Source: Candidatus Hermodarchaeota archaeon (GTDB lineage Archaea; Asgardarchaeota; Lokiarchaeia; Sigyniarchaeales; SOKP01). From it: a stretch of 44,156 nt of DNA. Made by a program: the position numbers and the translations under genes. Every line of letters begins with the position of its first letter. Position 1 is the first letter of the stretch. The notes under the pieces were generated by a model. It was not told the origin of the DNA. It was given only the letters and a program-made list of their open reading frames with translations, and made no database searches. The stretch covers positions 57,233-101,388 of the forward strand of contig JBHLLP010000009.1 of assembly GCA_048885525.1 (NCBI GenBank), read 5' to 3'. Positions 1 to 44,156 of this stretch are shown here, one piece after another.

Positions 1-169
1 AATAGATTTAATTGAGAGAATTATGTGAACCTTAAATAATTTGCTTGAAAACTCGATACTCTATAATATTTTTAAGAGTTTCAAAAGTGGAAAAAGTTGA
101 TTGGCTAGCTTAAAACTTAAAATTTAAACGTAATATTTCTATTTATCTAAAAACACTAAGTGTAGAAAA

Positions 170-1285
170 ATGAATGATATCAAATTTGGAATTCAGTTAT
201 TTTATTCTCAGGCTTATGATCTTCTAAAGAAAAAGATAATATCCGCAAATAAGGAAAATTGGGATTCTCTCTGGTTACCTGATCATTTAAGTGGTATGCC
301 AGGGGGAGCAATTGATGATTTCTTAGCACTCTGGCCTTTGTATGGTGTGTTTTCAGAAATAGCTAAAGAAAAATGGTTTGGCTCTGCCGTGACCGACCCG
401 CATAGAATGCATCCTGCAGTTTTAGGTCAAATTGCAACTACAATTAATCATATTTCGGGAGGGAAGTTTATATTGGGTATGGGTGCAGGAGAGGGTATGA
501 ATCTAAAAGCTTATAATATTCCTTATGCAAGTGCACTCACTAAAATGCGAGAGAGTATTGAATTGATGAAATTATTTTGGAAAAAAGGTAAGCGTGTTAA
601 TTTTAAGGGCAAGTTTTTCCAAACTAAAAAAGCAGTACTTCTGCCAAAACCGATATCAGAAATTCCTGTTTGGATTGCTGCTAATGGTCCTAAGACAATT
701 CAGATGACGGCAGAAATAGCTGATGGCTGGATGCCTCTAGGTGTTTCAACTGATTTTTATAAATCAAATGTTGAGAAAATCAAGGGGATAATTCAGAAAG
801 ATAGCAGCCGAGATTTGTCAAAATTTACTTTTGCATGCTTTCAACGTATTTTCATTAATGATGATGAGGAAAAAATTAGCGAACAAATAAAAACCAATAA
901 ATTTGGCATAGCTTTACAACCTAGTTTTGTACGAGATATGGGATACTGGAAAGATGAATTTGACGAAATTTTTTGTGAAGCAACAGGATATAAATGTGAT
1001 GAAATTAGCTATCTTAAATTGGACAGGGATGATGTAGGAAAGTTTGATGTCAATAAATTATCTGTGATTGTTGACTCCATTCCAGATGAAGTCATAAGAG
1101 ATAATCTGATGATCGGAACCAAAGAAGAAGTTATTAAGAAAATTCAAAAGTACATGAAATTAGGTGCAGAATATTTCCTCTTTGAGCTCATCAATGGTGT
1201 TTCAAGTAGAAATGCTCCTTTCACATACTGGGACGTAACCAAAATGATAAGCGAAGAAATTATTCCTACAATTAAAGGAATTTAG
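170..1285 (+). CDS. LLM-class (luciferase-like) flavin/F420-dependent oxidoreductase
   Basis: Motifs LWLPDH, HPAVL, GKFILGMGAGE, PVWIAANGPK, AEIADGW typical of the LLM/Mer family. Confidence 0.9.
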   Translation: MNDIKFGIQLFYSQAYDLLKKKIISANKENWDSLWLPDHLSGMPGGAIDDFLALWPLYGVFSEIAKEKWFGSAVTDPHRMHPAVLGQIATTINHISGGKFILGMGAGEGMNLKAYNIPYASALTKMRESIELMKLFWKKGKRVNFKGKFFQTKKAVLLPKPISEIPVWIAANGPKTIQMTAEIADGWMPLGVSTDFYKSNVEKIKGIIQKDSSRDLSKFTFACFQRIFINDDEEKISEQIKTNKFGIALQPSFVRDMGYWKDEFDEIFCEATGYKCDEISYLKLDRDDVGKFDVNKLSVIVDSIPDEVIRDNLMIGTKEEVIKKIQKYMKLGAEYFLFELINGVSSRNAPFTYWDVTKMISEEIIPTIKGI

Positions 1286-1450
1286 AATTTAGTTTTTCTT
1301 AGATCATGCTTTGTTATAGTATATAATTCCATAAATAATAATCATTGGTAGTAAGAAATAGAATCAAAATACCCCTCAATAGCATCCACTCCTACATGCT
1401 CTAGAGCAAGTTGAGCATTGAGACCAGACCTTAATAAAAGCTCCACGCCT

Positions 1451-1606
1451 TTATAGATCATTAATTGAGCTTAATTCATTTACTGATATATTTAACATCA
1501 AGAACTTACATTGTCGAAATAATGCCCCACCAACATAAATGTTTGTCTTATCATTTTCTAATTTCAATGTCAAAAATTCGTTAACATGAAATTCTTTTTC
1601 TGTCAT
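1451..1606 (-). pseudogene. Truncated 51-aa fragment of a Lokiarchaeal repeat-protein N-terminal domain
   Basis: Hand translation MTEKEFHVNEFLTLKLENDKTNIYVGGALFRQCKFLMLNISVNELSSINDL*. Matches the FxINEYLTLKLE..T.IYV.G..F.QCKYLLLNI motif I recall from the N-terminus of many Loki LRR proteins; it stops early. Confidence 0.6.
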
Positions 1607-1763
1607 CTTTCCCTAAGGATATAGTAGCTAATCACAAATATAAATGTATAAGATTTTGAGAGATAGTGAGAAAGAGTGTTTAGGATATTAATATTTAAGT
1701 CTATGTTTGAGAATTTATATAATAATATCTAAAAGTAACCTTTATTTTATTATAATTGTAAAT

Positions 1764-2684
1764 ATGGTTATCAAAGTTCCACCTGATCAAATAATTATTA
1801 GGCCTCCTGTAGAAGCTTATTCGGTTTTAATAGCAGTAACAGGGGGGTGCTCATGGAACACCACAACAGGGGGTTGTAAATTCTGCGGAACATATCGCGG
1901 CGTCTATGGTATTACTCAAGATTATGCCATACGTTCTGTAGAAGATGTTAAAAGAGATATTGATAAGTATGCTCAATCAAATTATCACGGATTTCCAGTT
2001 TTTTTAGCGGGAGGTAATCCTACTTCGGCACCAATAGATTTTTTGGCTGAAATCATCAAATATGTAAGAATTAAATTAAGAAATGTTCCTCGAATAAGTT
2101 GTTATGCTAAAGCATTAGATATTTTAAGAAAATCTGATGAAGAATTAAAAATATTAGCTAATGCAGGATTAGATATTGTTTATATGGGTTTAGAAAGCGG
2201 TTCAAGTAAAATATTAAGAATTATGAATAAAGGCACTAATGCTAAATCTATGATTAGAGCTGGAAAGAGAATTTTAAATGCTGGAATAAAACTATCATTA
2301 TATATTATTTTAGGATTAGGTAGTCATAAATATTCGGAAGAACACGTGAAAGAGACTGCAAGGGTTTTAACTGAAATAAATCCAACTATTTTTAGATTCC
2401 GAACATTAAATATTATGCCAGGTACTCCTCTTTGGGATGAATGGGAATCTGGTGAATTTCAGTTACTGAGCCCATTAGAAAATATAAAAGAGGAAAGAGA
2501 TATCATAGATAATTTAGGTGAAAATGTTACTTCTCAAGTCTTTAATGACCATGTATCTAATTATTGTACAATAGAATCTTCAAATATAAAGGAAGATCGA
2601 GACATGTTTATAAAAACCTTAGATTCTTATATTAAAGACCCTAGAATCCAGAACTTGCCTAGAAAAAACCTAATCAGAATGTGA
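1764..2684 (+). CDS. Radical SAM protein (RPPxEAxS family), function unknown
   Basis: RPPVEAYS, CSWNTTTGGCKFC cluster motif, FLAGGN, YMGLESGS. ATG at 1764 preferred to the TTG at 1707. Confidence 0.85.
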   Translation: MVIKVPPDQIIIRPPVEAYSVLIAVTGGCSWNTTTGGCKFCGTYRGVYGITQDYAIRSVEDVKRDIDKYAQSNYHGFPVFLAGGNPTSAPIDFLAEIIKYVRIKLRNVPRISCYAKALDILRKSDEELKILANAGLDIVYMGLESGSSKILRIMNKGTNAKSMIRAGKRILNAGIKLSLYIILGLGSHKYSEEHVKETARVLTEINPTIFRFRTLNIMPGTPLWDEWESGEFQLLSPLENIKEERDIIDNLGENVTSQVFNDHVSNYCTIESSNIKEDRDMFIKTLDSYIKDPRIQNLPRKNLIRM

Positions 2685-2715
2685 ATTTTTAAGGATAAAA
2701 AAAATATTAAGTTTT

Positions 2716-3792
2716 TTATATCTCAAGAAATTTATCGGTCATATCAATGAAAATTTTGTATTTAGATATCATCTCTAAAAGGAATTCATATATTTTGTAA
2801 ATTCGTGCATATCCATTTAATCTCTCCAAATTACTTCTATTATCTTCTAATTCCTTTCTTATTTTCTTTAACTCCTCATCCCATTTTGCCATCCTGATTA
2901 TAACGGCTCGAGAAAATTTTAGGAGGAGTTTCCCCACAGATTCAGCACCATAAGTAATTTTACCTTTCGGTGAAATATCTGATTTTTCTATTAATCCATC
3001 TTCTAATAGCAAATTTACTTCCTCAGAAATTTTCCCTGCTGACAAACCAGTAATCCTTTTCAATCTCTTCTGAGTAAGATATTTTCTTGTAATAAAGTAC
3101 CCAAGAATCCTAATGAACATTGGATCTCGACTAGAAAACATAGGGGAAGCGATAAGTTGATTTAATATATCATCTTCAACTTGGTAGATTTCTGGATCAA
3201 AAGAAATTTTCTTTACTTCCTCTTCTCTCGAAATCAATTTGAACGATTTTGAAGATATGTCTTTTAAAGATTCATCGGTAGAAGATTTTGTTAATAATGG
3301 GAATAAAAATTTATAGATTTCAAACGTTTCAAGCAGTTCATCAATTCTATTAAAAAGATGTAGAGCTCCTTTTTTAGATTGTTCAATAAATTTTTTAAGT
3401 TCATCCTTTTTCTTTATTAAATAAACATCTAAAGGGCTAAAACTGCTTAATGCAATTTCTATACCTTTGGTGGTAAGATCTTCAAGTTGACCTGTAAAAG
3501 AGTATGTAAATGTATGTGTGCGAGGGATACGTTCTTTTTGAAAAACACCTGTACCAATCATAACTGATAGAAATGTAGAAATTGAACCTATCGAGAATTT
3601 CGTTAATTCTTTTAATTCCTTCTGAGTTAACTTTCCATGAATTAATAAATAAGAGGAGATAGTGGATATCTTAGGATTAACTCGTTTGCTTTGGGCAATA
3701 TCTAAAAGAAATTCTACAAGTTTATCTTCATATTTTCGGAGTTTATCATTGAAAAGGTGACTTTCAATTTCAGATTCTTCTTCAACTGTCAT
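2716..3792 (-). CDS. Tandem (two-domain) GbsR/MarR-like winged-helix transcriptional regulator
   Basis: Two internal repeats LTQKELKELTKFSIGSIS and LTQKRLKRITGLSAGKIS, each followed by a helical dimerisation segment. Confidence 0.8.
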   Translation of the reverse strand: MTVEEESEIESHLFNDKLRKYEDKLVEFLLDIAQSKRVNPKISTISSYLLIHGKLTQKELKELTKFSIGSISTFLSVMIGTGVFQKERIPRTHTFTYSFTGQLEDLTTKGIEIALSSFSPLDVYLIKKKDELKKFIEQSKKGALHLFNRIDELLETFEIYKFLFPLLTKSSTDESLKDISSKSFKLISREEEVKKISFDPEIYQVEDDILNQLIASPMFSSRDPMFIRILGYFITRKYLTQKRLKRITGLSAGKISEEVNLLLEDGLIEKSDISPKGKITYGAESVGKLLLKFSRAVIIRMAKWDEELKKIRKELEDNRSNLERLNGYARIYKIYEFLLEMISKYKIFIDMTDKFLEI

Positions 3793-3829
3793 TTCTTAAT
3801 TAAATATAGGTTAAATTACTATTTAAATA

Positions 3830-3847
3830 TTTTCATGAAATTTGAAA
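3830..3847. promoter_or_regulatory. Putative operator TTTCA-TGAAATT-TGAAA adjacent to TATA-like ATTTAAATAT (3821-3830)
   Basis: Matches two sites at 8684-8705 and 8735-8756 in the promoter region of the paralogous split regulator. Confidence 0.6.
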
Positions 3848-3896
3848 TTTGGAAACAATATAAAAAAAAATAAAAAAAAATATTTAGGATAAAGGT

Positions 3897-4595
3897 TCAA
3901 TAAATAAATGGAATTAATTTTCTGGTTCGCTTTATATAATTCCTATAATCATCGCCAAATGTTCCTATTAAAGTTTCTTCTTCCACTTTGATACGTATTC
4001 TCATTAGAGGAATATATGATATTGCTGCACCAATTAATAAGAGTATACTCCTAAAAGCTACGTATGTCCCTAGCGTCATCATAATTGCCCCAAAATACAT
4101 TGGATGCCTTACGATTTTATATAATCCATTAGTTACTAATTTATGTTCTTCTCCAGTATGGACTACTGGAGTCCCATATTTCCCTAGTTGAATTCTACTG
4201 ATTACCATGATAATTCCTCCAATAATCAGAAATATGATCCCTATATATGCAACAATTAGATCATTCCAAAAAGGAATAAATGGAGCAATTATATATAGAT
4301 TTTCAAGGTAGGCAAGGATTAATAAAAACGGTTGTAATAACCCCATTAATGATATTAATTTCTCTGCTGTTGTAATTTTGACTTTTTCTGGAATAGGCCT
4401 TATAAAAATATCTATAGATCCGACTATATAATATATGATAAGTGCTGTTAGAGTAATAGGATTTATAAAGATTTGTGGAAGAATCAACCAAAACATCAAG
4501 TTATAATAAACCAGCATTATTAAAACTACTGCGATGAGCTTTCTAATTAAAATTGTTATGCTTAAACGTTTAGGTTCAGTTACTTTAATCACCAT
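3897..4595 (-). CDS. Isoprenylcysteine carboxyl methyltransferase (ICMT/Ste14/PEMT) family membrane protein
   Basis: GLYKIVRHPMYFG and RIKVEEETLIGTFGDDYRNY motifs; about 5 TM helices. Confidence 0.88.
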   Translation of the reverse strand: MVIKVTEPKRLSITILIRKLIAVVLIMLVYYNLMFWLILPQIFINPITLTALIIYYIVGSIDIFIRPIPEKVKITTAEKLISLMGLLQPFLLILAYLENLYIIAPFIPFWNDLIVAYIGIIFLIIGGIIMVISRIQLGKYGTPVVHTGEEHKLVTNGLYKIVRHPMYFGAIMMTLGTYVAFRSILLLIGAAISYIPLMRIRIKVEEETLIGTFGDDYRNYIKRTRKLIPFIY

Positions 4596-4606
4596 TCTTT
4601 TATTTT

Positions 4607-4689
4607 GAATCGATTCGACTCGAATTAAAAAAAGTCATGATTAAAATATTTTTAAAATTATTTAAAACTATCGATTCGATTCGGCTCAA
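4607..4689. promoter_or_regulatory. Paired putative TetR operators (GAATCGATTCGACTCGAA at 4607-4624; ATCGATTCGATTCGGCTCAA at 4670-4689)
   Basis: Two GC-richer NNTCG-periodic copies in an AT-rich divergent intergenic region; GAATCGATTC is a perfect palindrome. Confidence 0.6.
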
Positions 4690-4752
4690 AATATTTATAT
4701 AAAAGGTGATTTACTAGTTTAATTAGTTAAAAATCTTAATTTATTTCTGATT

Positions 4753-5367
4753 ATGATGAAAACAACTGTTAAAGAAAAAATAATGGAAATAGCGATAAAA
4801 TTGTTTAAAGAAGAAGGTTTTGTTAATACCTATATCAAGGAAATTGCAGCCAAAGCAAAGGTGAGTATAGGAACTTTATATTATCATTTTCCTCAAGGAA
4901 AATTATCAATTTTTCAAGAAATTGGAAAAGCATCTACCTCTGATTATACACCTAAATTAAGAAATTATGGATATTCAATTGAAAATGACTATGATTCCAT
5001 AACGGATGCTTTATATGATTTAATTCTCGCACTTATTCGGATACATGGTGAGGAACGTGACTTTATACTTGCAATCCAAGCAGAATTATTTTCTAAACTT
5101 GATGAATATCTTAAAATTAAGAAGGATATTGTAACAAAGGAACAAACGGCGGCACAAATTAAACTTTTCTTAAAACCATTTTGGGAATTAATAACAAAAT
5201 TCTCTAAGGAAGGGTTGGTTCTTGATGGTAAAGAAATTCAAGTGTTTAGTGTGGTAGATATTCTAATTCATCGCTATACATTCATTAATAGCACTTTCGG
5301 AACTGAAGAAGAATTTATTAAAATGATGACTAAAATTGTTTTAGCTCTATTAAAACCAGATACATAA
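4753..5367 (+). CDS. TetR/AcrR family transcriptional regulator
   Basis: N-terminal IMEIAIKLFKEEGF..TYIKEIAAKAKVSIGTLYYHFP HTH. Confidence 0.92.
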   Translation: MMKTTVKEKIMEIAIKLFKEEGFVNTYIKEIAAKAKVSIGTLYYHFPQGKLSIFQEIGKASTSDYTPKLRNYGYSIENDYDSITDALYDLILALIRIHGEERDFILAIQAELFSKLDEYLKIKKDIVTKEQTAAQIKLFLKPFWELITKFSKEGLVLDGKEIQVFSVVDILIHRYTFINSTFGTEEEFIKMMTKIVLALLKPDT

Positions 5368-5397
5368 ATCCCTGAAGTATCGAAAATCCTTAACATC

Positions 5398-5988
5398 TTA
5401 GGATCCTAACCCTCTCATTATTTTAATAATCAGATTCATGAACTTTTCATCAGAACCATAAAGATTTCTAAATATTATATGTTGGCGTATTATAGCTTTC
5501 CAAATCGCTAGCATATCCACTAATTTCTCATTTTCTATTGAATGACCACAAATGTATTCTATAACTTGCTTAAATAAATTAAAATCAACATCAGTAGCAT
5601 ATTTTCTTGCTTTCATAATAAAACTATCTGGATTTCTCAATGTTTCAAGCTGAAGTGCAATAAGGAATTTTCTTCTTTTTCGTCCAACATCCAATGCGGT
5701 ATAGAAGAAATCTCTTAAACTAATATCGTCGAATTTTACGTATTTTTCATCAAATTGATCCTTAAAACTCTTCAAGATTTCCAATAAGACATCCTCTTTA
5801 CCATCAGGGAAATCCTTATATAACGTACCTATAGGAATTTTTGTACGTTTATGTAATAAATTCATTGAGAGATTGTCATAATCTTCATTTTCAATTATTT
5901 CTTGCGAAACTTTTACAATATGGGCAATTCTTTCCTCCTTATCCCTCGCATAACGTTTTCTATAAGAAGATATAATTGTGTCAACTAT
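5398..5988 (-). CDS. TetR/AcrR family regulator (start probably non-canonical, upstream of the ATG at 5865)
   Basis: Frame stays open upstream of 5865 and encodes HTH helix 1 (RDKEERIAHIVKVSQEIIENEDYDNLSMNLLHKRTKIPIGTLYKDFP). It is bounded by an in-frame TGA at 5989-5991; the exact start is uncertain. Confidence 0.75.
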   Translation of the reverse strand: MVDTIISSYRKRYARDKEERIAHIVKVSQEIIENEDYDNLSMNLLHKRTKIPIGTLYKDFPDGKEDVLLEILKSFKDQFDEKYVKFDDISLRDFFYTALDVGRKRRKFLIALQLETLRNPDSFIMKARKYATDVDFNLFKQVIEYICGHSIENEKLVDMLAIWKAIIRQHIIFRNLYGSDEKFMNLIIKIMRGLGS

Positions 5989-6071
5989 TCACTTTTATTT
6001 AAATATTGATCACAAAAACATTTAAATATTCTGTTTATATACAATTATTGAAAGTGAATATGTCTCACTTT
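5975..6071. promoter_or_regulatory. Putative TetR operators: AAAGTGA-N7-TCACTTT (6051-6071) and degenerate ATTGTGT-N7-TCACTTT (5975-5995)
   Basis: Perfect 7-bp-arm inverted repeat downstream of a TTTATATA box, plus a second copy over the divergent TetR start. Confidence 0.65.
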
Positions 6072-6102
6072 AACAATAATGTAAATTTTTAGGCACTAAA
6101 AA

Positions 6103-7518
6103 ATGTTAGAACAGATTGAAATTAATAATCCATATTTCAAAAGGAAATTAAATCAAAGAGAGCGTGTGCACTCAAAAGTACCAAATTCAAATATATCAAT
6201 GATAGCAACTATTCTGGGTAATATTTCCATTGATCATTTGAAAGAGGTTATTAAAAAAATGCAACAACGTCATCCTATTCTAAATGCACGCTTGCAACAT
6301 GAGGAAAAGCAACTCTATCTTGTGGCAACTAATAATTTAGTAATTCCCTTAGAAGTAATTAAGCGTAACTCGGATGACCATTGGAGAGATGAAATAATTC
6401 AACAACATAAAATCCCCTTTAAAATGGAGCAAGGTCCCTTAATTAGATTCATATTACTGCATTCAACTGAAATTTCAGATTTGATTATCTTTTGCCAACA
6501 TACAATTTGTGATGGCATGTCGCTAGCATATTTAGCAAGAGATATAATGACATATTTAGGAGATCCGGCGAAAAAAGTTGAATTAATGTCCCCACCACCA
6601 TTGGTTAACGAAGATAATATACCATCTGATATTAAGCCCAGTTTAGTGATGCGAATCTTTGGTAAGACAATTAATAAGAAATGGGAAAAAAGTGAATTGC
6701 TTTTTAACTATGATGATTTTTATGCTCTCCATGATGTCTTTTGGAACAACTATACTTATAAAGCGCATTTATACGAGCTTCCCAAAGAACAAACTAAAAA
6801 GTTGATTAAAGCTTGCCGTAAAAATGGAGTGACCGTGAACACAGCATTGATGATTATGTTTGCTATTGCTCAAAATCAATTGAACCCTGAATCTCCAAAA
6901 TACTTGCAGAATATCTCATTTGCAGTGAATTTGAGAGACTTTCTCAGCAATCTTGTGGGTCAACAATTCGGGTTTTTCGCAGGAGGTATACAACTGAAAT
7001 TTAAATATTCTAATAAAAATAATTTTTGGGAGATGGTTAAAAAAGTTCACTCAAAATTGACACCTAAAGAAATTAGAAAACAAACGTTAGCAGGTACTCT
7101 AAATGCCTTTTTGCTAAACCCAACTTTATATGAAGCTCAAATTTTCGCTGCATTTGGTCCTCTCATATCACCATCATCAAAAAGCTATGATAAAATTCAG
7201 GCATTTATCTCGGATAAAAAAAATATAGTAAATAAAATGATCAATAAAAAACTTTCGAAAGGATTCGCAATGGCCCAAATAATGACTAATCTTGGAAAAC
7301 CAGGTTTTCCAGAAAAATATGGAGCCTTATTATTGAAGAATTTAATTTTGATGCCTTCTTGTTCACCCTACACCGAGTTAGTTTTAGGTGTGGTAACACA
7401 TGGAGAACGTTTAAGCATTACTTTAAATCATATGGAAGAATCAATCTCATCAGAAAAAATTATGAAAATCAAGGAAAGGGCAAATCAAATCTTAATGAAA
7501 GCAATATATGATAATTAA
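6103..7518 (+). CDS. Stand-alone condensation-domain / CoA-dependent acyltransferase (PapA5/alcohol acetyltransferase-like)
   Basis: RHPILNA, GPLIRFILL, QHTICDGMS (HHxxxDG variant), GVTVNTAL, AVNLR, TNLG. Confidence 0.8.
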   Translation: MLEQIEINNPYFKRKLNQRERVHSKVPNSNISMIATILGNISIDHLKEVIKKMQQRHPILNARLQHEEKQLYLVATNNLVIPLEVIKRNSDDHWRDEIIQQHKIPFKMEQGPLIRFILLHSTEISDLIIFCQHTICDGMSLAYLARDIMTYLGDPAKKVELMSPPPLVNEDNIPSDIKPSLVMRIFGKTINKKWEKSELLFNYDDFYALHDVFWNNYTYKAHLYELPKEQTKKLIKACRKNGVTVNTALMIMFAIAQNQLNPESPKYLQNISFAVNLRDFLSNLVGQQFGFFAGGIQLKFKYSNKNNFWEMVKKVHSKLTPKEIRKQTLAGTLNAFLLNPTLYEAQIFAAFGPLISPSSKSYDKIQAFISDKKNIVNKMINKKLSKGFAMAQIMTNLGKPGFPEKYGALLLKNLILMPSCSPYTELVLGVVTHGERLSITLNHMEESISSEKIMKIKERANQILMKAIYDN

Positions 7519-7600
7519 TTAATAATTAATCCAATTTTTATTATCCTTTTTTTTTAAAATGAGGAGAAAATAGTTCAAGATAAGCTTATATCAGATTTAA

Positions 7601-8116
7601 TTATTTACCCTCTTTTTCATATTTATTTTTAAGTTCTTCCCAAAGTTTAATAATAGCCTTATATCCAGCAAATCTCATGAGATTTAACTCAATAAAGTCT
7701 TTTACTTCATTATATCCATTTAATTTTTGAAGCTTTTCTTTATTATCTTCCAAATCCTTTTTCATTTCAAGAAATTTTGCCTCCCATTTGACATTTGTTT
7801 TTAGAAGGTTAATTGCTCTGCTAAAGGTTTCTGCTACTACTGATTCCATTGAATAAACCCAAGGTTTTGAATTTTTAGAAATTTTTATTAAATTAAATTC
7901 CAGAAAATTGTTAAGTTCTTGAGAAATTTTTCCCGCAGAAAAACCTGTTAAGTCTTGGATTTTTGATTGTGTTAAATCTTTCCGAGTTATAAAATAGAAA
8001 AGTATTTTTGAAGTTATTTCACCCCGAATAGAAAAAATAATATAGTTTAATAATTTATTAATTACTTCACTCTCTATCTTTTTAATTTCAGAATCAAATA
8101 TCTCTTCTATACTCAT
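7601..8116 (-). CDS. GbsR/MarR-like wHTH regulator, subunit B (homologous to the C-half of 2716..3792)
   Basis: YFITRKDLTQSKIQDLTGFSAGKISQEL aligns with YFITRKYLTQKRLKRITGLSAGKISEEV. Confidence 0.8.
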   Translation of the reverse strand: MSIEEIFDSEIKKIESEVINKLLNYIIFSIRGEITSKILFYFITRKDLTQSKIQDLTGFSAGKISQELNNFLEFNLIKISKNSKPWVYSMESVVAETFSRAINLLKTNVKWEAKFLEMKKDLEDNKEKLQKLNGYNEVKDFIELNLMRFAGYKAIIKLWEELKNKYEKEGK

Positions 8117-8130
8117 TATAAGTTTTCTTT

Positions 8131-8637
8131 CTATTTTTGATTAAAAATGAATTCTATATCTGACCAAATATTTTGAACCGTTTCGAAAGTTTTTGTTAAG
8201 CTTTTCAATCTTTTGGAGAGAAATTCTGCTCCTTTTTTGTCTTTATATTTCTCAATCTCAATGATTTTTTTTTTTAGAAATTGATTAATTTCCATAAAAT
8301 CCTCTAATGTTGCATCAGCTGTATCTCCGTATGATTCGGGGGCATTTATATATAAATATTCATTTGTTTTTGGAATTCTTTCCTTTTTTATAACTCTAAG
8401 TTTTAAAATGTCTCTTAACTTTTTTGAGATTGTACCTGCAGAAAGACCGGTTAACTTTTTTAACTGCTTTTGTGTTAAAGTTTTATGTATTCCAATATAA
8501 CCAAGAATTAATTGAAGATTTGGATCAACACTTTTCGCTCTTCCAGATTCTAATACAAAATCAATCAATATTTGCTCATATTCTTTAATCTTTCCTTGAA
8601 ATCTATGATTTTTAGGTGAAAGTTTCTTATCTATCAT
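8131..8637 (-). CDS. GbsR/MarR-like wHTH regulator, subunit A (homologous to the N-half of 2716..3792)
   Basis: IHKTLTQKQLKKLTGLSAGTIS...KERIPKT aligns with IHGKLTQKELKELTKFSIGSIS...KERIPRT. Confidence 0.8.
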   Translation of the reverse strand: MIDKKLSPKNHRFQGKIKEYEQILIDFVLESGRAKSVDPNLQLILGYIGIHKTLTQKQLKKLTGLSAGTISKKLRDILKLRVIKKERIPKTNEYLYINAPESYGDTADATLEDFMEINQFLKKKIIEIEKYKDKKGAEFLSKRLKSLTKTFETVQNIWSDIEFIFNQK

Positions 8638-8683
8638 TCTTTAATATTATTAATGTACAAACACCTATTTATAATTTTATATC

Positions 8684-8756
8684 TTTCATGAAGAATGAGA
8701 AACATTTATATATCCAGATTAATATTATTTTATCATGTTCTTCATTATTCATGAAA
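8684..8756. promoter_or_regulatory. Two inverted copies of operator TTTCATGAA-N3-TGA-RR-AACAT flanking TATA box TTTATATA (8705-8712)
   Basis: TTTCATGAAGAATGAGAAACAT (8684-8705) versus the reverse complement of 8735-8756, TTTCATGAATAATGAAGAACAT. Confidence 0.7.
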
Positions 8757-8774
8757 AATAAAGAACCATAAAGG

Positions 8775-9740
8775 TTGAAAATTATGAATGCAATCGAAGT
8801 AAAAAATCTAAGAAAATATTATAACAGAGGAAAAGTTAAAGCTGTTGATGGTATTTCTTTTGAGGTTCCAGAAGGCTCCCGATTTGGTTTTCTTGGACCA
8901 AATGGGGCAGGAAAAACCACAACTATTCGTTGTTTACTTGGATTTTTAAACATTGATGCTGGTGATATAACTATTCTTGGAAAAAATATTAATCCCAAAA
9001 AGGATGTAGAAATACGAAATCGAATTGGATATTTGCCTGGGGAGCTCGGGATCTACAAGGAAATGAGTGTTACCCAATTAATTAAATATTTTTCGAAGCT
9101 TTACAAAGTTGAAATTGACTGGAGATTTATTGATGAGGTTGCTGAACGCCTTAAAATCGAAATGGACCGAAAGATGGGAATTTTAAGCAAAGGTAATAAA
9201 CAGAAAGCGGGAGTTTTAGTAGCATTAATGGGAAAATTTGATTTATTAATCATGGATGAGCCAACTTCAGGACTTGACCCATTAAATCAGAGTGAATTTT
9301 ATCGAATTGTATCTGAACGTCAGAAAGAATCAAATTGTACTGTTTTTGTTTGTTCTCATGTATTACCAGAAGTTGAAAAGTTCTGCAATAAGGTAGCTAT
9401 TATAAAAAAAGGGAAAATTGCAGAGATTTCGGATGTTAGGGATCTAAAGGCTAAAAATTTGAAAAATATTGAATTACTCTTTGAAACACCGAAAGGCTTA
9501 GAAGCATTTACAAACTTTTTATCTTCTGAAGTTCCTGAAGCTATTGTGAAACAATCCTACAATGTCGAGCTTCAATTTTTAGTCCCTCCAGAACAAACTC
9601 GGAAAGTCTTACATGAAATTAGCGAGAAAAACTGGGATGGGGCACCTATAAGAGATATTTCGGTTACTCATTCCACATTAGAGAATATTTTTATGCAATA
9701 TTACAAAAATGATACAATAGAAGGAGGCGAAGCGGCATGA
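8775..9740 (+). CDS. ABC-2 type exporter ATP-binding subunit
   Basis: Walker A GPNGAGKTT, signature LSKGNKQK, Walker B LLIMDEPTSGLD, H-loop CSH. Confidence 0.95.
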   Translation: MKIMNAIEVKNLRKYYNRGKVKAVDGISFEVPEGSRFGFLGPNGAGKTTTIRCLLGFLNIDAGDITILGKNINPKKDVEIRNRIGYLPGELGIYKEMSVTQLIKYFSKLYKVEIDWRFIDEVAERLKIEMDRKMGILSKGNKQKAGVLVALMGKFDLLIMDEPTSGLDPLNQSEFYRIVSERQKESNCTVFVCSHVLPEVEKFCNKVAIIKKGKIAEISDVRDLKAKNLKNIELLFETPKGLEAFTNFLSSEVPEAIVKQSYNVELQFLVPPEQTRKVLHEISEKNWDGAPIRDISVTHSTLENIFMQYYKNDTIEGGEAA

Positions 9741-10558
9741 AATTGAATTCAATTAAAATTGTACTAAAAGAACTTACAACAAGTAAAAAAGGAATTATTT
9801 TATATACTGGCTTAATGGGACTCTTCTATATGTGGTTTGTTTCCATTTTTGACCCCGTCTTCTTCGAGGATTTTGAAGCATTGCTCGACTCTTATCCAGA
9901 AGCAATAAGGCAGATGATTGGAGAATATTTTTCTCTTAGTACAATTGGGGGCTTGCTGAATATATATTTATTTTCAATGAGTTTATTCTTTTTTGGAATT
10001 TATTTTATCTTAAAGGCTTCCCAAGATATTCCAAGAGAGATTGATAATAAAACAATTGATCTAATGCTGTCCAAACCTATTAAAAGATGGGAATTCTCTC
10101 TTGGAAAATACTTATATCATATTTCTGGTGCGATTATCGTTTTAGGAGGAGTAATGTTAGCAGTAATTACAGGTTTCTTTGTTATGCCGAATATTATACT
10201 TAATGAAGTTCCATGGGCAGAATTTTTTGCTGCTTTTGCAGTAATGATCTTGCTAAATCTCTGTATTGTCACAACTGGATTCTTTTTTTCGACTTTCATG
10301 AACACAAAGAAATCTTTAGTTTTAAGTTTTGGTGTAGTTGTCTTCTTATATGCAATTGGTCAATTCTGGCAGAGTTTTGGGGAAAATTTGGAAGGAATTA
10401 AATATTTCAGTATTTTTTACTATTCTGACATGTCGAATCTCCTTGTAAATGGTAATTGGGATGCAGTACCAATAAAAATCGTGTTTCTCTCAAGTTATAC
10501 GATTATTTTAGCTGTTGCTTCAATATTAATTTTCAATAAACGGGATATCCCCGTCTAA
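9737..10558 (+). CDS. ABC-2 type exporter permease
   Basis: 6 TM helices, EIDNKTIDLMLSKPIKRW..GKY, C-terminal FNKRDI; ATGA overlap with the ATPase and GGAGG SD. Confidence 0.9.
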   Translation: MKLNSIKIVLKELTTSKKGIILYTGLMGLFYMWFVSIFDPVFFEDFEALLDSYPEAIRQMIGEYFSLSTIGGLLNIYLFSMSLFFFGIYFILKASQDIPREIDNKTIDLMLSKPIKRWEFSLGKYLYHISGAIIVLGGVMLAVITGFFVMPNIILNEVPWAEFFAAFAVMILLNLCIVTTGFFFSTFMNTKKSLVLSFGVVVFLYAIGQFWQSFGENLEGIKYFSIFYYSDMSNLLVNGNWDAVPIKIVFLSSYTIILAVASILIFNKRDIPV

Positions 10559-10737
10559 ATTTATATTTTTTCCTATTTTTTAGAGTTTATAGACTCAAAA
10601 TTAGTTTAGAAAGACTAATTAAATAGTCAATACCAAAAATTTATAAGTTTGTCATTATACCAATATCTTTAATATTATAACATATATTTTTACGTTATAA
10701 TAAGAATATAGTAAGATCTTGAACGAGGTTAATCAAA

Positions 10738-12207
10738 ATGCCGAATTATTACCGTAAAAAAATACATTCAAAAGACCTTATAGCTACATTTGATGATGTA
10801 TTAATACTCCCGGGCTTTACAAATTTTTCACCAAATGAAGTTAAAACTTCTTCAACCTTAGGAAAGTATCATTTAGAACTTCCCATATTATCATCGGCTA
10901 TGGATACTGTCACTGAAGAAAATATGGCAATCAGTATGGCTTTACGAGGCGGTCTTGGAGTTTTACATCGTAATTGTTCTTATGAACGACAATTAGAAAT
11001 GGTGAGGATTGTAAAACGAGCTCGATCTTTTGTAATTGAAGACGTGGCAACCATTAGCCCTAATTCAAAAGTCTCTAAAGCAAAATTTATGATGGAGAAT
11101 TATAATATCAGCGGAATCGTAGTAGTTAATGAATCTAATAAAGTATGTGGTATTTTTACTAAGCGGGATATTCCTTTCTTTGAAAAAGATCTACAAAATG
11201 GAGCAATAAAAGATTATATGACTAAAAATGTAATTTCTATCAAACCTGGAGCTTCTAGAGGTGAAGCACTGAAAATTTTATACGAATCACGTAAAGAGAA
11301 ATTGCCAATTATAGATGAAAATGGATTCTTGAAAGGATTAATCACAAAGAAGGATTTAGCCCCAGAATTTCCATTCGCCTCTAAAGATGATGAAGGGCAT
11401 CTACTATGCGCTTTAGCATTATCTCCTAAGTTTCCAGAATCTTCTCAATCTCAAGAAATTTTGAAAGAAATTGATAAATTTGTAGACATTTTCTTTATAG
11501 ATGTTGCTGATTTTTATAAGAAAGATGATATCGAAGGTACAAAGAAGCTAATGAGCCTCCTGCAATCAGATTTTGTTTTAGGGAATATCGGCACTTATCA
11601 GGCCGCAGAATATATAATCTCAAAATGTGATTTTATAGAGGACCGCTTTATTGGATTAAAAGTGGGAATGGGTTCTGGTTCGATTTGTACTACATCGATA
11701 CAAACAGGGGTGGGAGCTCCAACTCTATTTGCTACAGCACAGGTAGCTGATGCTATACAAGATTATAATTCAAAATTATCTTTAATTGCAGATGGGGGAT
11801 TTACTAAACCTGGGGACTTACCAAAAGCCTTTGCCGCAGGTGCAGATCTAATTATGTCAGGACATTTCTTTGCTGGAACTGATGAATCTCCTGGTTTTAT
11901 AGATACTATTGCGGGAAGAAAAGTAAAAGTTTATCGAGGTATGGGGAGTAAAGACGCAAGAGTCTCAGGTTATATAGCGGATCGTTATACAGAAGGCTCA
12001 AAAATGCTAACTGAAGGTGTTAGTGATTATGTGCCCTATGTAGGTGATGTAGCTGGAGTTTTAGCAACTTTAAAAGAAGGATTAGCTAATGGAATGATAT
12101 ATGCTGGTGCTAGTTCTATTAAAGAGATGAATAAGGTTTCTCTAGGAATAGTATCAGTTGTTGGTCAACGTGAAACTGCACCACACAATCTTATTGGTAA
12201 ATTTTAG
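10738..12207 (+). CDS. guaB: IMP dehydrogenase with CBS pair
   Basis: TFDDVLILP, SAMDTVTE, GGLGVLHRN, catalytic GMGSGSICTT, IADGG, YRGMGS, EGV. Confidence 0.95.
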   Translation: MPNYYRKKIHSKDLIATFDDVLILPGFTNFSPNEVKTSSTLGKYHLELPILSSAMDTVTEENMAISMALRGGLGVLHRNCSYERQLEMVRIVKRARSFVIEDVATISPNSKVSKAKFMMENYNISGIVVVNESNKVCGIFTKRDIPFFEKDLQNGAIKDYMTKNVISIKPGASRGEALKILYESRKEKLPIIDENGFLKGLITKKDLAPEFPFASKDDEGHLLCALALSPKFPESSQSQEILKEIDKFVDIFFIDVADFYKKDDIEGTKKLMSLLQSDFVLGNIGTYQAAEYIISKCDFIEDRFIGLKVGMGSGSICTTSIQTGVGAPTLFATAQVADAIQDYNSKLSLIADGGFTKPGDLPKAFAAGADLIMSGHFFAGTDESPGFIDTIAGRKVKVYRGMGSKDARVSGYIADRYTEGSKMLTEGVSDYVPYVGDVAGVLATLKEGLANGMIYAGASSIKEMNKVSLGIVSVVGQRETAPHNLIGKF

Positions 12208-12465
12208 ATACTTAATATGGATCTTCAAAAAAAATAGAATTTAAAATAACTTATGGAATTAGTATAAGTTGCTTTTTATCAATATTTTCTGGATCTCCAC
12301 CCTCTTCAAGAATATTTGTATAAATCTTTAGTTTTTTTAGATTTTAAATTATCAACCTTAATTTTACTTATTAAAGATCTATTAACTAAGTTTTAACAAA
12401 AATAAATCTTTCTTTTTTATTATTACTTCTAATATTTAAACAAATTAATTCAAATTAGATTTTAT

Positions 12466-14070
12466 ATGAAAGCAATAAAAAGAGTTATTATTAGTGTTTT
12501 TGATAAACGTGGGATTATTGAGTTTGCAAAGGTATTATTAAATGAATTCAATGTTGAAATTCTTTCTACAGGAGGCACTGGGACCCTCTTAGAGGAAAAT
12601 GGAATTAGATATACCAAAATATCTGAATTTACTGAATCACCAGAAATGTTTGATGGTAGAATTAAAACTTTACATCCTAAAATTGAAGGGGGAATTTTAT
12701 ATCGTAGAGGTTTGCAGAAGGATGTTGATGATGCTAATAAATATAATATTAAACCAATTGATATGGTTATCTGTAATTTGTATCAATTCAAAGAAGCAAT
12801 TGAGAAACCAGGAATAGCTCTTGATGATGCATTGGAGCTTATAGATATCGGAGGGCCAACTATGATTCGTGCGGCAGCAAAAAATTTTCCCGATGTTATT
12901 GTCGTTCCAAGTCCAGACTATTATGATGAAATTATTGAAGAGCTTAGAAAAAATAAAGGTGCAATTACAGAAAAAACTCGAATTATCCTCGCTCAAGACG
13001 TCTTTTCTATTATGGCAGATTATAATGCTGCAATTGCAAATTTTCTTCAAAAATATTACAATCCAGAAGCTTTATTACCCAAAACAATGATAAAAGTATA
13101 TGAAAAAGTACAAGATTGTAGATATGGGGAAAATTGGGATCAAGTGGCAGCATATTATAAAGATTCCTATGCAGAATACGGACTTCATAATTTAATAAAA
13201 CTTAGTGGTAAGCAAATCTCATTTAATAATTATTTAGATATCGATTCTTGTATACAAATTCTTTTAGATTTTGGAGTTGAACACTATACAACAGCAATTC
13301 TAAAACATACAAGTCCCAATGGTTTAGCAATAGACAACAATGATCAACTTACATCAGTGAAAAAAGCATTCAACACAGATCCTTTATCGGCATTTGGAGG
13401 AATCTGGGGCGTTAACAAAGAATTGACTAAAGAAGTAGCTGATTATATTATAAATAAGGAAAAAATATTCGTTGATGTATTGATAGCACCTTCCTTTGAA
13501 AATGAGGCATTAGATATATTAAAACAAAAAAAGAATATGATTATAATTGAATATGGAGATTTTCTCAATAAAAGAAACGAAATATATAAAAATCTCGAAA
13601 TCAGAAGTGTACTGGGTGGAGTCCTTGTTCAAGAGTATGATTATAAACCAGTTATTAAAGAATGGAATGTTGTAAGCAAGAAAGAAGTGAATGATATTGA
13701 AAAGGAAGCTCTTATCTTTGCATATAAAGTTTCTAAATGGGCTAAATCAAATTCAGCATGTTTTGCTCAAATTTATGATGATGGAATTAATACCATAGGA
13801 ATTGGTACTGGACAACATAGTAGAGTTCATGTAGTTAAATTAGCAATTCAAAAAGCAATAGAATTTGGACATAGAGAAGAATTAAAGAACTCGTTTATGG
13901 GTACAGATTCTTTCTTCCCATTTCCTGATGGATTAAAAGTTGCTGTTGAAGCTGGAGCAAAAGCTATCATTAATCCAGGGGGATCCATAAGAGATGACGT
14001 TGTAATTAAATGTGCAGATGATCTAGGCTGTGCTTTAGTATTTTGTGGTAAAAGAGTCTTCAGACATTAA
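12466..14070 (+). CDS. purH: Bifunctional AICAR transformylase / IMP cyclohydrolase
   Basis: STGGT, GRIKTLHP, IDIGGPTMIRAAAKN, RYGEN, KHTSP, KSN, SDxFFPF-like TDSFFPF, PGGSIRD, RVFRH. Confidence 0.96.
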   Translation: MKAIKRVIISVFDKRGIIEFAKVLLNEFNVEILSTGGTGTLLEENGIRYTKISEFTESPEMFDGRIKTLHPKIEGGILYRRGLQKDVDDANKYNIKPIDMVICNLYQFKEAIEKPGIALDDALELIDIGGPTMIRAAAKNFPDVIVVPSPDYYDEIIEELRKNKGAITEKTRIILAQDVFSIMADYNAAIANFLQKYYNPEALLPKTMIKVYEKVQDCRYGENWDQVAAYYKDSYAEYGLHNLIKLSGKQISFNNYLDIDSCIQILLDFGVEHYTTAILKHTSPNGLAIDNNDQLTSVKKAFNTDPLSAFGGIWGVNKELTKEVADYIINKEKIFVDVLIAPSFENEALDILKQKKNMIIIEYGDFLNKRNEIYKNLEIRSVLGGVLVQEYDYKPVIKEWNVVSKKEVNDIEKEALIFAYKVSKWAKSNSACFAQIYDDGINTIGIGTGQHSRVHVVKLAIQKAIEFGHREELKNSFMGTDSFFPFPDGLKVAVEAGAKAIINPGGSIRDDVVIKCADDLGCALVFCGKRVFRH

Positions 14071-14285
14071 TATACTTTTAATCTCTCATAATAATATGAA
14101 GATTCAGTTTTTATTTTTTACATAAAATTCTTTTTAGATCTAACAAATTTGTTATAAAAAAAATATTTAAAGGAATAAAAACAATAATATAATACTCAAA
14201 AAAATCAATTTGATATTTTAAAATATTATTTTAAATGAGGAGAGTATTTCTAATCGTATCTTAATAAGATGGAGTTCTTTAAAAG

Positions 14286-14579
14286 ATGGATTTCTTTCTT
14301 GATAACTTAAAAGAAACAATTGAAGCGATAAATAAATTAATAGATAATAATGTTAACCTTGTTAATACTAAGAGAATTAGAAGGTGTTACAACATAAAAT
14401 CTTCAAATCGATCTAAGATAAACTTTATTTGGAGATCTCTAAAATGTCTTGAAGAAGAAGGAATCTTAACATTAAATGGAATAACCAATCCTAAAACTTA
14501 TAAGATTTTATCAAATGAAAAAATTGATGTTGATAAAGTACTCTCCCAAATTAAGGAAAACAAAAAAGATGATTTTTAG
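14286..14579 (+). CDS. Hypothetical small basic protein, possible winged-helix fold
   Basis: GGAG SD; pattern IWRSLKCLEEEGILTLNG..PKTY resembles a recognition helix plus wing. Confidence 0.6.
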   Translation: MDFFLDNLKETIEAINKLIDNNVNLVNTKRIRRCYNIKSSNRSKINFIWRSLKCLEEEGILTLNGITNPKTYKILSNEKIDVDKVLSQIKENKKDDF

Positions 14580-17302
14580 ATTAAATCTAACTCTACTAGC
14601 AACTCGTCTAATTTAATTTGAGACTCTTTATTATCTGGATTGTTAACTAATCGTTTTTGATAAAATATTATATTTGGATATTTTAATTCAAGTTTATTAA
14701 ATCGTTTCACCCAAATGTTAAAGTTATTTAATAGTTCATAAACTTCGGGGTCTTCTTCTAAAGCTTTTACTTCTTCTTTTTTTTCTCCTGAAAACATATT
14801 TTTATATTTTTTTATACTAACACCTTGATCTTTTAACAATTTATTATTGGTTTTACGAATAAAAGCTTCTAAACCGGTTCTCCAAATAATATATTTTTCG
14901 TTAATTTTATCAATTGTTTCTTGAATAACCTTTATCTCTTGTGGATAAATAGTTTCTTCTTTCTTAGTTAATATATTTTTGATTTTTTGAAATTCAATTT
15001 CAAATTTTTGAAGATATTTATTTACCATTTTTTCAAGCTCAAATAAAACAGTGTTATAATCTTTAGCAAATAAGACTTCATCACTAGAAAATGTTAGAGT
15101 CTCTTCATCGAAATTTCCTTTTAGCTTTCTTTTATTAACTAAACTATCAAAAATTTCTCTTATTAAGTCAATTTCTGAATTATTTAAGCTTTTTCCATAA
15201 AATAAATCATGAAAAGAAAATAAAAAACTATTTTCTAATATCAGATTGCGAATACCGCGTTCTGTATAAAAAAGAACTTCTCCCTCATTTTCATAAAAAA
15301 TTCCCTTTAATTTTCCATCATTTAATAAATCATTAATTAAATCTTCAATTAAACTTGAAGTGATATCATAACGACCTAAAGAAATGTAATCTTCAGACTT
15401 AGATCTATCAATTAGCATATATTTAATATCATTCTTAGCTTCCTCTATCTTTTGTGGGCTAAATATTAATAAATCTGCTTTCTTAAAATAAGAAATACCT
15501 ATTTCCTCAACAAACTTTAAAAAATCGTTTACTTCCATCCCAGTTTTTTCAAGATATTCGCTTATTCTTATTTTATCTTTTTGTTTTATCTCTTCTGCAA
15601 TTGATTGTAAGTTTTCATCAATCTTGGATAAGATATGACTTTTATCGATATTAAGTTCCTTAGAAATTTTAATAATTTGGGTGAGCTTTTCATTTTCGTC
15701 GATTATTTTAGTAATTTCGCCAATTTTTTGTTTTAAAAATTTAGAATAATAGAATATTTCTTTATTTTTATCCCAAATACCACTTCTATAATCTACAAAT
15801 TGATCAAAAACGTCTATTAAAAGAAGATGCCCAATGTTAAGTTTTTCTGAGATTTTAATAATATCAAAATAACCAACGATTTTAGAATTTTGGATTTCAT
15901 TAGCTACTTTTTGTACACCTAGATTAGTCAACCACTGCGTTCCCTTACGAAATCCAGATAGGTATTCTCTAGGTAAATTTTTTATTAATCTTATGAAATC
16001 CTCCTCTATTAGTGTTTCTCTATATAGTTTCAGTTCTATTACACTCTGTTTTACTGCTTTAGAATTAATTTGTTCCTTGATTTGTTTTAATGATGCATAG
16101 TTTTCTTTATCTTTATATAATAAGAATGTTTCATTTGTAGATTTAGAAATATTTTCGATGATTTTATTAATAAATTTTTGTGGAAGGAAATTAAAATTCT
16201 TCAAATTTATAGTTCCATTTATTTCTAGATCTTCTATAAGTTTAAGCCTCACATAATTATGTGGATAAAAAAATCCAATATCAGAATAATATCCATTGAT
16301 AATCTTTAAGTTAATCAATGTTTTAATAAAGATCTTAAGTTCTGAATCATTATCTATAACCTGAGAAAAAACTTTTCGTATTTTTTCATTAGATATCTTT
16401 AGTTTTCCTTCAAAGAATTTATTTAGTTTAGCTTTCTCTAACTCATAAACAAATATTACCTTTTCTTTGGATTTTGTATAGAAATAGATTTTTTTGTTCT
16501 TTTGTTTTGATTTTTCAAATTTTTTCAAATATTCTTTTAATTTTAAACTTTTATTTTTACTCAATGCTGTGAGATTATACTTTTTCATTAAAAAATGGTT
16601 ATCTAATGACTTTATAACATTTTTAGCATTTTGCTCATTAAAATCAGGTATATCTAGCATTGGTAAAAATTTCCTAAGCAAATTTATTAATTTATTATAA
16701 AATTCAGATGGTTGACTTTCATCAAATGAAGCAAATAGAGATTTAGAGATTTTTCTTAATTTATATAATTGATCAAATTCTAAATCTTCACAATAATCAA
16801 GAAAATTTAATAAAGAATTAAGATTATAATTATTTTTTTCAATCTCAAGACTTTCAATTAAGATATCTTTACTTAAGTTTACTATTTCTGGATTTTTTTT
16901 AATTAATTCTAAGAAAAAATAGTGAACATTATCTCTCACGTCTTTAGATTGATCTGTTAGAAGTTCAGCAAATTTATGGAAATACTTTTCAATTATAATA
17001 GGTCTAGCAATCAAAGCAAAACCAATTACAATTAATGAGTTTAATTTTAATTTTACATTTTCAGATTGAAGAAAAATTACGAACTTTTTTATTAATTCAT
17101 CAGTAATGAGGTCTATTCTGTTTTCAGCTAAAATACTTAAGATATATGTTATTGGTACAACATATTCTTGTTCATCTAATAAATTTTGAAATTCATTAAG
17201 TAATTTTAATATTTTATCAGTCTTTTTTTTGTTTAGATATTTGTTAAGTCTATCAACTTTTTCTAGAATAAAGCTATCTTCAAACTCTTCAAGATTAAAC
17301 AT
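14576..17302 (-). CDS. Large protein: N-terminal HEAT/ARM repeats, tandem winged-helix (PCI/UFL1-like) repeats, C-terminal helical region
   Basis: FLQSENVKLKLNSL and LLTDQSKDVRDNV (HEAT); repeated L..G.L.G..x4-6.F motifs (LINLKIINGYY, LLNDGKLKGIF, LVNKRKLKGNFD). Confidence 0.65.
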   Translation of the reverse strand: MFNLEEFEDSFILEKVDRLNKYLNKKKTDKILKLLNEFQNLLDEQEYVVPITYILSILAENRIDLITDELIKKFVIFLQSENVKLKLNSLIVIGFALIARPIIIEKYFHKFAELLTDQSKDVRDNVHYFFLELIKKNPEIVNLSKDILIESLEIEKNNYNLNSLLNFLDYCEDLEFDQLYKLRKISKSLFASFDESQPSEFYNKLINLLRKFLPMLDIPDFNEQNAKNVIKSLDNHFLMKKYNLTALSKNKSLKLKEYLKKFEKSKQKNKKIYFYTKSKEKVIFVYELEKAKLNKFFEGKLKISNEKIRKVFSQVIDNDSELKIFIKTLINLKIINGYYSDIGFFYPHNYVRLKLIEDLEINGTINLKNFNFLPQKFINKIIENISKSTNETFLLYKDKENYASLKQIKEQINSKAVKQSVIELKLYRETLIEEDFIRLIKNLPREYLSGFRKGTQWLTNLGVQKVANEIQNSKIVGYFDIIKISEKLNIGHLLLIDVFDQFVDYRSGIWDKNKEIFYYSKFLKQKIGEITKIIDENEKLTQIIKISKELNIDKSHILSKIDENLQSIAEEIKQKDKIRISEYLEKTGMEVNDFLKFVEEIGISYFKKADLLIFSPQKIEEAKNDIKYMLIDRSKSEDYISLGRYDITSSLIEDLINDLLNDGKLKGIFYENEGEVLFYTERGIRNLILENSFLFSFHDLFYGKSLNNSEIDLIREIFDSLVNKRKLKGNFDEETLTFSSDEVLFAKDYNTVLFELEKMVNKYLQKFEIEFQKIKNILTKKEETIYPQEIKVIQETIDKINEKYIIWRTGLEAFIRKTNNKLLKDQGVSIKKYKNMFSGEKKEEVKALEEDPEVYELLNNFNIWVKRFNKLELKYPNIIFYQKRLVNNPDNKESQIKLDELLVELDLI

Positions 17303-17321
17303 ATTTGATTTAATTTAGTCT

Positions 17322-18047
17322 TTAATCCAATAAGAATTTTTTGAAATATTCAATTTCTATTATATTTTTAATGTTTTCAATTAAAAATGTTGGATTAGTT
17401 TTTTCTAAATCTTCCCTTGTACCATGACCAGAAAGTAAAGCTATACTTTTAACATCTGCTTTTTTAGCACATTCAATATCTGCTGGTAGATCACCGATAT
17501 AAAATACTTTATCTTTATTTATTGAGTAATTATGTTTTTTCTTAATTTTCATTAAAGCGAAATAGATAGGGTATGGATTAGGTTTTCTAAAAGGAGTATC
17601 ATCCCGAGAGACAAAGACAGAAAAAAACTTATCTAAATTTAATTTTTTTTTAAAATAATCTAATCTCTTTTTGCTTGTATTTGAAACAATTCCTAAGTAT
17701 ATTCCCCTCTTTTTAAGTTGGATCAAAATTTCCTCAAGATATGGCTTTAAAGTCTCGTATTTTTCATATTTGGGATACATACGCCGAAATTTAATAAAAA
17801 AAATATTTCTTCTCCAAATGCTTGGAATAAAGGGTTGATATACCTTATTAATTTGTTTTAAAGCTAATAGTTTATTACTTGAGTCTGACTCTTCAAAAAG
17901 TCTAGCACAATCAATAAGTCTCATATTTTCAATATTCCGCCACCTATAAAACTTATTTCTCAATGAAATTAAAGCTGAATATTCAAGTGCTTTTTGAGTA
18001 ATGATAACTCCATCAAAATCGAACAAAAGAATTGGCGGGTGAGACAT
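17322..18047 (-). CDS. HAD-superfamily hydrolase (phosphoglycolate phosphatase-like)
   Basis: Motif I FDFDG, motif II VSN, motif III KPNP, motif IV GDLPAD. Confidence 0.9.
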   Translation of the reverse strand: MSHPPILLFDFDGVIITQKALEYSALISLRNKFYRWRNIENMRLIDCARLFEESDSSNKLLALKQINKVYQPFIPSIWRRNIFFIKFRRMYPKYEKYETLKPYLEEILIQLKKRGIYLGIVSNTSKKRLDYFKKKLNLDKFFSVFVSRDDTPFRKPNPYPIYFALMKIKKKHNYSINKDKVFYIGDLPADIECAKKADVKSIALLSGHGTREDLEKTNPTFLIENIKNIIEIEYFKKFLLD

Positions 18048-18161
18048 ATTTGTATTTAAAAGTGCTATTTACCAATTAAATTTATCGATATTTACGCGTT
18101 TTATCTTAACAAATAAAAGAATAAAAAATTAAAAAAAAAAATAAAAAATATTCTTAAAATT

Positions 18162-18830
18162 CTAGGCATCTATTTCGTCCGGTTCAACCGAAACATGAGA
18201 AAGCAACCAATCGAGTTGTTTTTCCCTTTTATTAATATTTAGTACTGTGTTAAGGATCATAACCTCATCTGCTTTTCCTGGCATAATAGTCATACGTCCG
18301 GATCGAAGCATGAAGAACTCAAATACATCAGGAATTTCTTTCCTAAATCGTAAGCTTTTAACTGGAAATCTTTCAGCTGAGCTAAAAATACCCGATTTAT
18401 GGATAATTTCATTTCTTTCAATTTTATAATATTCGAATCTCGTACTAATAACTATAATCCCTAGGATAAAGGCTAAAATTAATGTCATCACCAGATAGAA
18501 CTCCCATGGTAATGCTAAATCAAGTTGTATACCCGTGATATCGAAAGCGAAATTCGGCAGAACTAAGAAAACAAGAATCAAGAGAATAATAACAATAGCT
18601 AATATAAGTACAAAGAATTTAGTCGAAGAAAAATCAAAGGCTGTTACAAATATATTTACAAAGAAAACTATAAACCAAACATATCCAAGCACATAATTAG
18701 GATTTGTAAATGCTTGAATCAGCCATAAAACGAAACTTGTGATAAGTAATGGCCAGAAAAAGATGACTTTTGGATAGCTCCTTAAATATATTTCAGTTGG
18801 GTGTTTAATTGGTTTTTTTTGTTCAGACAT
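18162..18830 (-). CDS. Membrane protein (4 TM) with C-terminal bacterial-PH-like domain
   Basis: Four hydrophobic segments, then YYKIERNEIIHKSGIFSS..FP...FEFFMLRSGRMTI resembling bPH domains. Confidence 0.6.
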   Translation of the reverse strand: MSEQKKPIKHPTEIYLRSYPKVIFFWPLLITSFVLWLIQAFTNPNYVLGYVWFIVFFVNIFVTAFDFSSTKFFVLILAIVIILLILVFLVLPNFAFDITGIQLDLALPWEFYLVMTLILAFILGIIVISTRFEYYKIERNEIIHKSGIFSSAERFPVKSLRFRKEIPDVFEFFMLRSGRMTIMPGKADEVMILNTVLNINKREKQLDWLLSHVSVEPDEIDA

Positions 18831-19029
18831 AATAAATTTTCACTTATTATTTATTTTAATTTAAAGAAGATTATAAAAATAATAGATAGATGTGTTATTT
18901 AAATATTAGTATCTTTTCAAATTACCTAAAAATTGATTTAGATGAGTTTTTGATTATTTAGTTTCCATTATATTTAACAATAAAAATAATGAACTAAATT
19001 AAATAACTACTAATTTATTTGAACAATTA

Positions 19030-19776
19030 CTAAAAGAAACTAATAGATTGCACCATTTTATATGAAAATGCGATTTGTTGGTTGCCTTGATCGCTTATCC
19101 CCATATGGCCAGGAAGTAAATAATTTACATCCAAATTATTTACATATTTAATTGAATTGATTAACTTAGTTAGCGAACCTCCTGGAAAATCATATCTCCC
19201 AAAACTTCCTCCTATAAAAACTAAATCTCCAGGGATTAAAACCTTATTATTAGAATCATAAAAAGAAATTGATCCTAAGGAGTGTCCAGGAGTATAGTGG
19301 ATTTGGAAATTGTATTCAGAGGAAATTTTAATCTCTTTTGTATTAATTAAATCAATTATTTCTAATGGAATAATTTCAACTCCAAACATACTAGGTTTAA
19401 TTCCAAGATTTCCTGGAAATATTCGATTTTCATCTCCTTCTGTCAAGATTTTAGCCGTTTCACCATACGCAAAAACTTCAAGGGGATTATTTTTATTTAG
19501 TTTTACTAAAGGATAAAGTCCCAAAACATGATCTACATGTTCGTGAGTCAAAAACACTTTTCTAATATTAGAGGGATTAAGATTTAATTTTTCCATTCCT
19601 TTGAATAATCCTTTAAGAGATATACCATTACCTGCATCAAATAAAATTAATTCATCTGTAGCTGGATCCTTAATAATGTATTGATTACAATCCAACATTT
19701 GATTTTCAGAAAAAAAGAATAGATTAGATCTAACTTCTCTCCCCTTTTTTTCAGAATTTACACTCGAGAAAAACAT
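19030..19776 (-). CDS. Metallo-beta-lactamase fold hydrolase (glyoxalase II-like)
   Basis: THEHVDH, TPGHS, GDLVF..GR.D, PGH. Confidence 0.92.
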   Translation of the reverse strand: MFFSSVNSEKKGREVRSNLFFFSENQMLDCNQYIIKDPATDELILFDAGNGISLKGLFKGMEKLNLNPSNIRKVFLTHEHVDHVLGLYPLVKLNKNNPLEVFAYGETAKILTEGDENRIFPGNLGIKPSMFGVEIIPLEIIDLINTKEIKISSEYNFQIHYTPGHSLGSISFYDSNNKVLIPGDLVFIGGSFGRYDFPGGSLTKLINSIKYVNNLDVNYLLPGHMGISDQGNQQIAFSYKMVQSISFF

Positions 19777-19888
19777 AATGAAATTCTTAATAAAAATTGC
19801 TTAAAAAGATTAAAAAGGCGTAACTTTAATGTTTTTCTTTTCCAAAAATATAAAATTATTAAACAAACAAAAAATACATTATAATAGT

Positions 19889-20257
19889 ATGGAAAATCAA
19901 CCCAATATTGAAGAGTTAAAATCTAAAATAAGTTTAGGAATAAAATTTTGGTTAGAATTTGACAATAAAAGTATATTGGGTTCAGGATGGGCGGAACTGT
20001 TAAAAAATATTGAAAAAAACAAAGATGGTTCTTTAACTCAAGCAGCGAAAGAATGTAATTATTCATATAAATACGCATGGAATATATTAAAACGAATAGA
20101 AAAAAGAACAGGGAAATCGGTAGTGATAACAGGCAAAGGAGGACGTGGTGGAGGTGGTTGGGTACAATTAAATGATTGGGGGCTTTATCTCTTAGAAACT
20201 TACAATGAATATCTCAGAGAATTAACAAAAATTGAAAAAAGCTTAGAGAAACGATAA
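19889..20257 (+). CDS. ModE-type winged-helix regulator (DNA-binding domain only)
   Basis: LLKNIE..GSLTQAAKECNYSYKYAW.ILKRIE...GGRGGGG..LND.G; ATG at 19889 preferred. Confidence 0.88.
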   Translation: MENQPNIEELKSKISLGIKFWLEFDNKSILGSGWAELLKNIEKNKDGSLTQAAKECNYSYKYAWNILKRIEKRTGKSVVITGKGGRGGGGWVQLNDWGLYLLETYNEYLRELTKIEKSLEKR

Positions 20258-20359
20258 AACTTCTTTAATAAATATATTTTAATTTCAATATTGATTAATT
20301 TCAATTAGGAAATTGGAATTATTTTATTTTCATAAAATCTTGGAGTATTAGGTTTTATT

Positions 20360-20785
20360 ATGGACGATCGATTAGAGCAATTCAGTAAGATAAAAGTATC
20401 CAATATAATGATTAAAGATCCACTTTTTACACTCCCAAATGAAAAAATTAGTGCTACTGAACTTATAATGGTAAGGAAAAATATTGGTGGACTTCCAGTC
20501 GTAAATGATAGTAAGAATAAAATACTTATAGGCATTATCACCCAAAGAGATATACGTCTCGCTAGATTTGCGATGAATTTAAATTCACCAAATATAATTG
20601 TTAAGGATTTAATGACACCTGAACCTTTTGTTGTAAAAAAAGATGACACTGTAAAGTATGTTTTAGAGATTATGTTTGACAAAAAAATACAAAGATTACC
20701 AGTTGTAAATGATAATAATGAATTAATAGGTTTAGTAATACAAAATATGATCTTAAAAACTCTTCTTGAATTTTTTCAAAAATAA
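20360..20785 (+). CDS. CBS-pair protein
   Basis: IGGLPVVN...LIGIITQRDI; IQRLPVVN..ELIGLV. Confidence 0.92.
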   Translation: MDDRLEQFSKIKVSNIMIKDPLFTLPNEKISATELIMVRKNIGGLPVVNDSKNKILIGIITQRDIRLARFAMNLNSPNIIVKDLMTPEPFVVKKDDTVKYVLEIMFDKKIQRLPVVNDNNELIGLVIQNMILKTLLEFFQK

Positions 20786-20879
20786 TTAAAAATATATTAA
20801 TGTTATAAAAAAATTATAAAAATCATCAATTTTAGATTAATAATAAGAAAAACCAAAAAAATTTAATAATTGATAGAAA

Positions 20880-22394
20880 ATGGCACTACCCTTACCTGGA
20901 ACACCAATTATAATTGATATTGGCTCTGCATATGTCAAAATTGGATTTTCAGGAGAACCTGGACCTAGATTTGTATTTCCTTGCATTACAGGGACTGAAA
21001 AATATAAATCTGTAATGGTTGATGTTAGTGCTAGAAGTATTTATGTTGGAAACGATGTGTCTCGCATGCGGGGTGTTCTTAAAATTAAACATCCATTAAG
21101 TCGTGGTGAAATTATGGACTGGGACAGTTTCTATGAAGTCTTAAATTATATTTTTTATTCACTACTTAGAATAGAAAATCTTTCTAATTATCCAGTATTC
21201 TATTGTGAAACTCCCTTTATGCATAGAGATACTAAAGAATATATTGCACGACTTTTTTTTGAAACTCATCAAGTAAAAAGCCTAATTATGATGCAAACTC
21301 CATTGTTGTCCTTATTTAGTGTTGGTTTAACAACTGGGTTAGTAATTGAGAGCGGAGATGGATTAACTTGGATCGTGCCAATAATTAATGGACAGATAAT
21401 TCAACATGCAGTTCAGAAACTTCCATTAGCGGGTGTTGATGTTAATCAAAACTTAAAGAGTCTATTAATGAGAGAAGGAGTTAGTATTTCTTCCAGTGCA
21501 GCAGATGAGATTATTCAAGAAATAAAAGAGAAGAATTGTTATTTTGTATTGGATCCTAGCATCCCCACAAAACCAGGAGAAATGTTCAGTGTTTCGATGC
21601 CAGATGGTTCAACTATTAATGTTCCAACTTATATTCTCTATCAAGCCCCAGAAGTATTATTTAATCCAGTCATGCTAGGTTATGCAAATATTATGAATAT
21701 ACCTCAAGCAGTTATTGCCAGTATAAGAGCAGTAGACAATAATTATTGGCATAAGCTTTTATCTCATATTGTATTTTCAGGCGGAAATCTTTCATATAGC
21801 GGTTTTCAAGAACGTTTTGAATCAGAGTTGAATCCTCTCCTTCCTCAACTAGGTAAAATTCCCAAACCAGTTGCACCTCTTTCAGCAGTAAAAAGTGAAT
21901 TAATAAAGCTACAAGCTGTTGAAATCTCAAAAAAGCGAGATGATACTTGTCCCCATTGTGGCAATTTTGTAAATCTAAGTGATGGAAAAGAATTATGTCC
22001 TTCTTGTGGTGGGGTATTAGTCTTACCAGAAATAAAATTAGGAGTTTCAAGTCAAAAGGATGAAAGAAAAGGTAAATGTTCACATTGTTTGAAAGAATTT
22101 TCTGATGTATCTTCACTTTTTTGTCCTTATTGTGGAAAACCTATAGAAGCTTTAGAGTCCGCTGAAATCCCAGAAGAAATTACAAAAAAAACACCTGCTC
22201 AAGAATTTTCTGAATTAATGGAATCTGCTAATAAAGTAATCAAATTCTTTGTTCCCGATAATCTTCAATTTGCTATTTTTACTGGAGCAGCAATTTTAGG
22301 GAGTTTACCCTCTTTCCAACAAATGTTTGTTACTTATGAACAATTTCAAACAAACAGAGAATTGTTATATAGAGATATTAGCGAAATTCTTTAA
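20880..22394 (+). CDS. Actin-related protein with double zinc-ribbon insertion
   Basis: IIDIGSAYVKIGFSGE..PRFVFP, VIESGDG, EIKEK, PDG, APEVLFNP, SGGN, GAAILGSL. CxxC x4 insert at aa ~323-452. Confidence 0.92.
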   Translation: MALPLPGTPIIIDIGSAYVKIGFSGEPGPRFVFPCITGTEKYKSVMVDVSARSIYVGNDVSRMRGVLKIKHPLSRGEIMDWDSFYEVLNYIFYSLLRIENLSNYPVFYCETPFMHRDTKEYIARLFFETHQVKSLIMMQTPLLSLFSVGLTTGLVIESGDGLTWIVPIINGQIIQHAVQKLPLAGVDVNQNLKSLLMREGVSISSSAADEIIQEIKEKNCYFVLDPSIPTKPGEMFSVSMPDGSTINVPTYILYQAPEVLFNPVMLGYANIMNIPQAVIASIRAVDNNYWHKLLSHIVFSGGNLSYSGFQERFESELNPLLPQLGKIPKPVAPLSAVKSELIKLQAVEISKKRDDTCPHCGNFVNLSDGKELCPSCGGVLVLPEIKLGVSSQKDERKGKCSHCLKEFSDVSSLFCPYCGKPIEALESAEIPEEITKKTPAQEFSELMESANKVIKFFVPDNLQFAIFTGAAILGSLPSFQQMFVTYEQFQTNRELLYRDISEIL

Positions 22395-22548
22395 GTAAAC
22401 TAAATATTATTTACTACTTTAATTGTATTTCTTACTTAATTATATAAAATTGAAATTTTACATCAAATTCTTTAATTATATAGTTAATTTTTAATTTCAA
22501 GATATATTTTTAAAATTAAATTTTAAGTTAATAGATAGGTCTTATTAT

Positions 22549-23649
22549 TTGAAGCAAAAATATAAGAGTTTTACAATTTTTGCATTTATATTGCTTTTAG
22601 CATTAATTGCAATTCCAGGTGTATTAGGAAAAACTAGACGTGTCTATTTAACTAGTTTTATATTAGAAAATGAAATTGAAGGAGTAGGATTTTCCAATGC
22701 TATTGATAACGATAATACAGTATCTTTTGAAGCAACAGCTTATGCTTTGAATATTCTAAAGAATTATGGAATAGATCCTCATGATATTGAGACCCTTAAA
22801 ACTAATTTGGAAGACGACATTGAACAATTACTAAATAGTATTGAAGTAAATATCTATGATTTATTCTATTTAATGAAATCCCTTAATATTGTTGATCAAG
22901 ATTATGAAATTGATCAAAGTTTAGAAAATAGAATATATAAATTTGTTAATGATACGGGACAGATAGGCGGTGGGTTCTCTTACTCAAATACATCCAGCTC
23001 AGAAAATTTAGCTTCTACATATTATGCTCTTCAGCTTTACTCATTAATTGATGAACCTATTGCAAACATGACATTACATAAAAATTGGGTTTTATCCTGT
23101 AATAATAGTGATGGAGGATATGGAGGAAATCAAAGTTTATCCTCTACGTTAGCAAATACTTATTATGCCATCTCAATTTTAAATGAATTAGACTCAGTTA
23201 ATGATTTAGTTAATATTAATAATACATTATCTTATCTTCAATCTCATTATGTTCTAGATTCAGCAGATCTTACCAATTACGGGGGATATTTGCCCGATGA
23301 GTTTGCTCAATTTGCTTTGTTGAGTAGTACTTATTTTTGTGTTAAAGCCGTTTCTTTAATGGATGATACCAAATTATTTAAACATAGTATAACAACATGG
23401 GTATTATCACGACAGAATATCATAGATGGTGGATTTGCAGAGAACACTGGAGGGTATCAACAAAAAGCTTCCTCAGTTATAGCTTGTTATTATGCATTCG
23501 AGACATTAAAAACTTTAGATTCCTTATATAGTTTAAATGATGAAATATGGATGGTAGAATTTAATTATTGGATCTTAATAATTGTGTTAGGTTCTATTGG
23601 TTTAGGTATTGTAGCCTTGGTTTATCTTTGGAGAAGGAGAAGAATATAA
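22549..23649 (+). CDS. Secreted, C-terminally membrane-anchored prenyltransferase/squalene-oxidase-repeat (alpha/alpha toroid) protein
   Basis: Signal peptide; repeats WVLSCNNSDGGYG..TYYA and WVLSRQN..DGGFA..CYYA; C-terminal TM followed by RRRR. Confidence 0.8.
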   Translation: MKQKYKSFTIFAFILLLALIAIPGVLGKTRRVYLTSFILENEIEGVGFSNAIDNDNTVSFEATAYALNILKNYGIDPHDIETLKTNLEDDIEQLLNSIEVNIYDLFYLMKSLNIVDQDYEIDQSLENRIYKFVNDTGQIGGGFSYSNTSSSENLASTYYALQLYSLIDEPIANMTLHKNWVLSCNNSDGGYGGNQSLSSTLANTYYAISILNELDSVNDLVNINNTLSYLQSHYVLDSADLTNYGGYLPDEFAQFALLSSTYFCVKAVSLMDDTKLFKHSITTWVLSRQNIIDGGFAENTGGYQQKASSVIACYYAFETLKTLDSLYSLNDEIWMVEFNYWILIIVLGSIGLGIVALVYLWRRRRI

Positions 23650-23744
23650 AGATTTTAGTGTCATTATAATAGATAATTACGATATTTTGATGTTAATATA
23701 ATTCTTTTTTTTATTTTCAAATGTTATTATAATCAAGAAAAACC

Positions 23745-24608
23745 ATGAATAATAAAATATTAGATGGAAAAAATTTAGCCAAAAAATTAAATTCAGAATT
23801 GAAAAAGCAAATTAAAAAAGCGGTAGAACAATCTGGAATTAGACCTAAGTTGGCGACAATACTAGTAGGAAACGATCCTGCATCTAAAGTATATGTTAAT
23901 ATTAAGCATAAAACATGCCAAGATGTAGGTATTGAGTCCATTCTTTTAGAATTAGAAGAAAATATTGTAAAAGAAGAGCTTTTATATGAAATTGATAAAC
24001 TTAATAGAGATTCTACTGTTCATGGAATTTTACTGCAAATACCTCTTCCAGATATATTAAAAGATTATACTCCTGAATTTTTAGAGAAAATTTCACCATT
24101 AAAAGATGTTGATGGATTAAATCCTCTCACTCGTGGAAAACTTTTTGATTATAATGAGGAATTAGCTCCATGTACACCTAAAGGAATAATCGCACTTTTA
24201 GAACACTATAAGATAGAACTTAAGGGTAAAGACATTGTTATAATAAATAGATCCAATTTAGTAGGTAAACCACTTTTCTTTATGCTTCTTAAAAGAAATG
24301 CAACTCCAACTGTCTGTCATACTTCTACAAGAGATATTGATAAATATATTAAAAATGCTGATATTTTAATAGTAGCTGTAAGACATCCTAAATTTATTAC
24401 AAAAAAAAGAATTAAAGAAGATGTGGTAATTATTGATGTTGGAATAAATAGAGTTGAGGGTAAATTATGCGGAGATGTTGATTTTGATGATGTTTTGGAT
24501 AAATGTGGGGCGATATCACCCTCTCCTGGAGGCATAGGACCGCTTACTGTTCATTTTTTACTCCATAATACCTTTATTGCATACAAAAAACAATTAAATT
24601 TAACTTAA
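23745..24608 (+). CDS. folD: Methylenetetrahydrofolate dehydrogenase/cyclohydrolase
   Basis: VGNDPAS..YV..K, HGILLQIPLP, KDVDG, PCTP, RSNLVGKP, DVGIN, GDVD, PGGIGP. Confidence 0.96.
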   Translation: MNNKILDGKNLAKKLNSELKKQIKKAVEQSGIRPKLATILVGNDPASKVYVNIKHKTCQDVGIESILLELEENIVKEELLYEIDKLNRDSTVHGILLQIPLPDILKDYTPEFLEKISPLKDVDGLNPLTRGKLFDYNEELAPCTPKGIIALLEHYKIELKGKDIVIINRSNLVGKPLFFMLLKRNATPTVCHTSTRDIDKYIKNADILIVAVRHPKFITKKRIKEDVVIIDVGINRVEGKLCGDVDFDDVLDKCGAISPSPGGIGPLTVHFLLHNTFIAYKKQLNLT

Positions 24609-24829
24609 ATTTAATGTTTCAATTGTGTTATAAGAGAAAATTACTCAATTATTGAACAATTTAAATTAAAAATAGTTCTTTTAGCAACAATTTTTATTTT
24701 AAAAAACAATAAAAATAATATTAATTAAAGTTAAAAAAAAAATAGTAAAAAAAACTAAAATTATTTAGATTAAAAGAGAAATCGGATTATATTATTAAAT
24801 TAAATGCATTATAAATATCCTTTTCAAAA

Positions 24830-25285
24830 ATGGCTATATTAGAAGTTGGAATTAATCTTGGAATGAGAAACTTAGTTGAAATTAAATATTATACATCTTC
24901 GGATAATGTTTTAGATTCAAACTTACGTGCTGGATTTTTAACCGCTCTTGAAAGTTTTACTACCGAAGTATTCGGTGATGATATTTCTATAATCAGTTTA
25001 GCATCTTTTAAATTAGTTTGTTATTGCGAGATGATTCAATTACCTAATGATAACCCTGAGAATAAACAACCTCTTTTATCATATGCCATAATAGAAAAAG
25101 GAACAGATGCATCAGTAGTAAAAGTACAGTTAAGTCAAATACTGTCTTATTTTCTCAATCGCTATCCTCTTAATGATGTATTTTCGAAGAAACCTAAATA
25201 TTTCAAACAATTTGAAAGTCGGATTAATGAAATTTTGGGAGATTTAAGACTAAAAACAGAAGATAGATTTCGTTCTTTATTTTAA
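24830..25285 (+). CDS. Longin-like small protein
   Basis: LRAGFLTALESFTTEVFGDDISII matches the Asgard longin-like helix motif L.sGfl.Al..F..E. Confidence 0.6.
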   Translation: MAILEVGINLGMRNLVEIKYYTSSDNVLDSNLRAGFLTALESFTTEVFGDDISIISLASFKLVCYCEMIQLPNDNPENKQPLLSYAIIEKGTDASVVKVQLSQILSYFLNRYPLNDVFSKKPKYFKQFESRINEILGDLRLKTEDRFRSLF

Positions 25286-25289
25286 ATTA

Positions 25290-26501
25290 ATGAATAAGGG
25301 TTCTATTTTGAGCTCCAATTTACCACCTCAGGCTAAAGCCAAATATCAAGAGTATCTAGATGCTGGTGCTTTAGAAGAAAGAATCAAAAAATTAGAGGAA
25401 TTCTTATCCCTAGTTCCTAAACATAAAGCAACAGAAAAAATTGTTGCGCTAAATAAGTCACGTCTAGCAAAGATGAAGCGTGAATTAGATGACCGGAGGC
25501 AAAAACAAAAAAGTACACAAAAAGTTATCAGCCCTTTTTCGATAAAGAAGGAAGGGATTCAAATAATTTTAATTAGTTGTTATCAAACTCCTGGAGTTGG
25601 AAAAACATCAATTTTGAATTATCTAACTGGAGCTGCAGAAGAAAAAATAGGTAAATTTACAGTTTTACCAGAAATTGGGATTTATCACTATAAAAAAATC
25701 CGTTTTCAAATGGTTGATATGCCCTCTATTATGAAAGGTGCCTCTGAAGGAGTTGGAAATGGAAAAGAAATAATGTCACAACTTAGAGCTGCAGATTTAT
25801 TATGTTTTTGCGTAGATTTATCAACAGATATAGAAGATCAGATAGATTTGCTAGTAAATGAACTAACTAAAGCCGACATTCGAATAAATAAATTACCACC
25901 ACCATTAACAATTGAAAAAACTGGAGCAAATAAAATTCAAGTTCTCTATCTGACTAAAGAGGCAAAAGAAATTGAAGGATTAGATGATCTCGCAGAACAA
26001 ATAAAAGAAATTATAAATGAAAATGGGATTCGTAATGCAATTGTAAAAATTTATGGTGAAATAACTCTGGATAATGTCATTGATGTCTTAACCCCCTCTG
26101 TAGTATATAAGAAAGTGATTTTGTTAGGAACTAAAGGAGATCTTCCTCATACCCAAGAAGTTTTTGAAAAACTAAAAAAGAACTATTCAGTTAAATTTCC
26201 TATAATTTTTGGTACTAGTCTTCAGAAAGAACATTTTCCTAAAGATTTTGGTGAAAAAATTTTAAAATTCTTAAACAAAATTAGGATATTTACTATGAAC
26301 TCAGGGATTATAGCTGAAATACCATTAATAATGGATAAAAACTCTACTGTTAAAGATGCGGCATTAAAAATACATAGAAGTTTTTATGATTCATTTGACC
26401 ATGCTATAATAATACGCGAAGGAGAACGCCAGAAACGAAAGAAAGTGGGTTTGGATTACGCTTTAAAAGATAATGATATTATAGAAATACATTTGACTTA
26501 A
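25290..26501 (+). CDS. DRG/Obg-family GTPase with C-terminal TGS domain
   Basis: NLPP, VPKHKATEK, GVGKTS, DMPS, RAADL, TKGD, TVKDAALKIH, VGLDYALKDNDIIEIH. The true start may be the TTG at 25308. Confidence 0.88.
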   Translation: MNKGSILSSNLPPQAKAKYQEYLDAGALEERIKKLEEFLSLVPKHKATEKIVALNKSRLAKMKRELDDRRQKQKSTQKVISPFSIKKEGIQIILISCYQTPGVGKTSILNYLTGAAEEKIGKFTVLPEIGIYHYKKIRFQMVDMPSIMKGASEGVGNGKEIMSQLRAADLLCFCVDLSTDIEDQIDLLVNELTKADIRINKLPPPLTIEKTGANKIQVLYLTKEAKEIEGLDDLAEQIKEIINENGIRNAIVKIYGEITLDNVIDVLTPSVVYKKVILLGTKGDLPHTQEVFEKLKKNYSVKFPIIFGTSLQKEHFPKDFGEKILKFLNKIRIFTMNSGIIAEIPLIMDKNSTVKDAALKIHRSFYDSFDHAIIIREGERQKRKKVGLDYALKDNDIIEIHLT

Positions 26502-29164
26502 TATTTGATATTTTCAATTAAATTTGGAATTTCTATAGTCTCTCTAATGTAATCTTCGTCTAAATTAGGTATACCTTCAGCAATGTTTTTAATACTCTCT
26601 AAGCTATAGATTAAACTCTCTAAATAATCAATTAGATCTCCCTTAAAAACCAAAATCTTGTATTCATTTATTAAATAATTAGAAATTTCTTCAATTGTCA
26701 TATTTTCTTTAACACGTAAATTAAGTATTAACTTTTCCAAGTTTACACGCCCACAATCGCAATAGGGATTATCCTTACAGCTACAATTAAAAATATCGCT
26801 TGTTAATTTAGTTATAAAGTCAATAAAATCACGTGAGAATGTTTTTCTTTTCTTAACGTAGTCAGCATTCATTAAAGATAACACACTGGCACTGAATAAA
26901 TTATTTGAAAAATACTTCATGTTGATATTTTTTGATAAATCTGCCACTAACTTTTTTGATAAATAGACATTTCTTAGAACTTCTAAATCTATAGCGATAT
27001 CTAATGGTGAATATAATTTATTTTTCAATTTTTTTATTATTTCAAGGCTTTCATCAACACTTAAAAAAGAATTAGCAATTGCTTTTCCTAAACGTGTTGC
27101 TTTAAGTGTGGAGTCTTCCCTTATTTTTATTAATTTAAAAGATATTAAGTTCTTCAAAACTTGTTCCAAATCAAAATGATTATTAATTAAATGGTCATAA
27201 AATTCATAGATACTTTCTTTTGTGATCCATTGACTAAACATAGAAATAAATGCAAGAATTTCAGTTTGAGATTTGTCTTCAATGGGTATGAGTTCATAAT
27301 CTTTAATCTTTCCATTTAACAGTTTTATTGCAATATTTTCTTCAGTATTTTTCATTTTAGGAGAATAAACCTTTCCTGGTTCAACAAGTATATATGCTAA
27401 ACCCTTTTCATGCTTTTTTAATCTCCCGGCTCTTCCAAGCATTTGTTCAAATTCTGCTACTGATAACCAATTTATCCCCATTGCTAAAGATTCGAAAATA
27501 ACCTGTCGAGCTGGAAGATCTACTCCCGCTGCTAAAGCTGCAGTCGCTACCACGCCTGTAATACTCTGAGATTGAAATTTTTCTTCAACAATTTTTCTCT
27601 CTTCATTTGTTAAACCTGAATGATACGCTGATACAAGAATTCCTTTTTTTTGTAAATACGCAGATATTGATTCACATTTTTTTCGAGTATTTGTAAATAC
27701 TATAGATTGACCTTTAAACCCATATATTGATTTTTTAGAAAAACCTGCTTTTAATAATTTCGAAATATATTTTTGCTTTTGAGTTTCGTTTAAGCATAAT
27801 AATAAATGACGCTCAATTGGAACGGGGCGATTATTATATTTAATCAATTTACAATTTAATTTTGTTGCTAAAAACTCTGGCTCACCTAGGGTTGCGCTTA
27901 AATACAGAAATTGAGAATCGAATTGTGTCTTTAACCTGGCTATTAACCCATCTAAAATGAAACCACGTTCTGGATCAATTAGTGTTTGAATCTCATCAAT
28001 AATTATTGTACCAATATTCCTTAAGAGCTCCTTATTTCCACTTCTTAAAATGTAATCTATAGCCTCATAAGTCGCGACTATAATATGTGCATTAGCTAAG
28101 TCTTTAATATTATCCTCCTCTATTTTCCCAAATAAAGACTCTCCAACTCTTTTCATAATTTTTAATTTAATTGATTCATATTTTTCTTTAAACTCTTCTG
28201 TTCTTATATTAGCTAATGCCACAATGGGCACCAGATATAACATTTTAGCATTTCTGTTATTTAATACTCTTGAAATACCTGTTAATTCTCCAACAAGTGT
28301 CTTTCCACCCGAAGTAGGAGCCATAATCAATTGATTACATCGTTCCGTTAATAAACCCTTTTCAACTGATATTGCTTGGATTGGCAAGAGTGTCGAAAAT
28401 TTTAATCTTTTCAATACTTCTTTAAATGCGGGAGGAATTTCCAAATTTTCTATATTCTGATTAAGATATTTCTTACTTATTGAGGGTGTTTTTTCAATAT
28501 CATAAAGAGTTATATCTCTATTATTCACTGGATTAAAATCTGCTTTAAATGCTTCTAATACTTTTCTAACATCCTTAAACTTTAGTAATAAATGCATTAA
28601 AAAATTCTTTAATTTAGGATTAATTTTCTCTTGAGAAATTAACCCTGATAGCTTAAATCTATTCAATATAACATCAAAAGCACATTTAGAACAAAAAATT
28701 TGATTTTTATATGATTTGATTTGAAGATTTTCATTTATTAAAGTAAATATATTTTTTTCCAAACAAGAATTGCATAGAGTCAATTCAATTATGTTTTCAG
28801 GATTATATTGAAAATTATTTAACATCTCTTTTACTGGTAAAATATCCTCAGAAGACGTTTGGTTTGAAAAAGCAATAAATTTATTTTTATCTGAAAGAAT
28901 AAATTTTCTCAACAAATGTGGATCAATTGGTTGTGATCTTCCATCTTTTTCAACTTTGTTAAAATTCAGTGGTCTCATTTTATTCTTAAAATCTAACCCA
29001 AATATTGCCGTTCCTCTAAAGAATGGTTCATTTACATAAGTAAATGAAAATCTTTTTTTCTTAAATGATTTAAGATAAAAGAAATTAATATTGAAAAGCA
29101 ATTCTTTTTTATGCACACGATTTCTATCTAAAACAATAAAATAGTTTCTTGAAGGAACACTCAA
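26498..29164 (-). CDS. Ski2-like DEAD/DEAH helicase with N- and C-terminal Cys clusters (ASH-Ski2/DUF5814-like)
   Basis: APTSGGKT, DEIQ, SAT, HSGL, QMLGRAGR; CNSC..CSKC at the N-terminus and CSCKDNPYCDC at the C-terminus. Confidence 0.9.
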   Translation of the reverse strand: MSVPSRNYFIVLDRNRVHKKELLFNINFFYLKSFKKKRFSFTYVNEPFFRGTAIFGLDFKNKMRPLNFNKVEKDGRSQPIDPHLLRKFILSDKNKFIAFSNQTSSEDILPVKEMLNNFQYNPENIIELTLCNSCLEKNIFTLINENLQIKSYKNQIFCSKCAFDVILNRFKLSGLISQEKINPKLKNFLMHLLLKFKDVRKVLEAFKADFNPVNNRDITLYDIEKTPSISKKYLNQNIENLEIPPAFKEVLKRLKFSTLLPIQAISVEKGLLTERCNQLIMAPTSGGKTLVGELTGISRVLNNRNAKMLYLVPIVALANIRTEEFKEKYESIKLKIMKRVGESLFGKIEEDNIKDLANAHIIVATYEAIDYILRSGNKELLRNIGTIIIDEIQTLIDPERGFILDGLIARLKTQFDSQFLYLSATLGEPEFLATKLNCKLIKYNNRPVPIERHLLLCLNETQKQKYISKLLKAGFSKKSIYGFKGQSIVFTNTRKKCESISAYLQKKGILVSAYHSGLTNEERKIVEEKFQSQSITGVVATAALAAGVDLPARQVIFESLAMGINWLSVAEFEQMLGRAGRLKKHEKGLAYILVEPGKVYSPKMKNTEENIAIKLLNGKIKDYELIPIEDKSQTEILAFISMFSQWITKESIYEFYDHLINNHFDLEQVLKNLISFKLIKIREDSTLKATRLGKAIANSFLSVDESLEIIKKLKNKLYSPLDIAIDLEVLRNVYLSKKLVADLSKNINMKYFSNNLFSASVLSLMNADYVKKRKTFSRDFIDFITKLTSDIFNCSCKDNPYCDCGRVNLEKLILNLRVKENMTIEEISNYLINEYKILVFKGDLIDYLESLIYSLESIKNIAEGIPNLDEDYIRETIEIPNLIENIKY

Positions 29165-29289
29165 TTATGACCAATTAAAAATATAAATAATTATTAAATG
29201 AAATGAATTTAAACAATTCAATTTTTCTATTTCTATTATGACTGAAATTATTTAAAAATAAATAAAGAACTAAGATAATTCAATAAAAA

Positions 29290-29451
29290 TTAAAATCCAA
29301 AAACTTGTTTAATTTTATCGTAAACTTCTTTAATTTGCCTAAGTTTTACTTCATCGCCCTGATTTAGGAAATGCTCCAACCATTGCGAAAGACCTTGATT
29401 CTTAATCCACTCAAGGAAGTATTCAACAGATTGACGTTCTTCAGCAGACAT
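29290..29451 (-). CDS. Unannotated 53-aa helical protein
   Basis: MSAEERQSVEYFLEWIKNQGLSQWLEHFLNQGDEVKLRQIKEVYDKIKQVFGF*; GC-richer island in an AT-rich spacer, ATG start, T-run after the stop. Confidence 0.7.
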   Translation of the reverse strand: MSAEERQSVEYFLEWIKNQGLSQWLEHFLNQGDEVKLRQIKEVYDKIKQVFGF

Positions 29452-29601
29452 TTTTTATACTAAATTTCTCTTATGTTGAATTATTTTTTTTATATTCTTC
29501 TATATAAGATTATAAATTATTCTATTTTATATTTTTATAATTCTAAATCAATTAAATAAAGTTAATGAAATTTTCAATTAAATTTTAAATATTTGAGAAA
29601 A

Positions 29602-30558
29602 ATGTCGGTTAGGATTAAAACACCAAATCTTGATGAAATCTTTGAAAAATGGAAGCAAAAGGCTGCAAGAACCAATCGAAAAAAAATGGAGAAACAATTT
29701 GGCACCAAAGGAGCAGTTTTTTCTTTAGATGCTATAAGTGCTGCTGAATATGTTAAGGATACAATGAAAGAAGCTGCAATATATTTTGCTGTTAAAAAAT
29801 CACTTGGACCAGCTCCAAAAGGGAAAGAAGAAAACTTAGTTACAGCTCCAAGAGTAGGAAGAGAACAATATTATTCCTTTAAGGGTGCAAGTAAAATAAA
29901 TAAGGAGAATTGGAAAGGTGATGAAAAAGTGCCTCATTTTGAGTCAATTCAAGTTGTTCCTTGTAAAAATTGCAAAGGAAAAGGATATCTCGAAGATAAA
30001 TGTAAAACCTGCAAAGGAACGGGAAAAATTGAAGAAACTTTTACGATTTTAGTTGGAGAAGAACAATCTAAAGAAAAAAAGCCCTTTTCTTATCCGTGCG
30101 GTGCATGTTATGGAACTGGAAACAGATCGGAACCATGTAAAGAGTGTGGGGGACATAAAAACATGTATAAATATGAAATTCTTCCAGTTCCTTTTCAAAC
30201 GGTAGTAACTGGAATCCCAATTTTACATAGCAGTGCACAAACAAAATATGAAAAACAAATTGGAGAAGATCTTCATAAAATGATTGAAGATGTTGAAGGA
30301 ATAAGATTTAGTGATTTTAAAGAGTTAGAATCCAAAGCAGAAGCTTCATTAGGATATATGAATAAAAATATAAGTAAGACTATTGGAGCAGCGAGAAGTG
30401 ATTATAAAAAGCAAGAAAAGGATAAAGATGCTCAAATCACTACCCAAATCTATTTGTTTCCAATGATTCAGATGTTTTGCGAGACAAAAAAAGGCACTAA
30501 ATTTGAACTGTATAGTCTAGGCTCAGGAAATAAATTTATGACTTATTCTAATTTTTAA
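29602..30558 (+). CDS. DnaJ-type zinc-finger protein without J domain (SSUH2-like architecture)
   Basis: CKNCKGKG, CKTCKGTG, CGACYGTG, CKECGGHK; no HPD motif; ATG at 29602 preferred. Confidence 0.75.
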   Translation: MSVRIKTPNLDEIFEKWKQKAARTNRKKMEKQFGTKGAVFSLDAISAAEYVKDTMKEAAIYFAVKKSLGPAPKGKEENLVTAPRVGREQYYSFKGASKINKENWKGDEKVPHFESIQVVPCKNCKGKGYLEDKCKTCKGTGKIEETFTILVGEEQSKEKKPFSYPCGACYGTGNRSEPCKECGGHKNMYKYEILPVPFQTVVTGIPILHSSAQTKYEKQIGEDLHKMIEDVEGIRFSDFKELESKAEASLGYMNKNISKTIGAARSDYKKQEKDKDAQITTQIYLFPMIQMFCETKKGTKFELYSLGSGNKFMTYSNF

Positions 30559-30664
30559 TTAATTTTTTTTAAACTAAAGGTAAAATTCAATTTTTTAATA
30601 TCTAATTATATTTTCTCTTAATTTTGCCATAAATCTAAACATTTAAATATAAGAAGAGATAAAC

Positions 30665-30698
30665 ATAAGTTGAAACTTATATATAAGTTCAAACTTAC
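30665..30698. promoter_or_regulatory. Tandem palindromic operator ATAAGTT-N2-AACTTA(T/C) x2, 18-bp period
   Basis: ATAAGTTGAAACTTAT (30665-30680) and ATAAGTTCAAACTTAC (30683-30698), 20 bp upstream of the ECF S gene, with TTATATAT at their junction. Confidence 0.75.
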
Positions 30699-30718
30699 AT
30701 AAATAAAGTGAAATATAT

Positions 30719-31342
30719 ATGAATCAAGAAAATAACCTTGTAAAGAAAAAACAGTATTCAAAAGTAGGAGCCTTTTATGGATATCTTCTACCAGATAATT
30801 CTATAATTATAGCAATAATTGCTGTATTTACAGCTTTGACGTGTTTATTAACTTTTATTGTACCTTTGACAATTCCAGCTACAGGAGGTTATATTAATCT
30901 TGGAGATATTGGAGTTATGATTTCTGGTATTTTATTTGGACCAATAATAGGTGGTATTGCAGGAGGGCTTGGTTCTGCACTTACAGATATTTTTTTAGCA
31001 CCTCTATATGTATTTCCTACCTTAATAATAAAAGGATTAGAAGGATTTATTGTGGGATTAATTGCTAATCCAAAGAAAAACTATTCAAAATTTAATTATA
31101 GAGATATAATTGCAGTTATATCAGGAGGTTTAATAATGGTTTTTGGATACTTTATAACAGAGATAATCCTTTATGGTTTTCCAGCGGCATTATTCGAGTT
31201 TTTCTTTAATAGTGCTATTCAATTCGGTTTTGGAGTTGTAGCTGCGATTTTGTTTGCCATTTTTGCTCGAAGAAATATTGTGGCTAATTTACCTCAAGTT
31301 TTTGATAAAGTCTTTTTTGAAACGGAAACAAGAAACAAATAA
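30719..31342 (+). CDS. ECF transporter S component (HmpT/PdxU2-like)
   Basis: IPATGGYINLGD, LFGP..G.IAGGLGSALTD, TLIIKGLEG, MVFGYF. Confidence 0.85.
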   Translation: MNQENNLVKKKQYSKVGAFYGYLLPDNSIIIAIIAVFTALTCLLTFIVPLTIPATGGYINLGDIGVMISGILFGPIIGGIAGGLGSALTDIFLAPLYVFPTLIIKGLEGFIVGLIANPKKNYSKFNYRDIIAVISGGLIMVFGYFITEIILYGFPAALFEFFFNSAIQFGFGVVAAILFAIFARRNIVANLPQVFDKVFFETETRNK

Positions 31343-31353
31343 TAGGTAACAAC

Positions 31354-32790
31354 TCAAAGTAGTGTAATTAATACATCTAAAGCGTCTAAAACTCTTTTAC
31401 CACTATCAGTTATAAAGTATAAAACACTCTTTCCCTCTTTTTTTCTATATATTAACCCTCTTGTTTCCAATTCTTTTAAATGCTGATAAATTGCTGCTAA
31501 ACTAATAGTCCCAATAATTTCTTGAATTTTAGTTCCACTTATTCCTTTAATACTGGATAATGAAATTTGAGATAAAACTTTCAGTTTTGTAATTATTATT
31601 GATCCTTTTCCAGTTGTTTTAGTTTGAGACGATATTGCTTCTAAAACATAAGGTGCTTTTAATCCACTTCCAGTAATTATGCAAACAATCTTATCATCAA
31701 CTCCAAAAAGACTTTTTTGATTTAATAATTGAATTGCAGCCACAGTTAAAGCAGAAGCGGGTTCAGCAAAAATTCCTTCATATCTAATTAGTTTATCAAT
31801 TGAATTCAAAATATTATCTTCTGGTATTCTTATAACTGTACCTTTACTTTCTCTTATACATCTAATAGCTAAATTTTTATATATTGGGTTCTTTACTAAA
31901 ATTCCCAGAGCAAGTGATTTTTGGATTTCTTGGTCCTTTTCTGCGACATCTTGATTTTTAAAAAAATCATCTACAATAGGAGATAAGATTTGAGATTGTA
32001 CTCCTACTAATTTTGGAAGATGCTTTATAACGTTAGCCTCTCGAAGCTCCTGAAATCCTTTCCATAAACTTACTAATAACTCTCCACTTCCCATTGGGAT
32101 TAAAATCCAATTTGGGTCTTTTACTTGTTTGATTATCTCATAAGCAATAGTCTTTTGGGCTTCAAGAGTAAGTGGATTTAAATCAGGAGTACCTTGATAG
32201 AAATCTTTAATGTTTTCTCGTTTTAAAACATCTTCAATAGCTTCATCTACAGTTTCTCCAATTAGTTCTAATTCAGAGTTATATGCGATCATTTGAGCTT
32301 TTTTACCGACATCAATTATTTTTGGAATGATATTCAAACAATCCATACCCTCAACAGATGTATAGGCTGCTAATGAGGCACCTTGATTCCCATTCGATGC
32401 ACATATTATTTTTTTAAAATCCCAACTTCTCGCATGGGAAGTTAATAACGCAGCAGCACGATCTTTGAAAGAATTTGTAGGGTTAAGAGTCTCATCTTTG
32501 AAAAATAAGTATTTTAATCCTAATTTTTCTCCAAATTTTTTTGAACTTCTACATGGGCTCCCTCCCTCTCCTAAAGAAATAATAAAGTCATGCTGTATTT
32601 GAGGAAAAGCAAAATTATAATCCCAAAATTTACCATCTTCTTTAACTTTAGAGAAATCCTCTTTCAGGTTACCTAAATCAAGTTTAAACCACAATAATCC
32701 TTCACAATCGGGACATTTATGTTTAATAGAAGTAAATTCAAACTGTTTTGTACAATCAATACAAGTTAGGATAAGTGGTCTTTTAATAAT
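31354..32790 (-). CDS. Threonine-synthase-like PLP protein with N-terminal zinc ribbon and C-terminal winged HTH; probable ATT start
   Basis: LGEG, NPTNSFKDR (PLP Lys), EPASA, ITGSGLK; C-terminal ISLAAIYQHLKELETRGLI..LYFITDSG. The upstream frame adds CIDC..CPDC and starts at ATT, 6 nt after GAGGT. Confidence 0.85.
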   Translation of the reverse strand: MIKRPLILTCIDCTKQFEFTSIKHKCPDCEGLLWFKLDLGNLKEDFSKVKEDGKFWDYNFAFPQIQHDFIISLGEGGSPCRSSKKFGEKLGLKYLFFKDETLNPTNSFKDRAAALLTSHARSWDFKKIICASNGNQGASLAAYTSVEGMDCLNIIPKIIDVGKKAQMIAYNSELELIGETVDEAIEDVLKRENIKDFYQGTPDLNPLTLEAQKTIAYEIIKQVKDPNWILIPMGSGELLVSLWKGFQELREANVIKHLPKLVGVQSQILSPIVDDFFKNQDVAEKDQEIQKSLALGILVKNPIYKNLAIRCIRESKGTVIRIPEDNILNSIDKLIRYEGIFAEPASALTVAAIQLLNQKSLFGVDDKIVCIITGSGLKAPYVLEAISSQTKTTGKGSIIITKLKVLSQISLSSIKGISGTKIQEIIGTISLAAIYQHLKELETRGLIYRKKEGKSVLYFITDSGKRVLDALDVLITLL

Positions 32791-32936
32791 GAAATAACCT
32801 CTAAAATAGAAAATACTTTAAAATTAATCATTAATTGATTTTTCTAATTATTAAGTTCTCTTAAAAAGATTTAATCTTTTTGGAGAGAATTGATTGATCA
32901 TAAATCTTAAATATTTTTCTATAATTTTATTTATAT

Positions 32937-32958
32937 AATTTACGATACTTCGTAATTT
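32937..32958. promoter_or_regulatory. Putative DtxR-family operator AATTTACGA-TACT-TCGTAATTT downstream of TATA box TTTATATA (32930-32937)
   Basis: TTACGA-N4-TCGTAA inverted repeat between the TATA box and SD of the ZIP-DtxR operon. Confidence 0.6.
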
Positions 32959-32983
32959 TTTAAGAAAAGAAAAAAGGTGAAAA

Positions 32984-33748
32984 ATTACTATTTTATTATG
33001 GATAATATTATTCGCAACTTTAGGAAGTGTTGGTGCCATATTTACTGCTTCAGGATTCATTCTTTTTAAAGAAAATATACAAAAAGTTATTGTTTCTGCT
33101 TTAATTTCATTTGCAACAGGGACATTGCTAACTGCTTCGTTTTTAGGGTTAATTCCTGAAGCTATCGAGAGTTCAGCGGGTGAACCTCATTTCATCATGT
33201 ATATTGTATTAGGAGGTATTTTATTTTTCTTTTTCTTGGAAAAATTTTTAATTTGGCGGAATTGTCAAAATAACAGTTGCGAAGTTCACAGTCATGCTTC
33301 AGCATCAATAATTCTTGTGGGAGATGCATTTCATAATTTTACAGATGGAATTCTTATTGCAACTGCTTTTATTACAGATTTTAATATTGGTATTGCAGTC
33401 GGTATTACAATAATAATTCATGAGATACCTCAGGAAACAGGGGATTTTGGTATACTTATTCATGGTGGAATGCTGAAAAAAAAGGCATTTATATTAAATT
33501 TAATATCCAGCATATCTACAATACCTGCTGCTATTATAAGTTATTATATTATTGGCATTTTTGACTTTCTTATTCCAATATTTTTAGCAATCTCATCAGC
33601 TAGTTTTATTTATATAGCATTATCGGATTTAACACCAAGATTACATGAAAAGACAGGGACAAGAGAAATCATAAAACAATTGATTTTAGTAATGTTTGGC
33701 ATTATTATTATGGGTCTTATATTAATACTTGGAGGACATGAACATTAA
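32984..33748 (+). CDS. ZIP-family (ZupT-like) metal transporter; N-terminus extends upstream of the TTG at 33125
   Basis: GDAFHNFTDG, HEIPQETGDF. The upstream frame encodes TM1-2 (ITILLWIILFATLGSVGAIF...LISFATGTLL). Confidence 0.88.
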   Translation: MTILLWIILFATLGSVGAIFTASGFILFKENIQKVIVSALISFATGTLLTASFLGLIPEAIESSAGEPHFIMYIVLGGILFFFFLEKFLIWRNCQNNSCEVHSHASASIILVGDAFHNFTDGILIATAFITDFNIGIAVGITIIIHEIPQETGDFGILIHGGMLKKKAFILNLISSISTIPAAIISYYIIGIFDFLIPIFLAISSASFIYIALSDLTPRLHEKTGTREIIKQLILVMFGIIIMGLILILGGHEH

Positions 33749-33778
33749 CCAATAAATAAAAACTGAGAGGCTTATAAA

Positions 33779-34195
33779 ATGCTAGATTTAGATTGTCTTG
33801 TTATAAAATTTTTATTTAAATCACAAAACTCTTTGAAAATAGGTGCACTAAAAAAAAGTTTAAAAATACCACATTCAACTCTAGGTAGTTGTATTAAAAG
33901 ACTTGAACAACGTAATTTTGTTAATTATGAACCATATCATGAAGTAAATTTGACAAAAAATGGTATTGAATTGGCAAAGGAATTGAATCGACATAGCAGA
34001 CTTCTCGAAGTTCTATTACATAAGGGGTTAGGACTCGATCCGAGTAAAGCTCATGATGAAAGTGAAAAATTTAGCCTACTTTTTTCATGTGAAACAATAA
34101 ATAAAATCTGTGAAAAATATAATCATCCAGAAGAATGCCCATGTGGTGAAAAAATTTTAAACAGTTCAGCGTGTTTCTGTGAAAAAGAGATTTAG
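33779..34195 (+). CDS. DtxR/MntR-family metal-dependent regulator
   Basis: IKRLEQRNFVNYEPYHEVNLTKNG..A..L.RHSRLLE.LL, AHDESE, HPEECPCG. Confidence 0.9.
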   Translation: MLDLDCLVIKFLFKSQNSLKIGALKKSLKIPHSTLGSCIKRLEQRNFVNYEPYHEVNLTKNGIELAKELNRHSRLLEVLLHKGLGLDPSKAHDESEKFSLLFSCETINKICEKYNHPEECPCGEKILNSSACFCEKEI

Positions 34196-34200
34196 AACAG

Positions 34201-34686
34201 TTACTTAATAATTTCATTAGAAGCATAAGCAGTTAGAATCTTACCATAAAAGAAATGATGACTACTTAAATCTGATTTACTAGTATGAATTATTTGACAC
34301 TCATAACTTAAAATACTATCTTTTATTGTGGGTACTTTTGTTCTTTTTCCCGGAAAGGTTTCCAAACCTGCTTTTTTGAATTTATCAGTATTCCTACCTG
34401 AATAAAAACCGGCAATATTTATTGACTCCCAATTATTTTCTGAGGGAATATTTACAGTAAATTCATTCACTCCTTCAGTTAATAGTTGATAAGTATATCG
34501 ACTATAATCAACTTGTGCTCTAATAACAGGCTGACCATCGAATTCTTCAATCTTCTTCCAATCTAAAGCCATCACATTCGGCTTTCCATTTTTGTCCATC
34601 GATACCATTAGTGCTGTATTTCTCTTAAAATACTCAATATATTCATATGGTTCAATTTCTTTTCTATTAAAGACCATTTTTTTCAA
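34201..34686 (-). CDS. Flavin reductase-like (DIM6/NTAB) protein
   Basis: GKPNVM, RYT, EFTVNIP, SGRNTDKF, VPTI, YEC, HHFFYGKI. Confidence 0.88.
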   Translation of the reverse strand: MKKMVFNRKEIEPYEYIEYFKRNTALMVSMDKNGKPNVMALDWKKIEEFDGQPVIRAQVDYSRYTYQLLTEGVNEFTVNIPSENNWESINIAGFYSGRNTDKFKKAGLETFPGKRTKVPTIKDSILSYECQIIHTSKSDLSSHHFFYGKILTAYASNEIIK

Positions 34687-34716
34687 TTAAATACGTTTAT
34701 TTTTCTTATATAAAAT

Positions 34717-34938
34717 TTAATCATAGTCATCATCATTATTATCATCTTCATCCTCATCATCTTCATCCTCATCGTTATAATCTTCCTCATCGTTATATAC
34801 GTCTATAGTCTCATACTCTTCAGCATCACGATAACATTTTTTACAATAAGGTCTTCCACCTACATAAATCGCTTTATCTTGGAGTATTTCTTTCTCACAA
34901 TTTTCACAATAAACATAGTCTTCATTATTTGAATTCAT
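34717..34938 (-). CDS. Small zinc-finger (half-LIM-like) protein with acidic tail
   Basis: CENC-x17-YCKKCY followed by a D/E-rich tail. Confidence 0.7.
   Translation of the reverse strand: MNSNNEDYVYCENCEKEILQDKAIYVGGRPYCKKCYRDAEEYETIDVYNDEEDYNDEDEDDEDEDDNNDDDYD
34741..34797. repeat. Short tandem duplications in the acidic tail (ATCATCTTCATCCTC x2; TCCTCATCGTTATA x2)
   Basis: Direct repeats at 34741-55/34756-70 and 34766-79/34784-97. Confidence 0.8.
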
Positions 34939-35014
34939 TTTTTTTAAGGAATATTTTATTAAGCAATATAAAAGAATAAGAAAAAAAAGATTTAAGGGTT
35001 TTTTGATTCAAAAT

Positions 35015-36052
35015 TTAAATTAGATATGAATTAGCTTCTTTTAGCTTTTGTTCTGCACCTTTAACTATATCATCAATGATATCCTGGACACTTTCTATCG
35101 AATTAATCATGCCTATACTTTGACCTAGAAGAACTGCGCCATCAGCGATATTTCCATCATAAGTCATTTCATAAAATTTCTGATCTTCTAAAGCCATTGC
35201 GGGAGTTATCTGTGCTTCTAATGCCAATTTTTCTTCCTTGCTTGAAATAACCCCATGATGTAAAGAATAATTATTTTTCCATAGTCTTATTGGGCCTAAT
35301 ACGCCCGTTACATATATAGTATCACTTGCATTCGCAGGTGGTATAATGTTTTTATATTTCTCGTGAAATTCACTTTCTTTTGAAGCAATAAATCTTGAAC
35401 CCATTGCAATTGCTCCCGCTCCTATTGCTAATGCTGAAGCTAAACCCTCTCCACTTGCAAATCCTCCACATGCTACAATAGGTAAATCAGGATATTTTCG
35501 TATAACTTGTTGAAGAAGCACTAGTGTGCTAATTTTTTCATAGGATTGATGTCCTCCACCTTCATATCCAGTTAATACAACACCATCAGCTCCAGCGTCA
35601 ATACACTTTTCAGCAAGCCATAATGCGGGAGAAACATGAAAATGTTTAATATTAGAACCACTTTCTCTTAATCTTTGAAATGATTTCGCTTTTTGTAAGA
35701 TCTTGGCTGACCCTGCACTTGTTACTGCGTACATGCATTGTTCTTTTAATTTTGGATTCTCCATAATAAATCTTGAAATCCCTCGACAGAGTCCTGGAGC
35801 ATCTAACTGTAATCTTGACGTTCTTACATTTAAACCAAATGGCTTATCAGTATGTTCAATCACAAACTCCATATCATTCTTCATTTCTTCTAAACTACTC
35901 TTCCCGAACAGATTGGTATGACTTAAAACTCCCAATCCACCTGCTTCGGAAACCGCAACAGTTAATTCCTTAGTGTAAAATGGTCCCATTGGTGCTGCTA
36001 TAATTGGATGCTTAATTCCAAGCATTTCAGTTATTTTTGTTTTTAAACCCAT
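35015..36052 (-). CDS. Nitronate monooxygenase / FabK-like flavoprotein
   Basis: LGIKHPIIAAPM, AVSEAGGLG, TDKPFGLN, GYEGGGH, ACGG, GAGAIAMGSRF, GQSIGMI. Confidence 0.9.
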   Translation of the reverse strand: MGLKTKITEMLGIKHPIIAAPMGPFYTKELTVAVSEAGGLGVLSHTNLFGKSSLEEMKNDMEFVIEHTDKPFGLNVRTSRLQLDAPGLCRGISRFIMENPKLKEQCMYAVTSAGSAKILQKAKSFQRLRESGSNIKHFHVSPALWLAEKCIDAGADGVVLTGYEGGGHQSYEKISTLVLLQQVIRKYPDLPIVACGGFASGEGLASALAIGAGAIAMGSRFIASKESEFHEKYKNIIPPANASDTIYVTGVLGPIRLWKNNYSLHHGVISSKEEKLALEAQITPAMALEDQKFYEMTYDGNIADGAVLLGQSIGMINSIESVQDIIDDIVKGAEQKLKEANSYLI

Positions 36053-36361
36053 TTTCTTATACCACTTTCAATTCAATTTATTATTCTATAATAATATAAT
36101 ATTGATAATGAGAAATAAGAAGAAAATATAAATTTTTTATAACGTTAAAAATGATTACTTAGAAACTCTTCTCTTTAAAGAAATATTGTCTTATTTAAAA
36201 ATGAAAAATTGTGTCTATGAAGTTATTAAAGTTATTTTCTAAATATATTTAAATATAAATGTCTTTTTTGTTTTTATAAAAAAATAATTCTAAATTGATA
36301 TACATACACCAGTAAATTTTCAATAAAAAGAATTTAAACTTTTTTCTAGGCGATTTCTGAG

Positions 36362-37354
36362 TTGGAGGGATCCGTTAATTTAAAATTAGTTGTTCTCGGA
36401 GAAGCATCAGTAGGGAAAACCTCAATTATAAATGCATATTTAGGGAAAGAAATTTCTGAACGATATTTGCCTACAATTGGCAATAAAACAGCAAAAAAAC
36501 AATATTTAATAAAAGAGAAGGATAAAGTTTTAAACATTACACTTTGGGATGCGGGAGGTCAAAGGTCATTCAACCCCTTTAATCCAGCAATGTATGAGGA
36601 TACTGATGGAGCTCTTTTAGTTTTCGACTTGACAAAACCCAAAGAAACATTTTTAAATTTAAAAAAAACATTTTTAGAAAATTTGAATCGCTATTCTGAA
36701 GAAGTTGTGGTACTTTTTATTGGAAATAAATTAGATTTAGTATCTAGCAGTAATAAGCTTAATTCTACATTAAAGGAATTATTAGCAAAAAGAGATCATG
36801 TATATCTAATTTCTGCCAAAACTAGTGAAGGTGTTAATGAGGGCTTCGAATTATTGATTTATACAATTTTAAAAAAAGCAGAGCTATTGAAACCTGATGA
36901 GGTTCCTAGCAATATTTCATCAACTTTTCTAAATTTAATTAGTAAAAACAAAGAACAATTAAAAAACAAACTGATCAATTTATCAAACGTTGATTCCGTC
37001 TTAAAAGAAGTAAAAATTAAGCCAAAGATTAAAGAGGAAAGCGTTGTTGAGAAAAAAGTCAAAGAACTGAAATATTATGATTTTTTACGACAAGAATTAG
37101 ATAAAAATGAAAAACAAAAAAAGGAAATTACAGATCAATTTCTAATTAATATCTCTGAACTTGACAAAACAATAAACCATTTACAAAAATCATCTGGGAA
37201 ATCAGTTACAGATTTAATCAATAACTTAAATACTCTTTTCATAACCGCTAAGAAAGATTTTGAAGTAAATGCAGATTTATTATTAAAATTAAATCGAGAG
37301 GAGTTTGAATTGGTAAAAATAATATCTAAAGTTAAAGAAAATCAATCTAAATAA
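36362..37354 (+). CDS. Rab-like small GTPase with C-terminal coiled-coil extension
   Basis: G1 GEASVGKTS, G2 YLPTIG, G3 WDAGGQ, G4 NKLD, G5 SAK; about 160-aa helical tail. Confidence 0.9.
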   Translation: MEGSVNLKLVVLGEASVGKTSIINAYLGKEISERYLPTIGNKTAKKQYLIKEKDKVLNITLWDAGGQRSFNPFNPAMYEDTDGALLVFDLTKPKETFLNLKKTFLENLNRYSEEVVVLFIGNKLDLVSSSNKLNSTLKELLAKRDHVYLISAKTSEGVNEGFELLIYTILKKAELLKPDEVPSNISSTFLNLISKNKEQLKNKLINLSNVDSVLKEVKIKPKIKEESVVEKKVKELKYYDFLRQELDKNEKQKKEITDQFLINISELDKTINHLQKSSGKSVTDLINNLNTLFITAKKDFEVNADLLLKLNREEFELVKIISKVKENQSK

Positions 37355-37400
37355 CATTAGATGTGCTTATAAGATAGAGATATATTAATTATTTGAAAAA

Positions 37401-38384
37401 GTGATGAATAATATGTCAGAAGAGATTAATATTAAGAATTATCAGAAATTAAAGGAGCAAGTTGATAAAATTTATGATAAATTGAATGAGCAAACTAAGA
37501 AAATTCCACAAAAAGCAACTGATCAAGTCAATGATCTAGAAAAAAAATTATCAGATCAATTGAATAATTTAAACCGAATTCTAAATGATAAAACTGATAA
37601 CTTAGAAAAGAAATTTAATGAACAAGATAAATCAATCGAACAAAAATTAAATGATTATATAAATAATATAGAAAAGAAGTTAACTGAACAGATTAATAAT
37701 TTAGCACAAAAAGCGAAGGATCAATTCATACAATTAGATGAGAAAGTAATTAGACAAGTAAATATAACTGATAAAAAACTGGATGATTTAACTAGTATAT
37801 TTGAAGAAGATTTAAAAGATAATTATAATATCCTTGATAAAAAAATAGAAGAAAATTTTAAAACACTTAATTTAACTATAAAACAAAACTTCAATACAAT
37901 CGATCAGAAATTAAATAACGATGTAAAATTTTTCGAAAATGAGATAAAATCTTTAAAAGATGGTATAAAAGCCATGAATCAAGATTTTTCAAATAAATTG
38001 GTTGCTATTAACGAGGAATTTGCCACTAAAGAAGATATTCTTAGAGATATGTTTAAAAAATTCAATGAAGAAAATATAGAATATCAAAATAATCTTAAAT
38101 CAATATTAGAGAATTTGAGAAGTGAACAAGATTTAGTCAAAATCACTATTGATGTCCTCAAAAAACAAATTTATGAAAGTGCAAAAGAATGGATTAATGA
38201 AGGAATAAAACTAGCATGTAAAAACAAAGAAAAAGAAATCCTCATGAATTTATGGATTGAAGAAATGAAAAATATTATTGATAATTTAGAGAAATTAAAA
38301 GAATTGCATCCTAAAGAATTAAAACTTCATATTAATGAAATTTCAAGTACTATAGAATCTTTTAAAAAGAAATTTATAAAATAA
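37401..38384 (+). CDS. 11-residue-repeat (hendecad) helical protein
   Basis: About 15 consecutive 11-mers (QVNDLEKKLSD, QLNNLNRILND, KTDNLEKKFNE...). The start may be the ATG at 37413. Confidence 0.8.
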   Translation: MMNNMSEEINIKNYQKLKEQVDKIYDKLNEQTKKIPQKATDQVNDLEKKLSDQLNNLNRILNDKTDNLEKKFNEQDKSIEQKLNDYINNIEKKLTEQINNLAQKAKDQFIQLDEKVIRQVNITDKKLDDLTSIFEEDLKDNYNILDKKIEENFKTLNLTIKQNFNTIDQKLNNDVKFFENEIKSLKDGIKAMNQDFSNKLVAINEEFATKEDILRDMFKKFNEENIEYQNNLKSILENLRSEQDLVKITIDVLKKQIYESAKEWINEGIKLACKNKEKEILMNLWIEEMKNIIDNLEKLKELHPKELKLHINEISSTIESFKKKFIK

Positions 38385-38455
38385 TTTATTTTCAAGTAAA
38401 TTTTTTTTAGAGAAAGATCTTTTTTTAAAATAATTTAATTAGATAAAAAATTCTA

Positions 38456-39427
38456 GTGATGATGATATTCCCTGATATTATTTCTCTTGGTGAATTATTA
38501 GTAGAAATCATGCGTGAAGAAAGAGATATTCCCCATGGAAAGCTTGGAGATGTATATAGAGGTCCATTCCCTAGTGGAGCACCAGCGATATATATCGATA
38601 CTGTAGCTCGTATGGGAAAAAATTTTAAATTCAAGACGGGATTTATTGGAGTAACAGGAAATGATGAATTTGGGGCATGTATAATTGAAAAATTAAAAAC
38701 AGATCAGGTTGATACTTCACAAATTAGAGTCACTGAAGAGTTCACTACTGGAATAGCATTCAATCAATATAATCTAGATGGTTCTCGAAAATTTATTTTT
38801 GCAAAAGGCGCTGCCGGAGAAACCTCAACAAATGATGTGAAACCAAAATTTTTCCAAAATATAAAAAATCTCCATATTATGGGAAGTGCCCTTTCTATTA
38901 GCCATAAATCTCGAGATGCATGTTATAAAGCGATCAAGATCGCAAAAGAATCTAATCCAGATGTCATTATCTCATTTGATCCAAACCTTAGACCTGAAAT
39001 GTTAGATATTGAGACTATTTTAGAGATGAGTATACCAGTGTTAGAAACTACACAAATTTTATTCCCAAGTGGAGAAGAAGCTGAAATGCTGGTTGGAATC
39101 AATGGACCAAAAAAAGCTTGTCAAAAATTACTTGAAAAGGGACCAGAAATTATTGTATTAAAACAAGGAAAAGAAGGATGTACCATTTTTACTTCCGAAG
39201 ATCTTGAAGGACGAAAAATAGAAGGATTTAAAGCAGTTGAAAGAGATCCCACTGGAGCAGGAGATTCATTTGGGGGAGCATTTATCGTTGGATACTTAGC
39301 AGGCTGGGATATGGAAAAAATTGCTACTTTCGCGAATGCGGTAGGAGCCCTTAAAGTTGAATCTTTCGGCCCTATGGCTAATACTTCATATGAAGAAGTT
39401 ATTAAATTAATCAAAAAGAAAGAATGA
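38456..39427 (+). CDS. PfkB-family sugar kinase
   Basis: LGELLVE, GPFPSGAPA, GNDEFG, SFDPNLR, DPTGAGDSFGG, ANAVGA. Confidence 0.95.
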   Translation: MMMIFPDIISLGELLVEIMREERDIPHGKLGDVYRGPFPSGAPAIYIDTVARMGKNFKFKTGFIGVTGNDEFGACIIEKLKTDQVDTSQIRVTEEFTTGIAFNQYNLDGSRKFIFAKGAAGETSTNDVKPKFFQNIKNLHIMGSALSISHKSRDACYKAIKIAKESNPDVIISFDPNLRPEMLDIETILEMSIPVLETTQILFPSGEEAEMLVGINGPKKACQKLLEKGPEIIVLKQGKEGCTIFTSEDLEGRKIEGFKAVERDPTGAGDSFGGAFIVGYLAGWDMEKIATFANAVGALKVESFGPMANTSYEEVIKLIKKKE

Positions 39428-39852
39428 GAAATTTGTCAATTAGCAGACTTTATTAAATAAAATGAAATTAGGAGGGTTAGTATATCTGTTCAAACGCGAA
39501 CCCTAGATAAAGTATTACCGATATCATTCAATCCGGTCAAAAGACATGCAAACCCCATAGATATTCATTTAAAGATAAGGAAAAATCCAATTTACCATTT
39601 AAAACATAATCATATATAAATTTATTTATTACTTTTATTCTATTGCCTAAAAATCGGACAGAAAAAATCAATATTTAAATATCTGAACTTTCTATATTTC
39701 TTAAGAATCAAATATGATGAGCAAAATAATGTTCTATTTATATCAACATCTATTTGAACAAAACAAATTTTGCATATGCAAAAATTAAATTTTAAAATTT
39801 TAAATTCTATTTTTATATGAGGTATAAATTATCATAATCCAATATTCATAAA

Positions 39853-41307
39853 ATGACTGACGAATTTAAAGGAGAAGAAAAGGAATCTAAATCGGAAAGG
39901 GAAACTGACAGAGTAGATAAGGAATTTCTATCTAAAGCCAAAAACTCAAGAGATATGATAGATAAAAAACTAAGAACAGTTGAAAATAGCATCGACGATA
40001 TATCAGAAACCATAACAAATGGAGAATCAGCAGAAGAAAAAGAGATTGAGAAGAAAGCAATAGAAGAAATTAGCGAAGAAATTAAAAAGGCTCAAGAAAA
40101 ACTTAATTCTATTAATAAAAAGATAGATGATAAAGAAGAATATCTTGCTGTAATTGAAGAGACAATAAGACAACTGGAGGAAAAATACAATCGTAAAACT
40201 GATGAGATGAGTAATTTAGAGGAAAGATTAAGTATTACCACAGAAAGTAAAGAGAACTTGGAACAGGAATACATGGAACTTTTGAAAAGTAACGAACAAT
40301 TGGTAAAACAATATGAAACGAGACAAGTAGACTTAATTGTACTCACAGATTCTATAAAAGAAAAAGTAACTACTCAAGATGAGCTTCGTACTAAGATTTC
40401 TAAAATGAATCAAGAGATCCAAAATAATGAAGATTTATTACAAAAACAAAGAGAAGAGGCAGAAGCAATAGAAAAAAAATTAAAAAGTCAACGTGCTGAA
40501 AATGAAACTTTAAGAGTCACCATTAGCAAAAATAAAATTGAATTAGAGCATTCAAATTCAGAAATTGAAGCAAAGGAAGAAGAAAGAAATCTACTTACTG
40601 AACAAATTGATAAAAAACAAAGAAGAATTAAAGAAATCGAGTCATTACTTGAAGAATATAAAGAAGGATTTCCTGAAATGGAAAAACAAAAAGAAACTTA
40701 TGAGGAACTTCTTGCCAAATACAAAATTCAGTTAGCTGATAAGCAGCAGCAAATGATAGAGATTGAATCTCGTATACAAGAACTCAATGAATCAGCCAAT
40801 TCTTTGATTGAACAAATAATTACTAAAGAAAATCTTATTGAAGCTAATGAGAAAAGAATAGCTGATTTAAAAAAAGACATTGAAATATCAAATATGGAAT
40901 ATATTGAACGAGAAAAACGGTTAGCGTCATTAACTGAAAAATTAAAAAGTGTGGAAGCTGATCATGAGAAATTAAGCAAAGCAAAAGAATCTATAGAAAG
41001 CAGTACCAATGATTCAAGAGCAATTTTACAAAAATTAAAAGTAGAATTAGAAAGTCAAGAAAAAGAGATTAGAGATAAGGAAAGCCGAATTCATAGGTTA
41101 GAAGTTTTATCGGCTATATATAGGGCTTCTAAATTTTTTGGGGGTATCTTAATTGGTATGGGTGTTTTTTTTATCATCTGCGCTATGGGTGTATTTTATA
41201 ATTTTATTGATTTAGGCGAATTCACTAATTTTTTAATGAGTATATTACTATTAATTGGTGCTATATTATCGATTATTTCAGGAGTATTTCATTTAGAAAA
41301 ATCGTAG
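39853..41307 (+). CDS. Long coiled-coil protein with two C-terminal TM helices
   Basis: About 400 aa of E/K/Q-rich heptads, then FFGGILIGMGVFFIICAMGVFY and FLMSILLLIGAILSIISGVF; no ATPase motifs. Confidence 0.85.
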   Translation: MTDEFKGEEKESKSERETDRVDKEFLSKAKNSRDMIDKKLRTVENSIDDISETITNGESAEEKEIEKKAIEEISEEIKKAQEKLNSINKKIDDKEEYLAVIEETIRQLEEKYNRKTDEMSNLEERLSITTESKENLEQEYMELLKSNEQLVKQYETRQVDLIVLTDSIKEKVTTQDELRTKISKMNQEIQNNEDLLQKQREEAEAIEKKLKSQRAENETLRVTISKNKIELEHSNSEIEAKEEERNLLTEQIDKKQRRIKEIESLLEEYKEGFPEMEKQKETYEELLAKYKIQLADKQQQMIEIESRIQELNESANSLIEQIITKENLIEANEKRIADLKKDIEISNMEYIEREKRLASLTEKLKSVEADHEKLSKAKESIESSTNDSRAILQKLKVELESQEKEIRDKESRIHRLEVLSAIYRASKFFGGILIGMGVFFIICAMGVFYNFIDLGEFTNFLMSILLLIGAILSIISGVFHLEKS

Positions 41308-41369
41308 AATTTCAAATTCAGATTATTAAAATATATTTTTAATTTAGATATGTATTAAATGAGATAAAT

Positions 41370-43256
41370 TTGACCGAAAAAGAACTCTCAACCATTCAAC
41401 AAAGAACCGTATCATTATGGGTAGGAGTATTATATGGAATTGGATGTGGAATTGGAGGGTCAATATTTATCCTATTAGGTACCGCAATAAATGATGCGGG
41501 GTCAGGTGTATTAATCAGCTTATCTCTTGGAGGAATTTTAATATTTTTTACTGCTTTAAATTATAGTGAACTATCAACTAGTTTACCTATTTCTGGTGGG
41601 GCATATAATTTCAGTAAAGAAGCATTAGGTGGATTTCTTGCTTTTATAATCGGTTTTTTTCTCTGGATTGCTAATATAGCATCATTTTCATTTTCAGCTC
41701 AAGCTTTAGCAATCGTTATCCAAGAATTTTTTAATTTACCATTTTATACGCCCTTTATTCTTATAATTGCAATTATATCAATATTGTTCATTGCAATTGG
41801 GGTTTTTAGAACCCAAAAAATAGCACTAAGAACCTTAATTACGTTAACTATAATTCAACTTATAATTTTTGGTATCTTTATTATTGCAGGTTTAATTATT
41901 GCTCCAAATTTTAATATATCAAGTTATAATCCAAGTTTTTTATTTTCAGACTTAAATTTCTTTAATATTATTATTGTGTTTGCTTCAACATTCATTTTTT
42001 TTACAAGCATTACCTCAAACTTGGCATACTTAAATGCAGACCTAAAAAATCCTTCAAAAAGTATCCCTAAAGTAAATGTTATTGCAATTACTATAACTTT
42101 AAGCATATATCTTTTAACTACTTTTACTGTATTAATAAATCTTGGAAATCTTCAATCGAAGGCAGGTGAATCTTCTATTTTGTTAGCATTAATCTTAAAT
42201 GATATAATAAGTTTACCGGGATATTTGTTAATGGGGCTTGCTGCTATAATTTCGACATTAATCGCGATGAATGCGGCCTTGGGTTCTGCTATAGCAATTT
42301 TTAATGCTCTTGCTAGGGATCATTATGTATCTCAAAAATTTTTGAAAATAAATAAAAAAACAGGTGTACCAACTTATATTTTAATCCTAACGATATTAAT
42401 CACGATTACGTTTACTATATTAGCTTTATTGTTTGCTAACATTGGATTTACTGCAAATATTACAACATTTATTTATTTCATAGGATTAGCTTTTATAAAT
42501 TTTGCTGCCGTTAATTTACGACGTAAACGGAAAGAGCTCGATAGACCTTTTAAAGCACCATTTTATCCTTACTTGCCTATAGTAGTGATGTCTTTCTGTA
42601 TCATCTTAGCTTTATTCTTAGAACCGAGAGCGATCTTCTTAGGTTTAATTATTTTAAGTATTGGGGTAACTTATTACTTACTTACAATTGCAGATCGGCA
42701 TTCAATCATTTTAACACTAGCAGGATTAAAGACTTTTGCTATAATTTTGGTTGGAATATTTATCTGGATATTAAATAATCTGAGTGTTATAAACTCACCA
42801 ATACCAGGAATTCCTGCCGTCTTTTCATTTATATTATTACGAATTTTGATCGTATTTTGTATTTTTATCATTGGAACTATTTTTTTTGATGTGATACCGC
42901 TTAAAGAACTAGTATATTTTTTTATAAAAAGGATTAATAAGGATGAAGTAGCTATAGATATTGGAATCGGACGGATTATAGAGCTTAAAAAAATAAAAGC
43001 CAAATCTATTTATTATGTGAATATAATTATAGGTATTTTTCAAATAATTTCTGCTATTTTTATTTTTGCTTTAGCCTCATTATTTTTATTTGATTTAATT
43101 TCAATCGATAGTATTTCTTTTGGTACTACTGTAATTCCTCAATCAACTGCAGAATATTTATTTGTATCTTTTTTAATATTTCTTGGTACTGTTTTATTGT
43201 TTAGTGGTCCATTTAATTTGTATATAAATAAGGAAACAAAAAACTTACGTATTTAA
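41370..43256 (+). CDS. APC-family amino acid permease with extra C-terminal TM helices
   Basis: GIGGSIF, YSELSTSLPISGGAY, LKNPSKSIP, ALARD, RPFKAPFYP. Confidence 0.88.
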   Translation: MTEKELSTIQQRTVSLWVGVLYGIGCGIGGSIFILLGTAINDAGSGVLISLSLGGILIFFTALNYSELSTSLPISGGAYNFSKEALGGFLAFIIGFFLWIANIASFSFSAQALAIVIQEFFNLPFYTPFILIIAIISILFIAIGVFRTQKIALRTLITLTIIQLIIFGIFIIAGLIIAPNFNISSYNPSFLFSDLNFFNIIIVFASTFIFFTSITSNLAYLNADLKNPSKSIPKVNVIAITITLSIYLLTTFTVLINLGNLQSKAGESSILLALILNDIISLPGYLLMGLAAIISTLIAMNAALGSAIAIFNALARDHYVSQKFLKINKKTGVPTYILILTILITITFTILALLFANIGFTANITTFIYFIGLAFINFAAVNLRRKRKELDRPFKAPFYPYLPIVVMSFCIILALFLEPRAIFLGLIILSIGVTYYLLTIADRHSIILTLAGLKTFAIILVGIFIWILNNLSVINSPIPGIPAVFSFILLRILIVFCIFIIGTIFFDVIPLKELVYFFIKRINKDEVAIDIGIGRIIELKKIKAKSIYYVNIIIGIFQIISAIFIFALASLFLFDLISIDSISFGTTVIPQSTAEYLFVSFLIFLGTVLLFSGPFNLYINKETKNLRI

Positions 43257-43301
43257 AAGATTTTACTGTTCTTTTTATTATAATATATATTAAATTAGAA
43301 A

Positions 43302-44027
43302 ATGCAGCTTCCAAAAATAAATCTACATATTCACTCAAACTATTCTGATGGAAAACAAACCATAAAACAAATTGTACAAAAATCAATTAAACTAAAGTTA
43401 GATTATATTGCAATAACAGATCATTTTACTAACTCTTGGAAAGCTTGGGTATCAACACTTAAGGATCCTGAAATAATTTCATCTTATTTAGAAGAAATCT
43501 TACATTTTCAAGAGTTTTTAAAACAACATAATAAACAATTAACTCTTTTAAAAGGAATAGAAGTAGATATTGCTAGTTCTGAGCAATTTATAAAAAATAA
43601 TCTTGAGGCAGATAAATTTGATCTGATTCTATTTGAATACCTTCAAAGTCCTGAGTCAATTGCTTTTATTGAAAATTTAATTTATTACTGGAAATTAACA
43701 GAATTAAATAAAATGCCTATTTTAGGATTAGCTCATTTTGATCCTTCTTATTTTATTATAGGAGATCTCGATCCTTTAATGATATTCCTCAAAAAATATA
43801 ACATTTATTTTGAATTTAACTCAAGTTATCCTTCTTTTTATTCTACCCAATATAAACTATTTTTTGAAAAATTAAAAGAATATAAAATTCCTGTAGCAAT
43901 TGGATGTGATTCTCACAATTTAGGAACTCTTGATGATATCGATGAACCTTTTGAAATGATAAGATATTATAACCTTGAAAGCAACTTTAAAATCCTCATA
44001 GACTTAGTAAAATTGAAAAAAATTTAA
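43302..44027 (+). CDS. PHP-domain metal-dependent phosphoesterase
   Basis: NLHIHSNYSDG, AITDH, GIEVD, LAH, GCDSH. Confidence 0.9.
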   Translation: MQLPKINLHIHSNYSDGKQTIKQIVQKSIKLKLDYIAITDHFTNSWKAWVSTLKDPEIISSYLEEILHFQEFLKQHNKQLTLLKGIEVDIASSEQFIKNNLEADKFDLILFEYLQSPESIAFIENLIYYWKLTELNKMPILGLAHFDPSYFIIGDLDPLMIFLKKYNIYFEFNSSYPSFYSTQYKLFFEKLKEYKIPVAIGCDSHNLGTLDDIDEPFEMIRYYNLESNFKILIDLVKLKKI

Positions 44028-44076
44028 GAGTTTTACTTTCAAAATCAATATATATTTATTTCTTTCCCATAACTGC

Positions 44077-44156
44077 TCAATAGGAATTTTTATTTAGATT
44101 ATTAAGGTAATATTTGAATGCTTTTTCAAATGCAATATCGATAATAATCTCACTTT
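44077..44156 (-). CDS. Possible 3' end of a gene running off the window
   Basis: Open frame SEIIIDIAFEKAFKYYLNNLNKNSY*, convergent on the PHP gene. Confidence 0.3.
   Translation of the reverse strand, partial: SEIIIDIAFEKAFKYYLNNLNKNSY

What the first reader, a model, noticed from the sequence alone, without database searches (positions are those of the whole stretch)
20880..22394. Actin-related protein with a ~130-aa double zinc-ribbon insertion and substituted ATP-hydrolysis residues
Seen: a full actin fold with a D-loop-like KYKSVMVDVS. Between ERFESEL and IKFFVP (actin ADRMQKEI..IKIIAP) lies an insert with CPHC..CPSC and CSHC..CPYC (nt ~21846-22235). In ungapped alignment actin Gln137 is Thr140 (QTPLLSL vs IQAVLSL) and His161 is Trp164 (LTWIVPI vs VTHTVPI). 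Known: Q137 and H161 position the catalytic water, and Arp3 has a shorter insert at this loop. Inference: a hydrolysis-poor ARP acting as a nucleator, cap or adaptor rather than the main Lokiactin.
Basis: partly seen in the sequence, partly recalled or inferred. Interest (0 to 1): 0.75.

Follow-up and report, generated by a model that had tools for sequence, protein, structure and literature searches.

The report
Asgard actin relative with zinc-ribbon insert
This is a real, strongly conserved actin-like protein found in one order of Loki-type Asgard archaea; it lacks actin's ATP-splitting residues, carries two small zinc-binding modules in a filament-contact loop, and is almost always encoded next to a surface membrane protein, so it is probably an accessory or anchoring part of the archaeal actin skeleton that nobody has yet tested.

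Summary
Window 20880..22394 (+) encodes a 504-aa actin-fold protein. Its subdomain-3 loop, equivalent to actin 322-325, carries a ~124-aa insert with two CxxC...CxxC zinc ribbons.

- **Not a chimera.** More than 120 clusters at 63-88% identity share this architecture. A profile of the insert finds it in 128 of 130 well-assembled genomes of the window's order (one other ribbon-only hit, in a 1239-aa frame), and none in the 7 genomes from other orders of the class.
- **Catalytic residues.** Across 130 members, actin Gln137 is Thr/Ser/Ala (never Gln) and His161 is Trp in 121. The phosphate-binding residues are invariant.
- **Gln139.** The window's Gln139 is Pro in most members, so it is no substitute for Gln137.
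- **Paralogy.** The family is monophyletic, sister to a 374-aa Asgard paralog, and lies outside Lokiactin plus eukaryotic actins.
- **Published ortholog.** By exact primer match it is Ca. L. ossiferum UYP44711.1, an unnamed "ARP" measured by RT-qPCR. I found no paper describing the insert.
- **Neighbour.** A type-I membrane protein with a prenyltransferase-like toroid ectodomain lies immediately downstream across the order.

Function is inferred: most likely a slow-hydrolysing terminal or anchoring subunit of the Lokiactin cytoskeleton. The scan has already met this family on other genomes.

The parts
20880..22394 (+). Whole gene: 504-aa zinc-ribbon actin-related protein (ZnARP), including the stop codon
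   Evidence: Orthologs at 63-88% identity, 501-510 aa.
20880..21860 (+). N-terminal actin-fold part (residues 1-327): subdomains 1, 2, 4 and most of 3
   Evidence: Pfam Actin 9-325. AF2 pLDDT mostly above 90. Foldseek TM about 0.9 to actins.
20991..21050 (+). D-loop region (G38-G57, GTEKYKSVMVDVSARSIYVG); nearly invariant in the family
   Evidence: Family conservation 0.88; 47% identical to Lokiactin against 36% overall.
21294..21299 (+). Q139-T140. T140 occupies the actin Gln137 position. Q139 is Pro in most members.
21369..21371 (+). W164 at the actin His161 position
   Evidence: W in 121 of 130 members.
21861..22232 (+). Insert of ~124 aa (residues 328-451) within the actin 322-328 loop of subdomain 3
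   Evidence: (alignment break). dN/dS 0.21-0.22 against 0.06 for the core.
21948..22007 (+). Zinc ribbon 1: C357-x2-C360 ... C373-x2-C376
   Evidence: Pfam Zn_ribbon_3 356-380. Cys invariant. pLDDT 73-79.
22077..22133 (+). Zinc ribbon 2: C400-x2-C403 ... C415-x2-C418. Absent in one sub-clade (family f4).
   Evidence: Pfam DZR_2/DUF7575 393-425..
22197..22208 (+). A440-Q-E-F443: conserved acidic-aromatic [AS]-x-E-[FY] motif in the acidic, low-confidence tail of the insert
   Evidence: E442 and F443 are invariant in A1. The motif is present in all diverged members.
22233..22391 (+). C-terminal actin-fold part (residues 452-504): re-entry strand IKFFVP and the cleft helix ILGSLPSFQQMF
22549..23649 (+). 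Conserved downstream neighbour: 366-aa membrane protein. It has an N-terminal signal or anchor, a prenyltransferase-beta-like alpha/alpha toroid, a C-terminal TM helix and a 4-8-aa basic tail.
   Evidence: Pfam PF00432 1e-18. AF2 pLDDT 86 and Foldseek hits to RabGGTase/GGTase3 beta. Adjacent in 26/27 close loci and 6/7 distant loci, and order-wide by coordinates.

Best explanation
**Shown.** The gene encodes a single-copy actin-related protein. Among the genomes sampled it is confined to one order of Lokiarchaeia-type Asgard archaea, where it is nearly universal. That order includes Ca. L. ossiferum and a 4.36-Mb single-contig genome, G026. The protein has a complete actin fold with intact phosphate-binding loops. 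It lacks the Gln137/His161 pair and His73. Two flexibly tethered zinc ribbons plus an acidic tail with a conserved [AS]xE[FY] motif are inserted in the subdomain-3 loop, which in F-actin contacts subdomain 4 of the neighbouring subunit.

**Inferred mechanism.**
- It binds ATP but turns it over slowly.
- It uses its well-conserved D-loop/subdomain-4 face and hydrophobic cleft to dock onto Lokiactin.
- Its own subdomain-3 longitudinal patches are relaxed and occupied by the insert. It therefore cannot propagate a normal filament on that side, and acts as a terminal subunit (a barbed-end cap or anchor).
- The ribbon and tail module is a tethered binding arm. The most likely targets are the membrane or the short basic cytoplasmic tail of the co-encoded surface protein. 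This would link actin filaments to the cell envelope.
For: - **Architecture and conservation:**
- **Distribution:** f1 115/117, f2 11/11 and f4 2/2, against 0/7 in other orders of the class. The one hit elsewhere in the phylum (about 194 genomes) is ribbon-only.
- **Nucleotide site over 130 sequences**: D11, K18, G156, G158, G301, G302, K213 and E214 are invariant. Q137 is T/S/A, H161 is W in 121, H73 is R in all 130, and D154 is E in 127.
- **Role of Q137/H161:** Q137 hydrogen-bonds the attacking water and the Q137A filament has low ATPase. The H161 flip triggers hydrolysis (PMC10062479).
- **Insert site:** residues 322-325 contact 243-245 of the adjacent subunit (PMC7247010).
- **Face analysis**, family conservation against 0.81 overall:
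  - pointed face 0.88 (random sets reach this in 0.9% of draws);
  - cleft helices 0.89 (2%);
  - W-loop plus subdomain-3 patches 0.69 (lower than all 10,000 random sets).
  - Identity to Lokiactin is 0.50, 0.52 and 0.23 respectively, against 0.37 overall.
- **Selection:** the insert is under purifying selection (dN/dS 0.21-0.22).
- **Model:** AF2 gives folded ribbons on low-confidence linkers.
- **Gene pair:** the membrane protein is adjacent across the order, even where the ARP is only 34-45% identical.
- **Transcript measured:** the ortholog UYP44711.1 was one of four actin homologues assayed by RT-qPCR; Lokiactin's level was severalfold higher.
- **Precedent:** inserts in Arp3 carry complex-specific functions (PMC4947185).
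Against: - No binding, ATPase or localisation data exist.
- The identity differences between faces are modest (p about 0.06-0.08).
- The hydrophobic cleft on the barbed side is itself well conserved, so that face is not simply lost.
- The partner's cytoplasmic tail is only 4-8 residues, little to bind.
- Weaker full-length homologs of the membrane protein occur in Asgard lineages that lack the ARP.
- One genome (G027) has the ARP without the neighbour.
- The two genes are 74-154 bp apart, so co-transcription is not established.
Confidence: 0.35

Rival explanations
1. It forms a second, separate filament system. It would polymerise with itself through D-loop-into-cleft contacts, with the ribbons decorating the filament surface and nucleotide turnover slow.
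For: The D-loop and the cleft helices are both conserved above the family average, as expected if they bind each other. Many prokaryotic actin-like filaments tolerate different catalytic residues (general knowledge).
Against: The subdomain-3 longitudinal patches and the W-loop are the least constrained parts of the core. The 124-aa insert sits in the 322-325 contact. In L. ossiferum, Lokiactin transcript was severalfold higher than that of the other actin homologues, and the filaments seen there were attributed to Lokiactin.
Confidence: 0.2
2. It regulates Lokiactin monomers or nucleation. It would bind Lokiactin monomers as a template or sequestering partner. The ribbons would serve regulation or stability and would not be a membrane link.
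For: The pointed face and the cleft are retained. The protein sits close to actin in sequence and fold.
Against: No ARPC2 or ARPC4 homolog was found in this genome, although that search had no positive control. This reading gives no account of the order-wide gene pairing.
Confidence: 0.15
3. It is a non-cytoskeletal ARP, comparable to the nuclear Arps of eukaryotes. The actin fold would be a nucleotide-dependent scaffold in another complex, and the zinc ribbons would bind nucleic acid or another protein.
For: Zinc ribbons of this kind are common in transcription and translation factors. One source names a family member 'RPABC4/Spt4'. A small HTH protein lies directly upstream in 3 of 7 distant loci, and one gene further upstream (beyond a CBS gene) in the window.
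Against: The filament-contact D-loop is nearly invariant, which a non-cytoskeletal role does not require. The best-conserved neighbour is a membrane protein, not a nucleic-acid factor.
Confidence: 0.12
4. It is an assembly chimera, or a decaying pseudogene in which a zinc-ribbon gene landed by accident.
For: None beyond the unusual architecture.
Against: The same architecture, with no in-frame stops, occurs in more than 120 protein clusters and 128 of 130 genomes of the order. dN/dS is 0.06 for the core and 0.21 for the ribbons. All eight Cys are invariant.
Confidence: 0.01

Closest known systems
Ca. Lokiarchaeum ossiferum 'ARP' GenBank UYP44711.1 (Rodrigues-Oliveira et al. 2022, PMC9834061, Fig. 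5d,e)
   Same: Ortholog. The paper's RT-qPCR primers 361F and 731R for UYP44711.1 match exactly inside the insert-bearing ARP gene of G162, a 6.04-Mb single contig. The actin plus zinc-ribbon architecture is the same and the toroid gene lies downstream.
   Different: About 35% identical to the window's protein, with a longer and more basic linker after ribbon 2. The paper treats it only as an unnamed ARP in a tree and an RT-qPCR assay. It does not mention the insert or the catalytic substitutions.
Lokiactin / bona fide actin (Pfam PF00022; PDB 9wc4 'HC1 actin', 1yag)
   Same: Full actin fold, with Foldseek TM about 0.9. Phosphate-binding loops, a D-loop with the hydrophobic V-M-V core, and the hydrophobic cleft helices are retained.
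   Different: 36% identity. Q137, H161 and H73 are replaced. There is a 124-aa insert in the 322-325 contact loop, and the W-loop and the 283-294 patch have diverged. It forms a separate clade.
The 374-aa Asgard actin paralog (this genome: G000 C45, locus L001)
   Same: Sister clade in the tree (SH-aLRT 94). It also lacks Q137 and H161. It is present across the same order.
   Different: It has no insert. Its second phosphate loop is degenerate (G158 is S or A; D157 is A in 3 of 5), whereas the ZnARP keeps it. It is 33% identical.
Eukaryotic Arp3 (Arp2/3 complex)
   Same: An actin-fold protein whose insertions in the actin core carry complex-specific functions, and whose tail can occupy its own barbed-end groove (PMC4947185). 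From memory only: Arp3 has an insert in the equivalent alphaK/beta15 loop.
   Different: No zinc ribbons. Arp3 keeps the catalytic Gln and His (from memory). No ARPC2 or ARPC4 was found here. Orthology was not tested and is unlikely, given the sister relation to an Asgard-only paralog.
DZR / Zn_ribbon_3 double zinc-ribbon modules (Pfam PF12773, PF13248)
   Same: Two CxxC...CxxC knuckle pairs of typical spacing. Zn_ribbon_3 scores 31.9 bits (cut-off 27) and DZR 25.8 bits (cut-off 27.3).
   Different: Here the module is inserted inside an actin fold instead of standing at a terminus or alone. The family itself has no established ligand.

Membership tests
Actin family (Pfam PF00022, ASKHA fold) | Profile score above the curated cut-off | tested here: met
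   228.7 bits against a cut-off of 27.
Actin family (Pfam PF00022, ASKHA fold) | Four-subdomain actin fold | tested here: met
   AF2 core pLDDT above 90. Foldseek TM about 0.9 normalised to actin chains.
Actin family (Pfam PF00022, ASKHA fold) | Phosphate-binding loops and adenosine motif residues (D11, K18, G156, G158, G301, G302, K213, E214) | tested here: met
   All are invariant in 130 family members.
Bona fide actin / Lokiactin | Catalytic Gln137 and His161 | tested here: not met
   T140 and W164 in the window. 0 of 130 members have Gln and 2 of 130 have His. Seven Lokiactins keep both.
Bona fide actin / Lokiactin | Uninterrupted subdomain-3 loop 322-325, used in the longitudinal contact | tested here: not met
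   A 124-aa insert lies between the positions aligned to actin 327 and 325/326. The contact role comes from PMC7247010.
Bona fide actin / Lokiactin | Membership of the Lokiactin clade | tested here: not met
   Separate clade with support 100, sister to the 374-aa paralog.
Bona fide actin / Lokiactin | Forms double-stranded filaments | not testable with these tools
   Needs biochemistry or cryo-EM.
Arp2/3-complex Arp3 | Orthology to eukaryotic Arp3 in a tree with named Arp1-10 | not tested
   No named Arp2 or Arp3 sequence was obtainable. The eukaryotic rows in the tree are actins and ArpT2-like proteins.
Arp2/3-complex Arp3 | Accessory subunits ARPC2 and ARPC4 encoded in the genome | tested here: inconclusive
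   No match to PF04045 or PF05856 in G000. The control genomes hold no positives either.
Double zinc ribbon (Pfam DZR PF12773 / Zn_ribbon_3 PF13248) | Two pairs of CxxC knuckles, and a profile score above the cut-off | tested here: met
   Zn_ribbon_3 scores 31.9 against 27. DZR scores 25.8 against 27.3, just under, in the window, but passes in relatives. All eight Cys are invariant.
Double zinc ribbon (Pfam DZR PF12773 / Zn_ribbon_3 PF13248) | Actual zinc binding | not testable with these tools
   Needs metal analysis of purified protein.

The most novel reading that the evidence does not exclude
The zinc-ribbon ARP and the co-encoded surface protein with a prenyltransferase-like toroid form a transmembrane linker. 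This linker would fasten the ends of Lokiactin filaments to the cell envelope and surface structures of Lokiarchaeia. It would be an archaeal, independently evolved counterpart of eukaryotic actin-membrane adaptors, built from an actin paralog itself.
Probability: 0.15. Interest if true: 0.85.

Novelty: new variant of a known kind. Interest (0 to 1): 0.6.

Why it matters
[quoted passage not shown] So far only Lokiactin, profilins and gelsolins have been studied. The extra actin paralogs appear in the literature only as unnamed branches in a tree.

This family shows that at least one order evolved its own specialised ARP, by inserting a zinc-ribbon arm into a filament-contact loop and giving up the hydrolysis residues. 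That parallels how eukaryotic Arps diverged from actin.

It provides a concrete, cloneable candidate for a filament-end or membrane-anchoring factor. Ca. L. ossiferum, whose ortholog is UYP44711.1, is available as an enrichment culture. A conserved partner gene offers a second handle for testing.

Tried and rejected
- **Complex prediction.** The Lokiactin plus ZnARP job was not folded, because my alignments held eukaryote-like rows. It gives no evidence either way, and I did not try to get round it.
- **Literature.** Searches for the insert found nothing relevant. Liu et al. 2013 on Arp3 inserts (PMC3537046) is not held, so the Arp3-loop parallel stays unverified.
- **Gln139 as substitute for Gln137.** Rejected: it is Pro in most members.
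- **Chimera or pseudogene.** Rejected.
- **'Only one stacking face is kept'** (a lead from earlier notes). Only partly borne out. The pointed face is kept, but so are the barbed-side cleft helices. Only the W-loop and the subdomain-3 patches are relaxed.
- **Strict co-distribution of the neighbour with the ARP.** Not met. Weaker full-length toroid homologs exist in other Asgard families.
- **Close-relative synteny**. Uninformative, because the whole region is syntenic. The distant loci carry the signal.
- **Antisense ORF 21712..22116 (-).** Found in only 3 of 27 loci, so it is spurious.
- **NCBIfam.** Only far-sub-threshold crenactin and syringactin hits.

Full report
**1. Observation**

The window holds an ORF at 20880..22394 (+) of 504 aa. 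Pfam Actin matches at 1.3e-67 over residues 9-325, with a second short stretch near the C-terminus. Zinc-ribbon models (Zn_ribbon_3, DZR, DZR_2, DUF7575) match within 356-425.

phmmer against PDB aligns residues 10-327 with actin 8-327 and residues 452-491 with actin 325-364. The best hit is 9wc4 'HC1 actin', followed by many actins and Arp1. The insert is therefore residues ~328-451 (nt 21861-22232). It sits in the loop that corresponds to actin 322-328.

In the same alignment actin Gln137 faces T140, with Q139 one residue earlier, and His161 faces W164.

**2. Real gene, conserved family**

A word-indexed search returned more than 120 clusters at 63-88% identity. All are 501-510 aa and all are annotated with Actin plus zinc-ribbon domains. 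Sources name them 'zinc ribbon domain-containing protein' or 'actin-related protein' of Promethearchaeota.

An exhaustive search of 50%-identity representatives added diverged members at 36-61% identity (P0121-P0127). Each has its ribbon or ribbons right after Pfam-actin position ~354.

In 21 close members all eight Cys and W164 are invariant, and position 139 is Pro in most.

Among 130 members:
- Position 137 is T114/S14/A2.
- Position 161 is W121/F3/H2/T2/S1.
- His73 is Arg in all.
- Asp154 is Glu in 127.
- D11, K18, G156, G158, G301, G302, K213 and E214 are invariant.

Seven Lokiactins keep Gln137, His161 and His73. dN/dS over 60 pairs is 0.06 for the core, 0.21 for the ribbons and 0.22 for the linkers. 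dS is near 1 and the pairs are not independent, so these are rough values. They still show purifying selection on the insert.

**3. Distribution and paralogy**

This genome (3.58 Mb, 87 contigs) has three actin-family genes: this one, a 373-aa paralog (33% identical) and a 400-aa paralog (23%).

Same-genus genomes mostly have four. The extra one is a 381-aa Lokiactin scoring ~441 bits against Pfam Actin. It is missing from this assembly, probably through an assembly gap, because in relatives it often lies on short contigs or at contig ends.

A profile of the insert plus the C-terminal part (A4) was searched in genomes at least 80% complete:

| Group | Genomes with a match |
|---|---|
| Family f1 (the window's own) | 115/117 |
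| Family f2 | 11/11 |
| Family f4 | 2/2 |
| Other orders of the class | 0/7 |
| Rest of the phylum | 1 of ~194 (ribbon-only match in a 1239-aa ORF) |

The gene is single copy.

Members of f4 (P0125, L033, L035) have one ribbon. All the others have two.

An IQ-TREE (PMSF, 45 rows) makes the family monophyletic with SH-aLRT 100. The one-ribbon clade is sister to the rest. The whole family is sister to the 374-aa paralog (94). Both lie outside the group of Lokiactin plus eukaryotic actins (92). The eukaryotic rows were identified by their database names. No named Arp2 or Arp3 was available, so the relation to Arp1-10 is untested.

**4. Published counterpart**

The RT-qPCR primers printed for UYP44711.1 in the Ca. 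L. ossiferum paper match exactly inside the insert-bearing ARP gene of G162, a 6,035,313-bp single contig. G162 is therefore that organism, and UYP44711.1 is the ortholog.

The paper shows it as an unnamed ARP in its tree. It reports that Lokiactin transcripts were severalfold higher than those of the other actin homologues. It says nothing about an insert or catalytic residues.

Full-text searches for an Asgard actin with a zinc ribbon found nothing relevant.

The scan's own earlier notes show that other agents met the same family on other genomes. I used them only as leads.

**5. Anatomy of the insert**

1. A conserved exit linker, LLPQLGxIPxP.
2. A short helix (334-341).
3. Ribbon 1: C357/C360...C373/C376.
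4. A conserved LPEIKI stretch.
5. A variable, mildly basic linker.
6. Ribbon 2: C400/C403...C415/C418.
7. An acidic tail (net charge -6 here, family median -3), holding a conserved [AS]-x-E-[FY] motif (A440-F443).
8. The re-entry strand IKFFVP.

In the AF2 model (50-row alignment, mean pLDDT 81.6) the core is above 90 and the ribbons are 73-79. The linkers 334-350, 383-395 and 425-450 are below 50. The ribbons therefore look like folded beads on flexible tethers. I had no access to coordinates, so where they pack is unknown.

**6. Which actin surfaces are kept**

I used a Strongyloides actin row for numbering, checked at DNGSG, Q137 and H161. I then compared the ZnARP consensus with the Lokiactin consensus. 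The residue sets are my recollection of published F-actin contacts. The 322-325/243-245 contact and the D-loop contacts are stated in PMC7247010.

| Surface | Identity to Lokiactin | Family conservation | Random-set comparison (family conservation) |
|---|---|---|---|
| Whole core | 0.37 | 0.81 | n/a |
| Pointed face (D-loop, 61-65, 200-208, 241-247) | 0.50 | 0.88 | reached by 0.9% of random sets |
| Barbed-side cleft helices (139-149, 345-356) | 0.52 | 0.89 | reached by 2% |
| W-loop plus subdomain-3 patches (165-172, 283-294, 320-330) | 0.23 | 0.69 | lower than all 10,000 random sets |

The protein therefore keeps the D-loop/subdomain-4 face and the hydrophobic cleft. It has relaxed exactly the subdomain-3 longitudinal contact into which the insert is placed. 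This qualifies the earlier notes' 'only one face kept'.

**7. Nucleotide chemistry**

Q137 hydrogen-bonds the attacking water, and Q137A filaments have low ATPase. Flipping of H161 toward ATP triggers hydrolysis (PMC10062479). With Thr and Trp at these positions and intact phosphate loops, ATP binding with slow hydrolysis is the natural inference. It remains only an inference.

**8. Gene neighbourhood**

The gene immediately downstream (22549..23649, +) encodes a 366-aa protein with four parts:
- an N-terminal hydrophobic signal or anchor;
- a prenyltransferase-type alpha/alpha toroid (PF00432, 1e-18);
- a C-terminal TM helix;
- a 4-8-residue basic tail ending in R-I or K-L.

Its AF2 model has pLDDT 86. 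The best Foldseek hits are RabGGTase and GGTase3 beta subunits, with TM about 0.7. By the positive-inside rule the toroid faces outward.

It is adjacent and co-oriented in 26 of 27 close loci. That alone is uninformative, because the whole region is syntenic there. It is also adjacent in 6 of 7 loci from other families of the order, where the ARP is only 34-45% identical and most other neighbours differ. The exception is G027.

I compared the coordinates returned by the two order-wide searches. The strong toroid ortholog lies within a few hundred bases downstream of the ARP, on the same strand, in essentially every genome that has both. This includes G026, G165 and L. ossiferum (G162). The exceptions are G244 (2.2 kb apart) and G243 (contig ends).

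Weaker full-length toroid homologs (E 1e-16 to 1e-36) occur in Asgard families without the ARP. The membrane protein is therefore older or more widespread than the ARP, and does not depend on it.

**9. Explanation**

- **Shown:** a conserved, order-specific, single-copy ARP with a tethered double-ribbon arm in a filament-contact loop, lacking the hydrolysis pair, and genomically paired with a surface membrane protein.
- **Inferred, about 35%:** it docks on Lokiactin through its retained D-loop/subdomain-4 face and cleft. It cannot pass on the normal longitudinal contact on its subdomain-3 side, so it acts as a terminal subunit (cap or anchor). Its ribbon and acidic-tail arm binds a partner, most plausibly at the membrane.
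- **Rivals:** its own filament system (about 20%), a nucleator or monomer regulator (about 15%), a non-cytoskeletal ARP whose ribbons bind nucleic acid (about 12%), and an artefact (about 1%).
- **A further speculation:** the [AS]xE[FY] motif might occupy the protein's own barbed-end groove, as the Arp3 C-terminal tail does (PMC4947185). Nothing here tests that.

**10. Verdict**

The gene is already in databases and in one published tree. Its defining features (the insert, the substitutions and the gene pair) are undescribed in the literature I could search. I class it as a new variant of a known kind, of solid interest for Asgard cell biology. Its function still has to be established at the bench.

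Noticed in passing
Whole genome G000 (window = C9:57233-101388): The assembly is rated 99.3% complete but has no canonical Lokiactin gene: tblastn with a same-genus Lokiactin finds only the three diverged paralogs. In contrast, 15 of 18 same-genus genomes have one. In relatives it often lies on very short contigs or at contig ends, so an assembly gap is the likely cause.
   Followed up: partly
L001:1483-2601 (-) = G000 C45:12991-14079: The 373-aa actin paralog is the sister clade of the zinc-ribbon ARP and is even more degenerate at the nucleotide site. Q137 is Asp, H161 is Arg, and the second phosphate loop reads EIGDSNTR in place of DSGDGVTH (G158 is Ser or Ala across the paralog family). 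It may not bind nucleotide normally.
   Followed up: partly
window 22549-23649 (+): The membrane protein has an outward-facing toroid whose model most resembles eukaryotic Rab geranylgeranyltransferase / GGTase3 beta subunits. It also gives a weak Pfam hit to the Ribophorin II N-terminal domain (E 0.004). An extracellular prenyltransferase-like toroid has no obvious enzymatic role. Strong orthologs are confined to the ARP's order and weaker homologs occur elsewhere in Asgard.
   Followed up: partly
window 19829-20257 (+) and 20360-20785 (+): A 142-aa protein with a weak LysR-type HTH hit lies upstream of the ARP. It is directly adjacent to the ARP in 3 of 7 distant loci. In this window a tandem-CBS protein lies between them.
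   Followed up: no
Other f1 genomes, e.g. G219:C83:9256-9537, G265:C28:12949-13242, G228:C99:3559-3783: The insert profile also hits the double-ribbon part of separate ~490-503-aa reading frames in several genomes of the family. The match usually reads through one to three in-frame stops. No such match was reported for this genome in that search. It is not known what these are.
   Followed up: no
L038:9936-12962 (G027): An MCM-like helicase ORF of 1008 aa near the ARP locus of G027 appears to carry a large internal insertion with homing-endonuclease-like sequence, a possible intein. I saw this only in the ORF translation.
   Followed up: no

Follow-up and report, generated by a model that had tools for sequence, protein, structure and literature searches.

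The gene at positions 31354-32790 of the window, i.e., the whole 44,156-nt stretch of contig JBHLLP010000009.1 (assembly GCA_048885525.1, Candidatus Hermodarchaeota archaeon) to which all coordinates refer, probably encodes a vitamin B6-responsive transcription factor that represses the neighbouring importer gene and not a working threonine synthase (ThrC), judging from sequence comparisons. A first-pass annotation of the same DNA had proposed an enzyme-derived sensor with a winged helix-turn-helix (wHTH) that represses an adjacent ECF transporter gene. All the features it listed are present in the sequence, and independent comparative tests support each part of its interpretation. The features of the locus are as follows.

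30642-30649, + strand: TATA-box candidate TTTAAATA, a putative promoter element 17 nt upstream of operator site 1
30666-30679: candidate operator site 1, TAAGTTGAAACTTA
30677-30684, + strand: alternative TATA-like sequence TTATATAT between the sites, which may instead represent the flanks of extended palindromes
30684-30697: candidate operator site 2, TAAGTTCAAACTTA, 18 bp centre to centre from site 1
30719-31342, + strand: ECF S component of the PdxU/HmpT type (PF07155), predicted to import B6 vitamers and to be the target of the regulator (GYINLGD motif; Pfam; 4HZU_S)
31354-32790, - strand: ThrC-fold/PadR-wHTH regulator gene, ~478 aa (translation, PALP domain, ThrC fold)
31360-31605, - strand: C-terminal PadR-like wHTH, residues ~398-479
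31669-32580, - strand: fold-type II PLP (ThrC-like) candidate sensor domain, residues 73-376
32704-32763, - strand: N-terminal zinc ribbon (Cys12, Cys15, Cys28 and Cys31 of protein P0001)

Architecture of the predicted regulator

The translated regulator carries the motifs SFKDR, PMGSGEL, EPASA and ITGSG, which bears out the earlier reading that the PLP-binding elements of ThrC are kept, and its PALP domain matched Pfam with 209 bits. The lysine of SFKDR is Lys111 (P0001 numbering; codon 32464-32466). In an alignment of 15 family sequences, residues of the cofactor pocket (G236 and G238 of the Gly-rich loop, N137, T375 and G378) were invariant or nearly so. The four cysteines of the N-terminal CxxC...CxxC zinc ribbon were invariant in the same alignment. 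The first canonical start codon in the ORF is a TTG at 32694, downstream of these cysteines. Because the cysteines precede the first ATG, GTG or TTG, translation probably starts at an ATT at 32790 or 32787, 3′ of a GAGGT Shine-Dalgarno sequence.

The C-terminal wHTH of the source protein scored 21.9 bits against PadR (PF03551; cut-off 27) and 20.3 bits against HxlR, both below the Pfam cut-offs; its orthologues reached 35.6-43.9 bits against PadR and thus exceeded the cut-off. An AlphaFold model showed the expected topology of three helices, a β-hairpin wing and a C-terminal helix (H398-413, H421-428, H433-445, E449-454, E457-462, H464-479; pLDDT ~74-87), in agreement with the wHTH proposed at first, and a flexible linker (residues 378-400) separated it from the ThrC-like domain. 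Four wHTH residues, Y437, Q438, H439 and L440, were invariant or nearly so in the family alignment, and this Tyr-Gln-His-Leu motif is probably situated in the recognition helix.

The protein is unlike a working threonine synthase

Several sources annotate the protein as threonine synthase, and its best NCBIfam match, PRK05638 ('threonine synthase'), spans its whole length. It is homologous to ThrC of known structure (6CGQ, 2ZSJ, 1UIM) over the entire PLP domain (E 2e-44, 29-32% identity), with a similar fold (TM 0.84-0.87), the same PLP lysine and an N-terminal zinc ribbon of the kind common in archaeal ThrC. It is also the sole ThrC homologue in the 99.3%-complete source genome, where a second one was not found. 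On these grounds the protein could be a true threonine synthase to which an accessory domain has been added at the C-terminus, the palindromes serving some other regulator. We consider this very improbable, since the protein, which differs from ThrC also by its extra wHTH, fell below both curated cut-offs (155-156 bits against TIGR00260, cut-off 167.1; 320 bits against PRK05638, cut-off 421) and lacks the substrate-phosphate residues. Alignment with the ThrC of B. subtilis and A. aeolicus reproduced the motif changes noted in the first-pass annotation, namely ASTGNT to ASNGNQ, NSVNPYR to PDLNPLT and GNAGN to GSGEL. The residues that we take to be the ligands of the O-phosphohomoserine phosphate, based on T. 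thermophilus structures, are the Thr of ASTGNT, the Asn-Ser and Arg of NSxNPxR and the Asn of GNAGN. These phosphate-site residues were absent in every wHTH-bearing relative but retained by canonical short ThrC paralogues in the same genome sample.

The genomic context also argues against threonine synthesis by this protein. In the 99.3%-complete genome no match was found to homoserine dehydrogenase (PF00742) or TIGR02535, and homoserine kinase (ThrB) was not found, with only weak GHMP-kinase matches of ≤31 bits; the genome therefore appears to have no pathway that makes O-phosphohomoserine. A separate canonical thrC, absent from the source genome, coexists with the wHTH-bearing homologue in many genomes of relatives. 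Two further observations, the loss of the lysine in most orthologues and the presence or absence of the operator in step with the regulator gene, likewise speak against a genuine ThrC and are described below. The earlier proposal of an enzyme-derived sensor is thus supported by the source genome's lack of the pathway and by wHTH-bearing relatives that lack the phosphate-site residues and, for the most part, the lysine.

The catalytic lysine varies across the family

At ~129 loci, the position of the PLP lysine was occupied by K in 34, R in 62, I in 16, L in 12, S in 2, M in 2 and N in 1. The lysine is thus replaced in about three quarters of the sampled wHTH-bearing members but kept in the source genome's own family, and the protein of the source window is a lysine-retaining, transporter-linked variant. 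Across the family as a whole, the catalytic lysine appears to be dispensable. If so, the family offers a clean example of a pseudoenzyme whose lysine is free to vary but whose cofactor pocket and DNA-reading residues are fixed.

The lysine-retaining proteins could nonetheless be trigger enzymes that make no threonine but still carry out some other PLP-dependent reaction, possibly with the imported compound or one of its derivatives as substrate, and that couple turnover to transcription by binding the operator. RbkR, a bifunctional archaeal enzyme-regulator, provides a precedent (PMC5397151). The source protein retains Lys111 and the Gly-rich loop for PLP, along with many residues conserved in ThrC, so some residual or new catalysis is possible, and identity among the proteins of the window's own family is high (52-82%). 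We nevertheless judge a trigger enzyme unlikely. In a quick tree the Lys-bearing group shares one unresolved node with the Arg-bearing lineages, and further Lys-bearing proteins occur among Arg-type loci of Bathyarchaeia. Since AGA/AGG and AAA/AAG codons differ by a single transition, the lysine looks interchangeable and not essential. The substrate-phosphate site is gone, and gene neighbourhoods revealed no conserved metabolic partner besides the transporter or pdxST.

The predicted target gene and its link to vitamin B6

The GYINLGD motif by which the convergent neighbour had been recognised as an ECF S component is present in its translation, and the protein matched PF07155 with 100.2 bits (cut-off 26.7). 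Its sole relative with a solved structure was HmpT of Lactobacillus brevis (4HZU chain S; E 3.8e-18), a member of the same Pfam family that aligned over ~140 residues at low sequence identity. Both PdxU and PdxU2/HmpT belong to PF07155 (PMC9997740). The family also includes riboflavin S components, and HmpT, at first predicted to be a carrier of hydroxymethylpyrimidine (HMP), has pyridoxamine as its substrate (PMC4860826). Upon alignment with the residues reported for HmpT, the pyridoxamine contacts were partly kept, with Asp in place of Glu41 and Lys in place of His84. Two EcfT/CbiQ genes (PF02361; 96 and 99 bits) are located elsewhere in the source genome, which fits an energising module shared among S components. 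The predicted substrates of the S component are most probably B6 vitamers.

Several observations tie the regulator itself to B6. It adjoins pdxS-pdxT in four genomes, and in one of these, a Heimdallarchaeote, the regulator gene and pdxS-pdxT share an intergenic region in which the sites CAAGTTACAACTTG / CAAGTTATAACATG stand in tandem; a further genome has an S-pdxS-pdxT cluster. PdxS was found in 24 of 151 Asgard genomes, and its occurrence is anticorrelated with that of S, which was not found in 15 of the 24 genomes with PdxS versus 14 of the 127 without it. The source genome has ThiC, whereas PdxS was not found in it. In an Asgard family with the regulator, no S gene and an unlinked pdxS, the pdxS promoters carried weak or variant palindromes only. 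The signal had initially been given as PLP or an amino acid. The linkage to pdxST, the anticorrelation of S and PdxS, and the presence of ThiC without PdxS favour B6, and an amino acid is the less likely of the two.

More generally, the S component could import, and the regulator sense, a compound different from B6, for instance threonine or some further amino acid, HMP, or riboflavin/FMN. The riboflavin S components of PF07155 and the original assignment of HmpT to HMP (PMC4860826) would fit such a ligand, as would the partial conservation of the HmpT contacts, and genes for a flavin reductase and an FMN-dependent NMO recur near the pair in the source's family of genomes. Beyond the closest relatives, however, conservation of these flavin genes is lost, and the source genome should have no need for HMP uptake because it possesses ThiC. 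Given also the four pdxS-pdxT neighbourhoods, the S-like gene in a pdxST cluster and the anticorrelation with PdxS, we think a non-B6 ligand rather improbable. Among the kinase genes of the source genome, a strong Phos_pyr_kin match 9 kb from thiC may be ThiD. A second Phos_pyr_kin match was considered as a PdxK candidate and rejected as a PfkB-family sugar kinase.

Conservation of the gene pair and its candidate operators

The regulator gene and an S gene of the PdxU/HmpT type are adjacent across Asgard archaea, Bathyarchaeia and other archaea. In Asgard families the pair occurs in convergent, co-directional and divergent arrangements, the source locus being convergent, and among the 80 best loci (Bathyarchaeia, Thermoproteota, Nitrososphaerota and others) the S gene adjoined the regulator in 64. 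A scan of the genome collection yielded at least 587 relatives of the query, counted irrespective of the wHTH. In the collections searched, relatives occurred only in archaeal genomes and MAGs.

Two palindromes had been described as straddling a TATA-like sequence in front of the S gene. Both sites and the intervening TTATATAT are real, but a better candidate for an archaeal TATA box is TTTAAATA, upstream of site 1; three close relatives have it at the corresponding position. At nearly all Asgard loci the region in front of the S gene has sites beside a TATA-like sequence. The source genome (3.58 Mb) contains three exact copies of the 14-mer TAAGTTNNAACTTA, as against 2.3 expected; two of the copies are sites 1 and 2 and the third sits inside an ORF. 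An exact AGTT-N2-AACT was present ≤120 nt upstream of the target gene (S or pdxS) at 39 of 63 loci, where 500 shuffles gave 0.25 on average and 3 at most; the locus and genome counts derive from related genomes, which are non-independent samples, and therefore overstate the statistical weight.

In seven genomes of the window's own family an S orthologue is present but the regulator is missing, apart from a 47-aa gene remnant in one of them, and the palindrome was not found in any of the seven. In five euryarchaeal (Thermococcus-type) MAGs the regulator gene is not adjacent to an S gene. In four of these, the best PF07155 gene elsewhere in the genome has AAGTT-N2-AACTT or the one-base variant AAGTAGTAACTT between a TATA-like sequence and its ATG, and in the fifth the best PF07155 gene has a weaker CAAG-N6-CTTG palindrome; at the other PF07155 paralogues of the five MAGs no site was found. 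The gene pair and the palindrome are thus both conserved over archaeal phyla, and the palindrome is gone where the regulator has been lost, as would be expected if the regulator controls the transporter gene.

For convergent and co-directional loci, autoregulation was considered and rejected, as AGTT-N2-AACT was found ≤120 nt upstream of the regulator gene in none of 77 loci. In divergent loci, a single operator is common to both genes. A larger regulon in the source genome was also rejected. Matches to TAAGTTNNAACTTA with ≤1 mismatch numbered 44 genome-wide, as against ~72 expected, and with none of them in front of a B6-related gene they were treated as chance occurrences. The ORFs behind the best intergenic near-matches encode a heliorhodopsin, an HD-domain protein and two proteins without a Pfam family.

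Proposed mechanism and relation to known regulators

We propose that the ThrC-derived fold-type II PLP domain serves as a ligand sensor, linked flexibly to the C-terminal PadR-like winged helix, and that the protein would bind the palindrome (T)AAGTT-N2-AACTT(A) as a dimer. Control would be exerted at the two tandem sites, which are placed between the TATA region and the point where translation of the convergent S gene begins. When B6 is sufficient, the ligand-bound regulator would occupy these sites and block initiation of importer transcription; when B6 falls, it would leave the DNA and uptake would rise. The most likely ligand is PLP, which in the lysine-retaining subfamily may be bound to Lys111 through a Schiff base. 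From the position of the sites we prefer repression, B6 acting as the co-repressor, over activation.

In Bacteria, PdxR and other regulators of the MocR subfamily consist of a GntR-type wHTH and a fold-type I aminotransferase-like PLP domain (PMC5320631). The two systems are alike in that an effector domain derived from a PLP enzyme is fused to a winged helix and, on the reading proposed here, in the logic of cofactor sensing and in their targets, i.e., B6 synthesis or salvage genes under palindromic or repeated operators. With its PALP (fold-type II) domain and C-terminal PadR-like wHTH, the archaeal protein nevertheless falls outside the MocR subfamily. Its ThrC-like fold is unrelated, the domain order is reversed, and it possesses an additional N-terminal zinc ribbon. 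The Schiff-base lysine appears dispensable in most members of its family, which was seen only in archaeal genomes and MAGs of the collections searched.

ThiR of Archaea, a ThiN domain joined to an HTH, is a vitamin regulator derived from an enzyme. RbkR combines a riboflavin kinase with a wHTH and is bifunctional (PMC5397151). In both, as proposed for the present regulator, a domain taken from a biosynthetic enzyme has become the sensor of a vitamin and is joined to a DNA-binding domain, and control extends to genes for synthesis as well as for uptake (ECF-type or other). They differ from the present regulator in vitamin, in sensor fold and in DNA motif, and whereas RbkR retains its enzyme activity, most members of the present family cannot form a PLP Schiff base.

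Taken together, a widespread and undescribed family of archaeal B6-responsive transcription factors, derived from a threonine synthase pseudoenzyme and routinely mislabelled, is a reasonably likely reading of these data. The recognition helix and the AGTT-N2-AACT core would be conserved from Asgard archaea to Thermococcus-type genomes, with Lys-bearing forms sensing their ligand covalently and Lys-less forms non-covalently. In the full-text literature, with subscription journals outside the scope of the search, we found neither a B6 regulator for Archaea nor any account of this family. As far as these searches reach, the protein would therefore be the first reported regulator with a fold-type II PLP domain and also the first archaeal regulator of B6, the bacterial counterpart being PdxR/MocR.

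Because members of the family are labelled threonine synthase, reconstructions of uncultured archaea may wrongly infer threonine prototrophy. In the source genome, a threonine pathway was not found. The importer takes the place of PdxS in most other Asgard genomes, which, together with the scarcity of PdxS, points to widespread dependence on partner organisms for B6. Since the module comprises regulator, operator and target, B6 homeostasis in Archaea becomes directly testable, and the presence of relatives in Thermococcus-type genomes may bring a cultivable host into reach.

Architecture of the proposed ThrC-like regulator

The source Asgard MAG (3.58 Mb, ~29% G+C, 99.3% complete) contributes the window as positions 57233-101388 of contig C9 (JBHLLP010000009.1). 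The following features were located in it:

30642-30649: TATA candidate TTTAAATA, sequence-based
30666-30679: predicted operator site 1, TAAGTTGAAACTTA, upstream of the S gene
30677-30684: TATA candidate TTATATAT, sequence-based
30684-30697: predicted operator site 2, TAAGTTCAAACTTA, upstream of the S gene
30719-31342: ECF S component gene (S gene), convergent with the regulator gene; PF07155, 100 bits; carries GYINLGD
31354-32790, minus strand: regulator gene, encoding a zinc ribbon, a PALP domain and a winged helix-turn-helix (wHTH) tail

The regulator begins with a CxxC...CxxC zinc ribbon, continues into a PALP domain (residues 73-376; Pfam match, 209 bits) and ends in a tail of ~85 residues. 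Among solved structures, threonine synthases are its nearest matches (E 2e-44; TM 0.84-0.87), and alignment with these confirmed both the retained PLP-binding SFKDR motif and the changes reported in the first-pass annotation, namely ASTGNT to ASNGNQ, NSVNPYR to PDLNPLT, and GNAGN to GSGEL. The C-terminal wHTH was recovered as well: PadR and HxlR matches to the tail were weak, and the AlphaFold model (mean pLDDT 83.5) shows a disordered linker at residues 378-400 followed by a helix-helix-helix-hairpin-helix domain. A family alignment showed the Gly-rich cofactor loop, Asn137, Thr375 and Gly378 to be nearly or fully invariant; the wHTH residues Tyr-Gln-His-Leu (437-440) are likewise invariant or nearly so.

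Since the first ATG, GTG or TTG of the regulator gene lies downstream of the zinc ribbon, its start is most likely the ATT at 32790 or 32787, which is preceded by GAGGT; this suggests that translation would initiate at an ATT behind GAGGT. Around the start (32785-32796, minus strand), none of the three canonical codons occurs upstream of the invariant ribbon. Orthologues L009, L013, L015 and L016 have Ile-Ile at this position and L012 has Ile-Met.

The regulator is probably not a working threonine synthase

Databases label the regulator as a threonine synthase or PLP-dependent enzyme, and NCBIfam model PRK05638 ("threonine synthase") covers the wHTH too. The protein scores under the cut-offs of both TIGR00260 and PRK05638. 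A search for a separate canonical thrC found no second ThrC homologue in the source genome; judged from sequence and pathway context, the regulator is very probably not a working threonine synthase. No homoserine dehydrogenase, ThrB or alternative homoserine kinase was found in this 99.3%-complete genome, so that O-phosphohomoserine would not be made. Many of the 151 sampled Asgard genomes hold a wHTH-bearing copy together with a separate, short ThrC. In a 66-sequence alignment, the short copies retain GSFKDRG, CASTGNTS, NSxNPxRLEGQKT and GNAGN, and the phosphate-site residues are gone from every wHTH-bearing copy.

Retention of the Schiff-base lysine is confined to the window's own family of genomes and to a few Bathyarchaeia. 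Across ~129 loci, its position was occupied by K (34), R (62), I (16), L (12), S (2), M (2) or N (1). The Arg codons are mostly AGA/AGG, which a single transition separates from AAA/AAG, and in a quick tree the Lys-bearing group and the Arg lineages emerge from one unresolved node.

Conservation of the gene pair and its predicted operator

Among solved structures, the S protein has a single relative, L. brevis HmpT (E 3.8e-18). The S and regulator genes are neighbors across Asgard families and other archaea, in three relative orientations. They converge in the window's own family, run in the same direction in Odin-type and other Asgard families, and diverge in Thor-, Hermod- and other lineages. 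A genome-collection scan confirmed at least 587 related stretches outside Asgard (Bathyarchaeia, Thermoproteota, Nitrososphaerota, Thermococcus-type, Methanobacteriota and other MAGs), and 64 of the 80 best loci among them had an adjacent S gene.

The two palindromes reported for the S promoter are present, and account for two of the three occurrences of the exact 14-mer pattern in the genome. The TATA-like TTATATAT that they were said to straddle is also there, but has a rival candidate in TTTAAATA. Elsewhere, one or two (T)AAGTT-N2-AACTT(A) sites lie by a TATA-like sequence upstream of S genes, with flanking sequence not conserved; divergent loci carry a single 12-nt core flanked by two TATATA boxes. 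As the Bathyarchaeia version is TAGTATAGTTnnAACTATACTA, the common core is AGTT-N2-AACT. Of 63 loci, 39 have an exact match to this core no more than 120 nt from the target start; shuffled sequences gave a mean of 0.25 and a maximum of 3 (500 shuffles). No further convincing sites were found in the source genome, suggesting that the local regulon consists only of the S gene.

Seven genomes of the window's family encode an S orthologue (45-61% identity) and lack the regulator; the palindrome was absent from all of them. In one, a 47-aa regulator-gene remnant persists behind S. Five euryarchaeal MAGs have a regulator gene without an adjacent S gene, and in four of these the best PF07155 gene, located elsewhere, has a site between a TATA-like sequence and the ATG (e.g., tttttaAAGTTGTAACTTgaaa and atttcAAGTTAAAACTTgag; a one-base variant, AAGTAGTAACTT, in the fourth MAG). 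The fifth showed only a weaker CAAG-N6-CTTG palindrome, and no site was found at the remaining PF07155 paralogues. The joint absence and the unlinked sites tie the palindrome to the regulator protein rather than to another factor.

Several loci deserve separate mention. In L049 (genome G065), the remnant (3839-3979; 42.6% identity to residues 25-71) directly follows an intact S gene whose promoter lacks the palindrome, and could be what is left of a decayed regulator/S module. One Thor-type genome (G134) has two separate divergent pairs (L058, L059), each with a TATATA-core-TATATA intergenic element. In the source genome, a heliorhodopsin gene (PF18761, 285 bits; C27:17705-18564, L185) has TAGGTTTTAACTTA, close to the consensus, 20 nt ahead of its start; this was judged a chance match.

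Link to vitamin B6 and proposed mechanism

PF07155 includes the B6 transporters PdxU and PdxU2/HmpT (PMC9997740), and pyridoxamine is a cargo of HmpT (PMC4860826). PdxS was not found in the source genome and ThiC is present, implying a need for external B6 and none for hydroxymethylpyrimidine. Only 24 of 151 Asgard genomes yielded PdxS (9 of 73 high-quality ones), so most seem to rely on an outside supply of vitamin B6. The S gene was not found in 15 of the 24 genomes with PdxS versus 14 of the 127 without, an anticorrelation to which several lineages contribute, although related genomes are not independent samples.

In genomes with pdxS, the regulator gene is often its neighbor. G007 has the order regulator-pdxS-pdxT, and AGGTAACAACCT precedes the regulator gene; the regulator gene is divergent from pdxS in G041 and within ~1.2 kb of pdxS-pdxT in G097. 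In a Heimdallarchaeote it is divergent from pdxS-pdxT, and the shared intergenic region carries CAAGTTACAACTTG and CAAGTTATAACATG in tandem. G048 has an S-like gene, pdxS and pdxT head to tail.

The conserved pair, the operator, the pdxST linkage and the lost ThrC residues favor the earlier proposal of an enzyme-derived sensor repressing the transporter, and the regulator probably represses the importer gene in response to B6. In the window, the sites fall between the TATA region and the S start codon, a typical binding position of archaeal repressors that prevent recruitment of the polymerase. In the simplest model, a dimer of the B6-loaded regulator would occupy each palindrome and repress the importer gene, with pdxST as the repressed target of the protein in other genomes. 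PLP may be held covalently on Lys111 in the lysine-retaining subfamily, and forms with Arg, Ile or Leu at this position would need to bind it in the absence of a Schiff base.

The regulator would work like bacterial PdxR/MocR and like RbkR and ThiR, archaeal enzyme-derived vitamin regulators, but is a member of none of these groups. Unlike PdxR/MocR, its sensor is of fold-type II rather than fold-type I; the C-terminal, PadR-type wHTH and the dispensable lysine also set it apart. No description of the family was found in searches of full-text literature outside subscription journals. The window holds a lysine-retaining, transporter-linked form, in a genome without threonine and de novo B6 pathways.

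Neighboring genes

In the window's own family, and not in more distant lineages, flavin-reductase-like and NMO/FMN-dependent dehydrogenase genes (34201-36052 in the window; L008, L009, L010) are repeatedly found next to the pair. In a Thermococcus sp. MAG (L172, 1030-5444), whose genome yielded no PdxS, the regulator gene lies between genes for the termination factor FttA/aCPSF1 and ribose-5-phosphate isomerase. A ZIP metal transporter gene followed by a DtxR-type (Fe_dep_repr_C) regulator gene (33125-34195) forms a separate metal-homeostasis pair, conserved in the closest relatives only. The ZIP frame (32974-33748, plus strand) is open from the stop codon at 32978-32980 and encodes the first transmembrane helix ahead of the first canonical start, TTG 33125; an ATT at 32984, after GGTGA, may be a second non-canonical start.
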